Shown: positions 1 to 64,000 of the stretch, in pieces
Layout: every line of letters starts with the position of its first letter
Position numbering within the stretch: position 1 is the stretch's first letter
Origin: Nitrospirota bacterium
GTDB lineage: Bacteria > Nitrospirota > Thermodesulfovibrionia > Thermodesulfovibrionales > Dissulfurispiraceae
NCBI GenBank assembly: GCA_963790025.1
Contig: CAWBMP010000004.1
Coordinates: forward strand, 1,440,001 to 1,504,000
Direction of reading: 5' to 3'
Length of the DNA stretch: 64,000 bases
Position numbers and translations under genes: made by a program
Notes under the pieces: generated by a model
Databases searched by the model: none
Seen by the model: the letters and a program-made list of their open reading frames with translations, nothing else
What the model was told of the DNA's origin: nothing

Positions 1-5
1 GGTTG

Positions 6-410
6 TTACTGTTTTCCATGAACTTCCTCACAGTATCCATCATGTCGTTCCAGGAATTCCGGAGTCCCGTATCGTTGGTATCTTTGCGAGAGACGGTATT
101 TCGTGCAGGCTTTTCCCTGATATCTCATGCCGCCCCTATGGACAATATCAACGAATCCGAGTTCATGTAGCCGCTTTATGCCCCTATCAAAAGCAGAGGC
201 ATGTAAGCCTGATTTCTTCGCTTCTCTGTAGGTGAGAGTGAATTCGTATGAAAACCTGTCGTGTGGATTGTTCGTTTTGACTTTTCGCATACAAAGAATC
301 AGAGCGTGCATGGCAGCACCGGTTAGCTCCTTAAATGATAGGCTGTCAATAATTTCATATGTGATCGGCACAAAGCCACCAACAATTTTATTGCTCTTTT
401 TCTTCTTCAC
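6..410 (-). CDS. Hypothetical phage-type protein, possible winged-helix replication/regulatory protein
   Basis: 134-aa ORF; FVPI...SxSFKEL N-terminus and ASAFDRGIKRLHELGFV resemble wHTH proteins of mobile elements. Confidence 0.5.
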   Translation of the reverse strand: MKKKKSNKIVGGFVPITYEIIDSLSFKELTGAAMHALILCMRKVKTNNPHDRFSYEFTLTYREAKKSGLHASAFDRGIKRLHELGFVDIVHRGGMRYQGKACTKYRLSQRYQRYGTPEFLERHDGYCEEVHGKQ

Positions 411-419
411 AATATTTCA

Positions 420-620
420 TCATTGCCCCACTTCTTCGGGCGAGCGGCTCCCCGCAGGCGACCCGATGCCAGAGGGGAGTGGCGTAAATCCACTCCCGTT
501 GTTGAAATGGTTCTCCACCTGTGATACAGTATTTTTATCAATTTTGTTCAGCGATTTATTGGAAAGCCCTTGTTCCCGCAAGGGCTTTTCCATTCCCTTA
601 CCTGCGTCAACTATTTTCAT
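420..620 (-). CDS. Hypothetical protein
   Basis: ATG preceded by GGAGGAG; overlaps the stop of the upstream ORF. Confidence 0.35.
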   Translation of the reverse strand: MKIVDAGKGMEKPLREQGLSNKSLNKIDKNTVSQVENHFNNGSGFTPLPSGIGSPAGSRSPEEVGQ

Positions 621-1024
621 TTGGCTCCTCCGCAGATATGCCCACTTTCAGATTCCAAAGTCTCACCACATTGCAAACATCTATCTATTTCCAACTGGAC
701 TAATATCCACCACCCGTTTCTTATCCGCACCGGTAGATGTTCGACGTTTTCAAAGGCTCGTTTTAAGACCCACCTCACCGGTTGGGCAAAAGATGGACAT
801 GGCCAACGCACCAACGCAACCTCTAGCCATGAGGCAAAATCGAAATCCTTATCCAGTATCTTTGCGACACTCAGAGGATAAAGATCTGTTTTCTCCATTG
901 TATCGCGGCAGTCATCATGACTGCCCGTGTAAATTACGGACCCTCGCAGGGTATCCATTGTGAACCCAACGACAACGTAATCTGCCAAGGGCTTTTCCAC
1001 TTCCTTACTTGATGTTTTCACCAT
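617..1024 (-). CDS. Hypothetical phage protein
   Basis: 135-aa ORF coupled to the ERF gene; AGGAG RBS. Confidence 0.4.
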   Translation of the reverse strand: MVKTSSKEVEKPLADYVVVGFTMDTLRGSVIYTGSHDDCRDTMEKTDLYPLSVAKILDKDFDFASWLEVALVRWPCPSFAQPVRWVLKRAFENVEHLPVRIRNGWWILVQLEIDRCLQCGETLESESGHICGGAK

Positions 1025-1832
1025 TTTTACTCTCCTTGTCTTTCTGTTCTTTTGCTTCCTTTTCCTTTACCATTTTAATCAGTGTTCCGATTAGCGTTAT
1101 CGCCTGCTTTTTGGAAATATCCTTTGTGCTTTCAAGACGGCCATCAATGCCCAAAATCCGAGCAGTTTCCGCAAGCCTACGCTCTCTTTCCTGCCTCAAA
1201 AATGGTGTAAATTCGGCATCCTGTTCTGGCTCCTGATACCCCAATATCATGAACTCCTTGTGGATGCGTCCCAGTTGATCATTTGTCAGTTTTTCATCAT
1301 CAGTGTGGAAAACTTTTTCCGCCACTGATTCTACCGGCTTGATTGTCGGGTTATCTGCATCCTGTTTTTCCCGACGCACAAAGGATTCCAGTTCCACTGC
1401 CTCAACAGGCGGCAAGGGTTTGAGATTTACATTTCCTCTTCCGCATGCGGCGTTGCCGTCATCATCGTCGTCATCCGTCGCAATTCCGACAATGCCCATG
1501 AGCGAATATCGTCTCGCATAGGTTATAGCGGAACCAATTCCCTGCGGGTCGTTTTTTACAGGCGGCATCGACAATTTACTGCTTATCCACTGACCCGAGT
1601 TATGCATAAGTGTCGTTACGACTATCACAGCGTCTGGACTGCATTCGGTTGTCTGGGTTACTGATAATCCGTTATCAGATAGCGGTTTGCGAATTACGTC
1701 CCAACATGCAGAAAGCGGTGCGTATTTGGATTTATAAAACGGATTCGTTAAACCCTTTGCCACACTCCCTATTGCACCCTGTGTTTTGCTTAATGCCGCT
1801 GCCAACTCGTTAATGCTTGGTGAACTTTCCAT
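1005..1832 (-). CDS. ERF-family single-strand annealing recombinase
   Basis: NPFYKSKYAPL, TTLMHNSGQW, DPQGIGSAITYARRYSL and DDDDGN are ERF signature motifs. Confidence 0.9.
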   Translation of the reverse strand: MESSPSINELAAALSKTQGAIGSVAKGLTNPFYKSKYAPLSACWDVIRKPLSDNGLSVTQTTECSPDAVIVVTTLMHNSGQWISSKLSMPPVKNDPQGIGSAITYARRYSLMGIVGIATDDDDDDGNAACGRGNVNLKPLPPVEAVELESFVRREKQDADNPTIKPVESVAEKVFHTDDEKLTNDQLGRIHKEFMILGYQEPEQDAEFTPFLRQERERRLAETARILGIDGRLESTKDISKKQAITLIGTLIKMVKEKEAKEQKDKESKNGENIK

Positions 1833-1833
1833 A

Positions 1834-2046
1834 TTACTTTTCCTCCTGTTGTAATTTTTCCAAAATGTACACCCTCAACATTGTTGCTACATACATCCCT
1901 TTCCGCACGGCAACTTGACGGATTTGCTCCACCACGCTACCGGGCAGACGAAGATGCACACACTTGTCTTTCCTTACTGCCGTGTCTACTACATTCATCC
2001 TTTGTTCTCCTTTGTGTCTCGATTTATAGAATATGAGACACTTCAT
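1834..2046 (-). CDS. Small CopG/ribbon-helix-helix-like DNA-binding protein
   Basis: VHLRLPGSVVEQIRQVAVRKGM...LRVYILEKL fits an RHH pattern; true start may be the internal Met (MNVVD) after AGGAG. Confidence 0.5.
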   Translation of the reverse strand: MKCLIFYKSRHKGEQRMNVVDTAVRKDKCVHLRLPGSVVEQIRQVAVRKGMYVATMLRVYILEKLQQEEK

Positions 2047-2155
2047 TGTTATTAAAAAAGCAGAATGAGATTCAATCTGCTCGCCTATGCTGCTAATTTA
2101 TCTCTCCAAAAAACGTAAGTCAAAAAACATTGCAATGCTTATTATTTCATTGCAA

Positions 2156-2926
2156 TCACCTATCCACCATGTCATCCGCGCAGTATGAACAAATCTGAGT
2201 CCAGCCTTGTGCTCTCCATTCAGAGATAGAACATAGGTCATCATCGATACACTTGTAGTTCAAAACTTCGTAAAAACCATCGGAAAGTGAATCGAAATTC
2301 CTTTCTATATAGTCTGAGATGCTTCCTCCATACTCACTTTCCAGCTCCGACATGAATTTGCTATCTTCAGTATCAATCTCGATTATGTATTCTGTTTCCT
2401 CACACCTCGTTTCATATCGTATGATCCTAAATTTTGTCATCTGACCCGTTTCAAAGACGTCGCTCTCATTGCCAAAAACATCCAACTGTTTTCCAACGAT
2501 CTTATTTTTCAGTTTATTTTCTTCCTCATGAGGGTCAATCGCTTTTTGTCTCAAACGCTGATTTTCCACCTGTAACTCTGTGACTATTTTATTAAGCCGA
2601 TTGTTTTCGGTTTGCTCAAACAACAATAGTCTCCATAGGTGTAAAGGTTCATTCATGCCACCTCCCTCGTCGTATTGGCAATAATGCAAGTAGTGATCTT
2701 TACAGAGGAAAAAATCGTGTTTGATGTGTGTTGCTATCGCATCACCACATACCTCGCATTCCTCTTTTCCAAAATTTAAAAATTTCTTCATCCACTCCGC
2801 CTCATACTCATCGCTTCCTCTTTCGCGACATAAGGCATAGTCGACAAAGTCGGATAATCCTTCCTCCTCGAGCCCTCCTTGTTTGCCAATCTGTTTAATT
2901 TCATTTTCATCCAAACTTTTAATCAT
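2156..2926 (-). CDS. Hypothetical acidic phage protein (possible internal second start at MNEPLHL)
   Basis: 256-aa ORF with GGAGG RBS; an internal GGAGG-ATG is also present. Confidence 0.45.
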   Translation of the reverse strand: MIKSLDENEIKQIGKQGGLEEEGLSDFVDYALCRERGSDEYEAEWMKKFLNFGKEECEVCGDAIATHIKHDFFLCKDHYLHYCQYDEGGGMNEPLHLWRLLLFEQTENNRLNKIVTELQVENQRLRQKAIDPHEEENKLKNKIVGKQLDVFGNESDVFETGQMTKFRIIRYETRCEETEYIIEIDTEDSKFMSELESEYGGSISDYIERNFDSLSDGFYEVLNYKCIDDDLCSISEWRAQGWTQICSYCADDMVDR

Positions 2927-3143
2927 CTTTCCCCTCCATCAAAAGTTTTATTTGCCGGTAACTTGACCTGCATGCATATTTAAACTCTGTTTTCCGCGCC
3001 TTCCAAATCGGGTTTTTACGATAATGATACGACGTTGATTTATCACAGTATTTTTTTGCAATGGATTGCAATGACATTTTATTTTTTATTTCAGGGAAAT
3101 GAGGGAAATGTCTGTAATGGGGAATAATAGATACTGTTAAGGG

Positions 3144-3617
3144 TTAAAAACCATGTCGGGATAATGTCTCTGTGAAGGCAGGTTGTTTGTATGTAGAACC
3201 TACAGTCTCATCCAAAAATTTGGCTATCAACTGCAAATTCTTTTGTGATGGCTTTATGCGTCCAGATATCCAATCCGTTAACTGTTCGGGGTGTCGATTC
3301 ATCACCTTCGCCAGTCGCTCATATGATAATCCATTAACCTTCTTATAAAAATCCAGATTTCTGACAACATCTTCAATAGGTGGACGCTCAAATGGCATAT
3401 AGCCGAGGAACTCAATAATCTTGGGTATATGGACTAATTCCGGTTCTGTTAAGTCCTTCTCCCAGTGAAGTATTGTCTGTTCAGATACCCGGAATATTGT
3501 CGAAACTGCCAATTGTGTTAAGTTTCTATCCATACGAGCTTTTCTGATGTGTTCGCCTATCCGTGTCGGCACTTTGGGATAGCCTTTTGGCGACATTTCT
3601 GGTAAAATCAAAGACAT
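3144..3617 (-). CDS. Double HTH XRE-family transcriptional regulator
   Basis: IGEHIRKARMDRNLTQLAVS...TILHWEK and GLSYERLAKVM...LTDWISG are two XRE HTH units; start placed inside the element. Confidence 0.75.
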   Translation of the reverse strand: MSLILPEMSPKGYPKVPTRIGEHIRKARMDRNLTQLAVSTIFRVSEQTILHWEKDLTEPELVHIPKIIEFLGYMPFERPPIEDVVRNLDFYKKVNGLSYERLAKVMNRHPEQLTDWISGRIKPSQKNLQLIAKFLDETVGSTYKQPAFTETLSRHGF

Positions 3618-3664
3618 GCGATATAGGAGCATCTTTGAAAAAGTTGGAAAAGTGTCCGCAGGAA

Positions 3665-4141
3665 TGTCCCTGCGGTTACCTGGGCGACCCGCGGCATCAG
3701 TGCACCTGCACTCCCGGCATGACCAATCGCTACCGGTCAAAAATCTCGGGGCCGCTCATGGACCGTATCGATATTCATGTAAACGTGCCCTCCGTTCCTT
3801 ACAAGGAACTATCAGGAGACTATTCCGGAGAGAAGTCGGAACTATTACGGCTGCGGGTATATGAGGCAAGAGAACGGCAGTTGAACAGGTTCAAAGGCGA
3901 TAAAATTTTCGCCAACGGCCAGATGAAGACAAGGCATATAAAGAAGTACTGTGCTCTTTCCGAAGATGCTCACAGCCTTCTTGATACCGCCATGCAGCGG
4001 CTTAACTTAAGTGCTCGCGCTTATTCAAGGATACTTAAAGTCGCGCGGACAGTAGCAGACCTGGACAGTGCCGAGGCAATCGGGAGCAGCCATGTCGCCG
4101 AGGCAATACAGTACCGCATGCTCGACAGGGGACAAGTTTAG
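3665..4141 (+). pseudogene. comM: 3' part of comM/YifB Mg-chelatase-like AAA+ ATPase, interrupted by the integrated element
   Basis: CPCGYLGD...RYRSKISGPLMDRIDIHV...LSARAYSRILKVARTVADL...EAIQYR; similarity starts exactly at CPCG and the preceding AAMNP is absent. Confidence 0.9.
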
Positions 4142-4210
4142 GCGGGACCGGCGTATTTACTTTTACGTTTCGTGTTGCTACAATTAAGGAAAATTATGCC
4201 GGAGGTCTTG

Positions 4211-4684
4211 ATGGCACAAAAAAAATCAATAGCAAAAAAGAAAACTCCAGTAAAGAAAGCTGCTGTTGCAAAGACAGCGGCACCAAAAAAGATCACTGCA
4301 AAAGTACCGGCCCAAAAAGCTGCGGCAAAAAAGATTAGTGTAAAGACACCCGCTAAAAAAGTTGCGGCAAAAAAGATTCCTGCCCAAAAGGCTGCTGTCA
4401 AAAAGACGCCGGCAAAAAAGGCGATTATTGAACGGAAACCTGCACTCCTCAAAACCGCTGTAAAGAAAGCCGGTACCGCTAAAAAGTCAATGTCCGGGAA
4501 AGTAGCTGTACCCAAGCGGGCAATCAAAAAAATAACATCTATAACGGCTGAGTCAATTCCTGTAAAGCCTGCGGTACAGGCACCCATAACAGCCAGAAAA
4601 CCCGGACTGGCTTCGGTAATCGCAAAAATAACGGATACAAATAGGAAATCGGCCCCAACAAATGGAGGGCCCCTCAAAAACTGA
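4211..4684 (+). CDS. Lys/Ala/Pro-rich histone H1/Hc2-like nucleoid protein
   Basis: GGAGG RBS at 4201; repeated KTPAKK/KKAAAK units. Confidence 0.7.
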   Translation: MAQKKSIAKKKTPVKKAAVAKTAAPKKITAKVPAQKAAAKKISVKTPAKKVAAKKIPAQKAAVKKTPAKKAIIERKPALLKTAVKKAGTAKKSMSGKVAVPKRAIKKITSITAESIPVKPAVQAPITARKPGLASVIAKITDTNRKSAPTNGGPLKN

Positions 4685-4833
4685 AGCGGCCCGGAAGCGT
4701 GCTGCCTAAAAAGTACAAGCAGAGTACGGGCTATATGTGCCAGGTAAAAAGTTTTGGTGCCTATAGGCGACAACTTACATTATTCAGCGGTTAAGTTTTA
4801 ATAAGACGCATAATAAAAATATGGAGGAACTCT

Positions 4834-5013
4834 ATGAAAATTGAACTGGAAGGGACACTGATCAAATTTACGCCGGAGAACGAAAGGGAAAAGAAAGAAC
4901 TCAATCAGTTGTGGGTAATCATAATAGGATGTGTAGACCAGGGGAAGAAACTGGTGCCGGTAGGAGAATATCTTCCCGGCATAAAGGAAGTTGCAGTCTT
5001 TAATATGGAATAA
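4834..5013 (+). CDS. Small conserved-looking hypothetical protein (59 aa; not in the ORF track)
   Basis: GGAGG RBS; MKIELEGTLIKFTPENEREKKELNQLWVIIIGCVDQGKKLVPVGEYLPGIKEVAVFNME. Confidence 0.65.
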   Translation: MKIELEGTLIKFTPENEREKKELNQLWVIIIGCVDQGKKLVPVGEYLPGIKEVAVFNME

Positions 5014-5026
5014 GGCGAGACTGGAA

Positions 5027-5065
5027 CAGAAAGGGGACAGCGCTAAATAGTGCTGTCCTCTTTTT
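5027..5065. repeat. REP-like palindrome or possible terminator
   Basis: AAGGGGACAGCGCT-AAAT-AGTGCTGTCCTCTT imperfect hairpin followed by a T run. Confidence 0.5.
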
Positions 5066-5114
5066 GCAGCCCTGCGCTCCTTGGCTGCACTTTTCAGCTT
5101 TCCAGGAGAAAGTT

Positions 5115-5504
5115 ATGAAAACTTTGATGATCTTCTTTGTCGCATGCCTCGTTATTTCCTCGGGATGCACCAGCAATGTCTCGAAAACCACTGAGAAAGG
5201 GCTGTTTCATTTAGAACTTAGCGGTCAGGGACATCTCCTCAAAGAGGGCAGAAATGAAGTTCAGATACATATCACAGATAATAAAGGCATGGATGTGGCA
5301 GGCGCATTGATCGAGATTACTCCGTTCATGCCTGAACACGGTCATGGCAGCATGTGGCCCCCTACGGTAACTGAAAAAAGGAAAGGTTTATACCGGGCCG
5401 TCATTGTTCTACAGATGAGCGGTCACTGGGAACTCAGGATCAGGATACGCAAGGGAGATATTGAAGACAGCACTGTATTTGATTTTCCCAATGTTATGAA
5501 GTAG
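5115..5504 (+). CDS. FixH/YtkA-like lipoprotein
   Basis: Signal peptide with lipobox-like SGC; MPEHGHG and MSGHWEL motifs. Confidence 0.75.
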   Translation: MKTLMIFFVACLVISSGCTSNVSKTTEKGLFHLELSGQGHLLKEGRNEVQIHITDNKGMDVAGALIEITPFMPEHGHGSMWPPTVTEKRKGLYRAVIVLQMSGHWELRIRIRKGDIEDSTVFDFPNVMK

Positions 5505-5550
5505 ACAGACCCTGTCATACCTGCCGCCACACGTACAGGGATTTGATTGG

Positions 5551-5772
5551 TTATGACGCTTTACCTGTCGGTTTCGAAGAATCTTCCGGTGATCTATTTC
5601 GTCTTTCATTGCCCTTATAACTGCCGCCTCTTCCTCTGACAGGCTCCGTGGCAATGCTCACCCACCCTTCTGAACGGTAAAATTGTTTGATAGTCTTTGC
5701 AGCTATGAGGTCGCAAAGAATGGACGGGTCAACCATACCAAGAGTGCCATCCTGATATATTACCTTAATCAT
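5551..5772 (-). CDS. GSU3473-family small protein
   Basis: MIKVIYQDG...IKQFYRSEGWV...PVRG...YKGNERR pattern. Confidence 0.7.
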   Translation of the reverse strand: MIKVIYQDGTLGMVDPSILCDLIAAKTIKQFYRSEGWVSIATEPVRGRGGSYKGNERRNRSPEDSSKPTGKAS

Positions 5773-5943
5773 AATATTCTCTCCTTATCACAGAACTGCG
5801 AGGTTCCTGATGATTCAATCACTTGCTGCTGGCCGGTATGGCCCCTAACCTTATAGACACTTCTATTTGCCTTACAGACACTTTTAATTATATAGTTATC
5901 CTTAATTTTTCAAATGTCAAGAGTAAGTAGGGTCGGGTAGTGC

Positions 5944-7326
5944 TCAGGATATTAATTCTTTCAAATGTCTGATGAGTTCGCTCACCGCTGTCTGCGCGCT
6001 GCCGTAGAGCATACGCGTATTTTCTGCATAAAACAACGAGTTGTCGATCCCGGAATAGCCGGTACCTTTGCCGCGCTTAATCACTATTACATTGTGAGCA
6101 CGGTCAGCGTTCAGAATCGGCATGCCATATATGGGGCTCGATTTGTCTGTGCGCGCTGCGGGGTTTACCACGTCATTGGCCCCGATTACGACCGCCACAT
6201 CGGCCTCAGAAAATTCCTGGTTGATCTCGTCCAGATCAAAAATCTTCTCGTAGGGCACGCCCGCTTCAGCCAGAAGTACATTCATATGCCCGGGCATACG
6301 CCCTGCAACCGGATGGATGGCGAATTTGATCTCAATCCCGGCCTCCTCCAGGAGGTCGGTCATTTCCTTGACCTTGCCCTGCGCCCGCCCCACTGCCATG
6401 CCATAACCGGGGATGATTATCACCTTCCGCGCGTAGCGGACCATTACTGCAGCATCCAATGCAGAGATCTCTTTCATAGTCCCGGTTACCCCTGCACTGC
6501 CGGCCAGGACCTCGCCAGTAATCGGTTTGAACAGGATATTTAAGACCGGACGGTTCATTGCCCTGGCCATGAGATTGGTAAGGAGAGAGCCTGCTGCGCC
6601 CACCACAATACCGGCAATTATCAGGGCTGGGTTGTTCAGTACGTAGCCTTCGAACCCTACGGCAAGACCTGTAAAGGCATTGAAAAGCGAAATCACCACG
6701 GGCATGTCGGCGCCTCCTATGGGCATGGTGATAATTGCACCGAGCACGAGCGCTAGTGTGAAAAAAGCTATAATACTTATATTCGTGCCGGAGACAACCA
6801 TATGGAATGCGGCCACAATCGTAAGCGCTGCAAAAGAAATATTCACCGCATTTTGTCCAGGCAGGCGTATGGCCTTTCGTAAGATGCCCTGCAGCTTGGC
6901 AAAGGCGATGCAGGAACCGGAGAACGATACAGTACCGATCAGGGCACCCAGGACCGCCAGCACCGTTGCTGCCGCACTGTGCGCTTCGCCCCGGCCAAGT
7001 TCAAATGCTGCAATAGCAGCAGCGGAGCCGCCCCCCATCCCGTTAAACAGTGCAACCATCTGTGGCATATCAGTCATTCTGACCACCTTTGCCGACCACC
7101 AGGAAATGCTGCCGCCAAGGGCGAGGGCAAGTATGATCAGCGCATAATTGCTCATGCCGGGCCAGGCAAAAGTAACCAGGGTCGCCAGCATCATTCCTGC
7201 TCCGGCCCAGACAATGCCACGTCGCGCAGTCACGGGAGACGACATTCCCTTTAACCCCAATATAAATAGGAACGCTACTACAAAGTAGCTCGAATTGATT
7301 ATGAACCGGAAGCTCATTGCTGTCAT
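5944..7326 (-). CDS. pntB: NAD(P)+ transhydrogenase beta subunit
   Basis: MPQMVALFNGMGG, IGGADMPVVIS, PGYGMAV, HPVAGRMPGHMNVLLAEA motifs. Confidence 0.97.
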   Translation of the reverse strand: MTAMSFRFIINSSYFVVAFLFILGLKGMSSPVTARRGIVWAGAGMMLATLVTFAWPGMSNYALIILALALGGSISWWSAKVVRMTDMPQMVALFNGMGGGSAAAIAAFELGRGEAHSAAATVLAVLGALIGTVSFSGSCIAFAKLQGILRKAIRLPGQNAVNISFAALTIVAAFHMVVSGTNISIIAFFTLALVLGAIITMPIGGADMPVVISLFNAFTGLAVGFEGYVLNNPALIIAGIVVGAAGSLLTNLMARAMNRPVLNILFKPITGEVLAGSAGVTGTMKEISALDAAVMVRYARKVIIIPGYGMAVGRAQGKVKEMTDLLEEAGIEIKFAIHPVAGRMPGHMNVLLAEAGVPYEKIFDLDEINQEFSEADVAVVIGANDVVNPAARTDKSSPIYGMPILNADRAHNVIVIKRGKGTGYSGIDNSLFYAENTRMLYGSAQTAVSELIRHLKELIS

Positions 7327-7628
7327 CTTTTAGAGGATTCTTTCGTCTTTCCGCTCTTGAACATGGCGAGCATGCGTTCCGTGACCACATAGCCGCCGGC
7401 GGCATTGGCTGCCCCGAGCAGTACCGCCAGGAAGCCGATAGCCTTCTCAAAAGGCGTTTGCGCCTGTCCTAACACAACCATTGCACCCACCAGCACCACA
7501 CCGTGAATGAAATTCGAGCCTGACATGAGAGGCGTGTGCAGGATTACAGGCACCCGCGATATAACCTCATAACCGGCGAATGCAGCCAACATGAATATAT
7601 AGAGTGCGGCAAAGCCTTCCATAGGCAC
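7323..7628 (-). CDS. pntA: NAD(P)+ transhydrogenase alpha subunit, part 2 (membrane)
   Basis: VPVILHTPLMSGSNFIHG and GGYVVTERMLAMF. Confidence 0.95.
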   Translation of the reverse strand: MPMEGFAALYIFMLAAFAGYEVISRVPVILHTPLMSGSNFIHGVVLVGAMVVLGQAQTPFEKAIGFLAVLLGAANAAGGYVVTERMLAMFKSGKTKESSKR

Positions 7629-7675
7629 CTCCTTACAAAAATTGCTCCCGATGCTTCGGCATTATGGCACTTTTT

Positions 7676-8800
7676 TCATAATCCCAGTGATCTTCGAGCA
7701 CTTTCATTGCGGACCTGTCCCTCAACGGTGAAGGCGCTCCCCTGAATGATCTCGTCGCTCCAGTCAAGTCTGAGTTCGCCGTCTTTAAGATGAGGGGCTA
7801 AAAAATTAAACAGGTTTCTGGAATACATTTCCGAGGCGTGGACAGGCATGCTGGATGGCAGGTTGACCGGGCCGAAAATAGTGACACCGTCCATGATCAC
7901 TGTCTCGCCTGCCCGTGTGCCGGCCACATTGCCGCCTCCCTCCGCAGCCATGTCCACGATCACAGCACTCCGTTTCATACCAGCCACCATGTCTTCAGTG
8001 ACGATCAGGGGGCTTTTCTTTCCTGGCAAGGCAGCCGTAGTGATCAGTACGTCAACTTGAGAAATTGCCTTCGCGAGTTTTTCTTTCTGGACCTTTTTTT
8101 CCTCTTCCGTCAATTCTCTCGCATACCCGCCGGCTCCGCCCGCAGACATGCCGGCATCTATGAATCTCGCTCCGACTGACTCTGCCTGCTCCCTGGTTTC
8201 ACTACGCACGTCATAAGCTTCAACAATCGCGCCTAGGCGATGGGCAGTCGCTATCGCCTGCAGACCTGCAACTCCCACGCCGATTACAAGCACCCGCGCC
8301 GGGCTCAGAGTCCCGGCTGCGAACGTTATCATAGGGAAGAATTTCGGGCAGTTCCCCGCAGCTATGATTGCACAGAGATAACCGGCCACCGTAGCTTGTG
8401 ACGTAAGAGCATCCATGCTCTGGGCCCGCGAAATACGCGGAATCAATTCGAGAGCAAAGCTGGTTATTTGCTTCTCACACAATAGTCCTGCACGTTCCGG
8501 GTTTTCGAAGGGGTGCAGGAAACCGGTTAGTACAGTGCCCGGGCGCATCGTCCGTATCTCCTCTTTTGTGGGCGCCTGCACCTTGAATATAACCTGAGAT
8601 CTGGCATATACCTCTTCAGCATCCGCCGCAATATCCACTTGCCCGAATTCCTCGTCGCGGAAATGGCTCCCCGAGCCAGCGCCGCGCTCTATACAAATAC
8701 CTGCCCCCAGGGCCTTGAACTTTGAGGCCACTTCGGGCACCAGGGCCACGCGCTTCTCACCCTTAACCGACTCCTTCGGAACTCCTATTATGAGGGCCAT
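7676..8800 (-). CDS. pntA: NAD(P)+ transhydrogenase alpha subunit, part 1 (NAD-binding)
   Basis: PRISRAQSMDAL, GVGVAGLQAIATA, VDMAAEGGGN. Confidence 0.95.
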   Translation of the reverse strand: MALIIGVPKESVKGEKRVALVPEVASKFKALGAGICIERGAGSGSHFRDEEFGQVDIAADAEEVYARSQVIFKVQAPTKEEIRTMRPGTVLTGFLHPFENPERAGLLCEKQITSFALELIPRISRAQSMDALTSQATVAGYLCAIIAAGNCPKFFPMITFAAGTLSPARVLVIGVGVAGLQAIATAHRLGAIVEAYDVRSETREQAESVGARFIDAGMSAGGAGGYARELTEEEKKVQKEKLAKAISQVDVLITTAALPGKKSPLIVTEDMVAGMKRSAVIVDMAAEGGGNVAGTRAGETVIMDGVTIFGPVNLPSSMPVHASEMYSRNLFNFLAPHLKDGELRLDWSDEIIQGSAFTVEGQVRNESARRSLGL

Positions 8801-9247
8801 AATGAGATCATTATATCACCTTTAGTGCGTTTGGGTATCTCAAGGGCAAATTTCGTCTTTTTACCTTTTATAGAAATTATGAAGTAATATTGATACATTT
8901 ATAAAAAGGCTGCAACTCGGGGGAGAAGGCGGTTGGGACTACCTGACTGTTGATAGTGCAGCAAGGACTTTACAGTGTTCGATATTGAACTTTTACGAAA
9001 CATCAATCAAGTCGCCTGGTAATCAGTAATTCAATTTGTGAGATATTTTGAAGGGTACCGCGCTACAGCTAATATTACTATAGCAATCAATTACTATTGT
9101 AATTGAGGATAAGCTATTGTATACTGGGCTCCAAAAAAATTCCCTAGTCGCAAAAAAACACAAACCATTGGTAAAGAGGCGACTGAAAACTTCGGATCTT
9201 ATAACAAAGATGGCCAGACTGTACTATTAACAAAAGGAGTACATGAT

Positions 9248-10456
9248 ATGACTGAAGGTTCTATTATTGACAAAGGGCTGGATATTGATAATCTTATACC
9301 TAAAGATATCACTCTGAAAGCTGAAAATGTAGGTGTTCTAAAGGCCAATCTCGATTTATTTACGCTAACTGCACTGGCTATTATGGCAGGCGTCTTCATA
9401 TCACTAGGTTCGGCTTTTTTTACTGTAGCGATTGCGGGAAACGGAGTTGCAGGAGCTATTAAACTGCCGGCTGGCATTATAAGGATCGTGGGAGGGATAG
9501 TATTTGGTCTTGGACTCATTTTAGTTGTAATAGCAGGGGCGGAGCTATTCACGGGTAATGTTTTGATTATCATGGCTGCTGCCAGCAAAAAGATAACCAT
9601 CGGCAAGGTGTTAAGAAATTGGTCAGTGGTTTACACAGGTAATTTTATAGGCTCCGTCATAACGGCATACCTGGTATATAAATGCGGCCAGTATAAATTA
9701 CTTGATGGTATTTTCGGTGTGCAGGCTTTGTCAATTGCCAACGGAAAGTGCGCTATGCCTTTTATCGAGGCAATGACGAGGGGGATTTTATGTAACGCCC
9801 TGGTGTGCCTTGCCATTTGGCTCTGTTTTTCCGGTCGCACGGTAGTAGACAAGATTACCGGCATAATCTTTCCTGTTACTGCTTTCGTAGCCATGGGGTT
9901 TGAGCACTGCGTGGCAAATATGTACCTTGTGCCTGTCGGCATCTTTATAAAGACGTATGCCGGTCCAGAATTTTGGCTTGCTACAGGCAAGACCGCCGCA
10001 GAGTTTTCTGTCCTTACATGGAAAAACTTGTTCATCGTCAACCTGCTTCCCGTATCGATCGGTAATACAATAGGCGGTTTTATGATAGGCCTTATGTACT
10101 GGGTGATTTACGATCGATCAAATATTTTAAATACCGAAAATCAAAAGGAGCTGCTCAAGAAACTCATAGGCCGGGGCCGGAGGAAATTTGAACGTCACGA
10201 TGCAGAAGGTGTCGTGACTATATATAGACATTTATCTTCCTTTAAAGGACTGCTAAAAAACATAAGTGAAGGCGGCTTGCTATGTACGCTTGACAAGAAT
10301 GACCTCACTGCCGGCACGTTAGAAAGGATAACGTTAGATATTGAATCGGAAATGGTTTCAGGTCATGAATCGGTTAAAAAAACTATAACGGGATTAAGCG
10401 GCCGTCTGATCAACATCAGTACAGGGGCATCCGATCAGGTGGACATTTCTATTTAA
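9248..10456 (+). CDS. Formate/nitrite transporter (FNT) family channel with C-terminal PilZ-like domain (truncated by TAA)
   Basis: GAELFTGN, CNALVCLAIW and FVAMGFEHCVANM; tail has RRKFER and NISEGG. Confidence 0.9.
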   Translation: MTEGSIIDKGLDIDNLIPKDITLKAENVGVLKANLDLFTLTALAIMAGVFISLGSAFFTVAIAGNGVAGAIKLPAGIIRIVGGIVFGLGLILVVIAGAELFTGNVLIIMAAASKKITIGKVLRNWSVVYTGNFIGSVITAYLVYKCGQYKLLDGIFGVQALSIANGKCAMPFIEAMTRGILCNALVCLAIWLCFSGRTVVDKITGIIFPVTAFVAMGFEHCVANMYLVPVGIFIKTYAGPEFWLATGKTAAEFSVLTWKNLFIVNLLPVSIGNTIGGFMIGLMYWVIYDRSNILNTENQKELLKKLIGRGRRKFERHDAEGVVTIYRHLSSFKGLLKNISEGGLLCTLDKNDLTAGTLERITLDIESEMVSGHESVKKTITGLSGRLINISTGASDQVDISI

Positions 10457-10817
10457 TTTATCGACGTCACGCCGGAAAAAAGAAGAGAGATTATTAATTT
10501 CATTAACTGGATACCCAAAAAGAACTAGAAAACCGGTATATTGTCAGTATCACATTTCGCGAAGTCCGGCTCACTCTTACTTGCTGTGAACTGAGGCCCT
10601 ATGCAAGCCTTTCCAGAAGACATTAATAAAGAATGTGGACAAGACACTTTACAGAGCGAAGATGCAGGGAAAGGACAGAATTAGTTGTCTGAGATGAAAC
10701 GGACCCAAGAATTGGCAGAGAAGCCACGCTATAACATTAATCATGAATTTATAACAAAAAATGTTACCGGGACCATGTTTTTGTCGACCGATACACTCAA
10801 ATATTGACTTATACTCT

Positions 10818-11732
10818 TTATTCACCTCCGTTTTTCTGTTTTTTCTTTTTCTTGCTCAAGCTCGCAACTTGCTCAACCCCGGATAGAAAGAACCGCTCAC
10901 TGAAGCCTGCTGCAAAAGCCAAGACGAGATAGGTTGCTTGCGTATTCTCAGAAGCCGTGACAATCTTTATCACGCCGGATACCTGGATCAGATAGATGAT
11001 CAAACCGCTGGCAGCTCCGATTAAGGGTTTGAGGCACAGCAGGGTCCTGCGAATGTAATAGGCGGAAGAAGGTGCTTCTAGTGATTCCATGGTCGAAAGC
11101 GCGCTAACGAACCCACCGATAGAGCCGAAAACGATAACGGCGAGGATGAATGTCCATGTGACCTTGGGCATTTGAAGAAACTCTGGAACTAGCCAGAGAC
11201 TGCCGCCCAGCAGGCCGCCGAGGATTATGGCGGTGAACAAAAGGCGTGTGCGCAGGAGGTTCACCTTGCGCCAATGGGCATCTCGTGCATCGGCAGTGAG
11301 CAGGGAAAGGCGCTCCATGTCGAAACGGATTTCCTGCATTGGAAGGGCATGGGCATGTCTGTCCTCTTCGTGTTTTGGCAGATGGAGCCGAAGAGACTCT
11401 TCGATCCTGTCGAGATCGCCTTCGTATTGCTTCTGTTCTTCCTTGGCGATGTAAGAAAGACTGCCTCGGATATCTACGACTACCTGGAGAAGATCAGAGA
11501 CAGAGCCAATACGACATATCATATGTCGAATCGTGTGGAGCATCTGCCAAATCTTGTCATAAGCGGAATAAGAAAGAAATATCCGGTGATTAAATGTATC
11601 TTCGGCCTGTTCGAGCCACTTGCGGCATTCCGTAATGTCTTTACCTTCCTGTTTGAGTTTTTCCAGTACAGTATGGATATTCTGGATCTTAACCAGAATC
11701 TGAGGATCCCTGCCTACGCTATGTTTTCGCAT
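10818..11732 (-). CDS. Hypothetical membrane protein (helical N-terminus plus about 4 TM segments)
   Basis: GGAGG RBS; GSIGGFVS...KPLIGA...AFAAGFSERF hydrophobic C-terminus. Confidence 0.7.
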   Translation of the reverse strand: MRKHSVGRDPQILVKIQNIHTVLEKLKQEGKDITECRKWLEQAEDTFNHRIFLSYSAYDKIWQMLHTIRHMICRIGSVSDLLQVVVDIRGSLSYIAKEEQKQYEGDLDRIEESLRLHLPKHEEDRHAHALPMQEIRFDMERLSLLTADARDAHWRKVNLLRTRLLFTAIILGGLLGGSLWLVPEFLQMPKVTWTFILAVIVFGSIGGFVSALSTMESLEAPSSAYYIRRTLLCLKPLIGAASGLIIYLIQVSGVIKIVTASENTQATYLVLAFAAGFSERFFLSGVEQVASLSKKKKKQKNGGE

Positions 11733-12059
11733 TGTCTTACCTCCTTTTCCAGTTTTTTTATGATCCCATATGCTGTCGCACAATTTAACAGAAATCGGCC
11801 TTGCAATCCCAGTTTAATTCCTTCATCAACTTTTGTTTTATCATTCTGCTGCGCTGCTGGTTTCCTTGTTCCTGTGTTTTTACTTTCTTTACATCCGGAC
11901 AGCAAAAGGAGAAAAATTGACAGTAATTTGCGCTATCCACAGAGCTGTATAGACACACTCGAATAAAGACCGTCCTCGGATATCTAAAGTTTTATCTGCG
12001 TATCCACTTCCGGAAACAGGGCAAATATTTTATTATTATCTTCTTGTATCACGCTTACG

Positions 12060-12257
12060 CTATGGCGTTTCTTCACTACCGGTACCACCTCTTTTGGTCA
12101 GCGGCACCTCCTCGCTGCCGCTGCCGCCTTTCTTCTTGCGTGCGAGTGACACAGAAATAGCCGATTCGACGTCCGCAGCAGACGCCTTCGGTAGATAATT
12201 TTTAGAAGCCGTATCGTCCTCTTTTCTCCTGCGCAACGGATTACTCTTCTTAGCCAT
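12060..12257 (-). CDS. Small hypothetical protein
   Basis: AGGAGG RBS; directly follows the large lipoprotein gene. Confidence 0.45.
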   Translation of the reverse strand: MAKKSNPLRRRKEDDTASKNYLPKASAADVESAISVSLARKKKGGSGSEEVPLTKRGGTGSEETP

Positions 12258-12300
12258 TTTTGCTACCTCCTATCTGGGTGATGCATCAACCGCATCCTCG

Positions 12301-14652
12301 TCATTTGCCGGGTATGACCGAAAAGTCCTTGGTCTCATCACCGGTTTCCTTGCCGTTCTTCCATCCAACCGCCTTGAATGTGACCTTGTCATCGGGATTT
12401 GCATTCTGAATTTCAAGCGTGAGCACGGTTGCCGCCTTGACCGTGATCTTATCGAGAGCGATCGCTACCGCAGCACCACCGGGATCCTTCGCAGATTTCA
12501 CTTCGGCTCCGCTCCAGGTGAGGACTGCGCTATCGTCCTTGAAATTGTCGAACACCAGCTTGACCGTACCGGCGCCCTTGGCGACCTCGATCTTGTTAGT
12601 GCTCGCCCGAAAGTCAAATCCGGCTTTCGGCTTGGCAGAGGGCGCCTCGGCGAGCAGCAGGTCGAACGCGTGGTCTGCGATCTTGTCGGTGGCACAGCCT
12701 CGTCCGAAAGTGCACAGGCTGGGCTGGACGTACAGATGGCTCTGTTCGAGGACGATTTTTCCGAGCTTCCATTTGGCAGGCGAGGGGAATTGCAGAGCAA
12801 GTGTCCCCGTCGCCGGGTCAGGCCCGATAGTCTCCGCCGGGAATTCGTAGGATTTGCCGGTGCTGTTCATTAGTTGCAGAACCGCCGAAATTCCTCCCGC
12901 TGTTATTCCCGAAACGTTGCGCAGCACGATGTCGAGTTTTTCCTTGCCGTCATCGCGCATCAGTGCGGTTTGCTTCGGAATCACGATATCGGGCGGGACC
13001 GGCAGCTCAAACGAGGCCGACTTGGTCGCACTTTCGACCATGGTCGATGCCAGATATGCCCACAGCGAGTGCAAGTACCCCCCGTTGATACAGGCCAGGC
13101 GATAGTCATTGTCTGCGCTATTCTGAGTTGATTTGTCGTCACGGATCGCGCATTGTTCTTTAGGGAGAGTATCTAAAGCTTTACCTTGAGTCCCAGCCGG
13201 CCTGAGAATAATCTCTCTCGCAGCATCGTAAAACTTCTCATAAGTTGAGGTCTGGATCGGCCCGACCAGCCGTCTGAAGATATTGAGCTTCTCGTCTTGC
13301 GTCTTGAGCGACCAAGCAGCAAACATATTCGGGTAGCGGATCCGCAACGTTCGCTCGAAGGCGCTGTCGACCTCACCAACCAGGCTCAAGTCCTGACGCT
13401 CTTTCAGAAGCACGCCGCTCGACGTATCGCGGAAGTCGGTGTGGGTAATGACGCTCAGGGTGGGTGGTTCCAAGTCATCAGTTTGTGACGTATTCGTCTC
13501 AGAGATCCATGACTTGTTATTCAATACCAGATTCTTCCCTTTAGCGACAAGAGCCGTGGGAGGCGAGTCGGAGCTTCCGCTCGCCCCCGTTTCAAGCGTA
13601 TTGTTCCCCGTGCGAAAATAGGCCTCGGGGACGAGCAGCAGCAACGTGATATCATAGGTGCGCCCAACCAGGCTGTTGCCGCCGGTCGCCTCATTGGCGG
13701 CGCCGAGCCGTATATATATACCGTTGTCGTTCAGGCGAGCGACGGTGAGCAGACTGTTGACGTCGGGGGCCATAACAGACTCGCGATCACGATTTTCAGC
13801 GTTGGCGCCGATGTTTCCGCCAACTCCATGCACCATCAGGTTGACAGCGAGTCCGAGTTGGCGTGCGACTTCGGCCGCGCGTGACTTAATCGCCTGTTCG
13901 AGGTCGTCAGTCACGATTAGTGGGACCACGTAGGGCAATTTGATGCCAGGGATCGGTAGTTGCATTCTTTCCGAGGGAAAGAACTCGACCTGTGCGTGAA
14001 CGTCGTACGGCAAGTGTCGACGATACGGTATGGCGGCAAGCTGCATGCGGACCATATAGGGAATGTACCCTTTGCGCTTCGCAGCGTGTTCGACCTCACG
14101 GTTTATAAGTTGTACTGCCTGGTAAAGGGATGCGGCTGCCCGATACTGCAATAGCGGATCGAGGCCGAGGTCACCGCCGGAAGCCGCGCCCGATGGGAAT
14201 TCTCCGCCTGCCGGTGTACCGCTAGAGACGGTCGGTGCGACTCCTGTTTTTGTGTTCGCCCCAAGTCCGAGTGATACGCCAAAGGCATCAAGAATCTGCT
14301 GTTGGATGCGGGCAGTTACCGGCAGCACCTTCGATAGTGCCGCGTCACCATTAGCGAGGTTGAACTTCGGCTGCATCACGTCGGCGACTTGCTCCCAGCG
14401 GCTGACCGAATTTACCGACAGTAAAACACCGCCGGCCTCGTCTCGATAGTCGACGGTCGAGGGGGTGGAACGCGTGGGCGTCATACTACAGGAGGCCAGC
14501 AGCATCGTCACGGCAAGCGCTACCGGAACTGACGTCAGATAGCGTGGCTTATGTGAACTCATTTTGATAGACGCCAGCCTATCCCAAAAAAGCGAAAACT
14601 GTGGTCTGACTGCAGCTTCGCCAACTGGATTGGCGAGTTTTTCAACATTCAT
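12301..14652 (-). CDS. Large hypothetical (lipo)protein, GC-rich relative to its neighbours
   Basis: Long ORF; hydrophobic stretch with LLASC lipobox after MSSHKPRY (alternative start 14562); start uncertain. Confidence 0.7.
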   Translation of the reverse strand: MNVEKLANPVGEAAVRPQFSLFWDRLASIKMSSHKPRYLTSVPVALAVTMLLASCSMTPTRSTPSTVDYRDEAGGVLLSVNSVSRWEQVADVMQPKFNLANGDAALSKVLPVTARIQQQILDAFGVSLGLGANTKTGVAPTVSSGTPAGGEFPSGAASGGDLGLDPLLQYRAAASLYQAVQLINREVEHAAKRKGYIPYMVRMQLAAIPYRRHLPYDVHAQVEFFPSERMQLPIPGIKLPYVVPLIVTDDLEQAIKSRAAEVARQLGLAVNLMVHGVGGNIGANAENRDRESVMAPDVNSLLTVARLNDNGIYIRLGAANEATGGNSLVGRTYDITLLLLVPEAYFRTGNNTLETGASGSSDSPPTALVAKGKNLVLNNKSWISETNTSQTDDLEPPTLSVITHTDFRDTSSGVLLKERQDLSLVGEVDSAFERTLRIRYPNMFAAWSLKTQDEKLNIFRRLVGPIQTSTYEKFYDAAREIILRPAGTQGKALDTLPKEQCAIRDDKSTQNSADNDYRLACINGGYLHSLWAYLASTMVESATKSASFELPVPPDIVIPKQTALMRDDGKEKLDIVLRNVSGITAGGISAVLQLMNSTGKSYEFPAETIGPDPATGTLALQFPSPAKWKLGKIVLEQSHLYVQPSLCTFGRGCATDKIADHAFDLLLAEAPSAKPKAGFDFRASTNKIEVAKGAGTVKLVFDNFKDDSAVLTWSGAEVKSAKDPGGAAVAIALDKITVKAATVLTLEIQNANPDDKVTFKAVGWKNGKETGDETKDFSVIPGK

Positions 14653-14683
14653 CTGTTCCCTCCCCGAAATACTTTTTTCTGCA

Positions 14684-14749
14684 GCGCAACGAATAAGCTC
14701 CCGGGGAGGCGTGAGCAGCGCGCCGATGCAGTGAAGCACTTCGTTAGCT
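14684..14749 (-). repeat. attC-like integron recombination site
   Basis: Minus strand: AGCTAAC-GAAGT-GCT(T)CAC...GGGAGC-TTATTC-GTTGCGC matches R''-L''-L'-R' geometry with one extra base in L''. Confidence 0.55.
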
Positions 14750-15213
14750 GCTGTCAGTATTAAAATAGGCTCTATTTTTTTAACTTATACCACATTTTAG
14801 CGTCGAGATCAACTTTCAATAAAAACAATAAGATATAAATGGTCCTGCTTCTTAAAATGCCTGTAATCTGTGTCTCCGACAAAATTAAGACAATTATTAA
14901 TAGAATAGGATAAGAAGGGACGATATCCTCAAGCTTACCTTTAGGTAGACAGTCTTAAAACAGAGTTTCCGACATGTTGCTCCATATATAAGCCGCCGTC
15001 AAATCGCCAGGCGCGCAATCATAATGGTGACGTTACGCTAATTACAAGCGGCACAGTTTTGGAGTTAGAGGTCCGTTCGAAATCAAGGTTTTTCAGTGGC
15101 CACTCCCGCCGCACGACAAAAGTTCTCTGAAAAAAATTCGCACAACCGCATAAGAGCATTTATAATAGAAGATGTTGCTTTTGGTTCAGAAACGTTATCA
15201 TAGGAGTTGAATC

Positions 15214-15546
15214 ATGGTGAGAAAACAACGGATAACATTCAGGAAGTCCGCAGTGAAACAGCCAGGCCAGGGCAAAACAGCTGCTGAAATCGTCAAAGAG
15301 TTAAAAGAGGGCAGCGCTCCGACTTCCAATTACAGGGAGCAATCCCTGAAAATCCATGGCCTGGTTTGTGCGAAATGCGGAAGAGATTTCGATTTCAATA
15401 ACCGGCATCTTCTTACGGTCCACCATAAAGACGGGAACCATCATAACAACCCCCCTGATGGCTCTAACTGGGAGAATCTTTGTATCTATTGTCATGACGA
15501 CGAACACAGCAGAGGGCTACTTGGAGACTACTTGAGGGGTAAATAA
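15214..15546 (+). CDS. YajD-family HNH nuclease
   Basis: YREQSLKI...CAKCGR...LTVHHKDGNHHNNPPDGSNWENLCIYCHDDEHSR. Confidence 0.88.
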   Translation: MVRKQRITFRKSAVKQPGQGKTAAEIVKELKEGSAPTSNYREQSLKIHGLVCAKCGRDFDFNNRHLLTVHHKDGNHHNNPPDGSNWENLCIYCHDDEHSRGLLGDYLRGK

Positions 15547-15562
15547 CCGGTAGATCGGAGCT

Positions 15563-15856
15563 ATGCAAAAAAAAGATACTGAACAGATAATGCGGGAATT
15601 CGGTTTGCGCCGTGACCGCCAGCTTTTGGCTATAGCAATTGCCCTGGTTTTACTTGTATTTCTTGCCTTGCTTCCTAACCGTCCCGATCTGATGGGAGAA
15701 TTCTCAAAAAATAATATTGTTTCAGCACAGTTTGTTATCATCGTCGCGTTTATCGGTTTCAGCGCCTTTAACTGGAGATGTCCCTCATGTAACAAATATC
15801 TGGGCACTGATATCAAAAGACGTATATGCAATAAGTGCAAAACCAGATTACGGTAG
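15563..15856 (+). CDS. Small membrane protein with C-terminal zinc ribbon
   Basis: Two hydrophobic segments; WRCPSC...CNKC. Confidence 0.65.
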   Translation: MQKKDTEQIMREFGLRRDRQLLAIAIALVLLVFLALLPNRPDLMGEFSKNNIVSAQFVIIVAFIGFSAFNWRCPSCNKYLGTDIKRRICNKCKTRLR

Positions 15857-15873
15857 AAGGGTAAGGAGCAACT

Positions 15874-16074
15874 ATGGCAAAGTATACGGCACCTATTGAC
15901 GAAGACACACGGCAGAGGATTCTTGCATTACCGGGAACAGTAAAATTCTCAGCCTTTATGCGTAAGGCAATAGAGGTATTTGTTGAGGAGCTTGAGAAAG
16001 ACCCTGACCTGGAGCCTGAGAATTTTATGATCACTGTCACAGCCCGGAAAGATGCCTCAGATAAAAAAAGATAA
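15874..16074 (+). CDS. Small hypothetical protein
   Basis: AAGGAG RBS; in operon context. Confidence 0.55.
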   Translation: MAKYTAPIDEDTRQRILALPGTVKFSAFMRKAIEVFVEELEKDPDLEPENFMITVTARKDASDKKR

Positions 16075-17269
16075 TAACGACACTAAAAAAAGCAGGATTT
16101 TGATTACCTGTGCAAAGGGCATACCGCCTTATTTGAGGGATGAGGTCCTTGCACTGGGGTTCCCTGTTCTTGATGAGAGCATTGCAGGCATAGCGACCGA
16201 GGGGAATATAGACGATACGCTCCGTCTCAATCTTCTGCTTCGTACTGCACACCGTGTTCTCTTTTTAATCAGGGAATTCTCTGCGCAGGACGCTGATGCT
16301 CTTTATCAGGGAGTGTCAGAGATTGCCTGGGAGGAATATATAGCGCCTGATGGATATGTGTGTGTTAATTCCAGCGTGGATAATCCGACCATAAGGGATT
16401 CACGTTTTGCAAATGTAAGGTGCAAGGATGCCATTGTAGACAGGATCAGGGAAAAGTGCGGGCGGCGTCCTGACTCAGGCCCCGATCAGGACAGGGCTGT
16501 TTTAAATCTTTACTGGAAGGACGACCTATGCTCCCTGTATCTTGATACCTCTGGGGAGCCCCTATCCCGCCGCGGTTATAGAAAGATCCCCATGACTGCA
16601 CCCATGCAGGAGACCCTTGCAGCTGCCGTTATTCAGGCGACTGGCTGGACATCTGTCCGGGCTTCCGGCAGTGGTCATTTCATTAATCCCATGTGTGGCA
16701 GCGGCACGCTTGCCATAGAGGCTGCCCTGATAGGACTGAACAGGGCCCCTGGGCTGCTGCGGGACAATTTCGGGTTCATGCATATCAAGGGATATAATGA
16801 ACCTGCATGGGACTGTCTGCGTTTGAAAGCAAAAAAGGCAGCAAAAAAAGCGCTGGATTGCCGGATTATTGCCACTGATATCAGGAGTGAGGCGGTTGAG
16901 GCGGCAAAGAAAAATGCTTCTACTGCCGGGGTGGAACATCTGATTGAATTCTCCGTATGTGATTATTCAGATACCCCGGTACCGGATGGAGGGGGGATAG
17001 TCATGCTCAACCCGGAATATGGAGAAAGAATGGGAAAGATCAAAGAGCTTGAGAGTGTTTACAAGGGCATCGGCGATTTTTTTAAGCAAAAGTGCGGGGG
17101 ATATACCGGATATCTATTTACCGGAAACCTTGACCTGGCAAAGAAGGTTGGACTGAGAGCAAAGCGACGGATTCAATTTTTTAACAGTAGGATAGAATGC
17201 AGGCTCCTTGCTTATGAATTGTACGAGGGCACCAGGAAGAACAAAAACACAGAGAAGTCATATGGATAA
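16052..17269 (+). CDS. THUMP-domain RNA methyltransferase (RlmL/RlmK-like)
   Basis: LDTSGEPLSRRGYR, ETLAAA, NPMCGSGTLAIEA, NPEYGER. Confidence 0.9.
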   Translation: MPQIKKDNNDTKKSRILITCAKGIPPYLRDEVLALGFPVLDESIAGIATEGNIDDTLRLNLLLRTAHRVLFLIREFSAQDADALYQGVSEIAWEEYIAPDGYVCVNSSVDNPTIRDSRFANVRCKDAIVDRIREKCGRRPDSGPDQDRAVLNLYWKDDLCSLYLDTSGEPLSRRGYRKIPMTAPMQETLAAAVIQATGWTSVRASGSGHFINPMCGSGTLAIEAALIGLNRAPGLLRDNFGFMHIKGYNEPAWDCLRLKAKKAAKKALDCRIIATDIRSEAVEAAKKNASTAGVEHLIEFSVCDYSDTPVPDGGGIVMLNPEYGERMGKIKELESVYKGIGDFFKQKCGGYTGYLFTGNLDLAKKVGLRAKRRIQFFNSRIECRLLAYELYEGTRKNKNTEKSYG

Positions 17270-18557
17270 GACCGGACGGAATCAGTGGCTTCCAGAGCTG
17301 GTAATTGTATCGCTTCTCATAATAATCACTACAATAATATTCCGGCACACAAACGCCGACATTGCGCTTGAGAAGCATTTTTACTGCGAACAGTGCCCTG
17401 GCTCGAAATGGTTTCTTGATAAAAATATAGTCCTGCGTTTTTTTTATAACTTTGGTTCATGGCCTGCGGCATTTACGGTTATTGGCGCCCTGGCACTCTT
17501 AGTCATTAGTTATTTCAAGAGCACTCTTGTCCGGTACCGTATCTATTCGATTTTTCTCATCCTGGCACTGCTTATAGGCCCGGGATTTATTATCAACTCT
17601 GTGCTTAAGGTCCACTGGGGCAAGCCGCGTCCCAGCGAGATTCAGGAATTCGGAGGAAGGTGGGAGTATCAGAAGCTATTTCAAAAAGGTCAAAGCGGAA
17701 GGGGCAAATCATTTCCCTGTGGGCACTGCTCCATGGGGTATTTCTTTTTTGCCTTCTATTTTATTTTTAAAAACAAACGAAGAAGGCTCGCTTTATTCTT
17801 TCTGATTTTCGGAGTCGCTTACGGGACCATGATAGGGATTTCCAGGATGGCATTCGGAGGACATTTCCCGTCAGACGTGCTGTGGGCAGCTTTCATCCCT
17901 TTTCTCGTTCCCCTAGTCCTCTATTACTTTGTTTTGAATATCCCCGTGCGGGAGAGTTGTTTAAATGAGCCGGCCCGTCACGTTAGCCGGAGCAGAAAAA
18001 TATTTGTGGTTGTCGCTGCCGGGATACTGATTGTTTTGGTACTGGGAGCGCTTTTTCTTGCCACCCCGATCTATGAAGATATTCATCACAGGACAAGTGA
18101 AGAGTATTTGAATCCAGGCCCATTCTCGGTAGACATACACTGCTCCAGGTGCGATCTGGATCTTTATCTTGAAAATGCCGCTGACGCGGCAGTGACTGTT
18201 TCTGGTGCCGCCCAGGGCTTCGGGTTCCCGACCAATAAAATTGTTCATTCCTTTTATGAAACCTCCCGGCAGGGTGTTCGCACTGTGTTTTTTGACCTGA
18301 CACACAAGGGCCTTTTTTCAGAACTGGTCAATACAATACGAGTGAATTTGAAGAAAAAACACCTCGATAGTCTCAATATTATGGTTGATGACGGAGATGT
18401 TACAGTCCATGACAGCCCGGATGCGGGCATAGATAGGGCATTGCCCGAAACAAGACTCGTTATCACCGTTAAACACGGAACACTGACACTGCCGGATCAT
18501 TTTCATGGGAAGACAATGATACTCAACGTGCCTGCTGGCGGTTTGAAATACCGCTAA
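17262..18557 (+). CDS. PAP2-family membrane phosphatase with extra C-terminal soluble domain
   Basis: KVHWGKPRP, SFPCGH and SRMAFGGHFPSDV catalytic motifs. Confidence 0.85.
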   Translation: MDKTGRNQWLPELVIVSLLIIITTIIFRHTNADIALEKHFYCEQCPGSKWFLDKNIVLRFFYNFGSWPAAFTVIGALALLVISYFKSTLVRYRIYSIFLILALLIGPGFIINSVLKVHWGKPRPSEIQEFGGRWEYQKLFQKGQSGRGKSFPCGHCSMGYFFFAFYFIFKNKRRRLALFFLIFGVAYGTMIGISRMAFGGHFPSDVLWAAFIPFLVPLVLYYFVLNIPVRESCLNEPARHVSRSRKIFVVVAAGILIVLVLGALFLATPIYEDIHHRTSEEYLNPGPFSVDIHCSRCDLDLYLENAADAAVTVSGAAQGFGFPTNKIVHSFYETSRQGVRTVFFDLTHKGLFSELVNTIRVNLKKKHLDSLNIMVDDGDVTVHDSPDAGIDRALPETRLVITVKHGTLTLPDHFHGKTMILNVPAGGLKYR

Positions 18558-18625
18558 ATGTAACAAGAAATTAACCGCCGTCCGGCCCTCATTTATGTTA
18601 TTGTTAATGTACAAATAATACGGAG

Positions 18626-19384
18626 GTGACCCAATTGAACAGAATTGTATTTTCGCTGGTGGCTGCCTTTATCTTATTTCCTACCGCATATGCATGTGGC
18701 GCTGATACGAAGTGCGAGACTCTGACTAAAGATGAAGCAACGGCTATTGTGAGGAATTTGAACCCCACTGTTAGCGTTCTTGATGTCAGACCAGGCCCCG
18801 TAGCTGATTTGTGGGAGGTAACGATAGCTACCGGTGGGCAAAAGGTGCTGGCGTATGTCGATTGCTCAAAGCGATACCTGATAATGGGAGAAGTGATCGA
18901 CATAAAACAAAAGAAGTTTCTTACGCGGGAACGCATGACCGAGATCAATAAGGTCGATGTATCGTCCATTCCCCTGGATGACGCACTTGTCCTGGGTGAT
19001 AAAGACGCCCCTCACAAGATCATTGTTTTTGATGATCCGGAATGACCATACTGCGCTAAACTTCATCAGGTGATGAAGCAGGTTGTTGAAAAGAGAAAAG
19101 ACATTGTTTTCCTTATAAAAATGTACCCGCTTCCCATGCACAAGGGTTCTTATGACAAGGCAAAGGCCATAGTATGTGAAAAGTCGCTTACGTTGCTTGA
19201 GGATGCTTTTGAAAACAAAACTATTCCGGCAGCCAAATGTAATACGCCGGTTATCGACGATAATATAAAATTGGGAGGCAAGCTCGGTATCTCGGGCACG
19301 CCCGCGATTATATTCCCTGACGGCAGAGTTATCCCGGGGTATATGGAGGCCGAGCCTCTGATTCAGGAAATAGACAAGAAATGA
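18626..19384 (+). CDS. dsbC: DsbC-family thiol:disulfide isomerase, predicted selenoprotein (UPYC)
   Basis: The two track ORFs are in frame across TGA 19043-19045 (FDDPE-U-PYC); cis-Pro loop GISGTP; SECIS-like hairpin downstream. Confidence 0.88.
19051..19081 (+). promoter_or_regulatory. Bacterial SECIS-like hairpin
   Basis: CTTCATC-AGGT-GATGAAG, a perfect 7-bp stem with G-containing loop, starting 15 nt after the TGA. Confidence 0.75.
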
Positions 19385-19731
19385 CAAGAAATGCAGGTAC
19401 AGGTTTAGGCAGAGGTTAAGAGTAAAAGAAAAAAGGCGGACAGTATTCCGCGACTTTGCCTTAACCTCAACCTTTACCTTTACCTGGTTTTCTATCATAC
19501 TTCAGGCATTCAATATTTGAGGCCTTGAACACCTCACCGGAAGGCATGCTTTTGCTTTTAAAGCCCAATGCATTACATCCATAAGGGAAGTGCTTGTCCC
19601 AGGTGATGTAAAAATACTTGCATGTGTAACAATCAATATGTTCCATATAAAAATACGTGCTGCGTACTGCGTTCAGCGTACAAAGTACAAAAAAATCCCG
19701 AAATCAGTCTTTGAACTTAGCACGCAGCACG

Positions 19732-20268
19732 CTATAACGCCGTTGTTGCTTCATTTATATCGTCCCGTATTAATATCAAAACATCCGGCTGATTAATCGG
19801 CACCCCCTCAAGTATTTCTTTCAATGCCGCGGTGTCAAACCTGTAGCAAACGGCATCTCGCACATAGGTCAGCGAAAAATCTATGTCAGGGTGCCCTCCT
19901 ATGAGCACCATCATCGTAGCCCCCAAATTCCCCAGAGGCTTTCTGTCGATGTGGCTGCGCTGAAAAGTCGCTGTGGTGCAAGTTCCCTTGCCAGGGGAGG
20001 ATTCTATGGAAAATGATCCGGTGCACTGTTCAGCCGCCTGTTTGAGCAACGGAATGCCGAGGCCGAAACTCCTTACAGATTTTGTAGTAAAAAAAGGGTC
20101 GCTCACTTTCTCAAGAGTTTCGGCATCCATTCCCCTGCCGTCATCGCGAACGCTGAGAGTAAAGAGATCTTCGGCCGTACTCTCTATTATGGCTATGTCG
20201 ATTTTCTTCGCCCAGGCATCAACAGAATTTTCAGCTATATCGAGCAGATGCAATGACAAATCTTCCAT
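19732..20268 (-). CDS. HATPase_c (histidine kinase-like) ATP-binding protein
   Basis: LSLHLLDIAENS, DDGRGM, DPFFTTK, GLGIPL, HIDRKPLG. Confidence 0.85.
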   Translation of the reverse strand: MEDLSLHLLDIAENSVDAWAKKIDIAIIESTAEDLFTLSVRDDGRGMDAETLEKVSDPFFTTKSVRSFGLGIPLLKQAAEQCTGSFSIESSPGKGTCTTATFQRSHIDRKPLGNLGATMMVLIGGHPDIDFSLTYVRDAVCYRFDTAALKEILEGVPINQPDVLILIRDDINEATTAL

Positions 20269-20338
20269 AAAACACCCCTTAAAGAGGCAAAAGCGAAAAA
20301 GTGCTTTCGTTGTTGCCTCCGACCTCCAACCTCTAACC

Positions 20339-21085
20339 TCAAGCCTTTCGTTTGCTCCACTTCATTTCCCGTTCACCTTTAAATGCCCTGGCTATCTCAT
20401 CAAATGAGGGTTCACTGAGGAGAAACGTTGTGGTCCTCCTGCCTATATCGCTCAGGTTGTGTGCATCGGACGAGGTAACCCATGGGATTGCTGTATAGCT
20501 GCTGAACTTTGCGGTTGACTCCATCCATTCCATATTATACGAAATTTCAAGTGCATCGAATGCGGCGTCGTCCGGAATGAAGCCTAACTGGGATATAACG
20601 CTGAAATGTTCCCTGTCAATATGACTGGCAATAGCTATCCCGCCAAATACATGTATATTTTTAACCAGTTCTCCTAGAGGAAGGCTGGTTGCACCAATAA
20701 GGAGTCTCTTGTTAAAGGCCAGGATTTCATCTAACTCGTTAACGACCAATTGATACCCTATGTTGCGTTCGTCGTTAGAACCATCCTGTAATGCATCATA
20801 TGCGATTTCCTGCATTGCGGCAGCGTTTTCCGTCGAATTAAAGAGAGCCAGCACATGGACCTCCTCCTGAGAGGTCAACTCCATAGCGGGCAGCACAGTA
20901 ATACCCTGATCGAGGCCTGTCCTGACAGCAACCTCGGTATTTTCGGCAGAATTATGGTCTGCTATGGCTATTATCTGCAACCCTTTCGCGAGTGCCGAGT
21001 TAATTATCCGGCGGGGGGTCATATCAAGTTCAGCACAGGGTGACAGGCAGGAATGTATGTGAAGGTCAGCCTTATAGTATCTCAC
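20339..21085 (-). CDS. PHP-domain phosphoesterase
   Basis: DLHIHSCLSPC, IADHN, SSDAH. Confidence 0.9.
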   Translation of the reverse strand: MRYYKADLHIHSCLSPCAELDMTPRRIINSALAKGLQIIAIADHNSAENTEVAVRTGLDQGITVLPAMELTSQEEVHVLALFNSTENAAAMQEIAYDALQDGSNDERNIGYQLVVNELDEILAFNKRLLIGATSLPLGELVKNIHVFGGIAIASHIDREHFSVISQLGFIPDDAAFDALEISYNMEWMESTAKFSSYTAIPWVTSSDAHNLSDIGRRTTTFLLSEPSFDEIARAFKGEREMKWSKRKA

Positions 21086-21112
21086 TGGACCCGAACGAGG
21101 TTAACGGTCTTT

Positions 21113-21460
21113 TCACGAAGAGCGGCTGTCTTTCAACATCGTATAAAGAAGCCCTGCAAGCTCGAATGTGGAATCAGTGCTTACCATGATCGTCACTTTT
21201 TCAGCCTCGGCTTTTCTTACTGTCGCCGCTTCGGGGTTTCTTCCGTTTGTTAAAATCAGAGCGGATATACCTTTAATGATTGCCACTGCCACAATGTTGG
21301 GGTGTGTCTGTAGCGTTATCCATAGTTCATGGTCTTTGCTATTGGCCATCACATCGGAAAGGAGGTCACTGACATAGCAACCGCTTACCGGTTTGGATAT
21401 ATCTCCCTTAACTACTACATTCAATCCAAGCCTTTCGGCAATATTACTGACTGTCAGCAT
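21113..21460 (-). CDS. DRTGG-domain protein
   Basis: YVSDLLSDVM, LWITLQTHPNIVAVA. Confidence 0.85.
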   Translation of the reverse strand: MLTVSNIAERLGLNVVVKGDISKPVSGCYVSDLLSDVMANSKDHELWITLQTHPNIVAVAIIKGISALILTNGRNPEAATVRKAEAEKVTIMVSTDSTFELAGLLYTMLKDSRSS

Positions 21461-21908
21461 TTTTCTCCTTTAGGTGAAAAAAAATTTCCAGGGTTGTCCC
21501 CTCCCCGACAACTGAGTCGATATTAAGGATGTCAGCACATTTTTTAATATTCGGGAGCCCCATTCCGGCCCCCCATCCCATCTCACGCACCCAATCGGGA
21601 GCGGTGGAGTATCCTTCCTGCATGGCCAGCTCTATATTCTCTATCCCCGGCCCCATATCGGTAAAGGTAACAGTAAGGGTATTACGGGTAATAAGATAGT
21701 GCATTGTTCCTGCAACCGCATGAATGATGACATTCATTTCCGCTTCAAAGGCCGCTATGGCAGCCCTTCTCACTATTTCCTGCTCAACGTCAAGAGTGGT
21801 GAGTCTCGCTTTCAATTCGCTGGAAGCTACGCCGGCATTAGTGAAATCCCCGCCGAAGAGCTCGAAGCATCCCTCCAGGGACTCCACTGAATCATCGTCC
21901 GGCATCAT
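21444..21908 (-). CDS. Anti-sigma-factor-like Ser/Thr kinase (HATPase_c)
   Basis: FEAEMNVIIHA, DMGPGI, AMQEGYSTA, GAGMGLPN. Confidence 0.85.
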   Translation of the reverse strand: MMPDDDSVESLEGCFELFGGDFTNAGVASSELKARLTTLDVEQEIVRRAAIAAFEAEMNVIIHAVAGTMHYLITRNTLTVTFTDMGPGIENIELAMQEGYSTAPDWVREMGWGAGMGLPNIKKCADILNIDSVVGEGTTLEIFFHLKEKNADSQ

Positions 21909-22255
21909 TCCTCCACGCAACTTCTCAACCCCGCACCATATAGTATCCCGCATGTTGTGTACATGGGCAGGACCGTTGTCACGAGCACAATTTTTTTCTC
22001 TTCAGCAAGAGCTATCATATCTTTTTCCGGTCTTGCGCCTAAAGCCAGCAGTACCGCTGATATATCGGATATTTCGGCGCTCCTGATTACTTGCGCCTGG
22101 TTCAGGCATGTAACCAGAAGTGCCCCTCTTTTCCCATACCGCAATACATTGCTCAAAAGGTCGGCGCTGCAGACAGATGTGATGTCAAGCGATGCCGCGT
22201 TACCGTTGACCACTATGGTCCCGTTAACCATCTCCAGTATTTGCGAAATATGCAT
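21905..22255 (-). CDS. DRTGG-domain protein
   Basis: SADLLSNVL, QVIRSAEISD, MYTTCGILY. Confidence 0.8.
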   Translation of the reverse strand: MHISQILEMVNGTIVVNGNAASLDITSVCSADLLSNVLRYGKRGALLVTCLNQAQVIRSAEISDISAVLLALGARPEKDMIALAEEKKIVLVTTVLPMYTTCGILYGAGLRSCVEE

Positions 22256-22264
22256 TGAACTCCT

Positions 22265-23407
22265 TCAAGCTGCCGGCGGCACCGGCAGATGAATGAAGAA
22301 GCTAGCCCCGCTGTCCGGTGTGTTTTTATTTTTAACAAATATAGTGCCTTCGTGTTTTTTGATAATTCCGTAGCTAACGGCAAGTCCGAGCCCCGTACCT
22401 TTGCCGGCGGGTTTAGTGGTAAAGAACGGCTCAAATATCTTACCGATCAGGTCTTCGGGGATAGCGGGGCCGGTGTCTGTAATTTCGAACTCGACCCATT
22501 TTTTTTCGTGATTTTCAAACAGACGGGTTGCCAGGGTTATTTTGCCCTTTTGCTGCATTGCATCGGCTGCATTTATCAGCAGATTCAAAAATACCTGCTG
22601 GATCTGGTTGGGATCGATACTTACATCGGGGATCGAAGTGTCGAGCAGCAGATCAATTTGAATATTAAGGAACCTCGATTGATGCTTCACCATTTCAAGC
22701 GTATTTGAAATCAATGTATTCAGATTGACCATCTTTTTCTCTGAAGCGGTCTTTCTCGAGAAACCGAGGAGCCCCTTTATGATTTTCGCGCAACGTTCCG
22801 CCTGATCAATTATGGTGTTAAGGTCTTCTATATCCAGTACATTTTCAGGAGGGGTCCGCTTCAGCATAAGATGTGAAAAGGTGACGATGCCAGTAAGTGG
22901 ATTGTTTATTTCATGGGCAACGCCGGCTGCCATGCGTCCCAGCGAGGCGAGCTTTTCCGTATTGATCAGTTGTTCCTGGGCCTTGTATATGTCGCAGGTT
23001 TTTTTCTGCACTTCATCTTCGAGGTTTTTGGTCCAGTCTTCCATCTTTTCCCTGTATTCTTTCAGCTCGTCCGCCATGGAATTAAAGGAATGGGCCAGGA
23101 GCCCGATTTCATCGTCACTCTCGATATTGATCCTACAGTCCATGTCCCCGGCAGAAAGGCGTTTCATCCCTTCAACCAGGAACGAAAGAGGCTTCGTAAC
23201 AAAGAAATAAAGGATCAGGAACAGAATTACCGTTATGATTACAACAAAGGGGCCGCCATAAGCAAAAGTTTTTTCGAGGGGAACGTCCGGAAACTGTTTG
23301 TTGAAAGTCAAAGCAAAGAGAAACCCCACAAACACCATGAGGCCGCCGATTCCGATTATAAGTTTTCCAGCAAGAGAATTTATTTTTATTTTCAGAAGTG
23401 AACGCAT
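22265..23407 (-). CDS. Membrane HAMP-domain sensor histidine kinase
   Basis: 2 TM segments, HAMP (DEIGLLAHSFN), H-box AHEINNPL, FFTTK, GTGLGL. Confidence 0.93.
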   Translation of the reverse strand: MRSLLKIKINSLAGKLIIGIGGLMVFVGFLFALTFNKQFPDVPLEKTFAYGGPFVVIITVILFLILYFFVTKPLSFLVEGMKRLSAGDMDCRINIESDDEIGLLAHSFNSMADELKEYREKMEDWTKNLEDEVQKKTCDIYKAQEQLINTEKLASLGRMAAGVAHEINNPLTGIVTFSHLMLKRTPPENVLDIEDLNTIIDQAERCAKIIKGLLGFSRKTASEKKMVNLNTLISNTLEMVKHQSRFLNIQIDLLLDTSIPDVSIDPNQIQQVFLNLLINAADAMQQKGKITLATRLFENHEKKWVEFEITDTGPAIPEDLIGKIFEPFFTTKPAGKGTGLGLAVSYGIIKKHEGTIFVKNKNTPDSGASFFIHLPVPPAA

Positions 23408-23567
23408 TATTAATAATACCTAAACACTTATTTACAGTCAACTTTAGGTTATGAACTCAGGTGGGGTCCGGAAACGGGTTTAGGTCTTGCTTCAAGTCAT
23501 GCTATAATAGTCCACCACGGTTGCGCCATTATAATAAAAAGTGAGGTTGAAAGGATGCGGGGCAGAC

Positions 23568-23963
23568 ATGACTAAAGGCAGGGTGCTTATTATAGATGAT
23601 GAAGAGATTGTGCGGATAAGCTGTCATCGTATCCTCGCTCCGGAAGGATATGAGGTCAGGAGCGCGGAGAGTGCGGCTGAAGGGTTCGCCATGCTCGAAA
23701 AAGATCCCTCGGATATTGTACTTACCGATTTTAAAATGCCTGACATCGATGGAATCGAGGTGCTGAAGAGGATTAAAGCTCAGTGGCCGGACATAGAGGT
23801 AATAATGATTACCGGATACCAGACGATCTCTGCTTCGGCAACTAACGCTGCAGAGGCCATCAGGAGTCTTGGGGCCTTTGATTATATAGAAAAGCCTTTT
23901 ATTCCCGATGCTATTCTCGAAGTCATTGATAAGGCGATGTCGCGCAAAAAAACCAAGAGCTAA
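23568..23963 (+). CDS. Single-domain response regulator
   Basis: LIIDDE, LTDFKMP, MITG, EKPF. Confidence 0.9.
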   Translation: MTKGRVLIIDDEEIVRISCHRILAPEGYEVRSAESAAEGFAMLEKDPSDIVLTDFKMPDIDGIEVLKRIKAQWPDIEVIMITGYQTISASATNAAEAIRSLGAFDYIEKPFIPDAILEVIDKAMSRKKTKS

Positions 23964-24048
23964 GAGCGCAGAGCCAAGAGCCTGAGGAAAACTGAAAGTA
24001 TTTTTGTTTTTGGCTCTCGACTCTTTGCTCTATAGCTCTTAGCTTTTT

Positions 24049-24210
24049 TTAATGACCGCCTGGGAAGAATGTCATGCTTATCCAGTACAGTACAAAAATA
24101 AGTCCGGTCCCCAGGCCTATACTCCAGCCTATGAGTTTTTTCTCAATAGGCAGCAGCGGCTCATATTCCATCTTTTTCAGCTCGTCAGACAATTTTGGTT
24201 CTTCAGCCAT
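24049..24210 (-). CDS. Small membrane protein coupled to the YeiH exporter (53 aa; not in the ORF track)
   Basis: AGGAGG RBS; MAEEPKLSDELKKMEYEPLLPIEKKLIGWSIGLGTGLIFVLYWISMTFFPGGH. Confidence 0.7.
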   Translation of the reverse strand: MAEEPKLSDELKKMEYEPLLPIEKKLIGWSIGLGTGLIFVLYWISMTFFPGGH

Positions 24211-24220
24211 AAGACCTCCT

Positions 24221-25864
24221 TTAACCTGTTACTATCGGCGGCTTAACTCCATGGAAGAAAAGCCATGAAATGAAAAGCCCTATCCAGATAATAAAACCGA
24301 AAAGACATAAGAGATAAACTGCTGCCAGCTTGCCTATCCCTTCTTCCCATAACTTCTTGAAGTTGGACACAACGCCAATGGTGAAGAAGGTCATTGTAAA
24401 GAATATACCCCTGAAGACATTCCCCTCGCCCATTGCCGCTTTCGTCTTTCCCATAAGGCCGGGGAAATGCAGGCCCAGATATAATACAATGAAGAATGTG
24501 ATTACATAGCCAATGACAAATTTGGGGAACCGGTGCCATATCTCCACAACCCGGACCCTCTCCCCGGGCTTGCACTCTATAACGGTGCACCATACTATAG
24601 CGAGTACAAATGCCCACACGCCGATGAAAATATCGATAAACACTTTTACCGTTGCGGCGGCCCCCACTATCCAGCCTTCCTTGTAGTTTACTCCTTCCAT
24701 TGCCAGTGCCTTTGCTCTTACAAGGGATTCCGTGACCGCGCCACTTGCGACTGCTGCACCATCGGTTTTTACTGCCAGTCCCATCCAGGCGCCAGCTACC
24801 ATAGGTTCCTTCCACAGGAAATTCTCAGCCAGAAATGGAAGCACGAGAAGTTCGACAACAGCAAATATTACAACCAGGGAAGAAACCATAATCGGGACTA
24901 TTGGCCTCGCCCTTATAGCACCGCCCGTTGCAATAGCTGCAGACACTCCGCAGATGGATATGCCGGATGCAAGGGGAGCAGCCCATTCCTTGCTGAATTT
25001 GAAATATTTCCTTGCAATAAGGTACACAAGCGCCCAGTATATGAGATAAGCCTCGACAATGGCACAAAGTCCCCTGAACATGACTGCGGTAGCCAGTCCC
25101 AGTTTTTCGGCCGCAACTACGCCGAGGAATCCCCCGAGGATAACGATTGCGGTCTTAATATAAAGCTCAGGCCTTACCGCCTCTTTTATTGCTTTGGCTA
25201 TGCCGGGGAAGAAATTGCCCACAACCAGCCCGGCAATAAGGGCGACTATAAAACCGGCCTCAGGCGTTAACTTCAGCGACCACGAGATCCCGAACTTCTT
25301 CATGTCGGGAGGGGTCGTCACTGCGATATTTGCATAACTGCCGATGATCCAGCAAATATAGCTTGCCCAGAATACTACCGTGAAGCCGAAAATAAATTTA
25401 CCCACATTCGCCTTCAGCGCCAACGCACCCAATGTCATGAGGACCAGCAGAAAAAGATAGGTGAGCAACAGAGAAGCGAAGCCCGACAAGCCCTTCTTTT
25501 CGTACTTCTCTCCGACCTTTAGCTGACTTGTATCTTCTTTTATAGTAATAGCCTCTTCTTTGCCGTCACCTTTTTTCAACGTGAGCTTCTGACCATCTAT
25601 TTTTGTAATATCACCCTTGATTCCCTGAAAGTCTTTTGATATCGGTGCAAGTGCTTTTGAAGAATCGGTCCATACGCTTGTAGTTACTCCCCAACCGAGG
25701 ATGTCCGCTCCAACAAATGTGCCCAAGGAGAGGACGAACAGGAAAAGGCCGATCCACAGCGACATCCAATCTTCGCTTATTCCCTTTTTCTCTACTGCGC
25801 ACGCTTTAGGCGTATCACATTTTCCTTCAGCCAATTTGTCTTCGTCTATACGGTTCTCGTCCAT
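24221..25864 (-). CDS. YeiH / putative sulfate exporter (PSE) family transporter
   Basis: Multi-TM protein; ASGISICGVSAAIAT, FPKFVIG. Confidence 0.88.
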   Translation of the reverse strand: MDENRIDEDKLAEGKCDTPKACAVEKKGISEDWMSLWIGLFLFVLSLGTFVGADILGWGVTTSVWTDSSKALAPISKDFQGIKGDITKIDGQKLTLKKGDGKEEAITIKEDTSQLKVGEKYEKKGLSGFASLLLTYLFLLVLMTLGALALKANVGKFIFGFTVVFWASYICWIIGSYANIAVTTPPDMKKFGISWSLKLTPEAGFIVALIAGLVVGNFFPGIAKAIKEAVRPELYIKTAIVILGGFLGVVAAEKLGLATAVMFRGLCAIVEAYLIYWALVYLIARKYFKFSKEWAAPLASGISICGVSAAIATGGAIRARPIVPIMVSSLVVIFAVVELLVLPFLAENFLWKEPMVAGAWMGLAVKTDGAAVASGAVTESLVRAKALAMEGVNYKEGWIVGAAATVKVFIDIFIGVWAFVLAIVWCTVIECKPGERVRVVEIWHRFPKFVIGYVITFFIVLYLGLHFPGLMGKTKAAMGEGNVFRGIFFTMTFFTIGVVSNFKKLWEEGIGKLAAVYLLCLFGFIIWIGLFISWLFFHGVKPPIVTG

Positions 25865-26083
25865 GCAGTATACCCCCTGTTTTGCGCGTTATCAAAAAAC
25901 CACTAAAAAGGTTCCCAGAGCTTGAGGAATCAATCACCCCCTTTTGTAATGTCTGGGGCAATGTGCAACGACTAATTCTACCACAAAAATAAAAGCAGCA
26001 AGTAGCAAGCAATAACGGCATAAAAAAATTTTAATTTTTCCCCCTTCGCTACTGACTGCTTGCTACTTGCCGCTTTTATTTTG

Positions 26084-26440
26084 CTATGAAGTCGTTTTTT
26101 TCATTAATTGCTTTATGGTGGCCTTCAGATTGGTCAAGTCCGATGATTTTACTACATAGGCATCGGAGACCCAGACCGAAAAATCGTCCCTGTAATCATA
26201 GGCAGTCAGCATGATGATAGGCACGTTGGGTCTTTTCTCCTTCATCAGTCTCAATACCTGAATGCCGTCCATGTCGGGCATGAGTATATCGAGAGTGACG
26301 ATATCAGGGTTTTCCCTTTCGAACACCTCCAGTCCCTCTTTACCGGAATTAGCAGTGACTACTGTGTATCCCTCGTCCTCAAGCTCAATCTGGTAGAGTT
26401 TCAGTATGTTTTTTTCATCATCGACAACCAGTATTTTCAT
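26084..26440 (-). CDS. Single-domain response regulator
   Basis: MKILVVDDE, LDILMP, MLTAY. Confidence 0.9.
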   Translation of the reverse strand: MKILVVDDEKNILKLYQIELEDEGYTVVTANSGKEGLEVFERENPDIVTLDILMPDMDGIQVLRLMKEKRPNVPIIMLTAYDYRDDFSVWVSDAYVVKSSDLTNLKATIKQLMKKTTS

Positions 26441-26441
26441 A

Positions 26442-29135
26442 TCAGCCCTCCTGTAACGGCATGTAAATTTTGAATGTTGCACCCACTCCCCAGTTGCTTT
26501 CCACCTCAATTCTCCCGCCGTGCTCTTCAATGATCCTTTTAGTTATGGAAAGGCCGAGACCCGTCCCGTCCGGACGGGTTGTAAAGAATGGGTCAAAGAC
26601 ACGATTAATATCCTCCCGCCTGATACCGCATCCGTTGTCTTCGACTTCTACAACAACCTCGCTGCTTTCAGTCCTATGCCCCAGTAAATCGGGTTCGGCC
26701 CGCAAAGGTTTCAGGTAAGCCCTTATGACTATACTCCCGGTGTCCGTCGCCTGGTTGGCATTGGTCAGGAGATTAAGGAGCACCTCTTTGAACCTGTCGG
26801 AATCAGCAAATAACCTAATCGGCTGGGCCATCTCCCTGACAAGGAGATTGCCTCTTTCATTAGCCGCCGGTCCGAGAAGGTTAACAATACTGTCGATTAT
26901 TTCAACAAGGTCGATCTCCGTCTTCCTTATCGGGGTGCTTTTAACAAAGCTAAGCGTATCATTGAGGATACTTTCGAGGCGGCTTACTTCATCTACGATA
27001 ATTCTCGAGTATTCCTTCAAATCGGTGTCCAGCCTTTTTTCGAGCCTCCGGGCAAAGCCTCCTATAGACAGAAGCGGGTTTCTGATCTCATGGGCGACTT
27101 TAGCGGCCATCTCACCGAGGGCCGCCATCCTGTCGGCCGTGGCCACTTTTTCACGCAGTTTCTTAAGTTCAGATATATCTCTGACTATATGCACCGTGCC
27201 GATAAGCTCTCCGGTTTTATCGAAGATAGGAGAGCTGGAGGCCAGGAACGTGCCGCCTAGTTGCGGGTCATCAAGCTCCTCGATATATGGTTTGTTGGTG
27301 AGTATGGTTTTGTGATGCGGGCATTTTTTCCAGGGTTCCCTGGTGCCGTGAAATACTTCATAGCATTTCTTGCCAATAATCGATTCCATAGGTTTGCCGA
27401 GTCTGGTCAGGACCGCTCTATTGACCTTTCTGATCGTGTAATCATTGCTGTTGAAATAAACCAGATCGGATATCGATTCGAAAATGTTTTCCAGCTCCTG
27501 TTCCGCTTCAGCCAGATGCTCGAAAAGGCGCGCGTTTTCTATAGCGGAGGCCATATGGTCGGAGAACCCTTTGAGAAATTCCATGTCAAGGTCGTTAATG
27601 GGCCTGCTGGTGTAAATGTTATCAACCCACAAAACTCCAATGACTTTATCCCGTGATATGAGGGGGAGTACGGCGTAGGCAAGTGTGCCTAACTGCTGTA
27701 TCAGAATGGTGTCAGAAAGCGGTTCGGCATAAACATTGGTGACATTGAAAGCCCGTTTTTCTTTCAGTGCTTTAGTAAGGATTGTGTCGGTTTCCAGAGA
27801 GACCTCGACCCCGCAGCAGAGTCTGTCCATGAAAGAATCTTTTCTTAGCGGGCCCTTCTCAATGTCCTCCATAATGGAGGTAAGGTTCTTCTGTTCATTG
27901 GTAATCCGCGACCATATCTCCCAGGCCTCCTCATGGCTTGAAGGCCCTACGCCCATTGCACCTCTTAAGACGTTTTGCTGCTCGTCGAGTAAAAAGAGCA
28001 TGGCCCTGTTAAACCCCAGGCCGTCTCCCATAGTGACGGCCGTCAGGACCATCCTCAACAGTTTATCGAGTTCAAGGGTACCCCTCATCGCAGAGCTTAT
28101 GAGCAGCAGCTTTGAGAGCACCGCATTTTTGTTCACCAGCTCTTTTTCGATCCGCTTTTTCTCTGTTATGTCACGCGCTATGCCGCTTATTCCGACAATA
28201 GCGCCAGAGGAGTCTTTAATGGGTGAGAGGGTAAGATTAACGTCCAGAAGGCGCCCATCCTTGGTCCTCCTGACTGTTTCTATATCCTTGATGGTTTCTC
28301 CCTTTCCTACGCGTTCAGTATAGCCATCTTCCACTTCTCTGAGAAAATCGGGAATAAAAGGCATGTACCCCCCGATAACCTCATTTGGCCAATAGCCGTA
28401 GATCTTCTCGGCGCCGATATTCCATGAGGTGACAATACCCTTCATGTCAGTGGTCACAATAGCGTCGGCGGAATTCTGTATAAAACCCTGCAGATGATCC
28501 CAAAGTTCCTCGGCCTTATGTTTGGCTGCAAGGGCTTCCTTCTCCTGCCTCACGGCATTCTCATATAAAACGGATTTGTCTATAACGATTGCAGCAATGG
28601 AAGCAAAACCTTCCAATGTTATCTGGTCTTCCGAGGTAAACGGAACTATTGACTCCTTTTGCTCTTTATCAACCTTTTTTTTATTGTACAGCGCAAAGGT
28701 CCCTATTATGTGATCGCCTATTTTTAAAGGGGTGCATATAGCTGTTTGCATATCTACGTATTGTGAAACACGACTGAGATCTTCCGGGCTTTGCGCGAAC
28801 ATGGTTTTTCCCTCTTCTATCGCTTTCCAGGCAATGCCTTCACCCAAATGAAGTGTCAGGGCGTCCCTCATTTCAGGCGGGAAGCCATAATCAGCCTTGA
28901 CCTTAAGGGCGCCGTCTTCTCTAAGGCGCAGTATGCATCCTGTCGCATTAAAGAGTTTGGCTGTCTCCTCCGAAACCTTTTCCAATAGCTCATTGAAATC
29001 CCGGGCTGATATAATGGCCCTGGTAAGTTCAAAGATAACAGACAGCCTGTTAAGTTGTTCCTTTGCAGTTTGGAGCGCTTCTGTCCCGCAGTCCTTCAGC
29101 AGTGATTTCTCGTCCGTATGTCCGTTGTTTTCCAT
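26442..29135 (-). CDS. Cytoplasmic GAF-PAS-GAF-PAS sensor histidine kinase
   Basis: GAF and PAS motifs (SWNIGAEKIYGY), AHEIRNPL, DNGCGI, GTGLGL. Confidence 0.93.
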   Translation of the reverse strand: MENNGHTDEKSLLKDCGTEALQTAKEQLNRLSVIFELTRAIISARDFNELLEKVSEETAKLFNATGCILRLREDGALKVKADYGFPPEMRDALTLHLGEGIAWKAIEEGKTMFAQSPEDLSRVSQYVDMQTAICTPLKIGDHIIGTFALYNKKKVDKEQKESIVPFTSEDQITLEGFASIAAIVIDKSVLYENAVRQEKEALAAKHKAEELWDHLQGFIQNSADAIVTTDMKGIVTSWNIGAEKIYGYWPNEVIGGYMPFIPDFLREVEDGYTERVGKGETIKDIETVRRTKDGRLLDVNLTLSPIKDSSGAIVGISGIARDITEKKRIEKELVNKNAVLSKLLLISSAMRGTLELDKLLRMVLTAVTMGDGLGFNRAMLFLLDEQQNVLRGAMGVGPSSHEEAWEIWSRITNEQKNLTSIMEDIEKGPLRKDSFMDRLCCGVEVSLETDTILTKALKEKRAFNVTNVYAEPLSDTILIQQLGTLAYAVLPLISRDKVIGVLWVDNIYTSRPINDLDMEFLKGFSDHMASAIENARLFEHLAEAEQELENIFESISDLVYFNSNDYTIRKVNRAVLTRLGKPMESIIGKKCYEVFHGTREPWKKCPHHKTILTNKPYIEELDDPQLGGTFLASSSPIFDKTGELIGTVHIVRDISELKKLREKVATADRMAALGEMAAKVAHEIRNPLLSIGGFARRLEKRLDTDLKEYSRIIVDEVSRLESILNDTLSFVKSTPIRKTEIDLVEIIDSIVNLLGPAANERGNLLVREMAQPIRLFADSDRFKEVLLNLLTNANQATDTGSIVIRAYLKPLRAEPDLLGHRTESSEVVVEVEDNGCGIRREDINRVFDPFFTTRPDGTGLGLSITKRIIEEHGGRIEVESNWGVGATFKIYMPLQEG

Positions 29136-29170
29136 TATGCTCTGGTCAAATTAGCTGTTTCTTCACATTT

Positions 29171-30619
29171 TTATTTTAACGTATTTTGATAAATTGCATT
29201 TTGATAAATTGCAATATATTTCTGCGCAGATTTTTTCCATGAGAAATCCTTATCCATGGCATTGCGCATCATTTCCAGCCAGGCCTTTTTATCATTAAAG
29301 GTTTTCAGTGCCCGCCTAACAGCCTGCATAAATGAGGTCAAGCTGTATTCTCCAAAAAGAAACCCGGTTTTATCGTCCTCTATCGTATCTGATATCCCCC
29401 CTGTTTTGCGCGCCACCGGGATGGTCCCGTAACGCATGGCTATCATCTGCCCGAGCCCGCATGGCTCATATCTTGAGGGCATCAAAAATATGTCAGATCC
29501 GGCATAGGCAAGACGGGCGAACGGCTCATCAAATTCTGTGTAGAAGAAAAAGCCGCCGTGTGAGCGTTTTCTTACTGAATCCAGCATTGCCTGATAGTGG
29601 TCATCACCCTGGCCGATTACCACTATATTTGCTCCTTCCTTGAGCAGGTCGGGGATAGCCTCCGCAAGCAGGTCGATCCCTTTCTGGTATGAAAGCCTTC
29701 CAATAAAGCATATAAGCGGACCTCGCGTGGCATTGTCCAACGAGGCTTTTTTTATTAACTCTTTTTTGCAGGCCTGCTTGCCGAGGAGATTGGATTTATC
29801 ATAGTTATTGACAAGAAAATCATCAGTGGAGGGGTCCCATTCTTTGTAGTCTATCCCGTTTATTATACCGACAATAGACGCGCCCCTTTTTCTGAGGACC
29901 CCGTCCAAACCGAAGCCAAATTCAGGAGTACGTATTTCCTCAGAATAGGTGTTGCTTACCGTTGTTATCAAATCCGCCCCGACAATTCCAGCTTTCAGGA
30001 AATTTACTTTGCCGTAAAATTCGATGCCTTCAGGATTGAAGACAGAGGCGCCCAATCCGGTTATCTCCAGTGTCTGGGGCGGGAAAATTCCCTGGTAGCC
30101 GAGATTGTGGATAGTAATGACAGAAGCAGCCTTTTTTAAAGAAGGCACATAACTGTATAAAGTTTTCATTAATAGTGGTATGAGTGCGGTCTGCCAGTCA
30201 TGACAGTGCATAACGTCAATCTGAAGGTCCAGCCTTTTGCAGACCTCAAGAACGCTTTTTGAGAAAAAGGCAAAACGCTGGTCATTGTCAGGGTAATCAC
30301 CGGAAGGTGTTCCGTATAGTTCATCCCTGAAAAAGAAATTTTCGTTCCCGATAAAATAGATGTTTGGGGTTGGACCGCCAATGCTGCTTGTAAGCACTTT
30401 ACAGGGTCTCGCCGTATTTCCGATCGGGATGTCCATTTCAATACCGCTGTCACGGATCTTGGCGCTGAAGCGTTCGGCTGTCGTTTTATAATATGGAATG
30501 AACAGCAGGGCATCGTGCTTCATGGAAAGGAACTTGCGGAAAAGTGTTCCCGCCACATCGGCGAGGCCCCCTGTTTTGGAAAAAGGGACCGCCTCTGAAG
30601 ACACGATGGCTATTCTCAT
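29171..30619 (-). CDS. glgA: Glycogen synthase
   Basis: KTGGLADV, HCHDWQ, TIHNLGYQG, PSRYEPCGLGQ. Confidence 0.95.
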   Translation of the reverse strand: MRIAIVSSEAVPFSKTGGLADVAGTLFRKFLSMKHDALLFIPYYKTTAERFSAKIRDSGIEMDIPIGNTARPCKVLTSSIGGPTPNIYFIGNENFFFRDELYGTPSGDYPDNDQRFAFFSKSVLEVCKRLDLQIDVMHCHDWQTALIPLLMKTLYSYVPSLKKAASVITIHNLGYQGIFPPQTLEITGLGASVFNPEGIEFYGKVNFLKAGIVGADLITTVSNTYSEEIRTPEFGFGLDGVLRKRGASIVGIINGIDYKEWDPSTDDFLVNNYDKSNLLGKQACKKELIKKASLDNATRGPLICFIGRLSYQKGIDLLAEAIPDLLKEGANIVVIGQGDDHYQAMLDSVRKRSHGGFFFYTEFDEPFARLAYAGSDIFLMPSRYEPCGLGQMIAMRYGTIPVARKTGGISDTIEDDKTGFLFGEYSLTSFMQAVRRALKTFNDKKAWLEMMRNAMDKDFSWKKSAQKYIAIYQNAIYQNTLK

Positions 30620-31614
30620 ATTTTTGCTTCTTTCAAGTACTGGGTCGCTTCCTCAGGGGGTGTGGGGTTGATAAAAAAACCCGAGCCCCACTCAAACCCT
30701 GCTGTTTTGGTGAGCTTGGGAACAATTTCAAGATGCCAGTGGTAGTAGTCGTTGATTTCCTCTTTGAAAGGGGAGGTGTGAATAATAAAATTGTAAGGAG
30801 GAATATCAAGGACTTTGTCCAGTTGTCTCAGGGTCCGTTGAAGGATTTCCGCGAAGCTGGAAAAGCTCTTGTCCGGCGGAGAAAAATTCGACTCGTGCTT
30901 TTTAGGCAAAATCCATGTTTCAAAGGGCTCCCTGGGAGCAAAAGGCGAGATCGATACATATTTATCGTTCTCGTAAATTACCCGTTTATCAGCGCTCAAT
31001 TCCTGGTTAACGATATCGCAGAATATGCAGCGCTCCTTGTTATCATAATATTTTTTTGCTGAATCCATTTCCTCTTTGACACTCTTGGGTACTATGGGGA
31101 GGGCTATGAGCTGGCTATGCGTATGTTCCAGTGAGGAGCCCGCTATTTCGCCCTCGTTCTTGAAAATCAGGACATACTTGAGCCGGACGTCTTTATTGAG
31201 GTCTGTAAGTCTGAAGAAGTAGGCCCATAGCACATCCTCAACCGCCCTGAGCGACATTGTAGCGAGGGAAAGTTGGTGGTCAGGTGTCTCTATAATGACT
31301 TCATGAGCACCCACTCCGTTCATCATGTCAAAGACTCCCTCCCCTCTTTTGGCCAGTTCCCCCTGTATTTGCAATGCGGGAAACTTGTTGGGCACAACCC
31401 TGAGCGTCCATCCCGGTGAATTTGGAGATGTGCCTGCCGGTCTGAACGCCATGATCTCCGGAGTTGTAGTATGTTCGTTGCCGGGACAAAACGGACAGAA
31501 TCCACCGGCCCTCCTTTTTTGCGAGGGGGAGATGAAGTCTGAAGGTCTTTTCCCGCGTTCTATCGATATGATGACCCATCTGCCGGAAATGGGGTCCTTT
31601 CTTAATTCAGGCAT
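30616..31614 (-). CDS. galT: Galactose-1-phosphate uridylyltransferase (GalT-like HIT protein)
   Basis: ELRKDP, CPFCPGNE, GSSLEHTHSQ, YHWHLEI, AGFEWG. Confidence 0.88.
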   Translation of the reverse strand: MPELRKDPISGRWVIISIERGKRPSDFISPSQKRRAGGFCPFCPGNEHTTTPEIMAFRPAGTSPNSPGWTLRVVPNKFPALQIQGELAKRGEGVFDMMNGVGAHEVIIETPDHQLSLATMSLRAVEDVLWAYFFRLTDLNKDVRLKYVLIFKNEGEIAGSSLEHTHSQLIALPIVPKSVKEEMDSAKKYYDNKERCIFCDIVNQELSADKRVIYENDKYVSISPFAPREPFETWILPKKHESNFSPPDKSFSSFAEILQRTLRQLDKVLDIPPYNFIIHTSPFKEEINDYYHWHLEIVPKLTKTAGFEWGSGFFINPTPPEEATQYLKEAKI

Positions 31615-31725
31615 ATGTCCTCCTTATTGAAGTCGTTCGGTGTACTGTGTATTGCGTTAAAAAATATGGGTATACACAACGCCGTACGCTGCACGACTTC
31701 TTTTGAATGGTATAATTATAGCACT

Positions 31726-32712
31726 ATGAAACCAAGTTTTCATGCCGGTTCTGTTAATAGTCCGTTCGAAGATCCGTGTGTTTACATTAGAATAATCAGA
31801 GAGAACCGGGCAATGCTTTTCGATGCAGGCGATATCGGCAAGCTCAGTCAGGGCAGTCTCCTGAAGATCACCGATGTATTTGTCTCCCATACCCATATAG
31901 ATCATTTTATCGGTTTCGATAAGCTGTTGAGGGCCGTTCTGAGGAGGGATATCCCGCTGAAAGTATTCGGCCCCGCAAATATTATCGATTGTGTTGCAGG
32001 AAAGCTTAAAGGATATACCTGGAATTTGATAAGGGATTACCCGCTGAAAATAGAGGTGTTTGAAGTAAAAGGCCCTTTGCTGTCGCATGCGAGCTTTCAT
32101 GCTGCGTGTTCATTCCAGAGAGTCGATAATCCCGACCGGGAATTTAACGGCACAGTCATGGAGGACCCGCTTTTTACCATAAAGGGAGTGGAACTGTCCC
32201 ATCAGATACCTGTTATGGCCTATGCGCTTGAAGAGGCGTTTCACATTAACATCGATAAGGCGGCCCTGAGCGCACGGGGGCTGCCTGTGGGGGCCTGGCT
32301 TTCCGCATTCAAAAAATCCATAAGGGCAGGATGTCCCGATGCCACGGTTTTCGAAGTGTCGGGGAAGTCTTACAGCATCGCTGAACTTATGCCGGTTGCC
32401 CACATCACCAGGGGACAGAAGATTTCCTACGTGACGGATGTGGCGCCGGATGCCGAGAATATAGAAAAGACAGTGGCATTTGTCAGCGGTTCAGACGAGT
32501 TTTTCTGCGAGGCATATTTTCTTGAAAAGGACGAGGCCCGGGCTCATGAGCGCCATCACCTTACAGCTGCATTGGCAGGCCGGATTGCCCGCGAAGCAGG
32601 GGTGGGCAACCTCGAACTCATACATTTCTCACCGAAATATACCAAATGCATGGACGAGATTTACAGCGAAGCAATGCGTGAATTCAGGGGCGGCACTACC
32701 ATGAAATACTGA
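31726..32712 (+). CDS. Ribonuclease Z-like metallo-beta-lactamase fold protein
   Basis: VSHTHIDHFIG, YVTD, HHLT, HFSPKY. Confidence 0.82.
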   Translation: MKPSFHAGSVNSPFEDPCVYIRIIRENRAMLFDAGDIGKLSQGSLLKITDVFVSHTHIDHFIGFDKLLRAVLRRDIPLKVFGPANIIDCVAGKLKGYTWNLIRDYPLKIEVFEVKGPLLSHASFHAACSFQRVDNPDREFNGTVMEDPLFTIKGVELSHQIPVMAYALEEAFHINIDKAALSARGLPVGAWLSAFKKSIRAGCPDATVFEVSGKSYSIAELMPVAHITRGQKISYVTDVAPDAENIEKTVAFVSGSDEFFCEAYFLEKDEARAHERHHLTAALAGRIAREAGVGNLELIHFSPKYTKCMDEIYSEAMREFRGGTTMKY

Positions 32713-32730
32713 TTTGTTGTAGTATTTAAA

Positions 32731-33498
32731 ATGCACAAGACGCAGCCACTTATTCTTGTTACTAATGATGACGGAGTGCATTCCCCGGGTATCATCGCTT
32801 TGTTTAAGGCAATGAAGGAACTGGGCCAAGCATACATTATTGCGCCTGACAGAGAGCGGAGCGCAGTGGGCCATGCGCTGACCTTGCACCGGCCGCTGAA
32901 AGTGGAGGAACTGCGCGAAAATGTTTTTAGCGTAAACGGAACGCCGACTGATTGTGTTGCGCTAGCTGTCCATAAAATATTGTCCAGGAAACCTGACCTT
33001 ATCGCCTCGGGTATAAACAGAGGCGCTAATCTGGGTGACGACATCACCTATTCCGGTACTGTTTCGGCTGCTATGGAGGGAACTATTTTAGGGGTCTCCT
33101 CGTTTGCCATTTCAGTGGTAGGAGACAGGCCTTTTCATTTTGAGAGTGCTGTTTCCTACGCCATTGAAGTCGGAAGCTACATACTGGACAAGTCGCTGCC
33201 TTACGACACCTTCCTCAATGTTAATGTCCCCAATACTCCAAAGAAGGACGCCATCAGGGGGATCAGAATCACAAAGCAGGGCAAGCGGGTTTATGATAAT
33301 GCTATTCAGGAGGTCTTTTCACCATGGGGCGATAAGCATTACTGGATTGGCGGAGGAAAACCCTATTGGGAGCAAGGAGAGGATATGGACATACAGGCAG
33401 TACTTGATGGCTATGTGTCGGTTACACCTGTCCACCTCGATCTCACTAACTATACTGCACTGGAGTGCCTGAGAAAGAAATGGCAGACGCAAACGTAA
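32731..33498 (+). CDS. surE: 5'/3'-nucleotidase SurE
   Basis: LVTNDDG, GTPTDCV, SGINRGANLG, YSGTVSAAMEG. Confidence 0.96.
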   Translation: MHKTQPLILVTNDDGVHSPGIIALFKAMKELGQAYIIAPDRERSAVGHALTLHRPLKVEELRENVFSVNGTPTDCVALAVHKILSRKPDLIASGINRGANLGDDITYSGTVSAAMEGTILGVSSFAISVVGDRPFHFESAVSYAIEVGSYILDKSLPYDTFLNVNVPNTPKKDAIRGIRITKQGKRVYDNAIQEVFSPWGDKHYWIGGGKPYWEQGEDMDIQAVLDGYVSVTPVHLDLTNYTALECLRKKWQTQT

Positions 33499-34880
33499 AG
33501 GATTATAACGTAATAATTGTCGGCGCAGGACCGGCAGGTATTTTTTGTTCGCTGGAACTTATCGCTCATGCGCAAACTCTTAAAGTCCTTATAATCGAAC
33601 AGGGCAAGGACATCGACCGTCGCAGCTGTCCCATGAATGCCGGACTAAAAACGTGCATGTCATGCCCGGAATGTGAACTGATAAGCGGATGGGGCGGTGC
33701 AGGGGCGTATAGCGATGGTAAGCTTACCCTTTCCCCGGAAATCGGCGGATTCCTCAACCGCTATATAAAGACAGATGCCCTCCAGTCCCTGATAGATTAT
33801 GTAGATGGTATTTATGTCAAATATGGTGCGCCCGACGAACTGCACGGCGGTGACGATAACGCAGTGAGGGGCATTAAAGATCTTGCAGCCGGAAATGACC
33901 TGACTTTTGTTCCCTCCAAGATACGGCATATAGGTACGGACAAGTGCAGGGACGTATTGACTGAAATGAGAAAGGCAATTGCTGGGAAAGTCGATACCAT
34001 TTTTGAGCAGGATGTGCAGCGCATAGTTATAGATAAAAGGAGAGCGGTTGGCGTAAGGCTCGGAGATGGCCGCGAAATAAGGGCTGACTATATAATTCTG
34101 GCGCCGGGCAGGGCGTCTTCCAAATGGCTTGAGACAGAATCAAAGAGGCTTAAACTTACCCTGCTCAAGAACCCTGTAGATATAGGCGTGCGCGTTGAGG
34201 TGCCTGCACCGGTGCTTGAACCTCTTACAAGGGTTACGTATGAACCCAAAATGATATTTTACTCAAAGAAATTTGATGATAAAGTCAGGACATTTTGCGT
34301 GAATCCCTATGGCGAAGTAGTTAAGGAGCATCTGAAGGGCTTATGGACTGTAAACGGCCACAGTTATTCCGACAAAAAAACAAACAACACTAATTTTGCC
34401 ATTCTTTCGAGCACTTTTTTCACAGAGCCCTTTAATGAGCCGATATCGTATGGCACGTATATAGCACGGCTTGCCAACTTTCTGGGCGGGGGAGTAATTG
34501 TCCAGCGATTAGGCGATCTTATAAAAGGCAGGCGCTCCACCTCTGAACGAATAGCGAAGGGAATTGTCGAACCCACATTGAGTGATGCGACCCCCGGGGA
34601 CTTGAGCTTTGTTCTGCCATATCGTTATCTGTCAAATATCCTGGAGATGCTCGAGGTTTTGGACAGGATAGCCCCGGGTATCAATTCCAGGCATACCCTG
34701 CTTTATGGTGTGGAAGTGAAGTTTTATTCCATGCAGATCAAGCTCACGAACAGTCTTGAGACCGAGGTGCAGGACCTGTTTGCAATCGGCGACGGCGCAG
34801 GTGTCAGCAGGGGGCTCATACAAGCGTCGGCCTCTGGAGTGATAGCGGCGCGGGAAGTGATAAAAAGGGCGATTTGTTGA
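33480..34880 (+). CDS. FAD-dependent oxidoreductase
   Basis: GAGPAG, GWGGAGAYSDGKL, DIGVRVE, GDGAG. Confidence 0.88.
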   Translation: MADANVKDYNVIIVGAGPAGIFCSLELIAHAQTLKVLIIEQGKDIDRRSCPMNAGLKTCMSCPECELISGWGGAGAYSDGKLTLSPEIGGFLNRYIKTDALQSLIDYVDGIYVKYGAPDELHGGDDNAVRGIKDLAAGNDLTFVPSKIRHIGTDKCRDVLTEMRKAIAGKVDTIFEQDVQRIVIDKRRAVGVRLGDGREIRADYIILAPGRASSKWLETESKRLKLTLLKNPVDIGVRVEVPAPVLEPLTRVTYEPKMIFYSKKFDDKVRTFCVNPYGEVVKEHLKGLWTVNGHSYSDKKTNNTNFAILSSTFFTEPFNEPISYGTYIARLANFLGGGVIVQRLGDLIKGRRSTSERIAKGIVEPTLSDATPGDLSFVLPYRYLSNILEMLEVLDRIAPGINSRHTLLYGVEVKFYSMQIKLTNSLETEVQDLFAIGDGAGVSRGLIQASASGVIAAREVIKRAIC

Positions 34881-34890
34881 GGTGTTATCT

Positions 34891-35532
34891 ATGGATTATG
34901 CGAAGCTCAGGGAGATGATGGTAAATACGCAGCTTATTCCGCGAGGGATTAAGGACATCAGGGTCCTTGATGCCATGAGAAAAGTCCCCCGCCATCTTTT
35001 CATGCCTGAGGTCATCCGTGAAAACGCTTATGAAGATAATGCACTCCCCATAGGCGAAGGGCAGACAATTTCCCAGCCCTATATGGTTGCCGTCATGACA
35101 GAACTTCTAGAACTCACTGGAGACCAAAAGGTGCTCGAAATCGGCACCGGTTCAGGCTACCAGGCGGCACTGCTGGCGGAGCTTGCACTGGAGGTATACA
35201 CGATAGAAAGAATTGGGCCCCTTGCCGATAGAGCGCGTGAGCTTCTTGCCGGACTCGGATATCGCAACGTAATTGTGTTGACGGGGGATGGTTCCAAAGG
35301 GATGGAGGAAAAGGCGCCGTTTGACAGAATAATTGTTACGGCTGCTGCACCTAAACTGCCTGAAATAATTCTAAAACAACTTAAAGAGGGCGGCATTATC
35401 GTTGCACCTGTGGGAGAAAGGTTTTCGCAAATTGTGGTCAAGGGACGCAAAAAAGAGGGGGCGCTTGTCGAGGAATTCCAGGTGCCCTGTGTTTTCGTCC
35501 CGCTTATCGGCGAGTTCGGATGGGAATCTTGA
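34891..35532 (+). CDS. pcm: Protein-L-isoaspartate O-methyltransferase
   Basis: GQTISQPYMVA, LEIGTGSGYQ, FVPLIG. Confidence 0.96.
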   Translation: MDYAKLREMMVNTQLIPRGIKDIRVLDAMRKVPRHLFMPEVIRENAYEDNALPIGEGQTISQPYMVAVMTELLELTGDQKVLEIGTGSGYQAALLAELALEVYTIERIGPLADRARELLAGLGYRNVIVLTGDGSKGMEEKAPFDRIIVTAAAPKLPEIILKQLKEGGIIVAPVGERFSQIVVKGRKKEGALVEEFQVPCVFVPLIGEFGWES

Positions 35533-35619
35533 CCTCTGCCTCTTGACATATCCATTATTAACGTGATTTATTATAATTCGGCTTGAAATCTTAAAATAAT
35601 GTAAATGGAGGAGTTCTTT

Positions 35620-36927
35620 ATGTCGCTTGCAACTTTTATGGGAGGAATTCACCCGCCCGACAAGAAGGAGCTCTCCAAAGATAAGGCAATTTCTCCGGTA
35701 AAGCCGCCGAAAAAAGTTGTCATCCCTCTTTCACAGCACATCGGTGCGCCCTGCAAGCTGGCTGTTAAAATCGGCCAGGATATTAAAAAGGGTGAGATCA
35801 TCGGCACTCCGGAGGGTTTCGTGTCCGCTCCTGTCCATTCATCGGTGTCCGGAAAGGTCGTGTCTATCGGTGAGTTTCCCCTTCCTACCGGCAGAATGAT
35901 AACATCTGTCGTTATCGAAAATGACGGCAATGAGGAGTGGACATCGCTTAAAGACAATCCGGACTATTTTAAACTCACCCCTGAAGAATTGAAGGCCAAG
36001 GTAAAAGACGCCGGCATAGTAGGTATGGGAGGGGCTTCCTTCCCTGCCCATGTGAAGCTGTCTCCACCGAAAGAAAAGCCTATTGACGTTGTCATCCTGA
36101 ACGGAGCTGAATGTGAACCGTATCTTACGGCTGATTACAGGCTTATGATTGAGAGGCCCGGGGATGTGTTAGAGGGACTCAAAATCCTGATGAAAATAGT
36201 GAATGTCACCAAAGGCGTCATAGGAATAGAAAACAACAAGCCTGATGCCATTAAGTCAATGGAGCAGGCTGTATCCGGAGAGCCGAACATCACGGTATGC
36301 GCTCTCGAGGTGAAGTACCCGCAGGGAGCTGAAAAAATGCTCATCAAGGCCTCTGTCGACCGGGAGGTCCCTGCACGGGGCCTGCCCATGGATGTTGGGG
36401 TAATAGTGCATAACGTGGGCACTGCGATCGCTGTCTACGAGGCGGCACGATACGGGAAGCCTCTTATCGACCGTGTAGTGACCGTAACCGGAGAAGGGAT
36501 CAACGAGCCCAAGAATCTTATGGTTAAGGTAGGGACGCTGGTTTCAGATCTGATTGCCGAATGCGGCGGGCTGAAATCTGAAGCCGCCAAGGTTATTTCG
36601 GGGGGCCCTATGATGGGTTTCTCGATCTATTCACTTGATGTGCCGGTAACCAAGGGGACATCAGGCATTCTCGTCCTGCCTGAAGAGGGGGTCGTTCATG
36701 CAGAGGATTTCGGTCCCTGCATCCGGTGCGGCAGGTGCATCGACATTTGCCCGATGAGACTGATGCCTTCCATGTTGAGCGTCCTGGCTGAGAAGGGATT
36801 CTACGAGGAGTCAAAGGAATATGACCTCTTTGACTGTTTCGAATGTGGTTCGTGCACTTACGTGTGTCCGTCGAAGAGGCCGATTGTTCAGTTTGTGCGT
36901 CTCGCCAAATCACAGGTAAAACCATAA
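35620..36927 (+). CDS. rnfC: Rnf complex subunit C
   Basis: GIVGMGGASFP, NGAECEPYLTAD, YPQGAEK, two 4Fe-4S motifs. Confidence 0.95.
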   Translation: MSLATFMGGIHPPDKKELSKDKAISPVKPPKKVVIPLSQHIGAPCKLAVKIGQDIKKGEIIGTPEGFVSAPVHSSVSGKVVSIGEFPLPTGRMITSVVIENDGNEEWTSLKDNPDYFKLTPEELKAKVKDAGIVGMGGASFPAHVKLSPPKEKPIDVVILNGAECEPYLTADYRLMIERPGDVLEGLKILMKIVNVTKGVIGIENNKPDAIKSMEQAVSGEPNITVCALEVKYPQGAEKMLIKASVDREVPARGLPMDVGVIVHNVGTAIAVYEAARYGKPLIDRVVTVTGEGINEPKNLMVKVGTLVSDLIAECGGLKSEAAKVISGGPMMGFSIYSLDVPVTKGTSGILVLPEEGVVHAEDFGPCIRCGRCIDICPMRLMPSMLSVLAEKGFYEESKEYDLFDCFECGSCTYVCPSKRPIVQFVRLAKSQVKP

Positions 36928-36965
36928 AGAGCAAAAAGCCTGATTTTAGTTTTAAGGGAGTTTGA

Positions 36966-37991
36966 ATGGAAACGCTTAAGAAAGAGCATCAACTCACTAT
37001 ATCGGTAAGTCCTCATGTAAAAAGCGAGGAAACCACCAGCAGGATTATGTGGAGCGTTTCCGCATCCTTGCTGCCTGCCGCGCTGATGGGAGTTTATTTT
37101 TTCGGTCCGCGCGCTGCTGTCACTCTGGCCCTTACAATTATTGCCGCACTGGCATCTGAGTTTGCTTATCAGAAACTGCTCAACAAGAAAATCGTACTGA
37201 ACGACGGGAGCGCTTTTCTCACAGGCCTGTTGCTCGGTATGAACCTGCCTGCGTCGGTACCCTTTTATGTGCCGGTCATAGGGTCCATCGTTGCAATAGT
37301 CATATGCAAGCAGCTTTTCGGAGGGCTGGGCTATAACGTCTTTAATCCTGCCTTGATCGGAAGGGCCTTTCTGCTTATATCGTTTCCAAAGCTTATGACT
37401 ATCTGGACAGAGCCAACAGCTGCTTTTATACGCCTTGATGCAAAGACAACGGCTACCCCGCTTGGTATCCTGAAAGAAGAGGGTGTTGCAAGACTAATGG
37501 AGGTTTTTGGAGATAAAATTAATCTTTACACCCAGCTTTTCGTAGGACACAGGGCAGGCTCAATAGGTGAAACATCGGCGATTGCCTTGCTCATAGGCGC
37601 CGCCTTTCTTCTTTACAGGGGATATATATCATGGGAGATCCCCGGTTCTTTCCTGGGTACAGCAGCACTCATTGCCTGGGTGTTTGGAACAAAAGGGGCG
37701 CTCTTTGCCGGAGATCCCCTGGTGCATCTTCTGAGCGGCGGTATGCTCCTGGGTGCCTTTTTCATGGCAACTGACTACGTTACTTGTCCTTCCATGAAAA
37801 GGGGGCAGATACTTTTCGGTATAGGCTGCGGCTTTCTTACTATGCTGATAAGGCTAAAGGGAGGGTACCCCGAAGGTGTAATGTTTGCCATCCTTATAAT
37901 GAACTGCTTCTCTCCCCTTATTGACCGGAAGTTTAGAAGCAAAGTCTTCGGGGCCCGGGAAGAAACAAAAGCTAAGGAGACCAAAAAATGA
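36966..37991 (+). CDS. rnfD: Rnf complex subunit D
   Basis: SPH, KQLFGGLGYNVFNPA, TTATPL, GSIGETS, FMATD. Confidence 0.95.
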   Translation: METLKKEHQLTISVSPHVKSEETTSRIMWSVSASLLPAALMGVYFFGPRAAVTLALTIIAALASEFAYQKLLNKKIVLNDGSAFLTGLLLGMNLPASVPFYVPVIGSIVAIVICKQLFGGLGYNVFNPALIGRAFLLISFPKLMTIWTEPTAAFIRLDAKTTATPLGILKEEGVARLMEVFGDKINLYTQLFVGHRAGSIGETSAIALLIGAAFLLYRGYISWEIPGSFLGTAALIAWVFGTKGALFAGDPLVHLLSGGMLLGAFFMATDYVTCPSMKRGQILFGIGCGFLTMLIRLKGGYPEGVMFAILIMNCFSPLIDRKFRSKVFGAREETKAKETKK

Positions 37992-38605
37992 CTTTCAAGG
38001 ACATCATTAAAATAACCCTGAACCTTGTAGTCGTATATTTGATCGGAGGTCTTATTCTTGCAGCCGTATATGCCAAAACAGCGCCCATAATATTTAGAAA
38101 TGACGAGAATGCAAAGAAACAGGCCCTCAAGTCACTGATGCCCGAAGCTGATGATATAAAAAAAGCCGGCGAATGGACTATTCATGAGAAACATGCGGAA
38201 TATTATATTGCTAAAAAGGGGGACCATATAATCGGGTATGTTGTTCAATCTTTTGGTAAGGGATATTCCAGCTTTATCAATACGCTTATTGCCGTTGATA
38301 AGGATTTCAGGGTGCAGAAGATCAGCATCCTCAGTCATGGAGAGACCCCCGGTCTCGGCGATGAAATAATGTCGGACTCTTTTCAAAAGCAATTCAAAAG
38401 CAAGGATTTCGACCACCTGAAGGTCCTGAAGACAGAGACCACCGAATATGTGCAGGCCATATCGGGTGCTACCATCTCAAGCCGGGCAGTGACCGAGGAC
38501 GCGGTAAAAAACGGCGTTAACGAACTTATTGAAGTATTCAGAGACAAGAAAGCCGGCGAGGCAGTCACAAGGGAAGGAGGTGCTGCTCATGGCACAAGCA
38601 ACTGA
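37988..38605 (+). CDS. rnfG: Rnf complex subunit G
   Basis: HGETPGLG and FMN-binding ISGATISS. Confidence 0.93.
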   Translation: MTFKDIIKITLNLVVVYLIGGLILAAVYAKTAPIIFRNDENAKKQALKSLMPEADDIKKAGEWTIHEKHAEYYIAKKGDHIIGYVVQSFGKGYSSFINTLIAVDKDFRVQKISILSHGETPGLGDEIMSDSFQKQFKSKDFDHLKVLKTETTEYVQAISGATISSRAVTEDAVKNGVNELIEVFRDKKAGEAVTREGGAAHGTSN

Positions 38606-39212
38606 TATCACTTTTTGGGAGGCGATAAAGAATGGGGTCATAAAGGACAACACCATTTTCAAGCTCGCTCTCAGCCTCTGCCCCTCCATCGCGGTGACGA
38701 ACAGTCTCAAGAACGGTGTTTATATGGGCGTTGCCGTGCTCTTTGTCCAGACAATGGTTAATATCACCATTTCAGCGATGCGGAAGGTTATCCACCCAAA
38801 AGTAAGATTGCCGATATTCATGCTGGTAATTTCCGGTTGGGTCACTGTTGTGAACATGGTCATGTCTGCAATGGTCCCTGACGTTTACAAAGAGGTGGGA
38901 CTCTATATACAGCTTATCGTAGCATTCGCCTCCATTCTTGCCAGGGCGGAAATGTTTGCCAGTAAAAACACTATAAAGCCTTCTATGTACGACGGCATAG
39001 GAATGGGCCTTGGCTTTCTCTTTGCTCTCACCGTCATCAGTTTTTTCCGGGAATTAATCGGCAGGGGTACGCTCTGGGGACATCCCATAATCAATGCCAA
39101 GCCTCTGCTTATCCTGGTCCTTCCAGCGGGCGGTTTTCTTTCAGTCGGTTTACTCATGGCCCTTTTCAACTGGATGGATGCGCGTTATTCAAAGGGCAAG
39201 AGCGGACACTAA
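38589..39212 (+). CDS. rnfE: Rnf complex subunit E
   Basis: LSLCPSIAVT, DGIGMGLGF, RELIG, LPAGGF. Confidence 0.92.
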   Translation: MAQATDITFWEAIKNGVIKDNTIFKLALSLCPSIAVTNSLKNGVYMGVAVLFVQTMVNITISAMRKVIHPKVRLPIFMLVISGWVTVVNMVMSAMVPDVYKEVGLYIQLIVAFASILARAEMFASKNTIKPSMYDGIGMGLGFLFALTVISFFRELIGRGTLWGHPIINAKPLLILVLPAGGFLSVGLLMALFNWMDARYSKGKSGH

Positions 39213-39223
39213 AGGAGGAAAAA

Positions 39224-39817
39224 ATGCACAATGAATTCACAAAAATGTTTGAGCTTGTAATTGCCGCATCCCTGATAAATAATTTTGTGTTTACGAAATT
39301 CCTCGGTCTCTGTATATTCTTCGGTGTATCAAAAAAGATGGAGACTGCTGTTGGAATGAGTATCACCTTTACCGCTGTAATGATGCTCGGTGCGGCTGTA
39401 AACTGGCTTGTTTTTAATAAAATAATGGTCCCGCTTGATATTACCTTCCTGAAGATCATAGTCTTTATAGGAGTTATAGCCGGTCTGGTCCAGGCGTCCG
39501 ATACTATTATGAGAAAGATAGCCCCGGCACTCTATTATAAGCTTGGTATCTATCTTGCCCTTATTTCGACGAACTGCATTATTCTTGCTGTGCCGCTGGA
39601 AAACGCACAAGAGCACTTCAGCTTTGTCGAGAGCCTTGCTTTCGGTCTGGGCTCGGGTATCGGTTTTGGTCTTGCCCTGATTATAATGGCCAGCATTCGC
39701 GAGAAGCTAGAATTGGCTGATGTGCCGGCGCCGTTCAAGGGGCTGCCTATGGCGTTCATTGTCACGGGACTGATAGCCCTGGCATTTACCGGGTTCTCAG
39801 GGTTGATAACGATGTGA
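39224..39817 (+). CDS. rnfA: Rnf complex subunit A
   Basis: NNFVFTKFLGLC, LISTNC, IREKL. Confidence 0.94.
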   Translation: MHNEFTKMFELVIAASLINNFVFTKFLGLCIFFGVSKKMETAVGMSITFTAVMMLGAAVNWLVFNKIMVPLDITFLKIIVFIGVIAGLVQASDTIMRKIAPALYYKLGIYLALISTNCIILAVPLENAQEHFSFVESLAFGLGSGIGFGLALIIMASIREKLELADVPAPFKGLPMAFIVTGLIALAFTGFSGLITM

Positions 39818-39934
39818 TGAGATGTAATATATGTTAAGAATTCCGGGTGGCAGTTATTAATATATTATTGTTAAAATATTATATATGCTGCTCAACCAAC
39901 GCAGTACGCCGTGCCAATTTGGAGGTAATGTTGC

Positions 39935-41098
39935 ATGCATGATTTGCATAGAATAATAGCTGAGATTCTTGGTATGTTTCAGCTTGCGGATATCTATCAT
40001 TTCATTCTTCCCCATGTCGGAGTCGGCGGTGGAGTGGAGGGGCGCGAACATGTCGAAATTGTTCCACTGATAAAGTTCACGCTGATCTTTTTAGCCGGGG
40101 TCAGCGTCCTGTTCGGACTCGGCCTTGCCTTTGCTGCGAAGCGCTTTGAGGTTAAAATCGACCCGAGGGTTGAGAAAGTAAAAGATCTTCTCGCGCACGC
40201 GCATTGCGGCGCTTGCTCTTATGCAGGCTGCGAGCAGTACGCCGAGGCCGTCGTCAACAAGCCGGATGTTGCACCTAATCTTTGTATTCCGGCCGGTGCA
40301 AAGGCGGCAGAGGCGATAGCATTAATAACCGGGAAAAAGGCTGATATAAGAGAGCCCCAATTTGCCCGGATTATGTGCCAGGGGAGTTGGAGCAAAACGA
40401 CAAAAAGATTCAAATATGAAGGCGTTCAGGATTGCAGGGCCGCTGTTCTCGCCGGGAGCGGAGACAAGTCGTGCATTTACGGCTGCCTCGGTTACGGGAC
40501 CTGTTCCCGCGTATGTCCTTTCGGCGCCATAACAATGAATGAGGACCATATGCCTGTTGTTGATATGGCCAAATGCACCGGATGCCGGAAATGTGAGGCT
40601 GCATGCCCTAAAAGAGTCATTGAGGTGCTGCCGGCGTCAAAGGCCGTGCTGGTATCCTGTCATTCAATGGACAAAGGCGGAGTGGTACGGAAAAACTGCG
40701 AGGTTGGCTGTATCGCTTGCGGGAAATGCGTTAAGGTTTGTCCTTTTGATGCACCTGGGATCGGGAATAATCTCTCCCGGATAGATATAGGCAAGTGCAG
40801 GGTATGCGGTCTTTGTGCAGGGGTATGCCCCACCAATGCAATTGTTGATTTTATACCCCGCAGGCCCAAGGCAGTTGTAACCGATAAGTGCATAGGATGC
40901 CAGATATGTGCCAAAGTTTGCCCTGTGAATGCCGCAAGCGGCGAGCCGAAGAAAAAGTATGTAATTGCACAGGAAAAATGTATAGGTTGCGGCATGTGCA
41001 CGGCAAAATGCCCTGTGCAGGCCATTGACGGCACCTTTAATGCACAAGAGGTGTTTGCCGCAGCCGCAGCTAAAAAACAGAAGGCCACGGCAGCATAA
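39935..41098 (+). CDS. rnfB: Rnf complex subunit B (polyferredoxin type)
   Basis: TM anchor, CGACSYAGC, multiple CxxCxxCxxxCP motifs. Confidence 0.92.
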   Translation: MHDLHRIIAEILGMFQLADIYHFILPHVGVGGGVEGREHVEIVPLIKFTLIFLAGVSVLFGLGLAFAAKRFEVKIDPRVEKVKDLLAHAHCGACSYAGCEQYAEAVVNKPDVAPNLCIPAGAKAAEAIALITGKKADIREPQFARIMCQGSWSKTTKRFKYEGVQDCRAAVLAGSGDKSCIYGCLGYGTCSRVCPFGAITMNEDHMPVVDMAKCTGCRKCEAACPKRVIEVLPASKAVLVSCHSMDKGGVVRKNCEVGCIACGKCVKVCPFDAPGIGNNLSRIDIGKCRVCGLCAGVCPTNAIVDFIPRRPKAVVTDKCIGCQICAKVCPVNAASGEPKKKYVIAQEKCIGCGMCTAKCPVQAIDGTFNAQEVFAAAAAKKQKATAA

Positions 41099-41174
41099 CT
41101 CCTTAAAGCCCTGTTATTACCTGCTACCAAACCGTTGACACAAATCGTTGAGGGTATTGACATTTATGTTTTAA

Positions 41175-42692
41175 TTGAGTTACAAATATACGCATATGAA
41201 AAAATGTGGCCTTTTAGCCGGAAGTGCACTTCTTTTAACCATGGTTTTATTGACGGCTGCATCGGTAAATGCCGATGCGACAAAGGTCTGGCCGCCGGAT
41301 CCTGAGAATAATACCGTTAATATTGTTGATAAACCTCCGGCGCTTCCTGTTACACCTCCACCCTTCGCTCAGGCCGTTCCAAACAAGACGATAGTTGCAA
41401 ACGAAATCCCAACCGACAAAAATGAAGCCTCTTCTTCTGTAAGTCCGCCTGCCCCTGGCCAGGCGGGCAAAGAAGCTGCGACAACTGTTCCGTCAGCCGG
41501 AGGAGAAAAACAGGTTGCCGTTACCGTGCCTGAAAAAGGCAAGGACGATAAAAATAAAGCCCTGTTCAATGATGATTACGCATCAAACAAAACGGCGCTG
41601 AAGGCCATAGAAAAAAGTGTCGGGATCTTTTCAGACAGGATAAAAGAAAGGTTCTCCGTCTATCTTGAAAGATCGTCGCGGTATATAGACATCATGCAGG
41701 AAATACTGAAAGGAAAAAACCTTCCTGAAGACCTCGTGTTCTTGCCTATTGTTGAAAGCGGTTTCAATACGGATGCGTACTCCAGGGCGAAGGCAGTGGG
41801 CCCATGGCAGTTTATTGCTTCTACGGGAAAGCGTTACGGCCTTGTAATTGATTGGTGGCGTGATGAACGGAAGGACCCGGTAAAGTCAACTATGGCTGCT
41901 GCGGATTATTTGAAGGACCTTTACAAAATGTTCGGTTCATGGAACCTTGCGCTGGCCGCATATAATGCGGGAGAGGGAAAAATTTCAAAGGCACTCAGGA
42001 AAAGCGATTCGGGTGATTACTGGTCTCTTCTCTCCACAAAGCAGATAAAGAATGAAACGAAAGAGTATGTACCGAGTTATATAGCTGCCACAATGATCGC
42101 TACTAGCCCTGAGGAATACGGTTTTAATAATCTGGATTACAGAGAACCTTTGGAATATGACGAGCTGACTATCAGTTCACCGCTCGATATAGATGTTATC
42201 GCAAAATGTGCCGAGTGCACAGTAAAAGAAATCAGAGAAATGAACCCCGAACTCAGGAGATGGAGTACACCGCCTAACATCCGGAACTACACGATAAGAA
42301 TTCCGGAAGGGAGCAAGGATATTTTTCTGGACAACCTCGCGTCCATACCAAAAGAGGAGCGGTTTACCGTTGGGCAGTATACCCTGAAAAAAGGCGACAC
42401 TATAAAAAATATTGCCAGGAAGACAGGCATACCGGCTTCAACCATTCTCGCAATGAATTCCCTGAGTGGACTGGGACATTTGAAGGCAGGAGATACGATA
42501 ACGCTTCCGCCAAAAGATAAATTCAGCCCCGATCCCGATGATAGGGCATCAATTGTTCAGAAAGTCGCATACAAGAAAAAATCGTCCGGCAGGCGTTCCG
42601 GCAAGCGTTCAGGCAAAAAGGGCAAGAGGGGTTCGTCAGGAAAGTCTCATAAAGCAAGGGGCAAGAGCAGAGTCAGGACCAAAAGAGCCTAA
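41175..42692 (+). CDS. MltD-like lytic murein transglycosylase with LysM
   Basis: IVESGF, GPWQF, AAYNAGEG, ETKEYV, LysM repeat; start uncertain. Confidence 0.9.
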   Translation: MSYKYTHMKKCGLLAGSALLLTMVLLTAASVNADATKVWPPDPENNTVNIVDKPPALPVTPPPFAQAVPNKTIVANEIPTDKNEASSSVSPPAPGQAGKEAATTVPSAGGEKQVAVTVPEKGKDDKNKALFNDDYASNKTALKAIEKSVGIFSDRIKERFSVYLERSSRYIDIMQEILKGKNLPEDLVFLPIVESGFNTDAYSRAKAVGPWQFIASTGKRYGLVIDWWRDERKDPVKSTMAAADYLKDLYKMFGSWNLALAAYNAGEGKISKALRKSDSGDYWSLLSTKQIKNETKEYVPSYIAATMIATSPEEYGFNNLDYREPLEYDELTISSPLDIDVIAKCAECTVKEIREMNPELRRWSTPPNIRNYTIRIPEGSKDIFLDNLASIPKEERFTVGQYTLKKGDTIKNIARKTGIPASTILAMNSLSGLGHLKAGDTITLPPKDKFSPDPDDRASIVQKVAYKKKSSGRRSGKRSGKKGKRGSSGKSHKARGKSRVRTKRA

Positions 42693-42734
42693 GTGCTGAT
42701 GTCCCAAATTGTCTGTTTTAAGTTATAGTAATAC

Positions 42735-44024
42735 ATGCTGTTCAATGAGCTGGACATTCCTGAGGCTGTTCTTAAAGGTATTAAAGCTGCCCGGTTCTAT
42801 GAGTGCACTCCGGTACAGGCCGCAACACTTCCCGATGCGTTAAGAGGAAAAGATATAGCCGCCCAATCCCAGACAGGCACAGGGAAGACCGCTGCCTTTC
42901 TGATTGCTATTTTTTCTCGTATGCTTAAGGAGCCGCCTGGACCTGGCACGTCGCCGCGTGCCCTCGTTATCGCCCCGACACGTGAACTTGTAGCGCAGAT
43001 ACATGCCGAAGCCCTCATCCTCGGCCAGTTCACCGGCTTCAGGATCATCCCCATATTTGGAGGGATCGACTACAATAAACAACGCGATTCCCTCAGGGCA
43101 GGGGCCGACATTGTAATCGGGACTCCGGGCCGTCTTATTGATTATCTTAAACAAAATGTCTACAGCCTTAAAAAAACCGAATTTCTCGTGATAGACGAAG
43201 CCGACCGCATGTTCGACATGGGTTTCATCAAAGACCTGCGTTTCCTGCTGCGAAGGATGTCATCCTATAACAAGCGACAATCCATGCTTTTTTCCGCTAC
43301 GCTGTCCTACCGTGTCATGGAGCTATGCTACGAACACATGAACCTCCCTGAGAGGGTCTCCATCACTCCTGAACAGGTCACAGTTAAGAAGGTCGAGCAG
43401 GAACTCTACCACGTGGGAATGTCGGAAAAGCCTGGCCTCCTTCTGGGCATATTGCGGCGCGATGGGGCCGACCGCGTCCTGATCTTTACAAATATGAAAA
43501 TTACTGCTGAGCGGCTGGAAAGACTGCTCAAGGCAAACGATATAAAAGCTGCCGTTATAACCGGTGATATACCTCAGGCGAAGCGCACTGATATCCTTTC
43601 CCGCTTCAAGGAAGGGAAGATTCCCGTGCTGGTAGCATCGGACGTGGCGAGCCGAGGGCTCCATATAGAGGGGGTCACGCATGTAATCAACTATGACTTG
43701 CCCCAGGACAGTGAAGACTACGTACACCGGATCGGCAGGACCGCCAGGGCAGGAGCTGAGGGCAAGGCAATAAGCTTCGCATGTGAGGAATATGTCTATG
43801 CCCTTGAGGACATAGAAAAATATATCAAAGAGAAGATACCTGTAGTTCCGATTGAAGACCACCTTATTGTAAAAAACTACAAGCGGCCCGCAGCGGTCTC
43901 CGGCGGGAAAAAATATTTCGCGTCCTCTTCAAAACGACCCCGCAAACAATCCTTAGGGGAAGGCCCGCGGCCAGGCAAAAGGGAACATGCCGTCAGGAAT
44001 CAACGCTCTAAAAAAGGCGTCTAG
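42735..44024 (+). CDS. DEAD-box RNA helicase (RhlB-like)
   Basis: QTGTGKT, PTREL, DEAD, SAT, HRIGRTAR. Confidence 0.95.
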   Translation: MLFNELDIPEAVLKGIKAARFYECTPVQAATLPDALRGKDIAAQSQTGTGKTAAFLIAIFSRMLKEPPGPGTSPRALVIAPTRELVAQIHAEALILGQFTGFRIIPIFGGIDYNKQRDSLRAGADIVIGTPGRLIDYLKQNVYSLKKTEFLVIDEADRMFDMGFIKDLRFLLRRMSSYNKRQSMLFSATLSYRVMELCYEHMNLPERVSITPEQVTVKKVEQELYHVGMSEKPGLLLGILRRDGADRVLIFTNMKITAERLERLLKANDIKAAVITGDIPQAKRTDILSRFKEGKIPVLVASDVASRGLHIEGVTHVINYDLPQDSEDYVHRIGRTARAGAEGKAISFACEEYVYALEDIEKYIKEKIPVVPIEDHLIVKNYKRPAAVSGGKKYFASSSKRPRKQSLGEGPRPGKREHAVRNQRSKKGV

Positions 44025-44027
44025 ACG

Positions 44028-44702
44028 TTACAGCCGTGCTTTTGCGTCATTGAACAGGGGGGATTTCGGGAACCTGGTAACGAGTTCTTTATATTTGCCT
44101 TTAGCCTCGTTGGTCTTGCCCATTGATTCCAGTATCTTGCCGCTTTCAAGCAGCGCCATGTCCTGCAAAGGGGCATCCTTGATCTTTGAAAGATTGCCAA
44201 AGGTTTTCAAGGCGTTATCCATATCCCCCTTTCTTACGTAACCCATCGCCATCTTATAATAGGCCAGAGAGATAATTTTTTCATTTGAGTACTGGCTTGT
44301 AAGCTCGCTTAGCGCCTTGAATCCCTCGTCGAAATTGCCAAGTTCATAGCAGCAGCTCGCTATATACAGAAGGACAGATGGGTTCTTTTTTGCCGCGTAG
44401 GAAGCCTTGAATTTTTCCAGCGCATTTTTAAAACGGTCCTGCGGGGAAGCATATGCCGCAGTGCTTGACCCGCTCAATATTTTATATCCCTCATATTCCA
44501 TCTCCTCTGCTTTGGCGGACTGTGCACGATTGTAAATAAAAAATGAACCGACTGATATTATTATCAGGCCACATATGATAAAGCCAAAAACGAGAGTGCG
44601 CTGCCGTTCTTTAAGCTTCTTGCGTATATCGGTAACGCTTTCGGCGATGGTGCTTTCATTTTCAGTTTTTTTGCTCACTCTCTTCTTAATGGGTTTGGGC
44701 AT
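44028..44702 (-). CDS. TPR-repeat membrane-anchored protein (YfgM-like)
   Basis: One TM segment followed by TPR-like helices. Confidence 0.75.
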   Translation of the reverse strand: MPKPIKKRVSKKTENESTIAESVTDIRKKLKERQRTLVFGFIICGLIIISVGSFFIYNRAQSAKAEEMEYEGYKILSGSSTAAYASPQDRFKNALEKFKASYAAKKNPSVLLYIASCCYELGNFDEGFKALSELTSQYSNEKIISLAYYKMAMGYVRKGDMDNALKTFGNLSKIKDAPLQDMALLESGKILESMGKTNEAKGKYKELVTRFPKSPLFNDAKARL

Positions 44703-45365
44703 CTATTTCCCTCCTGGTTTTAGCGCCTTTTCAACAAGTGTGCGTGCATGGTGAAAAATATTCTCAACTGCCTGAGCATCTATCCCGGCAGCAAGAAGAA
44801 CACGTTCTGCAAAATCCTTTGTGATGAGGTCTGACGGAGAATGGGCATCGGTATTTACAGTTAACGGAATCCCCAGTTCCATCGCCCGCCGCGCCACATG
44901 TCCGTTTGAGAGACTGTGTCCTTTTCTGGCTGTTATCTCCAGGGTTATTCCCTTATTTCGGGCAAGCAACAGGTCCTCGTGAGATATTAGGCCCGGATGG
45001 GCGAGAATATCAGCTCCTCCCTCAATAGCCGCCCTGTTTGTGCCTTCAGCCACCGGCTCCACTATTGTCTCTCCGTGGACAACTATTATTTTTGCTCCGA
45101 GTCTTCGGGCTTCTTTTATCATGTCCGGTATAAGAGGCGGCGGCACATGAGTAATTTCAGCTCCTGCAAGCACCGGAATAGGGAGATAGGAACGCAGGCT
45201 TTCGATTAGCTTTACGATCCGCGGAATGATCAGGTCAACATTCGACTGGTCCATGTGGTCGGTAATAGCAATGGCGCTGTACCCCTTTGCAGCGGCCCGG
45301 CGGATAAGTTCAGCCGGAATAAGTTCTCCGTCGCTGAACAAACTATGGGTATGCAAATCTATCAT
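44703..45365 (-). CDS. PHP-family (histidinol-phosphatase-like) hydrolase
   Basis: MIDLHTHS, TDH, HGETIVEPV, TDAH. Confidence 0.88.
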   Translation of the reverse strand: MIDLHTHSLFSDGELIPAELIRRAAAKGYSAIAITDHMDQSNVDLIIPRIVKLIESLRSYLPIPVLAGAEITHVPPPLIPDMIKEARRLGAKIIVVHGETIVEPVAEGTNRAAIEGGADILAHPGLISHEDLLLARNKGITLEITARKGHSLSNGHVARRAMELGIPLTVNTDAHSPSDLITKDFAERVLLAAGIDAQAVENIFHHARTLVEKALKPGGK

Positions 45366-45487
45366 TGTACAGTGTAAAACATTCAGGGGAAATGAGGCAA
45401 ATGTAAAAAATTGCATATTGGTGTACTTTGTAATAAAATGATTATTACCGATGCGGGGACTGAAATAATATCACGGAGGTTTGAAAA

Positions 45488-45832
45488 ATGCCCATTATTG
45501 AGTACGCAGGATTAAAAATTACTATCGATGATGAGGGTTATCTTCTCAACAGCAAGGACTGGAATGATACAGTCGCGCACGCCTTGGCTGCTCACGAGGG
45601 TGTTGATGAACTGACAAAAGACAGGCTGGACATTATACGGTTTATGCGCGAGTATTATGAGAAATATAACTTTTTCCCAATTACACGCGCCGTTTGCAAG
45701 AACGTTCATCTCTCGAAGGATTGTTTCAGCGAGAAATTTCTCGATCCACTCAAGGCATGGAAAATAGCTGGACTTCCTAAACCCGATGAGCATGTAATAG
45801 CCGATTTGCGGGGAGAGGGCGGGGTAGTCTAG
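45488..45832 (+). CDS. TusE/DsrC-family protein lacking the C-terminal cysteines
   Basis: IDDEGYL...W...A...IIRFMREYY...KIAGLPKP, then DEHVIADLRGEGGVV with no Cys. Confidence 0.85.
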   Translation: MPIIEYAGLKITIDDEGYLLNSKDWNDTVAHALAAHEGVDELTKDRLDIIRFMREYYEKYNFFPITRAVCKNVHLSKDCFSEKFLDPLKAWKIAGLPKPDEHVIADLRGEGGVV

Positions 45833-45937
45833 GCGCATTGTTCAGAGCGTCAAAACCACGACACTCGCAGTGCCCGTTGTTCTGCAGGCATTATGACTTG
45901 AAAACATTGCGTTCCAATTGGTATATTTAATATTGTC

Positions 45938-46019
45938 GCCGAAGTGGTGGAACTGGTAGACACGCACGTTTGAGGGGCGTGTGGGGCAACCTATGCGGGT
46001 TCGAGTCCCGCCTTCGGCA
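45938..46019 (+). tRNA. tRNA-Leu(GAG)
   Basis: GCCGAAG/CTTCGGC acceptor stem, anticodon loop TT-GAG-GG, long variable arm, GGTTCGAGTCC T arm; CCA not encoded. Confidence 0.97.
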
Positions 46020-46232
46020 TTTTTCTTTTCTTGCATATTCATATGCGTACACAATTAAGTTCTTACTTAAACAATAAAGTCTTTACTTAACCAATTAAGT
46101 TCTTACATTTCGCATCGTAAATTTCACCTCGGATTGTTTGCAAGTTCCGGAGCAAACCTGCTACTCGGTGATGTATTAACCTGAAACCGAGAGGAGAGCC
46201 CTTTCTGGTAAGGATGCGTCCACCCTGCTATA

Positions 46233-46349
46233 CGCGCGGCTGACATCCTGTCAAAGACGTTGAATGCCGATCGTAACATCTATTTGTGGCGATTTTGGGG
46301 TGAAGGGAAATGTAAACAATATAGACCTGACCCTCAGTTCTCTCTCACG
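46233..46349 (+). repeat. 117-bp inverted repeat, left copy
   Basis: Reverse complement of 51116-51232 with one mismatch. Confidence 0.95.
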
Positions 46350-46362
46350 CAGGAGCAACAGC

Positions 46363-47085
46363 CTATGGTTTCGGAGTAAAAGAGTATAGCGTATATGCAC
46401 ACGGTATCACGCCAGTATCCAGTCGAAGATCAATTTCCGGCAGTTTGTCAATATCAGAAAGTTGGCCGTTTGGTTCTGCATAGATCTCCGAAGCAAAAAC
46501 ATCCTGCCTCCGGAATGCCGAAAATCGCAGGTAAAGGAGATTCTCCAACTCATTATTTCTCGTATCAAATACCCTTAACCCTTTGGCTTTAACATGTTCA
46601 TTCGTTGCAAAGACTGTCTCAAAATGTTTGTTAATATCCAAAACAAACAAGGCGCCATTAAATTTTATAACTCTCCATAGCTCATCGGAAATCTTTAGCA
46701 GGTCAGCATCGCTGGAAAAGCAGTCAAAAACATTGGAACAAAGAACAATATCAAACATACTATTTTCAAAAGGTATTTCCAGAATTGATGCTACTTGAAA
46801 GTTCATGCTTTGGGGAGACATTCTTTTGCAGATGTCAATTGCTTTCTCGCTTATATCAAAACCATAACAATTCTCGGGCCTTGTGCGGAGTTCGGAAAAA
46901 AATCTCAGCTTTTCACCACCGGCGCACCCGGCTTCGAGTATTTTATATGTTGAAAGCTCGGTTTTACCCAGCATTATCATCATTCCTATCATGTATTTCC
47001 ATACCCGGTAGTTATTAAAAAGTCTGTAGAGATCCGCTAATCCCACCGGTAGTGAGCCATCCTGCCCGTATTCGAAAGTCGCCAT
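46363..47085 (-). CDS. Class I SAM-dependent methyltransferase (cargo)
   Basis: ILEAGCAGG, GFDIS, IPFENSMFDIV. Confidence 0.85.
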   Translation of the reverse strand: MATFEYGQDGSLPVGLADLYRLFNNYRVWKYMIGMMIMLGKTELSTYKILEAGCAGGEKLRFFSELRTRPENCYGFDISEKAIDICKRMSPQSMNFQVASILEIPFENSMFDIVLCSNVFDCFSSDADLLKISDELWRVIKFNGALFVLDINKHFETVFATNEHVKAKGLRVFDTRNNELENLLYLRFSAFRRQDVFASEIYAEPNGQLSDIDKLPEIDLRLDTGVIPCAYTLYSFTPKP

Positions 47086-47283
47086 TTTAAAATACCTCTC
47101 TTGTAGATTTTAGATTGACCATGCAGTCCTTTTTTTATCTTTCCTGCTACTTAAAATAAGTTACTTTCAACAAAGCTGTATGCTTATGGTTACAGCATGT
47201 ATTATACCAGACAATTTGTGGCAGCTTTCAGAAGGGAGGGCAGTGGGCTACTTTGAATTAAGAAGCTATGATATACTGTGGGT

Positions 47284-48252
47284 ATGACAACATTGGCAGC
47301 CTTATTAACAAAGGATGCGCTGATAATGGGCTGTGATAGCTTAGGGTCTGTAACTAGGCCATTCGTTGATCCTCTTGACTTGATGGATTACTTTGAAAGA
47401 ACCGCCCATGGCTTTGAGCAGAAAGTAGATAGCAATAATAAACCTATAATGAGTATTGACGATATCTTTAACAAAACTCGCGATATCCCTTATAATCATA
47501 TGACTTATGTCGATAAGCTGTTTTCGTTAGAGCCTTTACCTATGGGTATTATGATTACTGGTATCGCATCTATTGGAGACTATACAATTAAAAATTTGAT
47601 AAATCAGTTTATGGGTAAGGAGCCCATCTTTAAAAATAAAGGCAAATCAAAGAATTATACAGTTAGTTCGATAGCGAATAAGATATTGAAATTTATGAAA
47701 ACACATTACGATGCTGAGTACGGAAGTGGCCAAACCAAACAATCACTGGAAATGATGATAGGTGGTTATGATCTACAAAAACATATTCCAACTGTACTTA
47801 GAATACATGTGCATGAAAATAAAGTAGAAAAAACCTTAAAAGATTTTGGTATAGTATTTGGCGGACAAATGACTGAGATTCAGAGAATCGTGTTTGGCAC
47901 AGATGATTTCAACAGATTGAAGCTAATGGTAAGAAGTGATAAAATTTTGAACACATATTATGATGAAGTTACAACTTTTTTGAGGAACAACAACATTAGC
48001 ATTGATATTCCAAAACCGGACACAAAAAACAAACATAATTTTTTCCAAGGATGGGATATCAATGGATTTGACGCTTTTTGGGGTGATTTTTCAGAAAAAA
48101 ATGCCATTGAATGCGTTAAATTCTTTATAGATGTCATGGTTAAGACACAATTATTTAGTGATACAATGCCTACAGTCGGTGGGGATATTCATTTGGCAAA
48201 AATTACTAAAGCTGAAGGATTCAAGTTTTGTTATCAAGAAAAGGAGGGATAG
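47284..48252 (+). CDS. Proteasome beta-subunit-like Ntn hydrolase (putative)
   Basis: N-terminal MTT, LIMGCDS, DKLFSL, MIGGYD, C-terminal TVGGDIHLAKIT. Confidence 0.65.
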   Translation: MTTLAALLTKDALIMGCDSLGSVTRPFVDPLDLMDYFERTAHGFEQKVDSNNKPIMSIDDIFNKTRDIPYNHMTYVDKLFSLEPLPMGIMITGIASIGDYTIKNLINQFMGKEPIFKNKGKSKNYTVSSIANKILKFMKTHYDAEYGSGQTKQSLEMMIGGYDLQKHIPTVLRIHVHENKVEKTLKDFGIVFGGQMTEIQRIVFGTDDFNRLKLMVRSDKILNTYYDEVTTFLRNNNISIDIPKPDTKNKHNFFQGWDINGFDAFWGDFSEKNAIECVKFFIDVMVKTQLFSDTMPTVGGDIHLAKITKAEGFKFCYQEKEG

Positions 48253-48254
48253 AC

Positions 48255-48434
48255 ATGCAAAAAAGCTTGAAATACATAACTGCCGAAGAAATGAATATGT
48301 ACATTAAATATGCAGAGTATTTTAATGTTAAGGGTTTTTGTGCATCGACTTTAAATCGGTCAAATATACAGATTGATAAATTATTACAGCCGATGAATAA
48401 AGCTATTAGTAAGAAAAAAGTTACAAAGAAATAA
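48255..48434 (+). CDS. Small basic hypothetical protein
   Basis: AAGGAGG RBS; starts 2 nt after the upstream stop. Confidence 0.5.
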   Translation: MQKSLKYITAEEMNMYIKYAEYFNVKGFCASTLNRSNIQIDKLLQPMNKAISKKKVTKK

Positions 48435-48448
48435 GAGTCAATAAAGGA

Positions 48449-49273
48449 TTATAGTAAATTTATAATTTCTTCAATCTCCCAAACATGATCTGATATTCCT
48501 GCCTCCATGGCTGGGGTAACTCTCAATGTTTGGTGAATCCGGCAAAAGTTGTAATGCATGAAATGCAGAGCCACAGCACATTCAAGGTTCTCGACCTTCT
48601 TTGAAAAAGCGTTTGTCAATCTGGTAAACCTTCTCATGCTCATGCGCATTGTGAGGTTCTGCCGTTCCACATAGCTTGTAGAAATGTGTTTCTTATCGGG
48701 ATTGCCTTTTATATTTGCTGTTCGTGTTCCAGTGCAAATGGCGGGGCTGTACTTCTTTTGATTGTCAGGACTGTCATTGCCATATAGTTTAACGAGCATG
48801 GCATAATCAATATCACTGCCGAATGCATTTTCAACGGCATCGACATATACCCTGTAACCATCTGTAGTTAATTGGACACGGTGTTTTAATCTGCTTGCAA
48901 GGTCATTTATAAATGCCTTTGCCGCCTGTACGCTACGATCTCCGACATACCAGTTAGCTATAAGCGTTGAATCAGCGCATAAGGCTGTCCACGTCCACAC
49001 GTCACCGTAACCAAACTGCCCTTCAAATTCGGGTGGCACATTCTTATCCTTTGCATAACAGAAAGACCATATTTCGTCACACTGGATACGCTTGCAGGTA
49101 ATTTGACGGACGAACCTATTGTGATACTCCTTACAGACTTTGCCGAGATCAACAAGAAGCTTCAATACCGTCTTCTTTGCAGCGCCAGTCATTCTACAAG
49201 TGGCACGGATAGAATTGCCTTCAACTAAGCAGCTTACTAGTTGCGCTCTTTTCCTTGTATCTAACTGGCTCAT
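48449..49273 (-). CDS. IS1-family DDE transposase (single ORF)
   Basis: HTH (EGNSIRATCR), IQCDEIWSF, LTTDG, TSYVERQNLTMR...FSKK. Confidence 0.9.
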   Translation of the reverse strand: MSQLDTRKRAQLVSCLVEGNSIRATCRMTGAAKKTVLKLLVDLGKVCKEYHNRFVRQITCKRIQCDEIWSFCYAKDKNVPPEFEGQFGYGDVWTWTALCADSTLIANWYVGDRSVQAAKAFINDLASRLKHRVQLTTDGYRVYVDAVENAFGSDIDYAMLVKLYGNDSPDNQKKYSPAICTGTRTANIKGNPDKKHISTSYVERQNLTMRMSMRRFTRLTNAFSKKVENLECAVALHFMHYNFCRIHQTLRVTPAMEAGISDHVWEIEEIINLL

Positions 49274-49279
49274 GATTTT

Positions 49280-49308
49280 ATTATACTTGACCGCTCAAGC
49301 ATTGTCAA
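49280..49308 (-). promoter_or_regulatory. Consensus sigma70 promoter of the transposase, with palindromic operator; leaderless
   Basis: TTGACA-17 nt-TATAAT-6 nt-ATG; the spacer contains CTTGA-GCGG-TCAAG. Confidence 0.8.
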
Positions 49309-49422
49309 GTAAAAAATGTCGACATGAGACACCTTCGTAAGCATTACTTGACAAACTGCATGGTCAACTTGATAAGATAGCTAGTAAACTTGACGATATA
49401 ATGTCGTTATGGAGGCCATCGT

Positions 49423-50655
49423 ATGACAGATCAAGATTGGGATCAATTAGCTATTGATGCCGGGAAAGTTTTTACCCCTGCGGCACCTATAGATGAAGAG
49501 CGTTTATTCGCAGGTCGACTTGAACAACTACGACAGGTTATTGATGCAATAAATCAGAAAGGACAACATGCAATTGTTTTCGGGGAAAGAGGCGTTGGAA
49601 AAACTTCTCTAGCGAATATTATCGCTACAAAAATAAGTGGTGCCTTAATCATAGCTCCTCGTATTAATTGCGACAGCACTGATACTTATTCAAGTCTTTG
49701 GAAAAAGATATTTGACCGTATTAATTTGACAAAGGAAGTTCACAAAATCGGGTTTACTAATGGTAGCAACATTGAACCCATAAATATTTGTGAACAATTT
49801 GCTGAGAGTGATATTTCTACTGATAACGTTCGTTCATTACTTACTTATCTATCTGAACATTTTTTGATTATCCTTATCATTGATGAATTTGATCGTATTG
49901 CTAAGCCCGAAGTAAGAGCAGCAGTTGCTGATACTATCAAAACATTATCAGATCATTCCATTGCGGCTACGATTGTCCTTGTTGGTGTCGCTGACAGCGT
50001 GAACGATCTAGTAAGTGAACATCAATCAATTGAACGAGCTTTAGTTCAGATTAGAATGCCCCGCATGTCCAATGATGAGCTTTATAAAATAGTAGACAAT
50101 GGATTGAACATATTAAAAATGTCAATTGATGATGACGCAAAAAGAGAAATAGTTTTATTGTCCAGAGGATTGCCACATTATACTCACCTTCTATCTTTAT
50201 ATTCAGCAAGAGAGGCTCTTGATGGAAGGTCATTGAATATCAATATTGGACATGTGGAATCTGCTATTTCCGAAGCACTGCAAAAAGCCCAACAAACGAC
50301 TCAGACTGCATATCATAAGGCAACAATGAGTGCAAGAAGAGACAATTTATTTTCCCAGGTTTTGCTTGCATGTGGCCTTGCAAAGACTGATGATTTAGGT
50401 TATTTCTCTGCTGGCGATATTAGAATCCCTTTATGTGAAATCATGGGAAAGTCATATGATATTGCTAGTTATTCTAGACATTTATATGAATTTTGTGAAC
50501 CAGCGCGCGGTCCAATATTACAAAGAACTGGAGTCAAACATCGATACAAATTCCGTTTTATTAATCCTTTGATGCAACCGTTTATTATTATGCAAGGTCG
50601 GGTAACAAATCTTATTGATAGACAGAAGTTAGAATCTATAAAAAATAAGTACTAA
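49423..50655 (+). CDS. AAA+ ATPase (Orc1/Cdc6- or STAND-like) with probable C-terminal winged helix
   Basis: FAGRLEQL, Walker A GERGVGKT, Walker B IIIDEFD, GLPHY; GGAGG RBS. Confidence 0.85.
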   Translation: MTDQDWDQLAIDAGKVFTPAAPIDEERLFAGRLEQLRQVIDAINQKGQHAIVFGERGVGKTSLANIIATKISGALIIAPRINCDSTDTYSSLWKKIFDRINLTKEVHKIGFTNGSNIEPINICEQFAESDISTDNVRSLLTYLSEHFLIILIIDEFDRIAKPEVRAAVADTIKTLSDHSIAATIVLVGVADSVNDLVSEHQSIERALVQIRMPRMSNDELYKIVDNGLNILKMSIDDDAKREIVLLSRGLPHYTHLLSLYSAREALDGRSLNINIGHVESAISEALQKAQQTTQTAYHKATMSARRDNLFSQVLLACGLAKTDDLGYFSAGDIRIPLCEIMGKSYDIASYSRHLYEFCEPARGPILQRTGVKHRYKFRFINPLMQPFIIMQGRVTNLIDRQKLESIKNKY

Positions 50656-50900
50656 GATTTAGGGATTTTAGCCCATCTTGTATGAGCAGCTTTAATAGCA
50701 ATATGCTTTCTCGATTCCGCAGATAGCTTCTCAGCGCGCGCTTTGCCGCCTTTCAACCCTCCAAGTCTGCCAAGGGCAACTGCGGCAGGATTCTTTTCTT
50801 TGGCAGGCTGTTCCGGTCGGGAACGGTCAGAAGTTACAGCTTCAACTATTGATGCGGCGATCTGGTTTACATCTTCGGTTTTCTTTCTCTTTCTTTCCAT
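50652..50900 (-). CDS. Small basic protein with KNPAAVALGRLGGLKGG motif
   Basis: KGG-type motif; preceded by a promoter related to the transposase promoter. Confidence 0.8.
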   Translation of the reverse strand: MERKRKKTEDVNQIAASIVEAVTSDRSRPEQPAKEKNPAAVALGRLGGLKGGKARAEKLSAESRKHIAIKAAHTRWAKIPKS

Positions 50901-50905
50901 GCTTT

Positions 50906-50934
50906 AGTGTAGCATGACCGTTCAAGCATATCAA
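50906..50934 (-). promoter_or_regulatory. Sigma70-like leaderless promoter with operator shared with the transposase promoter
   Basis: TTGATA-17 nt-TACACT-5 nt-ATG; shares ATGCTTGARCGGTCA. Confidence 0.7.
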
Positions 50935-51115
50935 GATACCGGAAATTCAAAGTAGCCAACTACCGAAGGGAGTTACATTACGGAAACACTTTTTAACAAA
51001 TTTCTGTGTAAATCATACTCATTTTCCTTTTTCAAGCCCTCTGGATTCGGAGATGCAACTAATAAACCACTTCCGAGGATTACGGGCTTTAGGAGGTGAT
51101 GTCTGTTTCAGCGAA

Positions 51116-51232
51116 CGTGAGAGAGAACTGAGGGTCAGGTCTATATTGTTTGCATTTCCCTTCACCCCAAAATCGCCACAAATAGATGTTACGATCGGCA
51201 TTCAACGTCTTTGACAGGATGTCAGCCGCGCG
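51116..51232 (-). repeat. 117-bp inverted repeat, right copy
   Basis: Reverse complement of 46233-46349. Confidence 0.95.
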
Positions 51233-51907
51233 GGTTATCAGGGTGTACTCGGGGGAAATTCGGCCCTAAAAAGTATGAACTTTATTGTTTGCTGTTTTAA
51301 GAGCTTTATTGTTTTCCTCTGAAAAAAAGTAAGAACTTTGATGTCTTGGGCTTTTTTGTCGTATTATATGAATCAACAGGTTAGGTTGTCATTTTGTAGA
51401 GACTTTATTGTCTACAGATAATTAAATAAGTTACATACCTGAAACTCTCATTATTACCGTGAACAAAATAATCCCTTCGCTATTAAGAAAAAGTTCTGAT
51501 TTGCGAGAGCAGAAAGCGACAGTTTTTATGATAAAAACGGTCGCTGTCCCTATTTGTTCTTTTACCGGCATGACAGCGTAACACCCGCCGCGACTCCAGG
51601 GAATAGGCCTGATGCGTTTTTTATTTTGTTTTTTATTGACATAATATTTTTATGGGTTTAACATAGATCAGTAGTTCATAACTTTTTTGAGCTAAAAGGA
51701 GGTGAAGTCAATGGATGATGGCCCTGGAAACAGTAGTAACATAACATCGGCCGTGCGGATGTCTGCGCGAAGGGGGACCTTCTGTTCATTGCTCGCCTCT
51801 ATGTCAACTCTTCTCTAATCCCGTCCGCTTTCTTCTTCACAAGACTTCGCCGGCCAAAACACGTAGCGGTTTTCGCTGTTGCTATTGAATAATGGAGGTG
51901 AAGTGTC

Positions 51908-52228
51908 ATGATCTACATCCACAGTGTACCCGGAAGGGTAAGGATCAAAAATGATGTATTGAAAGGGAATTCCGGAGTCGCTGATGAAATTCGGAAAGCG
52001 CTGAGCACCATCAGGGGCATCGGTACGGTGGATATTAATCTTACTACCGGCAGCATACTTATCTACTATAACCCTAAAGTTACGAATTGTGAGGAAATCA
52101 CGGTGTTCCTGGAGAAAAGCGGAGTCTTTGACCGCTCCAGGGCCATCACTAACGATGAGTATTTCAGGGGTAAGGTCTCTAAAGTGGTGGAGACAGTGTT
52201 CATGTCGGTAGCAGGAGTGCTTGTTTAA
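51908..52228 (+). CDS. HMA2 (heavy-metal-associated) domain protein
   Basis: IHSVPGRVRIK, GIGTVDINLTTGSILIYY; GGAGGTG RBS. Confidence 0.8.
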   Translation: MIYIHSVPGRVRIKNDVLKGNSGVADEIRKALSTIRGIGTVDINLTTGSILIYYNPKVTNCEEITVFLEKSGVFDRSRAITNDEYFRGKVSKVVETVFMSVAGVLV

Positions 52229-52294
52229 AAAGAGCTGTGTAAAGCTTCACTTGGGCCGCGCACAAATAGCTCAGGCAATTATTCGAAGCTATTT

Positions 52295-52651
52295 GTGCGC
52301 AGTTCCTTAAGGCCTAAAGTATTGACAGGTTTAAAGCAAAACATTATTATTTGGTTTGAATATAAGAGGAAAGAGTTGATTTATGACACTATCCTGCGAA
52401 TCGTCTGCCGGAGCAACTCTGAACAGCAAATCAGAACACTCTTCGTTCAGGAGGTCCTCAAAGAATCGTTTTTGCTGCAGTCCATAGAGAGCGAGGACAT
52501 CCAGGGGACCGATACGGTGGAAGTCAAAGCATTCATTCTTGCGAACGGGCAACAGGATGCGATGATGGAAAAAATAGTCGGCATGCTGAGCCTGCACCAG
52601 GCTGTCAGCGCGGCAAGCTGGAAGCATGTTTCACAGGCTATGGAAGAATAA
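52295..52651 (+). pseudogene. C-terminal ACT-like fragment resembling MgtC/SapB
   Basis: RIVCR...EQQIRTL...LQSIESEDI...EKIVGMLSL...VSAASW; membrane N-domain and clear start absent. Confidence 0.55.
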
Positions 52652-52663
52652 CTGACCCGGACC

Positions 52664-53461
52664 TCATGCGGAGGATTTCGGGGCGGCTTTTATCGCCAGG
52701 CAATCATAAACGACACGATCGCCGTGATAGGTTACCACGCCTCGTTTTACAACCCTCCATCCGCCATTATGGAAAATACCGCGGGCAGAGATGTCCTCAA
52801 TAAGGCCTGATGCGGAATCCAGGTATTCCACAAGGCTGATATTTTGAGCAAGCACAACAGTCTTCATGTTTGGACCTGTGACTAACATCAAAGGTTCAAC
52901 TATGAGGTTTGACAGGTCCGGAGCGGGCATCTCGACGCTGGGCCTGGCCTGAAGCTGGATCATCCTGGCCCGCGTATCGGGCGCGACAGTTTCTTTTGTT
53001 GTGCTGATCAGATCCAGCAGGTAGTCACGGACATCATTCAACTCTTTCAGAAGGCGCAACTTTTCTATTTCGGGATAGGTGGTCAGGGCCCTTGCGAGAA
53101 TGGAAACCTCCCTGATGTAATGATTGCGCTGGTTTGACGGTACGAGGTACATTACAACGACCGATACGGGTATTCCGTCCGGTGCCCCGTAGTTTATGCC
53201 CTCAGGACTCCACCCTATGACGCACGAGAGATCTTCCTCAAAAGGTACCCGCACATGTAGGCAGGCCCATCCTTTTCCCAGGGCCGTGTTGGTGGACGTC
53301 TCTTTTGCCATGGCCGGCCCGACCACATCTGTGCCGGTCGGGATCGAGGGAATGGCTTCCAATATATGCGCCAGGAACTCCAGTGCATCATCCTTATTAT
53401 TGTCGGGCAGTTCGATCAATCTCCCTTCTTGCAGGGCATCCAACAGGGTGTCCATAATCAA
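52664..53461 (-). CDS. PTS EIIA (PtsN-like) domain protein with C-terminal extension
   Basis: KDDALEFLA...AKETSTNTALGKGWACLHVR (phospho-His region), YGAPDGIPV. Confidence 0.75.
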   Translation of the reverse strand: MIMDTLLDALQEGRLIELPDNNKDDALEFLAHILEAIPSIPTGTDVVGPAMAKETSTNTALGKGWACLHVRVPFEEDLSCVIGWSPEGINYGAPDGIPVSVVVMYLVPSNQRNHYIREVSILARALTTYPEIEKLRLLKELNDVRDYLLDLISTTKETVAPDTRARMIQLQARPSVEMPAPDLSNLIVEPLMLVTGPNMKTVVLAQNISLVEYLDSASGLIEDISARGIFHNGGWRVVKRGVVTYHGDRVVYDCLAIKAAPKSSA

Positions 53462-56121
53462 TCACCTCCAAAACGATTAAAGAACCAGGTCTTTATGAAA
53501 TGCGTAAGAACGGAATAGGAAACAAGGAATGAAGCAATCCATGCCCAGTAGATAGGGGGCAACGGTAACATTCCGAGCGGTTTTGCGAATGGTGAATACG
53601 GCAGCCAGGCGCCGATTGCCATGACAGTCAGTGTAGTCAATGTCATATGAACAGACGCGCGACTCCCGAAGAATGGGACCCGTCTGGTCCTGATGATATG
53701 CACGATCAATGTCTGGGTCAGGAGCGACTCCACAAACCATCCGGTCTGAAAAAGCTGTTCAAGCCCAACTTTTTGTTGTGCGGCAGCAGCCTGATTGACA
53801 AAGAAACTGCAATGGAAAAAGAACCACATCAACGCGAAGGTGGCGTAGTCGAAGATAGAACTTACCGGTCCGATGAAGACCATGAAGCGCTTGATATTGT
53901 CGATGTTCCATTTAAGAGGTTTGGCTATAAGTTCCTCATCCACGTTGTCGGTGGGGATGCCGGTCTGGGATAAGTCGTAGAGAAGGTTGTTCAGCAGAAC
54001 CTGGACAGGACGCATGGGCAGGAATGGCAACAAATAGCTTGCACCGACCACGCTGAACATATTGCCGAAATTGGAACTGGCTCCCATGCGGATATATTTG
54101 ACAATATTGGCAAAGACCTTTCGGCCCTCGATGATCCCCTCTTCAAGTACCAACAGGCTTTTCTCCAGCAGTACTATGTCTGATGACTCTTTGGCAACGT
54201 CTACCCCGGAGTCTACGGATATCCCCACGTCGGCGGCCTTGAGGGCCGTTGCATCGTTGATGCCGTCTCCCATAAACCCTACCACGTGCCCTTTGCTCCG
54301 CAAGTCACGTACGATTTGCTCCTTCTGCGCCGGAGTCAGCTTGACAAAGGCATCCGTATCCTGGACCACCTGTGAGAATTCCTCAGGGGAAAGCCGCGAC
54401 AGTTCCACGCCCGAGACTGTCCGGTCCGCAGCAAGCCCCACGTCCCGGCAGACTTTTTGTGTAACCAGTGCGTTGTCGCCGGTCAGAACTTTGAGTTTGA
54501 CGCCGGCATTCTTAAGAAGCTTCAGCGCCTCGGTCGCTGAATCTTTTGGCGGGTCGTAGAAAGTTATATACCCCAGAAGAACAAGTCCTTCTTCATCGCT
54601 GACAGTGAAGGAGGTTTTTTGGCGGGGGAACTCACGGTAAGCGATACCGAGCACACGGAAACCATCTTTATTGAGCCGATCGACCTCTTCGAAAAGGTCT
54701 TGCCGGATCAGATCAATAAGAGGGTAGACCTCATCGTCCATCTGGTACTGGCTGCAGCAGGAGTAGATCTCTTCCACAGCCCCTTTGCAGATCAGAACAT
54801 GGTCACCCTCATAATCCACAACAACAGACATGCGGCGACGCTGAAAATCAAAGGGCAGCTCGTCAACCAGCTTGCAGTTGCCTACATATAGGTCGGAATG
54901 TTCGAGTACCGCGCGGTCAATCAGGTTGCGGAGACCGGTCTGATAATAGCTGTTCAGATAGGCGTAGTTCAGAACGTCTCCGCTCGGTTCGCCGGTTATA
55001 TCCAGGTGTTGTTTCATCACAACTTTGTCCTGGGTAAGGGTACCGGTCTTGTCTGTACACAGTATGTCGATGGCCCCCAGGTTCTGGATTGATGGAAGGC
55101 GTTTTACGATTACCTTTTTTTTGGACATGGTAAGGGCGCCCTTCGCAAGATTCACAGTGACGATCATAGGAAGCATCTCCGGAGTAAGGCCAACCGCCAC
55201 TGACAGACCGAACAGAAAGGCTTCAACCCAGTTCCCCTTGGTCATGCCGACAATAAGGAATACAGCAGAGACCATGACCACCATGAACCGGATCATGAGC
55301 CACGTGAAAGACCGGACCCCTATGTCGAAGCTCGTTTCTTCCGGGCGCGTTGCCAGGCGCTCGGAAATGGACCCGAAGATGGTCCGCGCCCCTGTGTTTA
55401 CAATTACACCGCGGGCTGTTCCGCTGGTTACCGTGCTTCCGAGAAAGCATGCGTTTGCCAGGTCCAATACAGTATGCTCTGGAGATGCGGAGGCATCAGG
55501 CGATTTTTCAACAGCCATAGCTTCACCTGTAAGAGCAGACTGGCTGATGAAGAAATCCTTGGCAGTAATCAGACGAAGGTCCGCGGGAATCATGGAGCCT
55601 GCATAGAGCAGTACAATATCTCCAGGAACTACCTTGGAAACCCTTACCTCGGTTTCCTTCCCGTCACGCAAGACCAGGGTTCGCGACTGCACGCGTTTCC
55701 CAAGGGCCTCGACAGCGAGATTTGATCTTCGATCAAGAATATAAGACAGCCCGACGCTTAGAACAACCATCGCACCGACAATGCACGCCGATACGATATC
55801 GTCCATGATACCGGAGATTATGGCGATCACAAGTAGCTGGACGACCAGCGGGCTTTTGCACCGTCGGAAAATATCACCCCAGAAGCCGACGCGTTTGGCC
55901 CTGGGCATTTCATTAGGACCATACTTTTCAAGGCGATGCTGGGCCTCCTCCGTGGTCAGACCGAGGGATGTAATGCCGAGTTCGGTCAGCACCTCTTGCG
56001 CAGGAAGCAAGCCGATTTTAATCAACAGGCGCTCGTGCTCCGTCATGGTACGGGGCGTCCTTAATTTCTGGGTTTCATCGATAGAGTCTTTTATCTTGGC
56101 GGGCAGGATACCATTTTTCAT
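53458..56121 (-). CDS. mgtA: Mg2+-translocating P-type ATPase
   Basis: VGLTPEMLP, DKTGTLT, FDFQRRRMS, GDGIND, ASSNFGN, FQTGWFVES. Confidence 0.96.
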   Translation of the reverse strand: MKNGILPAKIKDSIDETQKLRTPRTMTEHERLLIKIGLLPAQEVLTELGITSLGLTTEEAQHRLEKYGPNEMPRAKRVGFWGDIFRRCKSPLVVQLLVIAIISGIMDDIVSACIVGAMVVLSVGLSYILDRRSNLAVEALGKRVQSRTLVLRDGKETEVRVSKVVPGDIVLLYAGSMIPADLRLITAKDFFISQSALTGEAMAVEKSPDASASPEHTVLDLANACFLGSTVTSGTARGVIVNTGARTIFGSISERLATRPEETSFDIGVRSFTWLMIRFMVVMVSAVFLIVGMTKGNWVEAFLFGLSVAVGLTPEMLPMIVTVNLAKGALTMSKKKVIVKRLPSIQNLGAIDILCTDKTGTLTQDKVVMKQHLDITGEPSGDVLNYAYLNSYYQTGLRNLIDRAVLEHSDLYVGNCKLVDELPFDFQRRRMSVVVDYEGDHVLICKGAVEEIYSCCSQYQMDDEVYPLIDLIRQDLFEEVDRLNKDGFRVLGIAYREFPRQKTSFTVSDEEGLVLLGYITFYDPPKDSATEALKLLKNAGVKLKVLTGDNALVTQKVCRDVGLAADRTVSGVELSRLSPEEFSQVVQDTDAFVKLTPAQKEQIVRDLRSKGHVVGFMGDGINDATALKAADVGISVDSGVDVAKESSDIVLLEKSLLVLEEGIIEGRKVFANIVKYIRMGASSNFGNMFSVVGASYLLPFLPMRPVQVLLNNLLYDLSQTGIPTDNVDEELIAKPLKWNIDNIKRFMVFIGPVSSIFDYATFALMWFFFHCSFFVNQAAAAQQKVGLEQLFQTGWFVESLLTQTLIVHIIRTRRVPFFGSRASVHMTLTTLTVMAIGAWLPYSPFAKPLGMLPLPPIYWAWIASFLVSYSVLTHFIKTWFFNRFGGD

Positions 56122-56239
56122 CACGCAGCCTCCCATTCAGGCTGGAAACAATAGAGACCCATGATGTCAAAACTATCGTAAGTATAATTGGAACCTAAGA
56201 TTTGGTTTGAACTGAATTTAAGTGAATATTTCACGGGTC

Positions 56240-56400
56240 GCCTCCATAATTAGACCGCGGCTGGAGGCAAACCGGCGGTCTACGCCCTGATAGAGCGCAG
56301 ACCGTTCACTTCGGGTGCCGCCGGACGCAACCGCCAAGGTCCAGGGTCGTCAAACTCATATTTTGATGTTTGCTTCAAGTGTCGTTCATTATACCTCCGC
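56240..56400 (-). promoter_or_regulatory. Structured 5' leader of the mgtA operon (candidate translational attenuator)
   Basis: Three overlapping alternative hairpins, one occluding a GGAGG SD; short uORFs. Confidence 0.6.
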
Positions 56401-56678
56401 TGTACACCCAAAGTCCACCATGAAGAGGTAATGAATGAAATAATGAACTGGACCGCCAAACAGGAGGAATACCCTCAAAAAGAACGCATGTCAAGATGAT
56501 ATTGATTACCAAAAAGAGAAGCATACGACTTAAATCCCGGAGTGAGCACGGACAAGGGAAAATTCCACAAGTCACGCGCAGTAGAATTGGCGGGGCCGCA
56601 ACGGTTATAATGATTGTGCCTGGCGTGATGTTTGTCGTGATGCTTTTTTTATGAAATAAACTATATGGGAGATTTGAT

Positions 56679-57746
56679 ATGATCAGCACGATAGAATGGA
56701 AAGATAATAAGGTGCTTATGCTTGACCAGAGCAGGCTGCCCCTTGAAGTGAACTATATAGAGTGCACTGACTATCTAAAGGTGGCGGAAGGTATTAAGAA
56801 GCTCTGGATCAGGGGAGCGCCTGCAATCGGTATCGCGGCCGCCATGGGGATAGCGCTCGGCGCACAGGACATACAGGCAGGCACTGTTGAAGATTTTACC
56901 AGGAAGCTGGAACCGGTTATGGACACTTTGCTTGCCACAAGGCCTACTGCTGTGAATATAAAATGGGCGGTCGAGAGGATAAAGCGATTACTCTCCGATA
57001 AGAAAGAGTGGCTGGTAACCGACTTAAAGCAACTGCTCATCGATGAGGCAAAGAGGATACTCTCAGAAGATGTAGAGATCAATAAGGCGATCGGGAGATG
57101 GGGGGCCGCGTTTATCAGGGACGGCGATACTATCCTTACCCATTGCAATGCCGGCAGCCTTGCCACCGGCGGATACGGCACAGCAACGGCCTCCATGATG
57201 ATTGCAAAGGAACAAGGCAAACACATACGGGTGATTGCCGACGAGACACGACCGGTATTGCAGGGTGCGCGGTTGACGGCATGGGAACTGATGCAGGCTG
57301 ACATACCGGTAACCCTTATAACCGATAACACCGCAGGTGCACTTATGAAGAAAGGCATGATTAATCTCACAATTGTCGGCACCGACCGGACGACGAGGAA
57401 CGGGGATGTTGCAAATAAGATCGGTACATATACTGTTGCGGTATTGTGCAGGGAGCACCGTATACCATTCTATGTGGCGGCGCCGTTAAGCAGCATTGAC
57501 TTTACTATGAAGTCGGGGGACCTGATACCTATCGAGGAACGCCACGCTGATGAGGTGACCTACATCCGGGGACAAAAAGTTGCGCCGGAGGGCGTGAATG
57601 TAATAAACTTGGCTTTCGATGTCACGCCGGCCAAATATGTTACTTGCTTTTTTACCGAAAAGGGTGCATTCAGACCTCGCGATATTAAGAAACTGATGAA
57701 AGAGAATGTTGATGTAGAATCCATACGTATGAATCCGGGGTTATGA
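56679..57746 (+). CDS. mtnA: S-methyl-5-thioribose-1-phosphate isomerase
   Basis: IRGAPAIG, RPTAVN, THCNAGSLAT, ETRPVLQG, NGDVANKIGTY. Confidence 0.96.
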   Translation: MISTIEWKDNKVLMLDQSRLPLEVNYIECTDYLKVAEGIKKLWIRGAPAIGIAAAMGIALGAQDIQAGTVEDFTRKLEPVMDTLLATRPTAVNIKWAVERIKRLLSDKKEWLVTDLKQLLIDEAKRILSEDVEINKAIGRWGAAFIRDGDTILTHCNAGSLATGGYGTATASMMIAKEQGKHIRVIADETRPVLQGARLTAWELMQADIPVTLITDNTAGALMKKGMINLTIVGTDRTTRNGDVANKIGTYTVAVLCREHRIPFYVAAPLSSIDFTMKSGDLIPIEERHADEVTYIRGQKVAPEGVNVINLAFDVTPAKYVTCFFTEKGAFRPRDIKKLMKENVDVESIRMNPGL

Positions 57747-58732
57747 TACATAACACAATAAACGTCCAGGACATATTTTCCAGCTATGCAGAAGAGCTGA
57801 AAGCTGTTGAGGAGCGGCTCCTCGGTATCTTCAGCAGCAACGTCTTCCTGATTCCGATGGTGGGACAGCATATCATCAGCGGCGGAGGGAAGCGGATGCG
57901 GCCGTTATTTCTTCTGCTCAGTGCCGACCTTTGCGGGTATAAGGAGTCTAACCGTGCTATGCTTGGGGCGATTATTGAGGCAATACATACCGCATCTTTG
58001 CTGCATGACGATGTTATAGACGGTGCCGAGACCAGAAGAGGAAAGCCGGCCTCACAAGCGCTCTGGGGAAACCAGGTCGTTATACTGGTTGGAGACTTCC
58101 TGTATTCGAAGGCACTGAAGATCGCAGTGGACCAGAAAAATCAAAAGATTATGGAGGCGCTTTCAGATGCCACGACTAAAATGACCGAGGGTGAAATTCT
58201 ACAGCTTAACAAAGTCGGTGATCCTGAAATAACCAGAGAGGAATATTTCGATATTATAGCGGCTAAAACAGGTGTCCTGATATCAGCGGCATGCAGGATC
58301 GGAGGAATTCTGGCAAACCAGTCTGCAGAAAATGAAATGGCGCTTGCGCGCTTCGGGATGAAGACCGGTATAGCCTTCCAACTTGCCGATGACATCCTGG
58401 ATTATGTTGCTGATGAACAAAATCTCGGCAAAAAGCTCGGCAAGGACCTGGAAGAAGGCAAGATCACCATGCCTCTTATTTATCTTCTTAAGAACGCATC
58501 CGATGCCGAGCGGGACGAAATCAGGGACATTATAAAGGAGATGGCTGAAAGCGAAGAGGGTCTCCGGCGGATAATAGCGCTGTTTGCACAATACCATGCA
58601 ATAGACGAGTCCCTCAAAATAGCTAAGGACCTTATTGAGGAGGCGAAAGCTGAACTTGATGTCTTTCCCGATTCTCTTAGAAAGGAAGCACTCCTGATAA
58701 TGGCCGAATACGCAATGCATCGAAAGGAGTAG
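57743..58732 (+). CDS. Polyprenyl (octaprenyl-type) diphosphate synthase
   Basis: [31 protein letters not shown]. Confidence 0.93.
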
Positions 58733-58734
58733 AC

Positions 58735-59244
58735 ATGCACCCTTATGTCGAACTCGCCAAGAAGGTCATAGAGGACTATATAACCCGCAGAGAAGTGCCG
58801 CCACCTCCCGAAGAAGTTCCTGCCGACATGAAGAAACAAGCCGGAGTTTTTGTCTGCCTTAAGATCGGAGACAATCTCCGCGGGTGTATCGGAACGTTCC
58901 TTCCGACGTATGCGAACCTTTATGAGGAAATCGTAAGGAACGCGCTCGCAGCCGCTACAGAAGACCCCCGGTTTCATCCGCTGCTGGAAACCGAGTTGAA
59001 AGCGCTCCGGTATTCAGTCGACGTTCTGTCTGAGCCCGAAAAAATAAAAGACATTTTGGAACTGGATCCCAAAAAGTATGGAATCATTGTGATAAAAGGT
59101 GCAAAAAAGGGCCTATTGCTTCCCGACCTTGAAGGAGTAGATACAGTTGAAGATCAACTGAGAATAACAAAAATGAAGGCCGGAATAGATCCCCTTGATA
59201 AAAATGTCGAAATATTCAAATTCAGCGTAGAAAGATACAAATAG
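58735..59244 (+). CDS. AmmeMemoRadiSam system protein A (AMMECR1 domain)
   Basis: GVFVCL...[25 protein letters not shown]. Confidence 0.9.
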
Positions 59245-59353
59245 AGAAGTAAGCAGCAGGCAGTAAGAAGCAGGCAGCAATAGCAAACCAGGATTTTTTC
59301 GGACTTTTCTGTTGTTTGCTGCTTACTGCCTACTGCTTACCGGTTCCCGTCTT

Positions 59354-60709
59354 TTAATGCGAATGGTTTTTGTTCGCAAGCCGGTCATGGACGAAACTGA
59401 TGTCAACGCGAAGGCCGTAGAATTGATCGGCAAACGATGCCGGCACCTTCATTTTATTGACTTCCCTGTCGAGATCATGAAGACGGGCTAACAGTTCTTC
59501 ACGCTTCCCGGGTGCCATTTCCACCATCATATCCCGTTCGAGGAGCATCAACTCACGGTACCACCGGTAGAAGCGCAGCATGACTCGCCATCGCAATATT
59601 GCCGGGATAATTCGCAGTCCCGGGACCAAAACCACAACTATCGGCACAAATACCACTATGATACGGTTCGCCAGACTTGCCATCCAGAACGGAAGATAAC
59701 GATAGAGGAAAGTCTTGCCTGTTTTATAATAACGGATTGCATCGGAGCTTATGCTGAATTCATGCTGCAGCGGAACCGGGAATTCGCCCGCACGACGGAG
59801 CAGACCGGCAGTTCCGTGGACTTCACGGGCCGCATCGAGCAATAAATCGGACAGCGCCGGATGCAGCCCGGCACGCGCGATGAGTTCGACCGCGGGACCG
59901 ATCAGATGGATATCATGGTCGGGTATGTCTTTGCCGAAATCTACAGAACCCTCTGGAAGATCCATCTTGTTCAGATAGGTGATGCGGCGTGTATAACCAT
60001 CCGCCTGTGTAAAATCAAAAAGCCGGATTCCCGGTGTGCGAAGGAGCAACCGCATGTTCTGCACTGACGCCGATTCTCCCATCATAAACGCGGCATCAAC
60101 ACTGCCTTTGATCAGGGCTTTAGCCTCGTCGTCACCGTCCAGGCCAACCAGCACGGTCTCGCCATTCTGTTCTAAGCCGTTTTCTGCAAGCAGTGCCAAA
60201 GCCAGAGTCCGGGTACCGCTGCCTACAGTGCCTATAGCGAGCCGTTTGCCTTTCAATTGGGAAAGGAGGACGACATGTTCATTGCTGCGGTAGAAAATCA
60301 GGAGCGGTGAGTAGTACATGCTCCCGAGCGATATCAGCTTATCTATTTTGGTCCCGTTGGTTATCCCACCCTGAACTAACCCGACGTCGACCTGGAATGA
60401 AGGATCTGCAAGCCGCCTGAGATTTTCGAGAGCGCCCTCGGATGGCAGTATCTTCAGCTTTACGCCGTTGCGTGCCAGAATCTTGGCGTATTTCTCGGCA
60501 TTCATTTGGTAGATGCTGCCCTTGGGACCGGTAGTGATGATAATGGTGTTGGGAGGAGCCGAATGAAAGAACCAGAAACCACCGATGAGCGTAACCAAAA
60601 CGATCAAAATAGTGGCACTGAGCGCTGCAGCGCGACCGAGCCCGAAAGTCTCGGTGAATATTGTCTGGACCTTATTGAACCCGATTTTGTGGTATGGCTC
60701 CAACTTCAT
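59354..60709 (-). CDS. TAXI-family TRAP solute-binding protein with C-terminal membrane extension
   Basis: ITTGPKGSIY, SEGALENL, VQGG, GSGTR, RYLPFW. Confidence 0.82.
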   Translation of the reverse strand: MKLEPYHKIGFNKVQTIFTETFGLGRAAALSATILIVLVTLIGGFWFFHSAPPNTIIITTGPKGSIYQMNAEKYAKILARNGVKLKILPSEGALENLRRLADPSFQVDVGLVQGGITNGTKIDKLISLGSMYYSPLLIFYRSNEHVVLLSQLKGKRLAIGTVGSGTRTLALALLAENGLEQNGETVLVGLDGDDEAKALIKGSVDAAFMMGESASVQNMRLLLRTPGIRLFDFTQADGYTRRITYLNKMDLPEGSVDFGKDIPDHDIHLIGPAVELIARAGLHPALSDLLLDAAREVHGTAGLLRRAGEFPVPLQHEFSISSDAIRYYKTGKTFLYRYLPFWMASLANRIIVVFVPIVVVLVPGLRIIPAILRWRVMLRFYRWYRELMLLERDMMVEMAPGKREELLARLHDLDREVNKMKVPASFADQFYGLRVDISFVHDRLANKNHSH

Positions 60710-60713
60710 TCTT

Positions 60714-61187
60714 TTACCTTCTTTTGAACTCCCCGCTTTTGCCGCCGCGTTTTTCGAGCAGCATGATATCTGATATAACCATTTCCTTGTCCCCTGATTT
60801 GCACATATCGTAAATAGTGAGTGCCGCCGCAGACACAGCAACAAGCGACTCCATTTCTACCCCTGTCTGGCCGGTTATCTTTACCGTGCTCCTGATGTCA
60901 ATCCTCCTCTGGTCTTCGTCAAAAGAAAAATCTACGGTTACCGAAGCTATGTTCAGGGGATGGCACATAGGGATCAATTCAGGGGTTTTTTTGGCTGCCA
61001 TGATGCCTGCAATCCTTGCTACGCCGAGCACATCGCCTTTTTGAATGGAACCCTCTTTTATGAGTTGCATTGTTTCAGGCTTCATATATACAGAACCTGC
61101 AGCGACAGCCTCGCGGGTGGTCGGAGTTTTTCCGGAAACGTCAACCATGCGCGCCTTTCCCTCTTCGTCAAAATGGCTAAATTTCAT
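60714..61187 (-). CDS. moaC: Cyclic pyranopterin monophosphate synthase
   Basis: ARMVDVS, LIPMCHP, TGVEMES, YDMCK, GGKSG. Confidence 0.96.
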   Translation of the reverse strand: MKFSHFDEEGKARMVDVSGKTPTTREAVAAGSVYMKPETMQLIKEGSIQKGDVLGVARIAGIMAAKKTPELIPMCHPLNIASVTVDFSFDEDQRRIDIRSTVKITGQTGVEMESLVAVSAAALTIYDMCKSGDKEMVISDIMLLEKRGGKSGEFKRR

Positions 61188-61251
61188 AACGCACCTCAAA
61201 TTAAGGCTAACGGCTAAGGGGTTAATAGGGCCTTTCGCCTGCTATTGTATG

Positions 61252-62598
61252 TTATAACGGAGACCAGCCCGGGTTGAGCGCCTTTATGCTCTTCGGTGTT
61301 ATCCTCATGCGTCCCTCTCCGCTAATCCGTATAATATAAACCGCTTTTTGGCCTTCCACATTCGATGTAAAAGTCAGGTATCTGCCGTCAGGTGAGAAAG
61401 AGGGGCTTTCGTTGTTTCCTTTATCGGTAACCTGGATAATGCCGGTGCCGTCAGCCTTAATGACAAACAGCTGGTTTTTCCCTCCTATCATGCTGGTGAA
61501 TGCAATTTTATCTCCTTGCGGAGACCATACAGGAGAGGTGTTGTAGTTGCCCTGAAAGGTCAGCCTTCGTATGTCATAACCGTCCGGGTCTGCAATGTAT
61601 ATTTGAGGACTGCCTGACCTGTTTGAGACAAAGACGATAGATTTCCCATCAGGAGAAACCGAGGGTGAAACATCTATCCAGGGTGAGGAAATAATTTTCC
61701 TGCCTCTTGTATTTCCCAGGTCGGCGACATAGATGCCGGGCTTGCCGTCTTTTGTAGAGCTGAAAAGAAAATTATAATTATTGGGGAAAAAGTTGCCTGC
61801 TATATTCAAGCCGGTCATCAGCCCAAGGTTGCGCTCCTTCATGGTATTCATATCGAGCAGGTATATTCCCCATTGGCGCTGCCGCTCGGCAGAATAAAGA
61901 AGTTTCGACTTGTCCGATGCCCAACGGGGCGCCAGCAAAATATCACTGCTTAACCCGATGCCCTGCATTCTTTGGCCGTCCCAGTCCATAAGCTGCAGTT
62001 CCTTTTTTCCCCCCTTGTCGCTGACGAACACAATTCTTGTTTTGAATATACCCTGCTGTCCGGTAAGGATAGTATAAACATCGTTTGCAATGGAATGGGC
62101 GAGCGGCCGCACTAGGTCAGTAGTCGCAGCATAGTCTTTTTTCAGCACCTCTCTCCCTTCAGATACATCATAGGCGGATACATTTACGACAAATTTGTCC
62201 GGCGCAAAGACTGAAACCCTGCCTTTAACCACAAGCGCAACGCCGAGTCCCTGCCAGCTTGCGGTATTAAAGGGCTGATCAGGATGTTCGATTTGTGCAG
62301 CATCGTCAATACAGTCGAAAAGACCGGTAAAAGCAAGGTCATCTTTTACAATATCGGAAATCTGGTTGTTGCCTGTAAAACTCTGAACAGCGATTGGCAA
62401 TTTCTTAAAGGTGGGCGAAGTAATATCGATGTAAATTTTATCTGCGGAAGCCGGGGACTCAGGACTGAGGACTGAGGTAGGAGTTTGGAGATAAAAAAAT
62501 GGCGGACAAAGGATGAAAAAAAGCAAAGAACAAAGAAAAACTAAATGCCTTGTAACAATTATTCTGAATTTTATTGCATGCCTGGCCTTTTCTTTCAT
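61252..62598 (-). CDS. tolB: Tol-Pal beta-propeller protein TolB
   Basis: TolB N-domain (AHSIAND...GIFKTRI), PD40 repeats (SPDG, WSP). Confidence 0.92.
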   Translation of the reverse strand: MKEKARHAIKFRIIVTRHLVFLCSLLFFILCPPFFYLQTPTSVLSPESPASADKIYIDITSPTFKKLPIAVQSFTGNNQISDIVKDDLAFTGLFDCIDDAAQIEHPDQPFNTASWQGLGVALVVKGRVSVFAPDKFVVNVSAYDVSEGREVLKKDYAATTDLVRPLAHSIANDVYTILTGQQGIFKTRIVFVSDKGGKKELQLMDWDGQRMQGIGLSSDILLAPRWASDKSKLLYSAERQRQWGIYLLDMNTMKERNLGLMTGLNIAGNFFPNNYNFLFSSTKDGKPGIYVADLGNTRGRKIISSPWIDVSPSVSPDGKSIVFVSNRSGSPQIYIADPDGYDIRRLTFQGNYNTSPVWSPQGDKIAFTSMIGGKNQLFVIKADGTGIIQVTDKGNNESPSFSPDGRYLTFTSNVEGQKAVYIIRISGEGRMRITPKSIKALNPGWSPL

Positions 62599-62632
62599 TC
62601 TTTTACCTCTAACCTCTGTCCTCCAATTTTTG

Positions 62633-63346
62633 TTATGGCCTGAATCTTACTCCTAATTCCATTTCATGCAGCGGTTTCGGCAGAGGGCTCGCCATCGTTA
62701 TGGCCCTCAGGACAGAACGGTCGAAAAGTGAATTTCCCGAGCCCTTTTCCATCTTTTCTACTGTAACGGTGCCGTCCCCTGCAATTTTAATTGAAACAAT
62801 AGTTTCCAAATCCCTATCAAGTGTATCAGGAAATATCCACTGTTGCCGGATCTTTCCCACAACCAGCGAATAATAATCATTGCCGCCCCCATTAGGACCG
62901 CCACTGCCGCTTTCGTTATTACCCGGTCCGGCACCGGAAAAGTTTTTCGAGTGCGTTAAACTCCGGCTGGAGCCTACATCTACGATTTTTCTGAGCGCTG
63001 CCATTTTTTCCAGCCTTTTTATGGCCTGGAGCGCCCTTATCTTTTCTTCCGGGCTGACTGTATAAGTTCTTTTTTTCTCCGGTATCGTCATCGGCGGTTT
63101 CACCACAGGTTTTTGTGCCGGTTTGACAATCTCCTGCTTTTCCTGCACCGGGGCCGGCGCCTCCGGAGCGACAGCCGGCTGACCGCCGCCTTCATGCCCT
63201 GTCTCTTCGTCCGTGAGAGATACCATGTAAGGCGTGACGTGATGTTGCGTGTAGAATTCACGTGCTGCGAAAAATGAGAGGGCTACAATTAAAGCATGCA
63301 GAAACAGGGAAAGAGTGAGGGCGCCGTATATGCCGGGGACCTTCAT
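62633..63346 (-). CDS. tolA: TolA/TonB-family energy transducer
   Basis: TM with SLFLH motif, Pro-rich linker, SGNSLFDRSVLRAI...PLP; lies between tolR and tolB. Confidence 0.8.
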   Translation of the reverse strand: MKVPGIYGALTLSLFLHALIVALSFFAAREFYTQHHVTPYMVSLTDEETGHEGGGQPAVAPEAPAPVQEKQEIVKPAQKPVVKPPMTIPEKKRTYTVSPEEKIRALQAIKRLEKMAALRKIVDVGSSRSLTHSKNFSGAGPGNNESGSGGPNGGGNDYYSLVVGKIRQQWIFPDTLDRDLETIVSIKIAGDGTVTVEKMEKGSGNSLFDRSVLRAITMASPLPKPLHEMELGVRFRP

Positions 63347-63744
63347 TTAAGCGAAATTTTGGGCTCGGTTATCATACCGAGCTTTTCTATGCCTGCCTCC
63401 TTTACCTCTCCCATGACTTGAACAACCAGACCGTATGGGACATCCTTGTCCGCCTTAAGAAACACGTTCGGATTGAGCTTGCTTACAGAGGCAAGCTTCT
63501 TTGTCAGTTCTTCCATTGATATGTGGTTATCGTTCAGGTAAATATCGCCGCCTTTTTTAATGACGATTGACAGCCTTTCCTCCGGAGGCAGGTCCTTGCC
63601 CTTTGCCTGCGGCAAATTTACATCGATTCCCTGCTGAAGCAGCGGTGCAGTAACCATAAAGATTATGAGAAGCACAAGCATGACATCGACAAGCGGGGTT
63701 ACGTTTATCTCCGACATGACGGCCCTATTTCTGGCAGGTTTCAT
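63343..63744 (-). CDS. tolR: TolR/ExbD protein
   Basis: INVTPLVDVMLVLLIIFMVTAP, ADKDVPYG. Confidence 0.92.
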   Translation of the reverse strand: MKPARNRAVMSEINVTPLVDVMLVLLIIFMVTAPLLQQGIDVNLPQAKGKDLPPEERLSIVIKKGGDIYLNDNHISMEELTKKLASVSKLNPNVFLKADKDVPYGLVVQVMGEVKEAGIEKLGMITEPKISLK

Positions 63745-63753
63745 TTTGGACGG

Positions 63754-64000
63754 TTATTTGAGAATATAGTCAAAAAGCTCTTCGGAGAAATCTTCCATTT
63801 CAATGATCATGCGATTTGCCTTGCTCAAATAGAAGTTGTAGCCAACTACTGCAGGGATAGCTGCAGCAAGGCCCATGGCAGTAGTAATGAGCGCCTCGGC
63901 AATCCCAGGCGCCACAACAGCAAGAGACGCTGACCCTGCGCTGCCGATCCCCCTGAAGGCATTCATTATGCCCCAGACGGTCCCGAACAATCCGATAAAC
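63754..64000 (-). CDS. tolQ: TolQ/ExbB (3' part; runs off the window)
   Basis: GLFGTVWGIM, VAPGIAEAL, AAIPAV. Confidence 0.9.
   Translation of the reverse strand, partial: FIGLFGTVWGIMNAFRGIGSAGSASLAVVAPGIAEALITTAMGLAAAIPAVVGYNFYLSKANRMIIEMEDFSEELFDYILK

Follow-up and report, generated by a model that had tools for sequence, protein, structure and literature searches.

Positions 46042-51420 of the window, the whole 64,000-nucleotide stretch of DNA analysed here, form a 5.4-kb Tn7-type element bounded by inverted arrays of one 16-bp site. It very probably belongs, as a non-autonomous element, to a subfamily within the prototypic Tn7 lineage, in which TnsA and TnsB are separate proteins accompanied by TnsC and TnsD. 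Both of its termini read 5'-TAT...ATA-3' in place of the TGT...ACA terminus of the Tn7 family. Its ends and surroundings comprise the following features:

45938..46019, + strand: tRNA-Leu(GAG), presumed determinant of the attachment site (ARAGORN; Rfam tRNA match of 51.3 bits)
46037..46041, no strand: left copy of the presumed 5-bp target duplication, ATTCA, from sequence reading
46042..46106, + strand: attachment-proximal (right-type) end, with terminus TATGCGTAC and three 16-bp TnsB-type sites, assigned from reading, relatives and Tn7
51273..51420, - strand: distal (left-type) end, with terminus TATCTGTAG read inward, then four spaced sites
51371..51383, + strand: motif AATCAACAGGTTA, resembling the IHF consensus, between left-end sites 1 and 2
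51421..51425, no strand: right copy of the presumed target duplication, ATTAA, from sequence reading

In the right-type end the three direct sites (starting at 46051, 46071 and 46091) are contiguous at an exact 20-bp period, while the inverted sites of the left-type end (51396, 51329, 51297 and 51273) have start-to-start spacings of 67, 32 and 24 nt, which is the asymmetry of TnsB-site ends typical of the Tn7 family. The terminal stretches TATGCGTAC (46042-46050) and TATCTGTAG (51412-51420, opposite strand) each place the terminus 9 nt ahead of ACAAT, and the flanks ATTCA and ATTAA agree at four of five positions, an imperfect duplication. The sites, termini, flanks and tRNA gap described in the initial annotation all proved correct in coordinates and sequence on re-reading. 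When the consensus ACAATAAAGTTCTTAC was sought with at most three mismatches, seven matches were found in the window, every one at the two ends, against a mean of 0.60 in shuffled sequence and with none of 100 shuffles reaching seven, although this test is partly circular because the consensus was drawn from the same sites. Across the 3.45-Mb genome the consensus has 57 matches, and clusters of at least three occur at the two element ends only. An independent check is provided by the tandem-site pattern: of 317 genomes belonging to this order, 13 contain it, whereas a reversed control pattern gave no match.

The left-type end carries a further positioned element. The motif [AT]ATCA[AG]N4TT[AG], placed 38-50 nt from the terminus, is present in seven of nine left-type ends and in none of nine right-type ends. 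It was labelled by comparison with the IHF consensus, and the genome holds five genes of the HU/IHF family.

The ends resemble those of Tn7 itself, whose right end reads TGTGGGCGG followed by ACAATAAAGTC. The window sites match it in sequence and register, with an identical TnsB-type site core (ACAATAAAGTC) and the same 9 nt from terminus to first site. Contiguous sites at the target-side end and spaced sites at the other are likewise shared, as is a duplication of 5 bp, which is presumed and imperfect in the window but perfect in three complete relatives. The right-end sequence that the initial annotation had attributed to Tn7 was recovered from a plasmid record with Tn7-sized tnsA, tnsB and tnsC, which reads TGTGGGCGG ACAATAAAGTCTTAAAC. 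Another example is a plasmid element encoding TnsABCDE, with TGTGGGATG followed by CAAATAAAGG in the register common to the TAT ends. Unlike Tn7, with its TGT...ACA termini, the window family ends in TAT...ATA (TAA once), and the window element lacks tns genes and adjoins a tRNA gene rather than glmS. Tn7 and most DDE transposases use a 3'-terminal CA.

TAT termini are a trait of the family rather than a product of decay, as is shown by right ends retrieved without specifying the terminus, among which ten of 14 read TAT and one reads TGT. Left ends retrieved in the same manner read TAT in six of seven cases and TAA in the seventh. Site arrays were present in all 34 metagenome contigs retrieved by a pattern of TAT plus two sites. 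The boundaries are fixed at TA(T)...ATA by unambiguous, perfect 5-bp duplications in L083 (CTACT) and in L215/L131 (AAATT), and by an empty-versus-filled pair at L037 in genome G006, where a 1,087-bp mini-element is flanked by the perfect duplication TATCA; in L082 the duplication agrees at just two of five positions in register. The proposal of the initial annotation that the TA ends are a family character is thus upheld: target duplications lie directly against TA(T)...ATA, and TAT is retained across attachment sites and phyla. At one shared attachment site, TGT-ended and TAT-ended relatives were both found.

Regarding the attachment site, the initial annotation had suggested tRNA targeting, and position supports it. 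The gap between tRNA-Leu(GAG) and the window element is 22 nt; with three more genomes of the genus included, the distance from this tRNA gene to the right end is 22-23 nt. In three genomes examined, right ends lie 19-20 nt after tRNA-Ser(TGA), a gene that adjoins the right end in several metagenome contigs too. In the Tn7 family the right end characteristically faces a conserved gene that lies a short, constant distance away, and the window element shows this trait. In the genus, tRNA-Leu(GAG) is a hot spot for islands, and in G006 islands of the integrase type occupy it, accompanied by duplicated tRNA 3' ends; solitary decayed right ends at the same tRNA are common in relatives. The empty tRNA-Leu allele that the initial annotation had looked to as a comparison was not encountered for the window site among 40 relatives, in which the 208 nt to the right of the element (51421-51628) are unmatched and synteny is resumed only further on. 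For L083, no usable match to an empty site was obtained among 54 genomes of its family.

The interior of the element contains five ORFs and an inverted repeat:

46218..46349, + strand: arm 1 of the inner inverted repeat, 117 nt at 99% identity, or about 133 nt at 95%
46363..47085, - strand: class I SAM-dependent methyltransferase, 240 aa (Pfam Methyltransf_11, E 3.8e-15; every NCBIfam match under its cut-off)
47278..48252, + strand: 324-aa ORF of no known family, without match in Pfam, PADLOC or NCBIfam
48449..49273, - strand: IS1-family-like DDE transposase gene, 274 aa (NCBIfam transpos_IS1 56.8 bits, cut-off 100; Pfam DDE_Tnp_IS1 21.3 bits, under cut-off)
49423..50655, + strand: P-loop/AAA ATPase, 410 aa, not TnsC (Pfam AAA_22 42 bits, TniB 30 bits; weak PADLOC matches to mad8 and IetA)
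50652..50900, - strand: ORF of 82 aa, likewise without a family match in Pfam, PADLOC or NCBIfam
51116..51248, - strand: arm 2 of that inverted repeat

The methyltransferase, the ATPase, the IS1-like gene and the two ORFs of no known family appear to be cargo unrelated to transposition. Homologues of the IS1-like gene in relatives share 66-76% DNA identity with it, and its flanks hold no convincing terminal repeats, only a weak 12-nt inverted repeat. The ATPase was considered as a decayed TnsC and rejected, its best BLAST match to any TnsC having an E value of 0.022. The inner inverted repeat consists of a repeat unit specific to the genus, and its inner end is similar to REP-like sequences found on either side of the IS200-like Y1 transposase genes of the genome. 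It was rejected as a Tn7 component, a diverged copy in G007 being without Tn7-type sites nearby, and as a structured RNA, with no Rfam family and fold z-scores of 0.73 and 0.51.

Neither Pfam nor a BLAST comparison with Tns proteins identified a Tns protein among the five ORFs, and the same two methods disclosed no tns pseudogene remnant inside the element, which thus lacks the TnsB, TnsC and TniQ/TnsD (usually with TnsA) that Tn7-family elements encode. The host genome, 98.8% complete, has no match to the TniQ, Mu-transposase-C or TnsA families; for the last two, control genomes were also matchless in this search, and the Mu-transposase-C search later matched 39 of 317 genomes. Neither a tblastn search of the host genome with ten Tns proteins from same-genus relatives nor a search with eight Tns proteins of the cognate family gave a match, and the TnsC of L209 is unmatched at E<=1e-10 throughout the order's 317 genomes. 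The Tn7-like elements of G001, G002 and G004, members of the genus, were evaluated as helpers and rejected on sequence comparison, since their TnsB proteins share only 22-25% identity with the cognate TnsB and no such sites lie nearby. With no TnsA, TnsB, TnsC or TnsD in the element or in the rest of the genome, and with these genes present in same-end relatives, the window element is a non-autonomous derivative, as the initial annotation had proposed.

The same annotation had inferred a Tn7 relative and suggested a search for an autonomous element with the same TAT ends. The Tn7 relationship is supported by two tns-bearing relatives with this end type, the only two found, one of them cut by a contig end. 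L215, forming with L131 a gammaproteobacterial element of about 50 kb, carries tnsA, tnsB, tnsC and tnsD by Pfam; its right end is proximal, 21 bp after the glmS stop codon, and the four proteins are encoded separately. Tn7 likewise has its attachment site, attTn7, downstream of glmS. The left end of this autonomous relative reads TAA rather than TAT. L209, a metagenome contig, has tnsC and two tnsD/TniQ genes beside a TAT right end. The Tns proteins of L215 and L209 are 35-42% identical to those of a plasmid Tn7-like element. Among the relatives found, none is a complete tRNA-targeting element with tns genes. In the order to which the gammaproteobacterial MAG belongs, a TnsC homologue occurs in one of 102 other genomes, at 36% identity.

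Complete helper-less elements in the order number four (the window element, L083, L082 and L037), together with many solitary ends, and the cargo of relatives is of defence type (CBASS, GmrSD, Cas1/Cas4). They differ from one another while sharing one end family; a MITE-like status would entail multiple copies, or separate insertions, of a single helper-less element. The window element is single-copy in its genome and without a copy in 40 relatives, and its mobilisation in trans is accordingly putative. A blastn comparison of the right end with plasmids returned chance-level matches only, and a scan of viral contigs yielded one stretch, L211.

The evidence is open to other readings. It is unlikely, though by no means negligible, that a once-autonomous element, still Tn7-like with TAT ends, was stripped of its tns genes where it stands, through deletion or interior replacement, and never moved as a mini-element. 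Such a history would fit the single copy and the lack of a helper anywhere in the order; the 117-nt inverted repeat around the interior and the IS1-like gene can be viewed as signs of rearrangement, and the solitary decayed right ends at the same tRNA in relatives point in the same direction. The mini-element of G006, however, with its intact ends and perfect duplication, has the hallmarks of insertion; it lies between a tRNA-derived spacer and an integrated island, with the matching empty junction elsewhere in the locus, in a genome without a match to Mu-transposase-C or to the TnsC of L209. Moreover, there are three other complete helper-less elements (window, L083 and L082), and their cargo is unrelated. 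Mutational decay of a TGT end in a dead element would be consistent with the imperfect duplication in the window. The initial annotation had held that TGT-ended relatives would make TAT mere decay, and one such relative does exist (G195, a right end at another attachment site). Even so, TAT stands at both ends of the window element and in most right and left ends of relatives, at differing attachment sites and in different phyla; it also occurs in elements with perfect duplications and in the tnsABCD-bearing element, so that the conservation of TAT holds and decay becomes very improbable.

Equally improbable is a reading in which the repeats serve the element's own genes, the IS1-like DDE protein and the AAA ATPase forming a two-gene transposase of IS21/Tn552 type that would make the element autonomous. 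The ATPase does score against TniB and AAA_22, and the DDE gene adjoins it; yet the two genes are divergent and 150 bp apart, neither is present in the other complete same-end elements (L083, L082 and L037), the ATPase has no significant similarity to TnsC, and the transposition genes of same-end elements are those of TnsABCD. Slighter still is the chance that a tyrosine integrase placed the island at the tRNA gene and that the repeats are incidental. The hot-spot character of tRNA-Leu(GAG), including the integrase-type islands of G006, would suit that origin, whereas the element has no integrase gene, its far boundary has no copy of the tRNA 3' end, and it is bounded, in place of direct att repeats, by inverted arrays of several sites and a presumed 5-bp duplication.

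Under the preferred reading, a non-autonomous Tn7-type element, a TnsD-type protein supplied in trans would bind the tRNA-Leu(GAG) gene and recruit TnsC. TnsA and TnsB would then excise the element from its donor, and the 3'-TA ends would be joined at staggered positions 17-22 nt past the tRNA, with the right end toward it, giving a 5-bp duplication that would now read ATTCA/ATTAA. The left end would probably be bent between sites 1 and 2 by an IHF-type protein. The cognate TnsB would process the TAT termini, and the window element would have been mobilised in trans. With no helper in the genome, it would now be immobile unless one enters.

Laboratory mini-Tn7 vectors are built on the same principle, with Tn7 ends around cargo, no transposition genes and movement through TnsABCD in trans; unlike them, the window-type elements are natural and recurrent in one bacterial order. 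Natural genomic islands at attTn7 without tns genes also exist. Judged by title and abstract, none of 12 papers on non-autonomous Tn7-like elements treats natural helper-less families. A literature search returned no paper joining TAT with TnsB and Tn7-like transposon ends, and two in which non-TGT is mentioned together with Tn7. Term look-ups in Benler et al. on Tn7-like cargo gave no relevant passage on end sequences.

In the literature, TGT termini are typical of Tn7-like elements and not universal (PMC11406308, PMC9881144), and the near-universal TGT/ACA terminus has no agreed mechanistic explanation (PMC11406308). Non-TGT ends and a tRNA-Leu-targeting TnsD have already been published for other Tn7-like clades (PMC9881144). 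Those non-TGT exceptions are in CRISPR-associated clades, whereas here a whole subfamily close to Tn7 is concerned. PmcCAST (type I-B2) and McCAST and CyCAST (type I-D) resemble the window family in that they insert beyond a tRNA gene, tRNA-Leu included, with a constant spacing. Insertion by tRNA-targeting CASTs is directed by a large TnsD-type TniQ, at 29 +/- 1 bp in one account (PMC9881144) and at 30-33 nt in another (PMC10293859). McCAST is bounded by 5'-TAC/GTA-3', so a 3'-terminal TA has already been shown to be workable. In contrast to the window family, with 19-23 nt to the tRNA and TAT rather than TAC, these systems are cyanobacterial, with fused TnsAB and CRISPR-Cas modules; L215 has separate TnsA and TnsB, and the tns-bearing stretches read contain no cas genes.

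For the window taken on its own, the element is an ordinary annotation, an immobile relic of a mobile element. Tentatively, and as a possibility that we would not rate as probable, a TnsB acting on 3'-TA ends, a positioned IHF-type site in the left end, and TnsD paralogues for glmS and, by position, several tRNAs may together define a distinct subfamily of prototypic Tn7, represented in Thermodesulfovibrionales almost only by helper-less mini-elements and solitary ends. If true, this would amount to a MITE-like lifestyle for Tn7, with a rare or transient helper that is, for example, plasmid- or phage-borne. The presence of A instead of G at position 2, with the same TnsB-site core and register, represents a clean natural comparison for cleavage by TnsA/TnsB and for strand transfer, and the TGT/TAT pair at a shared attachment site is a natural test of what the conserved terminal nucleotides do. 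The finding also shows that a tRNA-linked island in Nitrospirota can be a Tn7-type insertion and need not be the work of an integrase, and that helper-less Tn7 derivatives with defence-type cargo can far outnumber their helpers.

The element at 46042-51420 has a right end, proximal to the attachment site, with contiguous 16-bp TnsB-type sites, and a distal left end in which these sites are spaced. Direct reading confirmed the sites, termini and flanks described in the initial annotation, which had proposed a mini-Tn7-like element with TAT...ATA termini:

46019, 3' end of tRNA-Leu(GAG)
46042, right-end terminus TATGCGTAC, starting 22 nt past tRNA-Leu(GAG)
46051, 46071 and 46091, three copies of the 16-bp site at an exact 20-bp period
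46233-46349 and 51116-51232, arms of an inner inverted repeat, 99% complementary
51273, 51297, 51329 and 51396, four inverted copies of the site
51371-51383, candidate IHF-like motif AATCAACAGGTTA
to 51420, left-end terminus CTACAGATA after the outermost site, in inward reading TATCTGTAG, 9 nt before ACAAT
flanks of the element, ATTCA and ATTAA

With up to 3 mismatches, the site consensus matched seven times in the window against 0.60 expected, a count reached in 0 of 100 shuffles; 57 matches were found in the 3.45-Mb genome, where the only clusters of at least three are the window's two ends. Since this consensus was built from these very sites, the independent test is the tandem-site pattern across the order (up to 2 mismatches), which was found in 13 of 317 genomes, its reversed control in none of the 317. 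The element is single-copy in its genome. Just to its right, a 45-nt stretch (51471-51515) matches G000:C4:519187-519231, on a contig of the same genome, at 93%.

Five ORFs lie inside the element:

class I SAM methyltransferase
324-aa protein of no family
IS1-family-like DDE gene, scoring under the curated cut-offs
410-aa P-loop ATPase, Pfam TniB at 30 bits
82-aa ORF

Despite its touch of TniB, the 410-aa ATPase is not significantly similar to any TnsC among five compared (best E 0.022), and no product of the five ORFs looks like TnsA, TnsB or TnsD. At 98.8% completeness, the genome gave no match to TniQ, Mu-transposase-C or TnsA; tblastn with 10 Tns proteins of same-genus relatives gave no hit, and neither did a search with 8 from the cognate family. 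The proposal that the element is non-autonomous is thus borne out by the lack of tns genes in both element and genome.

The same right end lies 22-23 nt past tRNA-Leu(GAG) in three relatives (G001, G003 and G004), and a related one about 20 nt past it in a fourth (G020), the termini being TATGAGAAA, TATGCGCAC, TATCCGCAC and TATCTACAC; elsewhere in the order, in two more families, the end comes 19-20 nt after tRNA-Ser(TGA) (G155, G199, G254). A TAT-including pattern run against species-representative genomes returned 51 stretches, about 20 of which, by our reading, are true ends with site arrays, including records titled Rhodospirillaceae, Geobacter, Desulfuromonadaceae and gammaproteobacterial MAG; the remainder were chance matches or lay within a conserved coding gene. 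A metagenome scan for TAT and two contiguous sites yielded 34 contigs, all 34 with site arrays, and on some of them tRNA-Asp and tRNA-Gly(CCC) adjoin the end.

Defence-type cargo is typical of Tn7-like elements, and such cargo was seen near related ends at three loci (L131:133-9131; L137:3292-6770; L153:1096-2757), comprising a CBASS-type set (SMODS nucleotidyltransferase, patatin), an E2/E1/JAB fusion, an SMC-like ATPase and a GmrSD-type nuclease. At another (L146:10001-12686), Cas4 and Cas1 genes (Pfam) directly follow a left-type TAT end, which could be a CRISPR adaptation module as cargo or a chance adjacency. Two independent elements (L041:151-2668; L167:7182-9763) have an IS21-type pair (IstA-like DDE, IstB-like ATPase) immediately internal to the right end, with a small zinc-finger-like ORF in front of the pair. 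IS insertion is the probable explanation, and the recurrence of the position is notable.

Besides the window's element, four complete elements were found:

L083, 4,966 bp, CTACT at both flanks
L215/L131, about 50 kb, AAATT at both flanks
L037, mini-element of 1,087 bp, TATCA at both flanks
L082, 10,929 bp, flanks agreeing at 2 of 5 positions in register

The mismatch at L082 is probably due to an abutting second element. No boundary shift fits the flanks of L083 and L215/L131, so their ends are exactly TA(T/A)...ATA with a 5-bp duplication. At the locus of the 1,087-bp mini-element (genome G006), an empty junction reads from the tRNA spacer ...CTGTAATATCA directly into ATAGG..., and the filled one holds the mini-element between two TATCA copies; this comparison, made on a sister of the window's element inserted at the same tRNA, carries a 1-nt boundary ambiguity in that case only. 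No empty allele of the window's own element was found among 40 relatives. Islands cluster at tRNA-Leu(GAG), a hot spot for them: in G006, L037:2174-12420 contains, serially nested, two partial copies of the tRNA 3' end, two related islands, the mini-element and one more solitary right end.

The autonomous relatives anticipated by the initial annotation exist, and two tns-bearing ones of the same end type were found. A metagenome contig (L209) encodes, in order, a TnsB fragment, TnsC (AAA_22, TniB) and two TnsD/TniQ proteins, followed by a right-type end closing ...ATACCGATA. In the other, L215 and L131 are parts of the same contig of one genome: TnsA, TnsB, TnsC and TnsD (Pfam) stand beside the left-type end TAACGGGTA, and the right end TATCTGCGG, about 50 kb away, lies 21 bp past the glmS stop codon with glmU beyond, which is the classical attTn7 arrangement. 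Compared with TnsA, TnsB and TnsC of a TnsABCDE element from enterobacterial plasmids, the proteins of both show 35-42% identity; between their two TnsC it is 49%. Among the loci compared, homologues of the cognate Tns proteins with at least 34% identity (tblastn) were confined to L209, the loci of the L215/L131 genome, a more distant relative (L218) and the plasmid elements. The two TnsD/TniQ paralogues (L209:2167-5560) are 39% identical across their N-terminal 320 residues, which suggests two protein-guided attachment sites.

The species-representative and metagenome scans demanded TAT and are unusable for counting it. The triplet was counted on 14 distinct right ends from the tandem-site search of the order, where TAT was not demanded: ten begin with TAT and one each with TAG, GAT and TGT, and the fourteenth end is unrecognisable. 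Left ends found in the same free manner read TAT in six of seven cases and TAA in one. TAT is supported as a family trait. One relative (G195) has a TGT right end, at an attachment site common to three TAT-ended elements.

Site core and 9-nt spacing to the terminus are the same in the window's ends as in Tn7, and the difference lies at terminus position 2; the right end is TGTGGGCGG+ACAATAAAGTC in Tn7 proper and TGTGGGATG+CAAATAAAGG in the plasmid TnsABCDE element. Hsieh and Peters (PMC9881144) describe TGT/ACA as not universal, with TAC/GTA ends in McCAST, TGA/TCA in some I-F3 elements, almost 20% of cyanobacterial TnsAB-fusion elements without TGT, and McCAST TnsD directing insertion 29 +/- 1 bp past tRNA-Leu; tRNA-Leu homing 30-33 nt downstream is reported by Faure et al. 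(PMC10293859). Non-TGT ends and tRNA targeting were thus already known. Why TGT is conserved is not understood, according to a 2024 review (PMC11406308). A literature search of main-text passages and abstracts returned no subfamily of the prototypic Tn7 lineage with TAT/ATA ends, no helper-less spread of it in Nitrospirota and no positioned IHF-like motif of its ends. The finding is real, and the initial reading holds.

The genome also holds other repeats. The inner arms extend to about 133 nt at 95% (46218-46349, 51116-51248) and bracket all cargo. Three copies occur in the genome, the third at C4:1206380-1206490 (L019:1491-1611); a diverged copy in G007 has no Tn7-type sites nearby, and neither an Rfam family nor a fold signal was detected for the repeat. 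Over its inner 26 nt it is similar to the inverted flanks of three units of about 930 bp:

L021:596-1526 (G000:C5:305393-306323), IS200-like Y1 transposase unit
G000:C4:751443-752373, the same
C4:1309115-1310058, the same

Each has a 288-aa IS200-like gene (Pfam Y1_Tnp) between inverted GGGGTCAGGTCTATAATG... sequences, the layout expected of REP-associated transposases. In our reading, the inner repeat is a putative REP-like repeat, small and restricted to the genus, and does not belong to the Tn7 machinery. Two arrays of three ~21-bp sites each, beginning TGTAGGATG+CAGTAAGG, were also seen (L019:1327-1396, that is G000:C4:1206206-1206275; G000:C4:1617982-1618045). The two arrays have about 175 nt in common with each other at 88%, and both look like the right end of the TnsABCDE element from enterobacteria. 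Each lies just past a stop codon, one of a PhoH-like gene, the other of a gene with a putative GyrB-like C-terminus; they may represent remnants of right ends from another, TGT-type Tn7-like family that likewise has no tns genes in the genome. Two related 16-mers, CCAATAATGTTCTTCC and ACCATAAATTTCTTAT, 26 nt apart, recur at four places (G000:C4:853223, C4:993764, C4:1210176, C5:326254), probably as the end of another repeated element.

TnsC would have been recruited by a TnsD-type selector bound to the tRNA gene; TnsA and TnsB would have excised a donor copy and joined its 3'-TA ends, the right one nearer the tRNA, at positions 5 bp apart that lie 17-22 nt beyond this gene. In 7 of 9 left ends (5 under strict scoring), a candidate motif fitting the IHF consensus lies 38-50 nt inward of the terminus; none of 9 right ends has it. 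The window's genome has five HU/IHF-family genes; the 2024 review reports IHF dependence for some type I-F3 elements (PMC11406308). For the window's element, movement as a mini-element and loss of its genes in place are two possible origins. G006, host of the 1,087-bp mini-element, has neither a Mu-transposase-C match nor one to the L209 TnsC, and this mini-element shows that helper-less members were inserted.

Follow-up and report, generated by a model that had tools for sequence, protein, structure and literature searches.

A long inverted repeat inside a Tn7-like element and its TIRYT-type inner end

A Tn7-like element behind a tRNA-Leu gene

The window analysed here is a stretch of 64,000 nucleotides from the genome of a Nitrospirota bacterium of the family Dissulfurispiraceae (G000 below; assembly GCA_963790025.1, contig CAWBMP010000004.1; other genomes are likewise given by G numbers). 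Behind a tRNA-Leu gene it holds a Tn7-like element without a transposase (46042-51420, 5,379 bp; tips refined by end alignment and flanks), in which two long inverted repeats face each other across a cargo gene and a nested insertion sequence (IS). The features of the locus are as follows.

45938..46019, + strand: tRNA-Leu(GAG), the attachment landmark (ARAGORN; Rfam, 51.3 bits)
46037..46041, no strand: left target flank ATTCA, part of a degenerate 5-bp target duplication
46042..46232, + strand: left end module, with tip TATGCGTA, 3 TnsB-type sites and inner motif GTCCACCCTGCTATAC
46233..46349, + strand: 117-nt module, left copy, with outer hairpin TGACATCCTGTCA and inner TIRYT-type repeat GTAAACAATATAGACCTGACCC followed by TCAGTTCTCTCTCACG
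46363..47085, - strand: cargo gene for a 240-aa class I SAM-dependent methyltransferase (Pfam Methyltransf_11/25/31)
47231..47238, no strand: left copy of the perfect 8-bp target duplication GAAGGGAG of the nested IS (right copy at 50965-50972)
47239..50964, no strand: nested IS1-family insertion sequence with passenger genes (3,726 bp, 21-bp inverted repeats)
51116..51232, - strand: 117-nt module, right copy, with one mismatch to the left copy; it faces inward, on the strand of the methyltransferase gene
51233..51420, - strand: right end module, with tip TATCTGTA, 4 TnsB-type sites and inner motif GTACACCCTGATAAC

The left tip of the element lies 22 nt downstream of tRNA-Leu(GAG), and the sequences flanking the element, ATTCA on the left and ATTAA on the right, agree at four of five positions. 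Three tandem 20-bp TnsB-type sites occupy 46048-46106 (+) at the left end, where the inner motif GTCCACCCTGCTATAC spans 46218-46233; at the right end, four such sites lie within 51271-51414 (-), with GTACACCCTGATAAC at 51248-51234. The two clusters are mutually inverted, and no other cluster of this site variant exists genome-wide. The right end furthermore contains a conserved inward promoter-like site (51392-51363, 11 of 12 matches), which reads the same way as the methyltransferase gene.

Homologous right ends are present in G006, G012, G154, G155, G195 and G315, and two of these genomes hold complete sister mini-elements with perfect 5-bp target duplications, TATCA around the 1,087-bp element of G006 and AGTAG around the 965-bp element of G155. 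The left end occurs four times, once each in G000 and G005 and twice in G006, always at an equal distance past the 3' end of tRNA-Leu. Insertion is thus specific for site and orientation and adjoins a conserved gene, which is tRNA-Leu for this family and a phoH-like gene and gyrB for two further loci of the same genome, A and B, described below. The preliminary description had placed the repeats inside a mini-Tn7, an identity borne out by the TnsB-type sites, the Tn7R-like tip and the 5-bp duplications of the sister elements.

The element resembles Tn7 in the multiple TnsB-type sites at both ends, in the 5-bp duplications of its sister copies and in its orientation-specific insertion a short way past a conserved gene. 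Its tip of 8 nt followed by GACAATAAAGTCT contains a 13-mer identical to the Tn7R tip site, and Tn7R is printed with the same arrangement, 8 nt and then GACAATAAAGTCT, in PMC1475584. It differs from Tn7 in that the tips of the tRNA-Leu family, in the window element and its relatives, read TAT...ATA and not 5'-TGT...ACA-3'; the family of loci A and B ends in TGT. A further difference is that no tnsA, tnsB, tnsC or tnsD gene was found in the element or in the genome. Specifically, the scanned ORFs inside the element include no tnsA, tnsB, tnsC or targeting gene (Pfam and other models). Across the genome, the rve-type transposase domain has no match (its control was positive in 6 of 14 genomes) and Mu-transpos_C has none either, though that family is present in 39 of the 317 genomes of the order; profile searches for TniQ and TnsA gave no match in the genome, with their positive controls silent too. 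Because tns genes are absent, the element is filed as a non-autonomous Tn7-like element.

An autonomous partner was sought among the TnsB-like genes of those 39 genomes, and the four loci inspected have no matching end sites. None of the 26 ORFs adjoining the homologous right ends carries a tns or integrase domain, and a plasmid BLAST of the right end returned nothing meaningful. A tyrosine integrase adjoins tRNA 3' repeats in G006 and G002, which raised the question whether the 20-bp repeats are integrase att sites; this reading was rejected because the repeats are located outside those integrase islands, the tips are inverted with 5-bp duplications, and the tip matches that of Tn7R.

The cargo varies among elements with homologous ends, and the ORFs of two sister elements (277 aa in G006, 243 aa in G154) have no relative in the window. 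For the methyltransferase, NCBIfam yields sub-threshold UbiE/MenG-type matches only, and its best matches point to a small-molecule type, not to a DNA methylase family. The block that contains the gene (46349-47098) is 83% identical to G007 and 79% identical to G003, with different flanks in each genome, and its similarity to G007 begins exactly at the inner edge of the 117-nt module. Around the homologues in G007, G003 and G004, neither a TIRYT repeat nor a Tn7-like site lies within 1.5 kb. The nested IS is a single copy in the genome; its NCBIfam IS1 match (56.8 bits) falls under the cut-off of 100, and its region encodes an AAA/TniB-like ATPase (Pfam). With this IS and one copy of its duplication removed, 1,032 bp with the one 240-aa methyltransferase gene are left, in agreement with the earlier estimate of about 1 kb.

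The 117-nt module and its third copy

The two arms, 46233-46349 and 51116-51232, are complementary at 116 of 117 nt (99%) with 4,766 nt between them. BLAST of arm against arm in the genome itself gives an E-value of 2.8e-55, and weaker similarity extends out to 46218 and 51248. They start 191 nt (left) and 188 nt (right) inside the element tips. The palindrome TGACATCCTGTCA (46241-46253) and the cargo-facing TATAGACCTGACCC (46320-46333) both have mirror-image counterparts in the right arm. The arms are not flanked by a direct duplication, and the five ORFs scanned inside the element have neither a Pfam recombinase domain nor a dedicated recombinase by Pfam, NCBIfam and PADLOC together; eight neighbouring ORFs, searched with Pfam alone, include no recombinase. 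On all of these points, from the single mismatch and the spacing of about 190 bp to the two motifs and the lack of flanking duplications and recombinases, the preliminary description was accurate. To our knowledge, Tn7 ends have not been described as carrying long inner inverted repeats.

An RNA gene, an attC-like hairpin site or a promoter within the module was considered and discarded. Its predicted folds are no stabler than those of shuffled sequences (z 0.0 to 0.57 with RNA parameters, for four sequences from three loci, the left copy on both strands), Rfam gives no match at E up to 1, and no promoter-like site is listed inside either arm.

The module is not confined to the inverted pair. 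A third copy, 100% identical over 111 nt, lies 280 kb away at G000:C4:1206370-1206490 (locus A; BLAST in the genome itself), solo and with unrelated DNA beyond it. This copy is oriented as in the window element and belongs to a different Tn7-like end, 176 nt in from its tip. The end in question, whose tip is TGT and whose sites read GCAATAAAGTTTTG, is situated 17 nt past the phoH-like gene. The preliminary description would have counted a lack of other copies against its reading, and this solo copy shows that the repeat does occur elsewhere. All three copies are therefore placed inside Tn7-like ends at nearly equal offsets (191, 188 and 176 nt from the tip), and all three begin right after the end motif GTCCACC(C)TGA.A.C. 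Since the end at locus A belongs to a different family, shared descent with the ends of the window element cannot explain the 100% identity, and the 99-100% identity among the copies suggests that they spread recently.

Locus B, a sister end of locus A that abuts the gyrB stop codon and likewise has a TGT tip, is 87.6% identical to it over 177 nt. This similarity ends at the motif, which is the outer boundary of the module, and does not resume past the module, so that the two loci do not form a clean pair of filled and empty sites. In silico deletion of the right copy from the window element did not extend the similarity to the G006 right end. The GTCCACC... motif itself occurs at both ends of the window element, at loci A and B and at the G007 orthologue of B, as well as in ends from G012, G315, G276, G277, G254 and G302. 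Right after it, 60 nt of locus B are 48% identical, without gaps, to the outer half of the module (p 1e-4 per position, about 1e-3 once 13 offsets are allowed for). In four of nine related ends, the top ungapped match to the outer half falls exactly past the motif, with none significant singly. Judged by these alignments, the outer half weakly resembles the post-motif sequence of related Tn7-like ends, and it may be an old resident of them.

A search of the 317 genomes of the order found matches in 9, all of which except G007 share only a repeat of about 30 nt, and no second pair was found in the 317 genomes or in two public collections. G007 has a 78%-identical module with no Tn7-like sites nearby, which indicates that the module is not tied to Tn7-like ends; its record is also the only one in a public collection of genome contigs that fits a module-specific pattern. 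Five metagenome contigs share only a 20-nt word with the module and were judged chance matches. The inner inverted repeat is absent from the complete sister mini-elements of G006 and G155, and local alignments between the module and 13 further ends (z -0.7 to 6) revealed nothing unit-like, which together imply that this Tn7-like family does not need the module. In G276, GACCCCGGTCAGTTCTCTC occurs at a comparable distance from the tip.

A TIRYT-type repeat at the inner end

At its inner end, the module carries TATAGACCTGACCC, which is also the terminal inverted repeat of the three RAYT-like (TIRYT) Y1-transposase genes of the genome. These reside in three single-gene units of about 930 bp with inverted terminal repeats and encode a product of 285 aa with a Y1_Tnp and a C-terminal HTH domain (one gene lies at G000:C4:1309148-1310004); the genome has 11 Y1_Tnp genes. 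The product scores 90 bits against the NCBIfam model for REP-associated tyrosine transposases, for which the cut-off is 80. The link to such transposases, drawn in the preliminary description, is thereby confirmed.

GGGGWSAS is the consensus of TIRtron repeats, for which solo, dimeric and clustered copies are described (Di Nocera et al. 2013, PMC3733652; for the consensus also PMC6006769). Quentin et al. (2018, PMC6006769) treat TIRYT as the same group as TnpA-Y1 subclass 2.1 and RAYT group 1, and state that evidence for autonomous mobility is lacking; TIRYT proteins are not known to move anything. The GGGGTCAG of the resident TIRtrons fits this consensus fully, and the AGGGTCAG of the module fits it at seven of eight positions; the resident repeats are slightly unlike that of the module (AACATTATAG vs AACAATATAG). 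Across the order, TAWAGACCTGACCC is found in 65 of 317 genomes with about 190 occurrences, as compared with 10 for a reversed control, and it forms miniature derivatives of 70-120 bp. This abundance and the miniature derivatives imply that the repeat family is mobile now or was formerly.

The module has in common with TIRtrons its inner end, the repeat that flanks the Y1+HTH genes of this genome in inverted pairs. It differs from them in having a single repeat (AGGGTCAG) and no gene, where TIRtrons and their miniature derivatives have two repeats, and in the roughly 85 nt of unrelated sequence attached to that repeat. It is also unlike them in existing as three copies only, all in Tn7-like ends, and in forming a pair that points inward around cargo. 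As such, the module is related to the TIRtron repeat family but is not a TIRtron. Three other genomes also have accessory genes enclosed by inward-facing pairs of TIRYT repeats, in G153 a restriction-modification system; these pairs have only 23-35 nt in common.

Origin of the inverted pair

The best explanation, in which our confidence is evenly balanced, is that the module was copied recently into equal spots of three transposon ends, that the inverted layout follows from the ends, and that any inversion is passive, via RecA. In this model, a repeat module of about 117-135 nt occupies the inner edge of non-autonomous Tn7-like end modules and points inward. Since the two end modules of an element are mutually inverted, filling the same spot in both yields an inverted repeat, and the long repeat around the cargo would be a by-product. 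The module itself would be a chimera, with an outer half distantly akin to the post-motif sequence of this group of Tn7-like ends and an inner half that represents a solo copy of a TIRYT (RAYT group 1, Y1/HUH) terminal inverted repeat. It may have spread by motif-directed, orientation-specific insertion through a resident Y1 transposase or through gene conversion of one paralogous end module by another. No dedicated function would then attach to the repeat, whose only predictable activity would be an occasional RecA-dependent inversion of the 4.8-kb cargo. With three copies only, targeting does not lend itself to statistics.

Some insertion sequences are at home in transposon ends or repeats, among them IS4321/IS5075 in the terminal repeats of the Tn21 family and the IS1111-attC elements. 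The module is similar to these in taking a single fixed place and direction within the end of a different mobile element, but they are autonomous insertion sequences with their own transposase, whereas the module is 117 nt long and gene-less, and its targeting is deduced from three copies. No role is known for TIRYT (RAYT-group-1) proteins, and cargo pickup by Tn7-like elements is understood only in part. A TIRYT-type repeat lodged three times at one precise spot inside Tn7-like ends offers a testable case of two mobile-element families interacting. If the simpler reading is true, a selfish repeat has incidentally left a decayed transposon with a long inverted repeat. The locus also warns against taking every such repeat around cargo for a switch.

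In an unlikely alternative, the module, or at least the outer half of it, serves the transposon end itself as a conserved subterminal component of this Tn7-like group, for instance in accessory protein binding or regulation, and gene conversion homogenised the left, right and locus A versions. This would account for the motif common to both ends of the window element, loci A and B, the G007 orthologue of B and the ends of six further genomes, for the weak positional similarity of the outer half in 4 of 9 ends, and for the nearly equal tip offsets, to which the GACCCCGGTCAGTTCTCTC of G276 can be added. The two complete sister mini-elements, however, do without the inner repeat, the 13 other ends lack any unit-like similarity, and neither the fold nor Rfam marks the module as a structured component. 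Gene conversion would also require cargo-side homology, and the sequences show none.

The preliminary description instead took the arms for recombination sites that invert or exchange the cargo; its Tn7 setting and its RAYT link have stood, but programmed inversion or cargo swapping finds no support and appears improbable. Inversion could, for example, set the methyltransferase gene sense or antisense to the conserved promoter-like site of the right end, which now reads with it, and exchange could take place at the junction of motif and module. This reading would fit the differing cargo of elements with homologous ends, the exact stop of the A-B similarity at the module boundary, the start of the G007 similarity at the inner edge of the module with flanks that differ in three genomes, and the inward repeat pairs around accessory genes elsewhere. 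The element nevertheless encodes no invertase, integrase or other recombinase, no second module pair turned up in the order or the collections, the sister mini-elements lack the repeat, the third copy is solo, and the other inward pairs share far less than the full module. The cargo, moreover, is an ordinary methyltransferase of small-molecule type. Invertible DNA switches include Hin/Gin, fimS and the shufflons, and the sites of known invertases are far shorter than 117 bp. The locus is like these switches in that inverted repeats bracket a gene-sized segment beside a fixed promoter-like site, and unlike them in that no recombinase gene is nearby, the arms are several times longer, and a single orientation is known, from the assembly. 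Among public sequencing runs, one contains the region, with 0.23 of its words, in 15 short Logan contigs at a depth of about 3; these contain no joints and none crosses an arm.

Two further readings seem quite improbable. In the first, the motif/module junction (GTCCACC...TGA.AAC) would be a cargo-entry point, at which a Y1 (TIRYT) transposase or another single-strand enzyme uses the terminal repeat of the module to load blocks of gene size into Tn7-like elements. One example would be the minimal methyltransferase block (750 bp), found in three contexts in three congeners, and inward pairs of TIRYT repeats would mark captured cassettes, as at the restriction-modification system of G153. If this reading were true, RAYT-group-1 enzymes would gain a cargo-loading function on transposons.

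In the second, similarly doubtful reading, 46233-51232 (5.0 kb) would be a mobile element that carries the methyltransferase gene between 117-bp terminal inverted repeats and that entered the palindromic centre of a miniature Tn7-like element of about 375 bp, itself nothing but a left and a right end module. Once the segment is taken out, GTCCACCCTGCTATAC and GTTATCAGGGTGTAC on its two sides do form an imperfect palindrome, and sister elements are as small as 965 bp; yet no target duplication flanks the segment, it has no second copy, the third module stands solo with unrelated DNA after it, and the TIRYT-type repeats point inward, opposite to those of TIRtrons and their miniature derivatives. 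The termini of this hypothetical element would read GCGCGGCTGACATCC...

Long inverted repeats can come from chimeric long reads, and the raw-read check of this region, with its one thin run, was uninformative, but an inverted duplication made in assembly is extremely improbable: each arm is flanked on both sides by unique sequence of its own, the module occurs a third time at an unrelated locus, and the short contigs from the independent run agree fully with the unique parts, one of them (50962-51112) reaching to 4 nt before the repeat boundary.

The inverted repeats and their Tn7-like element

The two arms, each a copy of the module, are 117 nt long, 99% complementary and spaced by 4,766 nt, and their match to each other in a BLAST search of the own genome (E 2.8e-55) is far above chance, which bears out the near-perfect inverted repeats of the preliminary description. 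Both arms hold the TGACATCCTGTCA palindrome and the cargo-facing motif TATAGACCTGACCC that had been claimed for them, and they start 191 and 188 nt from the element tips, close to the estimated 190 bp. The fainter similarity reported further outward was also seen, extending ~15-18 nt by BLAST in the same genome; it is accounted for by a motif that precedes every module copy.

Features in and around the element
46019: 3' end of tRNA-Leu(GAG)
from 46042: left end, tip TATGCGTA, then three tandem 20-bp sites
46233-46349: left arm (inverted-repeat scan)
between the arms: class I SAM methyltransferase, 240 aa (domain scan)
47239-50964: nested IS (21-bp inverted repeats)
51116-51232: right arm (inverted-repeat scan)
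51363-51392, minus strand: promoter-like site ATGACA-18-TATAAT
to 51420: right end, four inverted sites, tip TATCTGTA

The surrounding element is a non-autonomous Tn7-like element, as indicated by its Tn7-like ends together with the lack of tns or integrase domains (0 of 26 ORFs scanned beside relatives' ends) and of rve and Mu-transpos_C matches in its 98.8% complete genome; the rve control was positive in 6 of 14 genomes, and the Mu-transpos_C family is present in 39 of the 317 genomes of the order. The tip site GACAATAAAGTCT, with 8 nt before it, is identical to that of the Tn7 right end as printed in PMC1475584. The TAT of the element's own tips is unusual. Within the order, right-end homologues occur in G006, G012, G154, G155, G195 and G315, and homologous left ends lie directly 3' of tRNA-Leu in G005 (one) and G006 (two). 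Complete small sister elements carry perfect 5-bp duplications (G006, 1,087 bp, TATCA; G155, 965 bp, AGTAG), and the flanks of the element studied here agree at 4 of 5 duplication positions. The promoter-like site points inward, lies in a stretch conserved among right ends (G006, G155, G315, G154 and G012), and resembles the tnsAB promoter inside Tn7R.

The tRNA-Leu(GAG) gene is a hotspot (L023, G006:C8 1128-11400; L025, G002:C5; L022, G005:C25). In G006, a tyrosine-integrase island, at whose boundary the tRNA 3' end is repeated, is followed by a mini Tn7-like element, then by a second, incomplete island and a further left end, and in G154 and G195 elements stand tip to tip, 4 nt apart. Tyrosine integrases nearby in G006 and G002 might suggest that the 20-bp repeats are arm sites of a tRNA-integrating island, a reading rejected because the tips are inverted, 5-bp duplications occur and the tip site matches that of Tn7.

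A third copy and the make-up of the module

A search for further copies yielded a third one in the own genome (C4:1206370-1206490), which agrees with the left arm at 100% over 111 nt, but no second pair. This copy starts 176 nt from the tip of another Tn7-like end (locus A, C4:1206204; L005 10205). That end, with the tip TGTAGGAT and three GCA(A/G)TAA(A/G)GTTTT sites, stands 17 nt past a phoH-like gene; AbiU2, Schlafen-like and IS genes follow. All three copies point inward and are immediately preceded by the same motif (GTCCACCCTGCTATAC, GTACACCCTGATAAC, GTCCACCTGAAAAC). On the reverse strand, locus B (C4:1618047; L110 12048) is a sister end that abuts the gyrB stop codon; it is 87.6% identical to the locus A end over 177 nt, and the resemblance breaks off at GTCCACCTGATAC. 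These TGT-tipped ends are inverted, 412 kb apart, and flank the window on both sides; no partner end was found for either. Locus B is an old relic, given its partly eroded orthologue in G007 (L117). A further end of this family in G276 (L119, C125, 1245-1560) shares its contig with a 762-aa TnsB-like ORF ~14 kb off and may belong to an autonomous member; ~250 nt from its tip stands GACCCCGGTCAGTTCTCTC, which resembles the module's inner edge.

The module was matched in 9 of the 317 genomes, and only its ~30-nt inner end, GTAAACAATATAGACCTGACCC, recurs widely: all except G007 match this part alone, while G007 holds a sequence 78% identical to most of the module that has no Tn7-like sites close by. 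In the own genome, outward-facing inverted repeats of the inner motif flank three ~930-bp units, each encoding an intact Y1_Tnp protein; this product, 285 aa long, scores above the cut-off of the NCBIfam model for REP-associated tyrosine transposases (90 bits, cut-off 80). GGGGTCAG agrees with GGGGWSAS, the consensus that Di Nocera et al. (PMC3733652) gave for "TIRtron" repeats; Quentin et al. (PMC6006769) equate TIRtron proteins with subclass 2.1 / RAYT group 1, with a C-terminal HTH. The RAYT link offered in the preliminary description was thus correct. Across the order, 65 of the 317 genomes carry TAWAGACCTGACCC, with ~190 matches in all (150 listed and 40 unlisted); the reversed control gave 10. 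The motif builds gene-less miniature derivatives of 70-120 bp in G057 and G058, bounded by GGGTCAGGTC... repeats (L105-L108: G058:C21, G057:C8, G058:C29, G057:C30). In G056-G058, G064 and G152, many of the copies lie at contig ends, which suggests that these families are active there.

The outer half of the module has weak relatives only. It shares 48% ungapped identity over 60 nt with locus B right after the motif (~p 1e-3 after 13 offsets), and in 4 of the 9 related ends compared, ungapped alignment places its best match exactly behind the motif, although none of these matches is significant singly. Shuffled versions fold as well as the module itself, and Rfam gave no match.

Probable spread of the module

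Judged by sequence comparison, these transposons do not require the module, because the sister mini-elements have no inner repeat at all and nothing unit-like was found in 13 other ends compared. We infer that it was copied recently, since three 99-100% identical copies occupy ends of two different families. Two routes would fit the shared junction and orientation: orientation-specific insertion beside the motif, or conversion between paralogous end modules. In IS200/IS605, single-strand Y1 enzymes insert orientation-specifically beside target words. Simple insertion would explain the common junction and orientation, but loci A and B do not regain similarity past the module, the module has one terminal repeat rather than two, and TIRYT, the RAYT-like Y1 transposase, has no known activity. 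Under either route, the inverted layout of the arms would be a consequence of the opposite orientation of the two element ends. The repeat is real and unusual, its meaning is most likely ordinary, and it represents a small novelty relative to two known kinds of mobile DNA.

Cargo between the arms

Without the nested IS, the interval between the arms measures 1,032 bp and holds the one methyltransferase, in agreement with the ~1 kb first proposed. The preliminary description took the arms for sites at which this cargo is inverted or swapped, and several observations are compatible with this: the conserved promoter-like site of the right end is co-directional with the methyltransferase; the methyltransferase gene is common to the own genome, G007 (L112, C17) and G003 (L113, C66) as a bare ~750-bp block (window 46349-47098) that begins ~13 nt before the start codon, ends ~14 nt beyond the stop codon and has different flanks in all three; and in G007, where the block sits between genes whose orthologues here are ~110 bp apart (C4:159365-159478), the similarity starts exactly at the module's inner edge. 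Furthermore, inward-facing solo TIRYT repeats bracket accessory genes in G153 (L104, C91, 740-5228), namely a restriction-modification set (MvaI/BcnI-type endonuclease, Vsr and the C5 methylase Dcm) and a proteasome-like ORF, and similar pairs do so in G158:C14 and G228:C1, these pairs having only 23-35 nt in common. Against a switch or swap, neither a recombinase gene inside the element nor any other arm pair was found, which leaves it unsupported.

The nested IS is single-copy in the own genome, bordered by a perfect 8-bp duplication (GAAGGGAG), and its transposase is IS1-like (NCBIfam, 56.8 bits, under the cut-off of 100). Its passengers comprise an 82-aa ORF, a 324-aa ORF with no family match whose N-terminus (MTT...GCDSLGS) resembles an Ntn/proteasome-type hydrolase by eye, and a 410-aa AAA/STAND-like ATPase with weak matches to the mad8 and IetA defence models.

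Follow-up and report, generated by a model that had tools for sequence, protein, structure and literature searches.

Insertion sequences (IS) are commonly viewed as no more than transposase genes. Canonical IS1 has a length of about 0.8 kb (the range being ~0.74-1.2 kb) and two ORFs, insA and insB', which a -1 frameshift connects, with insA adjoining the end repeat, upstream of the catalytic gene and on the same strand. The ISfinder criterion for the IS1 family is terminal inverted repeats (TIRs) beginning with GGnnnTG, of which GGTAGTG is the pattern of IS1 ends, and the target-site duplication (TSD) in this family is 8-9 bp. ISfinder also holds an IS1 subgroup, ISMhu11, that reaches up to about 4.6 kb, and Siguier, Gagnevin and Chandler reportedly described in 2009 the transporter IS (tIS), said to include this subgroup as well as the '+' subgroups of IS1595. 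In two sources (PMC9330008, PMC7986276), the tIS concept denotes an IS carrying passenger genes that are not needed for transposition; a passenger-carrying IS is, in itself, an already known kind of element. Tn7-like transposons also carry defence systems, as stated by Benler et al. 2021 (PMC8649781).

In the 64-kb window, i.e., the whole stretch of DNA that was analysed, positions 47239-50964 (3726 bp) are, with high probability, an intact passenger-carrying IS ('transporter IS') of a very large IS1-related family. It resembles a tIS in being IS-sized, with its own inverted repeats and non-transposition passengers inside, namely a peptidase gene, an ORF of 59 amino acids and an ATPase gene, and in most relatives, too, the first passenger slot is filled (58/62). 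It resembles IS1 in its DDE transposase, which is similar to the IS1 model at a level below the curated cut-offs, in GG-nnn-TG ends (GGCAGTG at the left end in the window, GGTAGTG in the family) with an 8-bp TSD, and in a small gene that occupies the position of insA, by the end repeat, upstream of the catalytic gene and on its strand. Unlike IS1, it has one transposase ORF without a frameshift, read from its own internal promoter; the transposase lacks the zinc-finger region; the small protein shows no sequence relationship to InsA and has no family match; and the unit measures 3.7 kb, as against about 0.8 kb, with passengers present. With Tn7-like elements (PMC8649781), the family shares a cargo made up chiefly of defence systems and other mobile elements that varies between close relatives, but those transposons are many times larger, with several transposition proteins and specific target sites, whereas the present elements are 1.4-5 kb long, with one transposase and no evident target consensus. 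For IS1-related elements, literature searches returned no description of a conserved second core gene, two defined slots, a conserved promoter palindrome or defence-type cargo; the ISMhu11 entries may overlap with the present elements.

Ends of the unit and of its relatives

The unit is flanked by two identical 8-bp copies of GAAGGGAG, at 47231..47238 and 50965..50972. Immediately inside lie the TIRs, one at the transposase-distal end (47239..47259, + strand, GGCAGTGGGCTACTTTGAATT) and the other adjoining the small gene (50944..50964, - strand, GGTAGTTGGCTACTTTGAATT as reverse complement). These 21-bp repeats are identical at 19/21 positions, the mismatches at positions 3 and 7 giving starts of GGCAGTG on the left and GGTAGTT on the right, and the left repeat is a few positions off the family consensus, GGTAGTGGGTCAGTTTGAA. 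A degenerate end pattern matched exactly twice in the 64-kb window, where 0.01 matches were expected, and two or more matches were obtained in 0/100 shuffled sequences. A repeat search of the window independently returned the same inverted pair, and no second pair around the transposase gene. The window has a single transposase gene and a single pair of ends, and hence lacks the two IS copies that bracket the cargo of a composite transposon. Direct reading, pattern scan and repeat search all bear out the preliminary description of a 3726-bp unit with 19/21-matching TIRs and a perfect TSD. Its placing of the transposase in mid-unit, with a KGG-motif gene near the right end, agrees with the gene layout, and its AT-rich passengers in two slots are reflected in the base composition, G+C being 31-37% in the passenger regions as against 43-46% in the transposase and small-gene regions (flanks ~45%). 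ORFs were called mechanically, and all five of the unit are open.

For comparison, the best 80 of at least 597 matches to two peptide patterns, with one genome per species, were taken as external loci, and the family end sequence was sought on both sides of the transposase in 81 loci, including the window. Both ends were located in 70/81 loci, and in 62/81 (61 external elements and the window) they were accompanied by a perfect 8-bp duplication; position-shifted controls of the same search gave 0 matches. The remaining 19 loci comprised 11 with one end, in most of which the contig stops, and 8 with two ends but an imperfect duplication. In two loci (L038 and L049), no left end was found despite 6 kb of upstream sequence. 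The 61 external elements are spread over many phyla and are each flanked by a separate, perfect 8-bp duplication, and the same layout was seen on plasmids of cultured Mesorhizobium and Acidiphilium. By eye, the printed duplications reveal no evident target consensus.

The 62 delimited elements are 1417-4969 bp long. Their left end, i.e., that on the transposase-upstream side, is separated from the transposase start by 376-3118 bp and abuts the transposase gene in 0/62; even the smallest, of 1417 bp (L074), contains the small gene as well as the transposase, and nothing else. The preliminary description had staked its reading on the true ends of homologous elements, and none of the 62 has its left end directly against the transposase ORF; relatives more distant than the 80 sampled loci might be compact. 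These distances bear on the view that the 21-bp repeats are part of a different and larger element, the transposase being a compact IS that landed inside it and the small gene and passengers mere bystanders. The complete promoter that the transposase possesses in mid-unit and the ~0.8-kb length of canonical IS1 would suit such an arrangement, but no second inverted-repeat pair brackets the transposase in the window, the end sequence itself starts with the GGTAGTG of IS1 ends, and the 61 external elements have the same ends, the left one never less than 376 bp before the transposase; we consider this view extremely improbable. The transporter-IS reading, proposed at the outset as a lineage with a two-gene core and variable cargo slots, is supported by the delimited elements. 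Four things were observed directly: the ends with their 8-bp duplication, a layout shared by 61 external elements, a constant small gene and a fast cargo turnover. The location of the TSD outside the full unit, in 61 external elements of differing cargo, indirectly suggests that the unit transposes as a whole, together with its passengers.

One copy of the unit is present in the window, with ends that differ at 2/21 positions, and movement is not evident here. The unit could also be a fixed, immobile relic, the passengers of which have been domesticated by the host. Such a relic would be in keeping with the single copy in 64 kb, the two end mismatches and a transposase G+C (0.43) near that of the flanks (0.45), but it is difficult to reconcile with five open ORFs, a perfect duplication, a perfect consensus promoter and the retention of the candidate catalytic residues D66, D138 and E203, and is therefore judged improbable. 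The intact TSD had been taken as a sign of recent insertion; since an intact duplication is the norm in the family, it gives no insertion date.

The transposase, the small gene and their promoters

The transposase gene (48449..49273, - strand) encodes a single-ORF DDE protein of 274 amino acids, assigned as IS1-related by family models, the names of its relatives and conserved residues. It matched the NCBIfam IS1 model (transpos_IS1) with an E-value of 2.9e-15 and 56.8 bits, against a cut-off of 100, and Pfam DDE_Tnp_IS1 with an E-value of 3.8e-4 and 21.3 bits, against a cut-off of 24.1. Since both scores are below the curated cut-offs, the protein is, on sequence comparison, a divergent IS1 relative, its homology to IS1 appearing real but outside the curated equivalog, and its family name reflects sub-threshold similarity together with the labels of other annotators. 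Its relatives form at least 8000 clusters, in which the named ones are 'IS1 family transposase', the label given by NCBI and JGI. Among 25 transposase sequences, D138 and E203 are invariant and D66 is nearly so; all three, which are candidate catalytic residues, are kept in the window copy. The IS1 model matches from residue 8, in an N-terminal helix-turn-helix region, and aligns only from model position 44, such that the zinc-finger region is missing. The GGnnnTG form of IS1 ends is present in the window on the left (GGCAGTG), the right end reading GGTAGTT, and nearly all family ends read GGTAGTG; the 8-bp TSD of the window, perfect at 62/81 loci, lies within the 8-9 bp of IS1. The two-ORF frameshift and the short length of IS1 were not found, and because of the single 274-aa ORF and the 3726 bp, the element is not a canonical IS1 but at most a single-ORF or ISMhu11-like part of that family. 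The TSD size that the preliminary description gave for IS1 stands, but its contrast with a normally passenger-free IS1 of ~0.8 kb has to be softened, as the ISMhu11 subgroup makes passenger-bearing IS1 relatives not unprecedented.

The second core gene (50652..50900, - strand) encodes a very basic protein of 82 amino acids, which combines a helix motif at its N-terminus (DVNQIAASIVEAVT) with a KGG...ARW helical hairpin at its C-terminus. The gene lies just inside the left end in 59/62 delimited elements. Its N-terminal motif occurs in 59/62, five of these having no KGG domain in the small ORF; the KGG...ARW domain is found in the small ORF of 54-55/62. The motif-bearing genes are on the transposase strand in 56 of 59 elements, and tblastn detected the gene in 46/80 loci. 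The constancy ascribed to this gene in the preliminary description is therefore upheld by both the motif and the domain. At E<=1e-3, the small protein has relatives in 15,221 cluster representatives, but no Pfam family match and no solved relative by sequence or fold search; its structure was modelled with a pLDDT of 83. A relative on a Mesorhizobium plasmid is labelled 'histone H1', which also appears in an Atlas cluster name. The P63C proteins found among the cargo share the KGG...ARW domain with the small protein.

Promoter scans placed TTGACA and TATAAT, 17 nt apart, before the transposase (49280..49308, - strand), the only 12/12 sigma-70 match in the scan, with the palindrome TGCTTGA-GCGG-TCAAGTA (49284-49301) in the spacer. 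The small-gene promoter (50906..50934, - strand; 9/12 with TG) has TTGATA and TACACT, also 17 nt apart, with the near-palindrome TGCTTGA-ACGG-TCATGCT. Since the -10 boxes end only 6 and 5 nt, respectively, before the ATG, both mRNAs are probably leaderless. The palindrome upstream of the transposase is kept in relatives, and one of this kind also lies in the promoter of the small gene, both in the window and in several relatives. Upstream of the transposase, a palindrome score of at least 11/14 was reached in 31/55 elements with a KGG-domain small gene and in 0/7 without it (Fisher p = 0.011). The connection of the palindrome with the small protein depends on these seven elements, four of which (L057, L071, L073 and L078) have closely related transposases; random 80-nt windows had a mean score of 8.2 and a maximum of 11. 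Repeats of a ATGCTTGCA motif lie upstream of the transposase in several elements with P63C cargo. At the left end, the 'palindrome' of many elements runs into the coding start of the small gene (MPKRSSK), and its conservation there may be that of the coding sequence.

In the mechanism that we propose, the single-ORF DDE transposase would bind the GGTAGTG-type ends and mobilize the whole intervening segment, cutting the target with an 8-bp stagger, like IS1. The transposase and the small gene would each be driven by one sigma-70-type promoter, the spacers of both carrying a TGCTTGA-N4-TCAAGCA-type palindrome, to which the small protein, as a dimer, most likely binds via its KGG...ARW hairpin, thereby repressing the transposase and itself. 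The small protein would then be a functional stand-in for the InsA of IS1, not a homologue, and the N-terminal helix, which is kept universally, may be its contact with the transposase. The N-terminal helix-turn-helix of the transposase could bind the palindrome in its place. In a rather unlikely alternative, the transposase itself does so, and the small protein would assist transposition as a cofactor instead of acting as a repressor, either as a histone-like agent of DNA bending or synapsis or as a subunit that docks on the transposase via its N-terminal helix. Its very basic nature and 'histone H1' label would be in accord with this, as would the helix-turn-helix region of the transposase itself and the fact that, of all parts of the small protein, its N-terminal helix motif is the most widely kept (59/62), including the five without the KGG domain. 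Against a cofactor, and in favor of the repressor, strong palindromes are confined to elements with the KGG domain (31/55 vs 0/7), and a palindrome recurs in the small gene's promoter, as is typical of an autoregulator; neither argument settles the matter.

Passenger genes in the two slots

Read in the direction of the transposase, the family layout is end repeat, small basic gene, slot 1, transposase with its own promoter, an optional slot 2, and end repeat. In the window, each passenger block is convergent, tail to tail, with a core gene: the ATPase gene overlaps the small gene by 4 nt, and the 59-aa ORF ends 14 nt from the transposase gene. This convergence, noted early on, holds for the window but is a majority trend and not a rule in the family, where the first cargo ORF is convergent in 36/58 elements for slot 1 and 22/31 for slot 2.

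Slot 2 of the window begins with a gene (47284..48252, + strand) for a proteasome-beta/HslV-like N-terminal-nucleophile peptidase, so assigned by fold match and conserved residues, of 322 amino acids from the ATG at 47284, which is likely the true start; the ORF as called (47278-48252, +; 324 amino acids) starts at a GTG at 47278. The sequence had no Pfam, NCBIfam or PADLOC match, and nearly all of its 241 homologues are named 'hypothetical protein'; Thr2 and Asp18 are invariant across 32 sequences. With its AlphaFold model (pLDDT 84.7) as query, Foldseek returned 20S proteasome beta subunits and Anbu as top matches (E about 1e-6, probability 1.00). A homologue, 31% identical, lies just upstream of the transposase in L049. 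Directly after the peptidase gene is the 59-aa ORF (48255..48434, + strand; called as 48228-48434), in which an AAGGAGG precedes the likely start, ATG 48255; it had no family match in Pfam, NCBIfam or PADLOC and no homologue in the 80 loci, and is a probable operon partner of the peptidase. Slot 1 holds a Cdc6/ORC-like AAA ATPase of 410 amino acids (49423..50655, + strand; Pfam AAA_22 at 1e-10, AAA_16 and nSTAND1), with weak PADLOC matches only (mad8 at 1.2e-8, and IetA) and 4759 relatives named 'Cdc6-like AAA superfamily ATPase' or 'AAA family ATPase'. Neither passenger block gave a strong match to any known defence model in PADLOC.

Across the family, an ORF of at least 100 amino acids was present in slot 1, between the small gene and the transposase, in 58/62 elements, and in slot 2, after the transposase, in 31/62. 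The expectation that cargo would vary was confirmed even among near relatives, homologous cargo being shared by only 3/11 pairs at >=80% transposase identity and by 1/26 pairs at 70-80%. Pfam matched 55 of 147 cargo ORFs, leaving 92/147 without any family; the matches included P63C (9), ClpP-like SDH protease (6), HTH with Peptidase_M78 (4) and DNA methylases (3), and further GmrSD, Fic, PIN, HigB, YhaV, NYN, SocA/Panacea and a dCTP-deaminase-like protein. At E<=1e-8, PADLOC recognized 23/147 cargo ORFs, such that 19/61 external elements contained known defence components, among them RmrA/RmrT, PD-Lambda-2_B (5), HEC-04 (2), HEC-06, SoFic, and a methylase with a restriction enzyme. Many of the recognisable cargo genes in relatives are anti-phage defence or toxin-antitoxin genes. 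Because the recognisable cargo of sister elements encodes such functions, the passengers in the window most likely form modules of defence, abortive infection or addiction.

Possible implications for mobile defence genes

Genome annotation follows the common view of an IS as a transposase gene alone: in the public records examined, only the transposase is labelled as such, and the small gene appears as 'histone H1' or 'hypothetical protein'. We tentatively suggest, as a possibility that falls somewhat short of an even chance, that this huge unnamed IS1-related clade shuttles cassettes of defence and addiction genes and is the smallest system known to do so, made of a transposase and a new palindrome-binding regulator, with two slots that exchange cargo faster than the transposase diverges, and that the 92/147 Pfam-less cargo ORFs, along with the peptidase operon and Cdc6-like ATPase of the window, are a rich source of undiscovered anti-phage or toxin-antitoxin systems. 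If the two-gene core and its slots hold true, thousands of 'hypothetical' genes beside IS1-family transposases would be mobile cargo with exact boundaries, the slots would offer guilt-by-association leads to new defence genes, and a very simple vehicle would be spreading defence and toxin-antitoxin genes over at least a dozen phyla. The small protein and its palindrome would, in turn, provide a testable case of how an IS may regulate its transposase once passengers have parted the gene from the end repeat.

Boundaries and genes of the unit

The unit is 3726 bp long (47239-50964) and is bounded by an 8-bp target-site duplication, GAAGGGAG, whose identical copies were read from the sequence at 47231-47238 and 50965-50972. 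Directly inside the duplication lie the left terminal inverted repeat (GGCAGTGGGCTACTTTGAATT; 47239-47259) and the right one (the reverse complement of GGTAGTTGGCTACTTTGAATT; 50944-50964), and the two 21-bp ends are identical at 19 of 21 positions. The same inverted-repeat pair was recovered by an independent repeat search of the window, and a degenerate end pattern occurred at only two sites in the 64 kb, which are the ends of the unit (0.01 expected by chance; two or more matches in 0 of 100 shuffles). The sequence agrees with the preliminary description on the inverted repeats, the exact duplication and the length. One copy of the element is visible in the window. A compact IS nested in a larger element was rejected, since the repeat search detected no inner repeat pair around the transposase and the family loci contradict it. 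The G+C content is 31-37% in the passenger regions, compared with 43-46% in the genes for the 274-aa and 82-aa products and about 45% in the flanks.

The ORFs, called mechanically in the window and in all loci, encode from left to right products of 324 aa (47278-48252, +; 322 aa from the ATG at 47284), 59 aa (48255-48434, +), 274 aa (48449-49273, -), 410 aa (49423-50655, +) and 82 aa (50652-50900, -). The 274-aa transposase matched the NCBIfam IS1 model with an E of 2.9e-15 and 56.8 bits, which is under the cut-off of 100, and its match to Pfam DDE_Tnp_IS1 was weak; relatives in the protein collection number at least 8000, the named ones being called 'IS1 family transposase'. Across 25 aligned relatives, D138 and E203 do not vary and D66 is almost invariant, and by likeness to the IS1 motifs we take these residues to be the DDE triad. 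The nearest relatives among the matches listed (81% and 76% identity) were on metagenome contigs only, and phage genomes yielded one distant match of 31% identity, in a jumbo Brevundimonas phage.

Of the passengers, the 410-aa protein is a P-loop ATPase (Pfam AAA_22, AAA_16 and nSTAND1), the large family of which carries the JGI label 'Cdc6-like AAA superfamily ATPase'; it matched defence models only weakly and had no relative among the 80 external loci analyzed here. The 324-aa protein matched nothing in Pfam, NCBIfam or PADLOC. Its N-terminus from the ATG at 47284 is Met-Thr-Thr, Thr2 and Asp18 are invariant among 32 homologues, and the best structural matches of its model (mean pLDDT 84.7) were 20S proteasome beta subunits and Anbu (E about 1e-6, probability 1.00). 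Because of the conserved Thr2 and Asp18 and these structural matches, the passenger is, as modeled, an N-terminal-nucleophile peptidase of the proteasome-beta/HslV type that has additional helical insertions. Its sole relative among the loci is in L049, just upstream of the transposase. The 59-aa ORF begins 2 nt past the peptidase stop and is preceded by AAGGAGG. In the protein collection the peptidase is predicted at 308 aa, with a start 16 codons downstream (window 47278-47330); that start would drop the invariant N-terminal Thr, the nucleophile by fold and alignment, and the ATG at 47284 is therefore the more likely one. Several equal-sized metagenome contigs occurred in the lists of transposase and Cdc6-like ATPase relatives (for example, 3400, 3546, 3377 and 3404 nt) and in those of transposase and peptidase relatives (for example, 2458 and 3538 nt), a hint that complete elements carrying the same kinds of cargo are assembled as metagenome contigs of their own.

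An inverted repeat of 133 nt (46218-46350 and 51116-51248), 95% identical over its full length and 99% over a 117-nt core, brackets a methyltransferase gene (46363-47085, -) together with the IS. It is adjoined by 19-20-nt repeats of TAAACAATAAAGTCTTTAC, with four direct copies at 46048-46331 and inverted copies at 51271-51290 and 51396-51414. The 133-nt repeat had no match in Rfam, and a structured RNA was rejected, as its fold was no better than that of shuffles (z 0.22 and 0.53). A tRNA-Leu gene (anticodon GAG; 45938-46019) lies about 1.2 kb upstream of the insertion, and the lower-G+C DNA beside it, between about 46400 and 51500, may form a small genomic islet that received the IS.

Delimited relatives and the small core gene

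In one scan that used the transposase alignment as query, 185,579 species genomes gave at least 597 confirmed matches, the best 80 of which were retained as external loci (designated L0xx); they are the closest species-level matches and not a random sample. Their transposases are 57-69% identical to that of the window, and their hosts include Acidobacteriota, Desulfobacterota-type 'delta proteobacteria', Nitrospirota, Planctomycetota, Verrucomicrobiota, Actinomycetota, Chloroflexota, Bacteroidota, Pseudomonadota and others. When the end from the window was used in a fuzzy search, most of the transposase genes proved to be flanked on both sides by a conserved sequence, GGTAGTGGGTCAGTTTGAA, the family end. 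When ends were paired by the presence of a flanking duplication, both were present in 70 of the 81 loci (80 external plus the window), and the 8-bp duplication was perfect in 62 of the 81, with 0 in position-shifted controls. Eight loci have both ends and an imperfect duplication; two of these differ at one of the 8 positions, and a third is consistent with a duplication of 7 bp. A single end was found in 11 loci, mostly owing to a contig stop, and no left end was found in the 6 kb upstream of the transposase in L038 and L049.

The 62 delimited elements measure 1417-4969 bp. The distance from the upstream end to the transposase start is 376-3118 bp, and the downstream end follows the transposase stop by 18-113 bp in 21 elements and by 258-2650 bp in 41. 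An upstream end directly at the transposase was seen in 0 of the 62; ends abutting the ORF were what the preliminary description had held to speak against its own reading. Transposases of other ISs are nested in the cargo slots of L026 (DDE_Tnp_1_4; 7659-8990) and L034 (Mutator family; 4168-5469).

The constant small gene proposed from the window alone was found in nearly all delimited elements. By tblastn with the 82-aa protein, a relative was present in 46 of the 80 loci, where in nearly every case it lies just within the upstream end and has the orientation of the transposase gene, and an iterated profile over all ORFs reached 57 of the 62 delimited elements, matches in larger cargo proteins included. 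The N-terminal helix motif, D-x-N-Q-L-A-x-x-I-V-x-x-A-T, was detected in 59 of the 62, and is visible by eye in two of the other three (L073 and L078), while the C-terminal KGG...ARW part falls within a small ORF in 54-55 of the 62. In L057 and L071, and by eye in L073 and L078, a different small protein keeps the helix motif alone, at its C-terminus; the transposases of these four are closely related. In 56 of 59 elements the small gene and the transposase share a strand. L074, the smallest element at 1417 bp, contains only these two genes, and in L059 the two are adjacent, with cargo only downstream. The same layout occurs on plasmids of cultured Mesorhizobium loti, where the small gene is annotated 'histone H1', and Acidiphilium multivorum, where a RES toxin and an Xre-type antitoxin occupy the downstream slot. 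The small gene is a core gene of the element family.

The 82-aa protein belongs to no family in Pfam, NCBIfam or PADLOC, and when 52 members were compared with Pfam at E<=1, only scattered chance matches came up. In its structure model (pLDDT 83) a short helix precedes a helical hairpin; a Foldseek search of the PDB with the model and a profile search of PDB sequences each gave 0 matches, and tblastn against phage genomes gave none. Its very large family numbers 15,221 cluster representatives at E<=1e-3, with 4,580 remaining at 1e-10.

Promoters and the spacer palindrome

The only sigma-70 site in the unit with a 12/12 consensus (TTGACA, 17 nt, TATAAT; 49308-49280, -) stops 6 nt ahead of the transposase ATG, and a 9/12 site with an extended -10 (50934-50906) stops 5 nt ahead of the small-gene ATG; we infer that both transcripts would be leaderless or nearly so. 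The promoter scan overall was at chance level (15 sites vs 14.3 in shuffles), and weight is placed only on the single 12/12 site and its conservation in relatives. In most of the 62 elements, inspection by eye of the 110 nt upstream of the transposase revealed CTTGACA, then TGCTTGAGCGCTCAAGCA, TAAT, about 7 nt, and the ATG.

The spacer of the transposase promoter, TGCTTGA-GCGG-TCAAGTA, resembles that of the small gene, TGCTTGA-ACGG-TCATGCT. When scored against TGCTTGA-N3-5-TCAAGCA, a palindrome of at least 11/14 was present upstream of the transposase in 31 of the 55 elements with a KGG domain in the small gene but in 0 of the 7 without it (Fisher's exact p = 0.011, ignoring relatedness, four of the seven KGG-less elements having closely related transposases); random 80-nt windows of the same loci scored a mean of 8.2 and a maximum of 11. 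In many elements the left-end palindrome match overlaps the MPKRSSK codons at the start of the small gene, because of which it may reflect coding conservation only. P63C cargo proteins share the KGG...ARW domain with the small protein, and several elements with P63C cargo have ATGCTTGCA motifs repeated upstream of the transposase. These sequence patterns support, without proving it, a reading in which the KGG hairpin serves as a module that binds DNA at half-sites of the GCTTG type, with the small protein acting as a repressor of the transposase promoter and often of its own promoter as well. P63C cargo of about 350 aa with the KGG...ARW module was seen in L016, L004, L024, L040, L050, L064 and L077; in L016 the module is at the N-terminus of the P63C protein and is absent (lost) from the small ORF. 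The module seems to be common to the IS core protein and phage-type P63C proteins.

Cargo, classification and proposed mechanism

An ORF of at least 100 aa is present in slot 1, between the small gene and the transposase, in 58 of the 62 elements, and in slot 2, beyond the transposase, in 31. These ORFs are mostly antisense to the core genes (slot 1, 56 minus vs 29 plus; slot 2, 32 vs 14), a convergent ORF lying beside the small gene in 36 of 58 elements and beside the transposase in 22 of 31. The stop codons of convergent small gene and cargo overlap by exactly 4 nt (CTAG, CTAA, TTAG or TTAA) in 14 of 35 junctions, namely in the window (50652-50655), L004, L014, L016, L024, L027, L032, L041, L044, L046, L050, L068, L071 and L079, with cargo of differing families; where transposase and cargo converge, 5 of 23 junctions show this 4-nt overlap too. 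Such overlap suggests strong compaction or a preferred cargo junction.

The cargo was expected to vary, and among the 11 pairs of elements whose transposases reach 80% identity or more, homologous cargo was indeed common to just 3, the cargo itself being only some 32% identical; among 26 pairs at 70-80% it was common to 1. In 52 of 61 elements the cargo has a lower G+C content than the transposase gene. The external cargo ORFs with 100 aa or more number 152, of which 147 were scanned, five small-gene ORFs being left out. A Pfam match (E<=1e-5) was obtained for 55 of the 147, leaving 92 with no Pfam family. The matches were to P63C (9), ClpP-like SDH protease (6), HTH with Peptidase_M78 (4), HTH_3 proteins of about 380 aa (4), N6/N4 DNA methylases (3, of which one is fused to an Mrr-like nuclease and another has an HNH protein after it), AAA_21/AAA_15 ATPases, SocA/Panacea and DUF3800 (2 each), two nested transposases from other families, and one each of GmrSD, NYN, PIN, HigB, YhaV, Fic, Bro-N, Clp protease, GNAT, a dCTP-deaminase-like protein and OMP decarboxylase. 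PADLOC models (E<=1e-8) matched 23 of the 147, in 19 of the 61 external elements: full-length RmrA in three elements, with RmrT beside it in two, PD-Lambda-2_B (5), HEC-04 (2), HEC-06, SoFic, a type II methylase with restriction enzyme, and PDC-S13. Because of these Pfam and PADLOC matches, the recognisable cargo is predicted to be largely anti-phage defence, restriction-modification and toxin-antitoxin genes. The orotidine-5'-phosphate decarboxylase-like gene in slot 2 of L037 (7266-8087), an element with a perfect 8-bp duplication, is of a housekeeping type, unlike the other cargo.

The IS1 family in ISfinder includes a subgroup, ISMhu11, of 0.9-4.6 kb. The element shares the end pattern and duplication length of IS1, and its transposase has a detectable homology to IS1 that stays under the model cut-offs, but it departs from canonical IS1 in size and in the two-ORF frameshift; because of these likenesses and differences it is, by its sequence features, filed as an IS1-related transporter IS. 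Passenger-carrying ISs ('tIS') are treated as an accepted category in passages of PMC9330008 and PMC7986276. A search confined to a paper library found no description of the small conserved gene, of the pair of slots, of the palindrome in the promoters or of the defence-type cargo. It likewise found nothing on this architecture among topics that join the IS1 family to passengers, cargo, defence or histone H1, and no occurrence of the name ISMhu11.

In the mechanism that we propose, the transposase would recognise the GGTAGTG-type ends, move the whole unit and make the 8-bp duplications. Movement of the whole unit is shown indirectly, by the sequences of 62 independent insertions, and the transposition chemistry is inferred from the relationship to IS1. 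The transposase gene would have its own strong promoter because the passengers part it from the end repeat, and this promoter is probably restrained by the small protein on the palindrome. The small protein would thus be the counterpart of InsA in its IS1 role, though unrelated to InsA. The cargo probably aids the persistence of the element through defence or addiction, and would be swapped between related elements, possibly, as a matter of speculation, through recombination within the conserved stretches at the slot borders.
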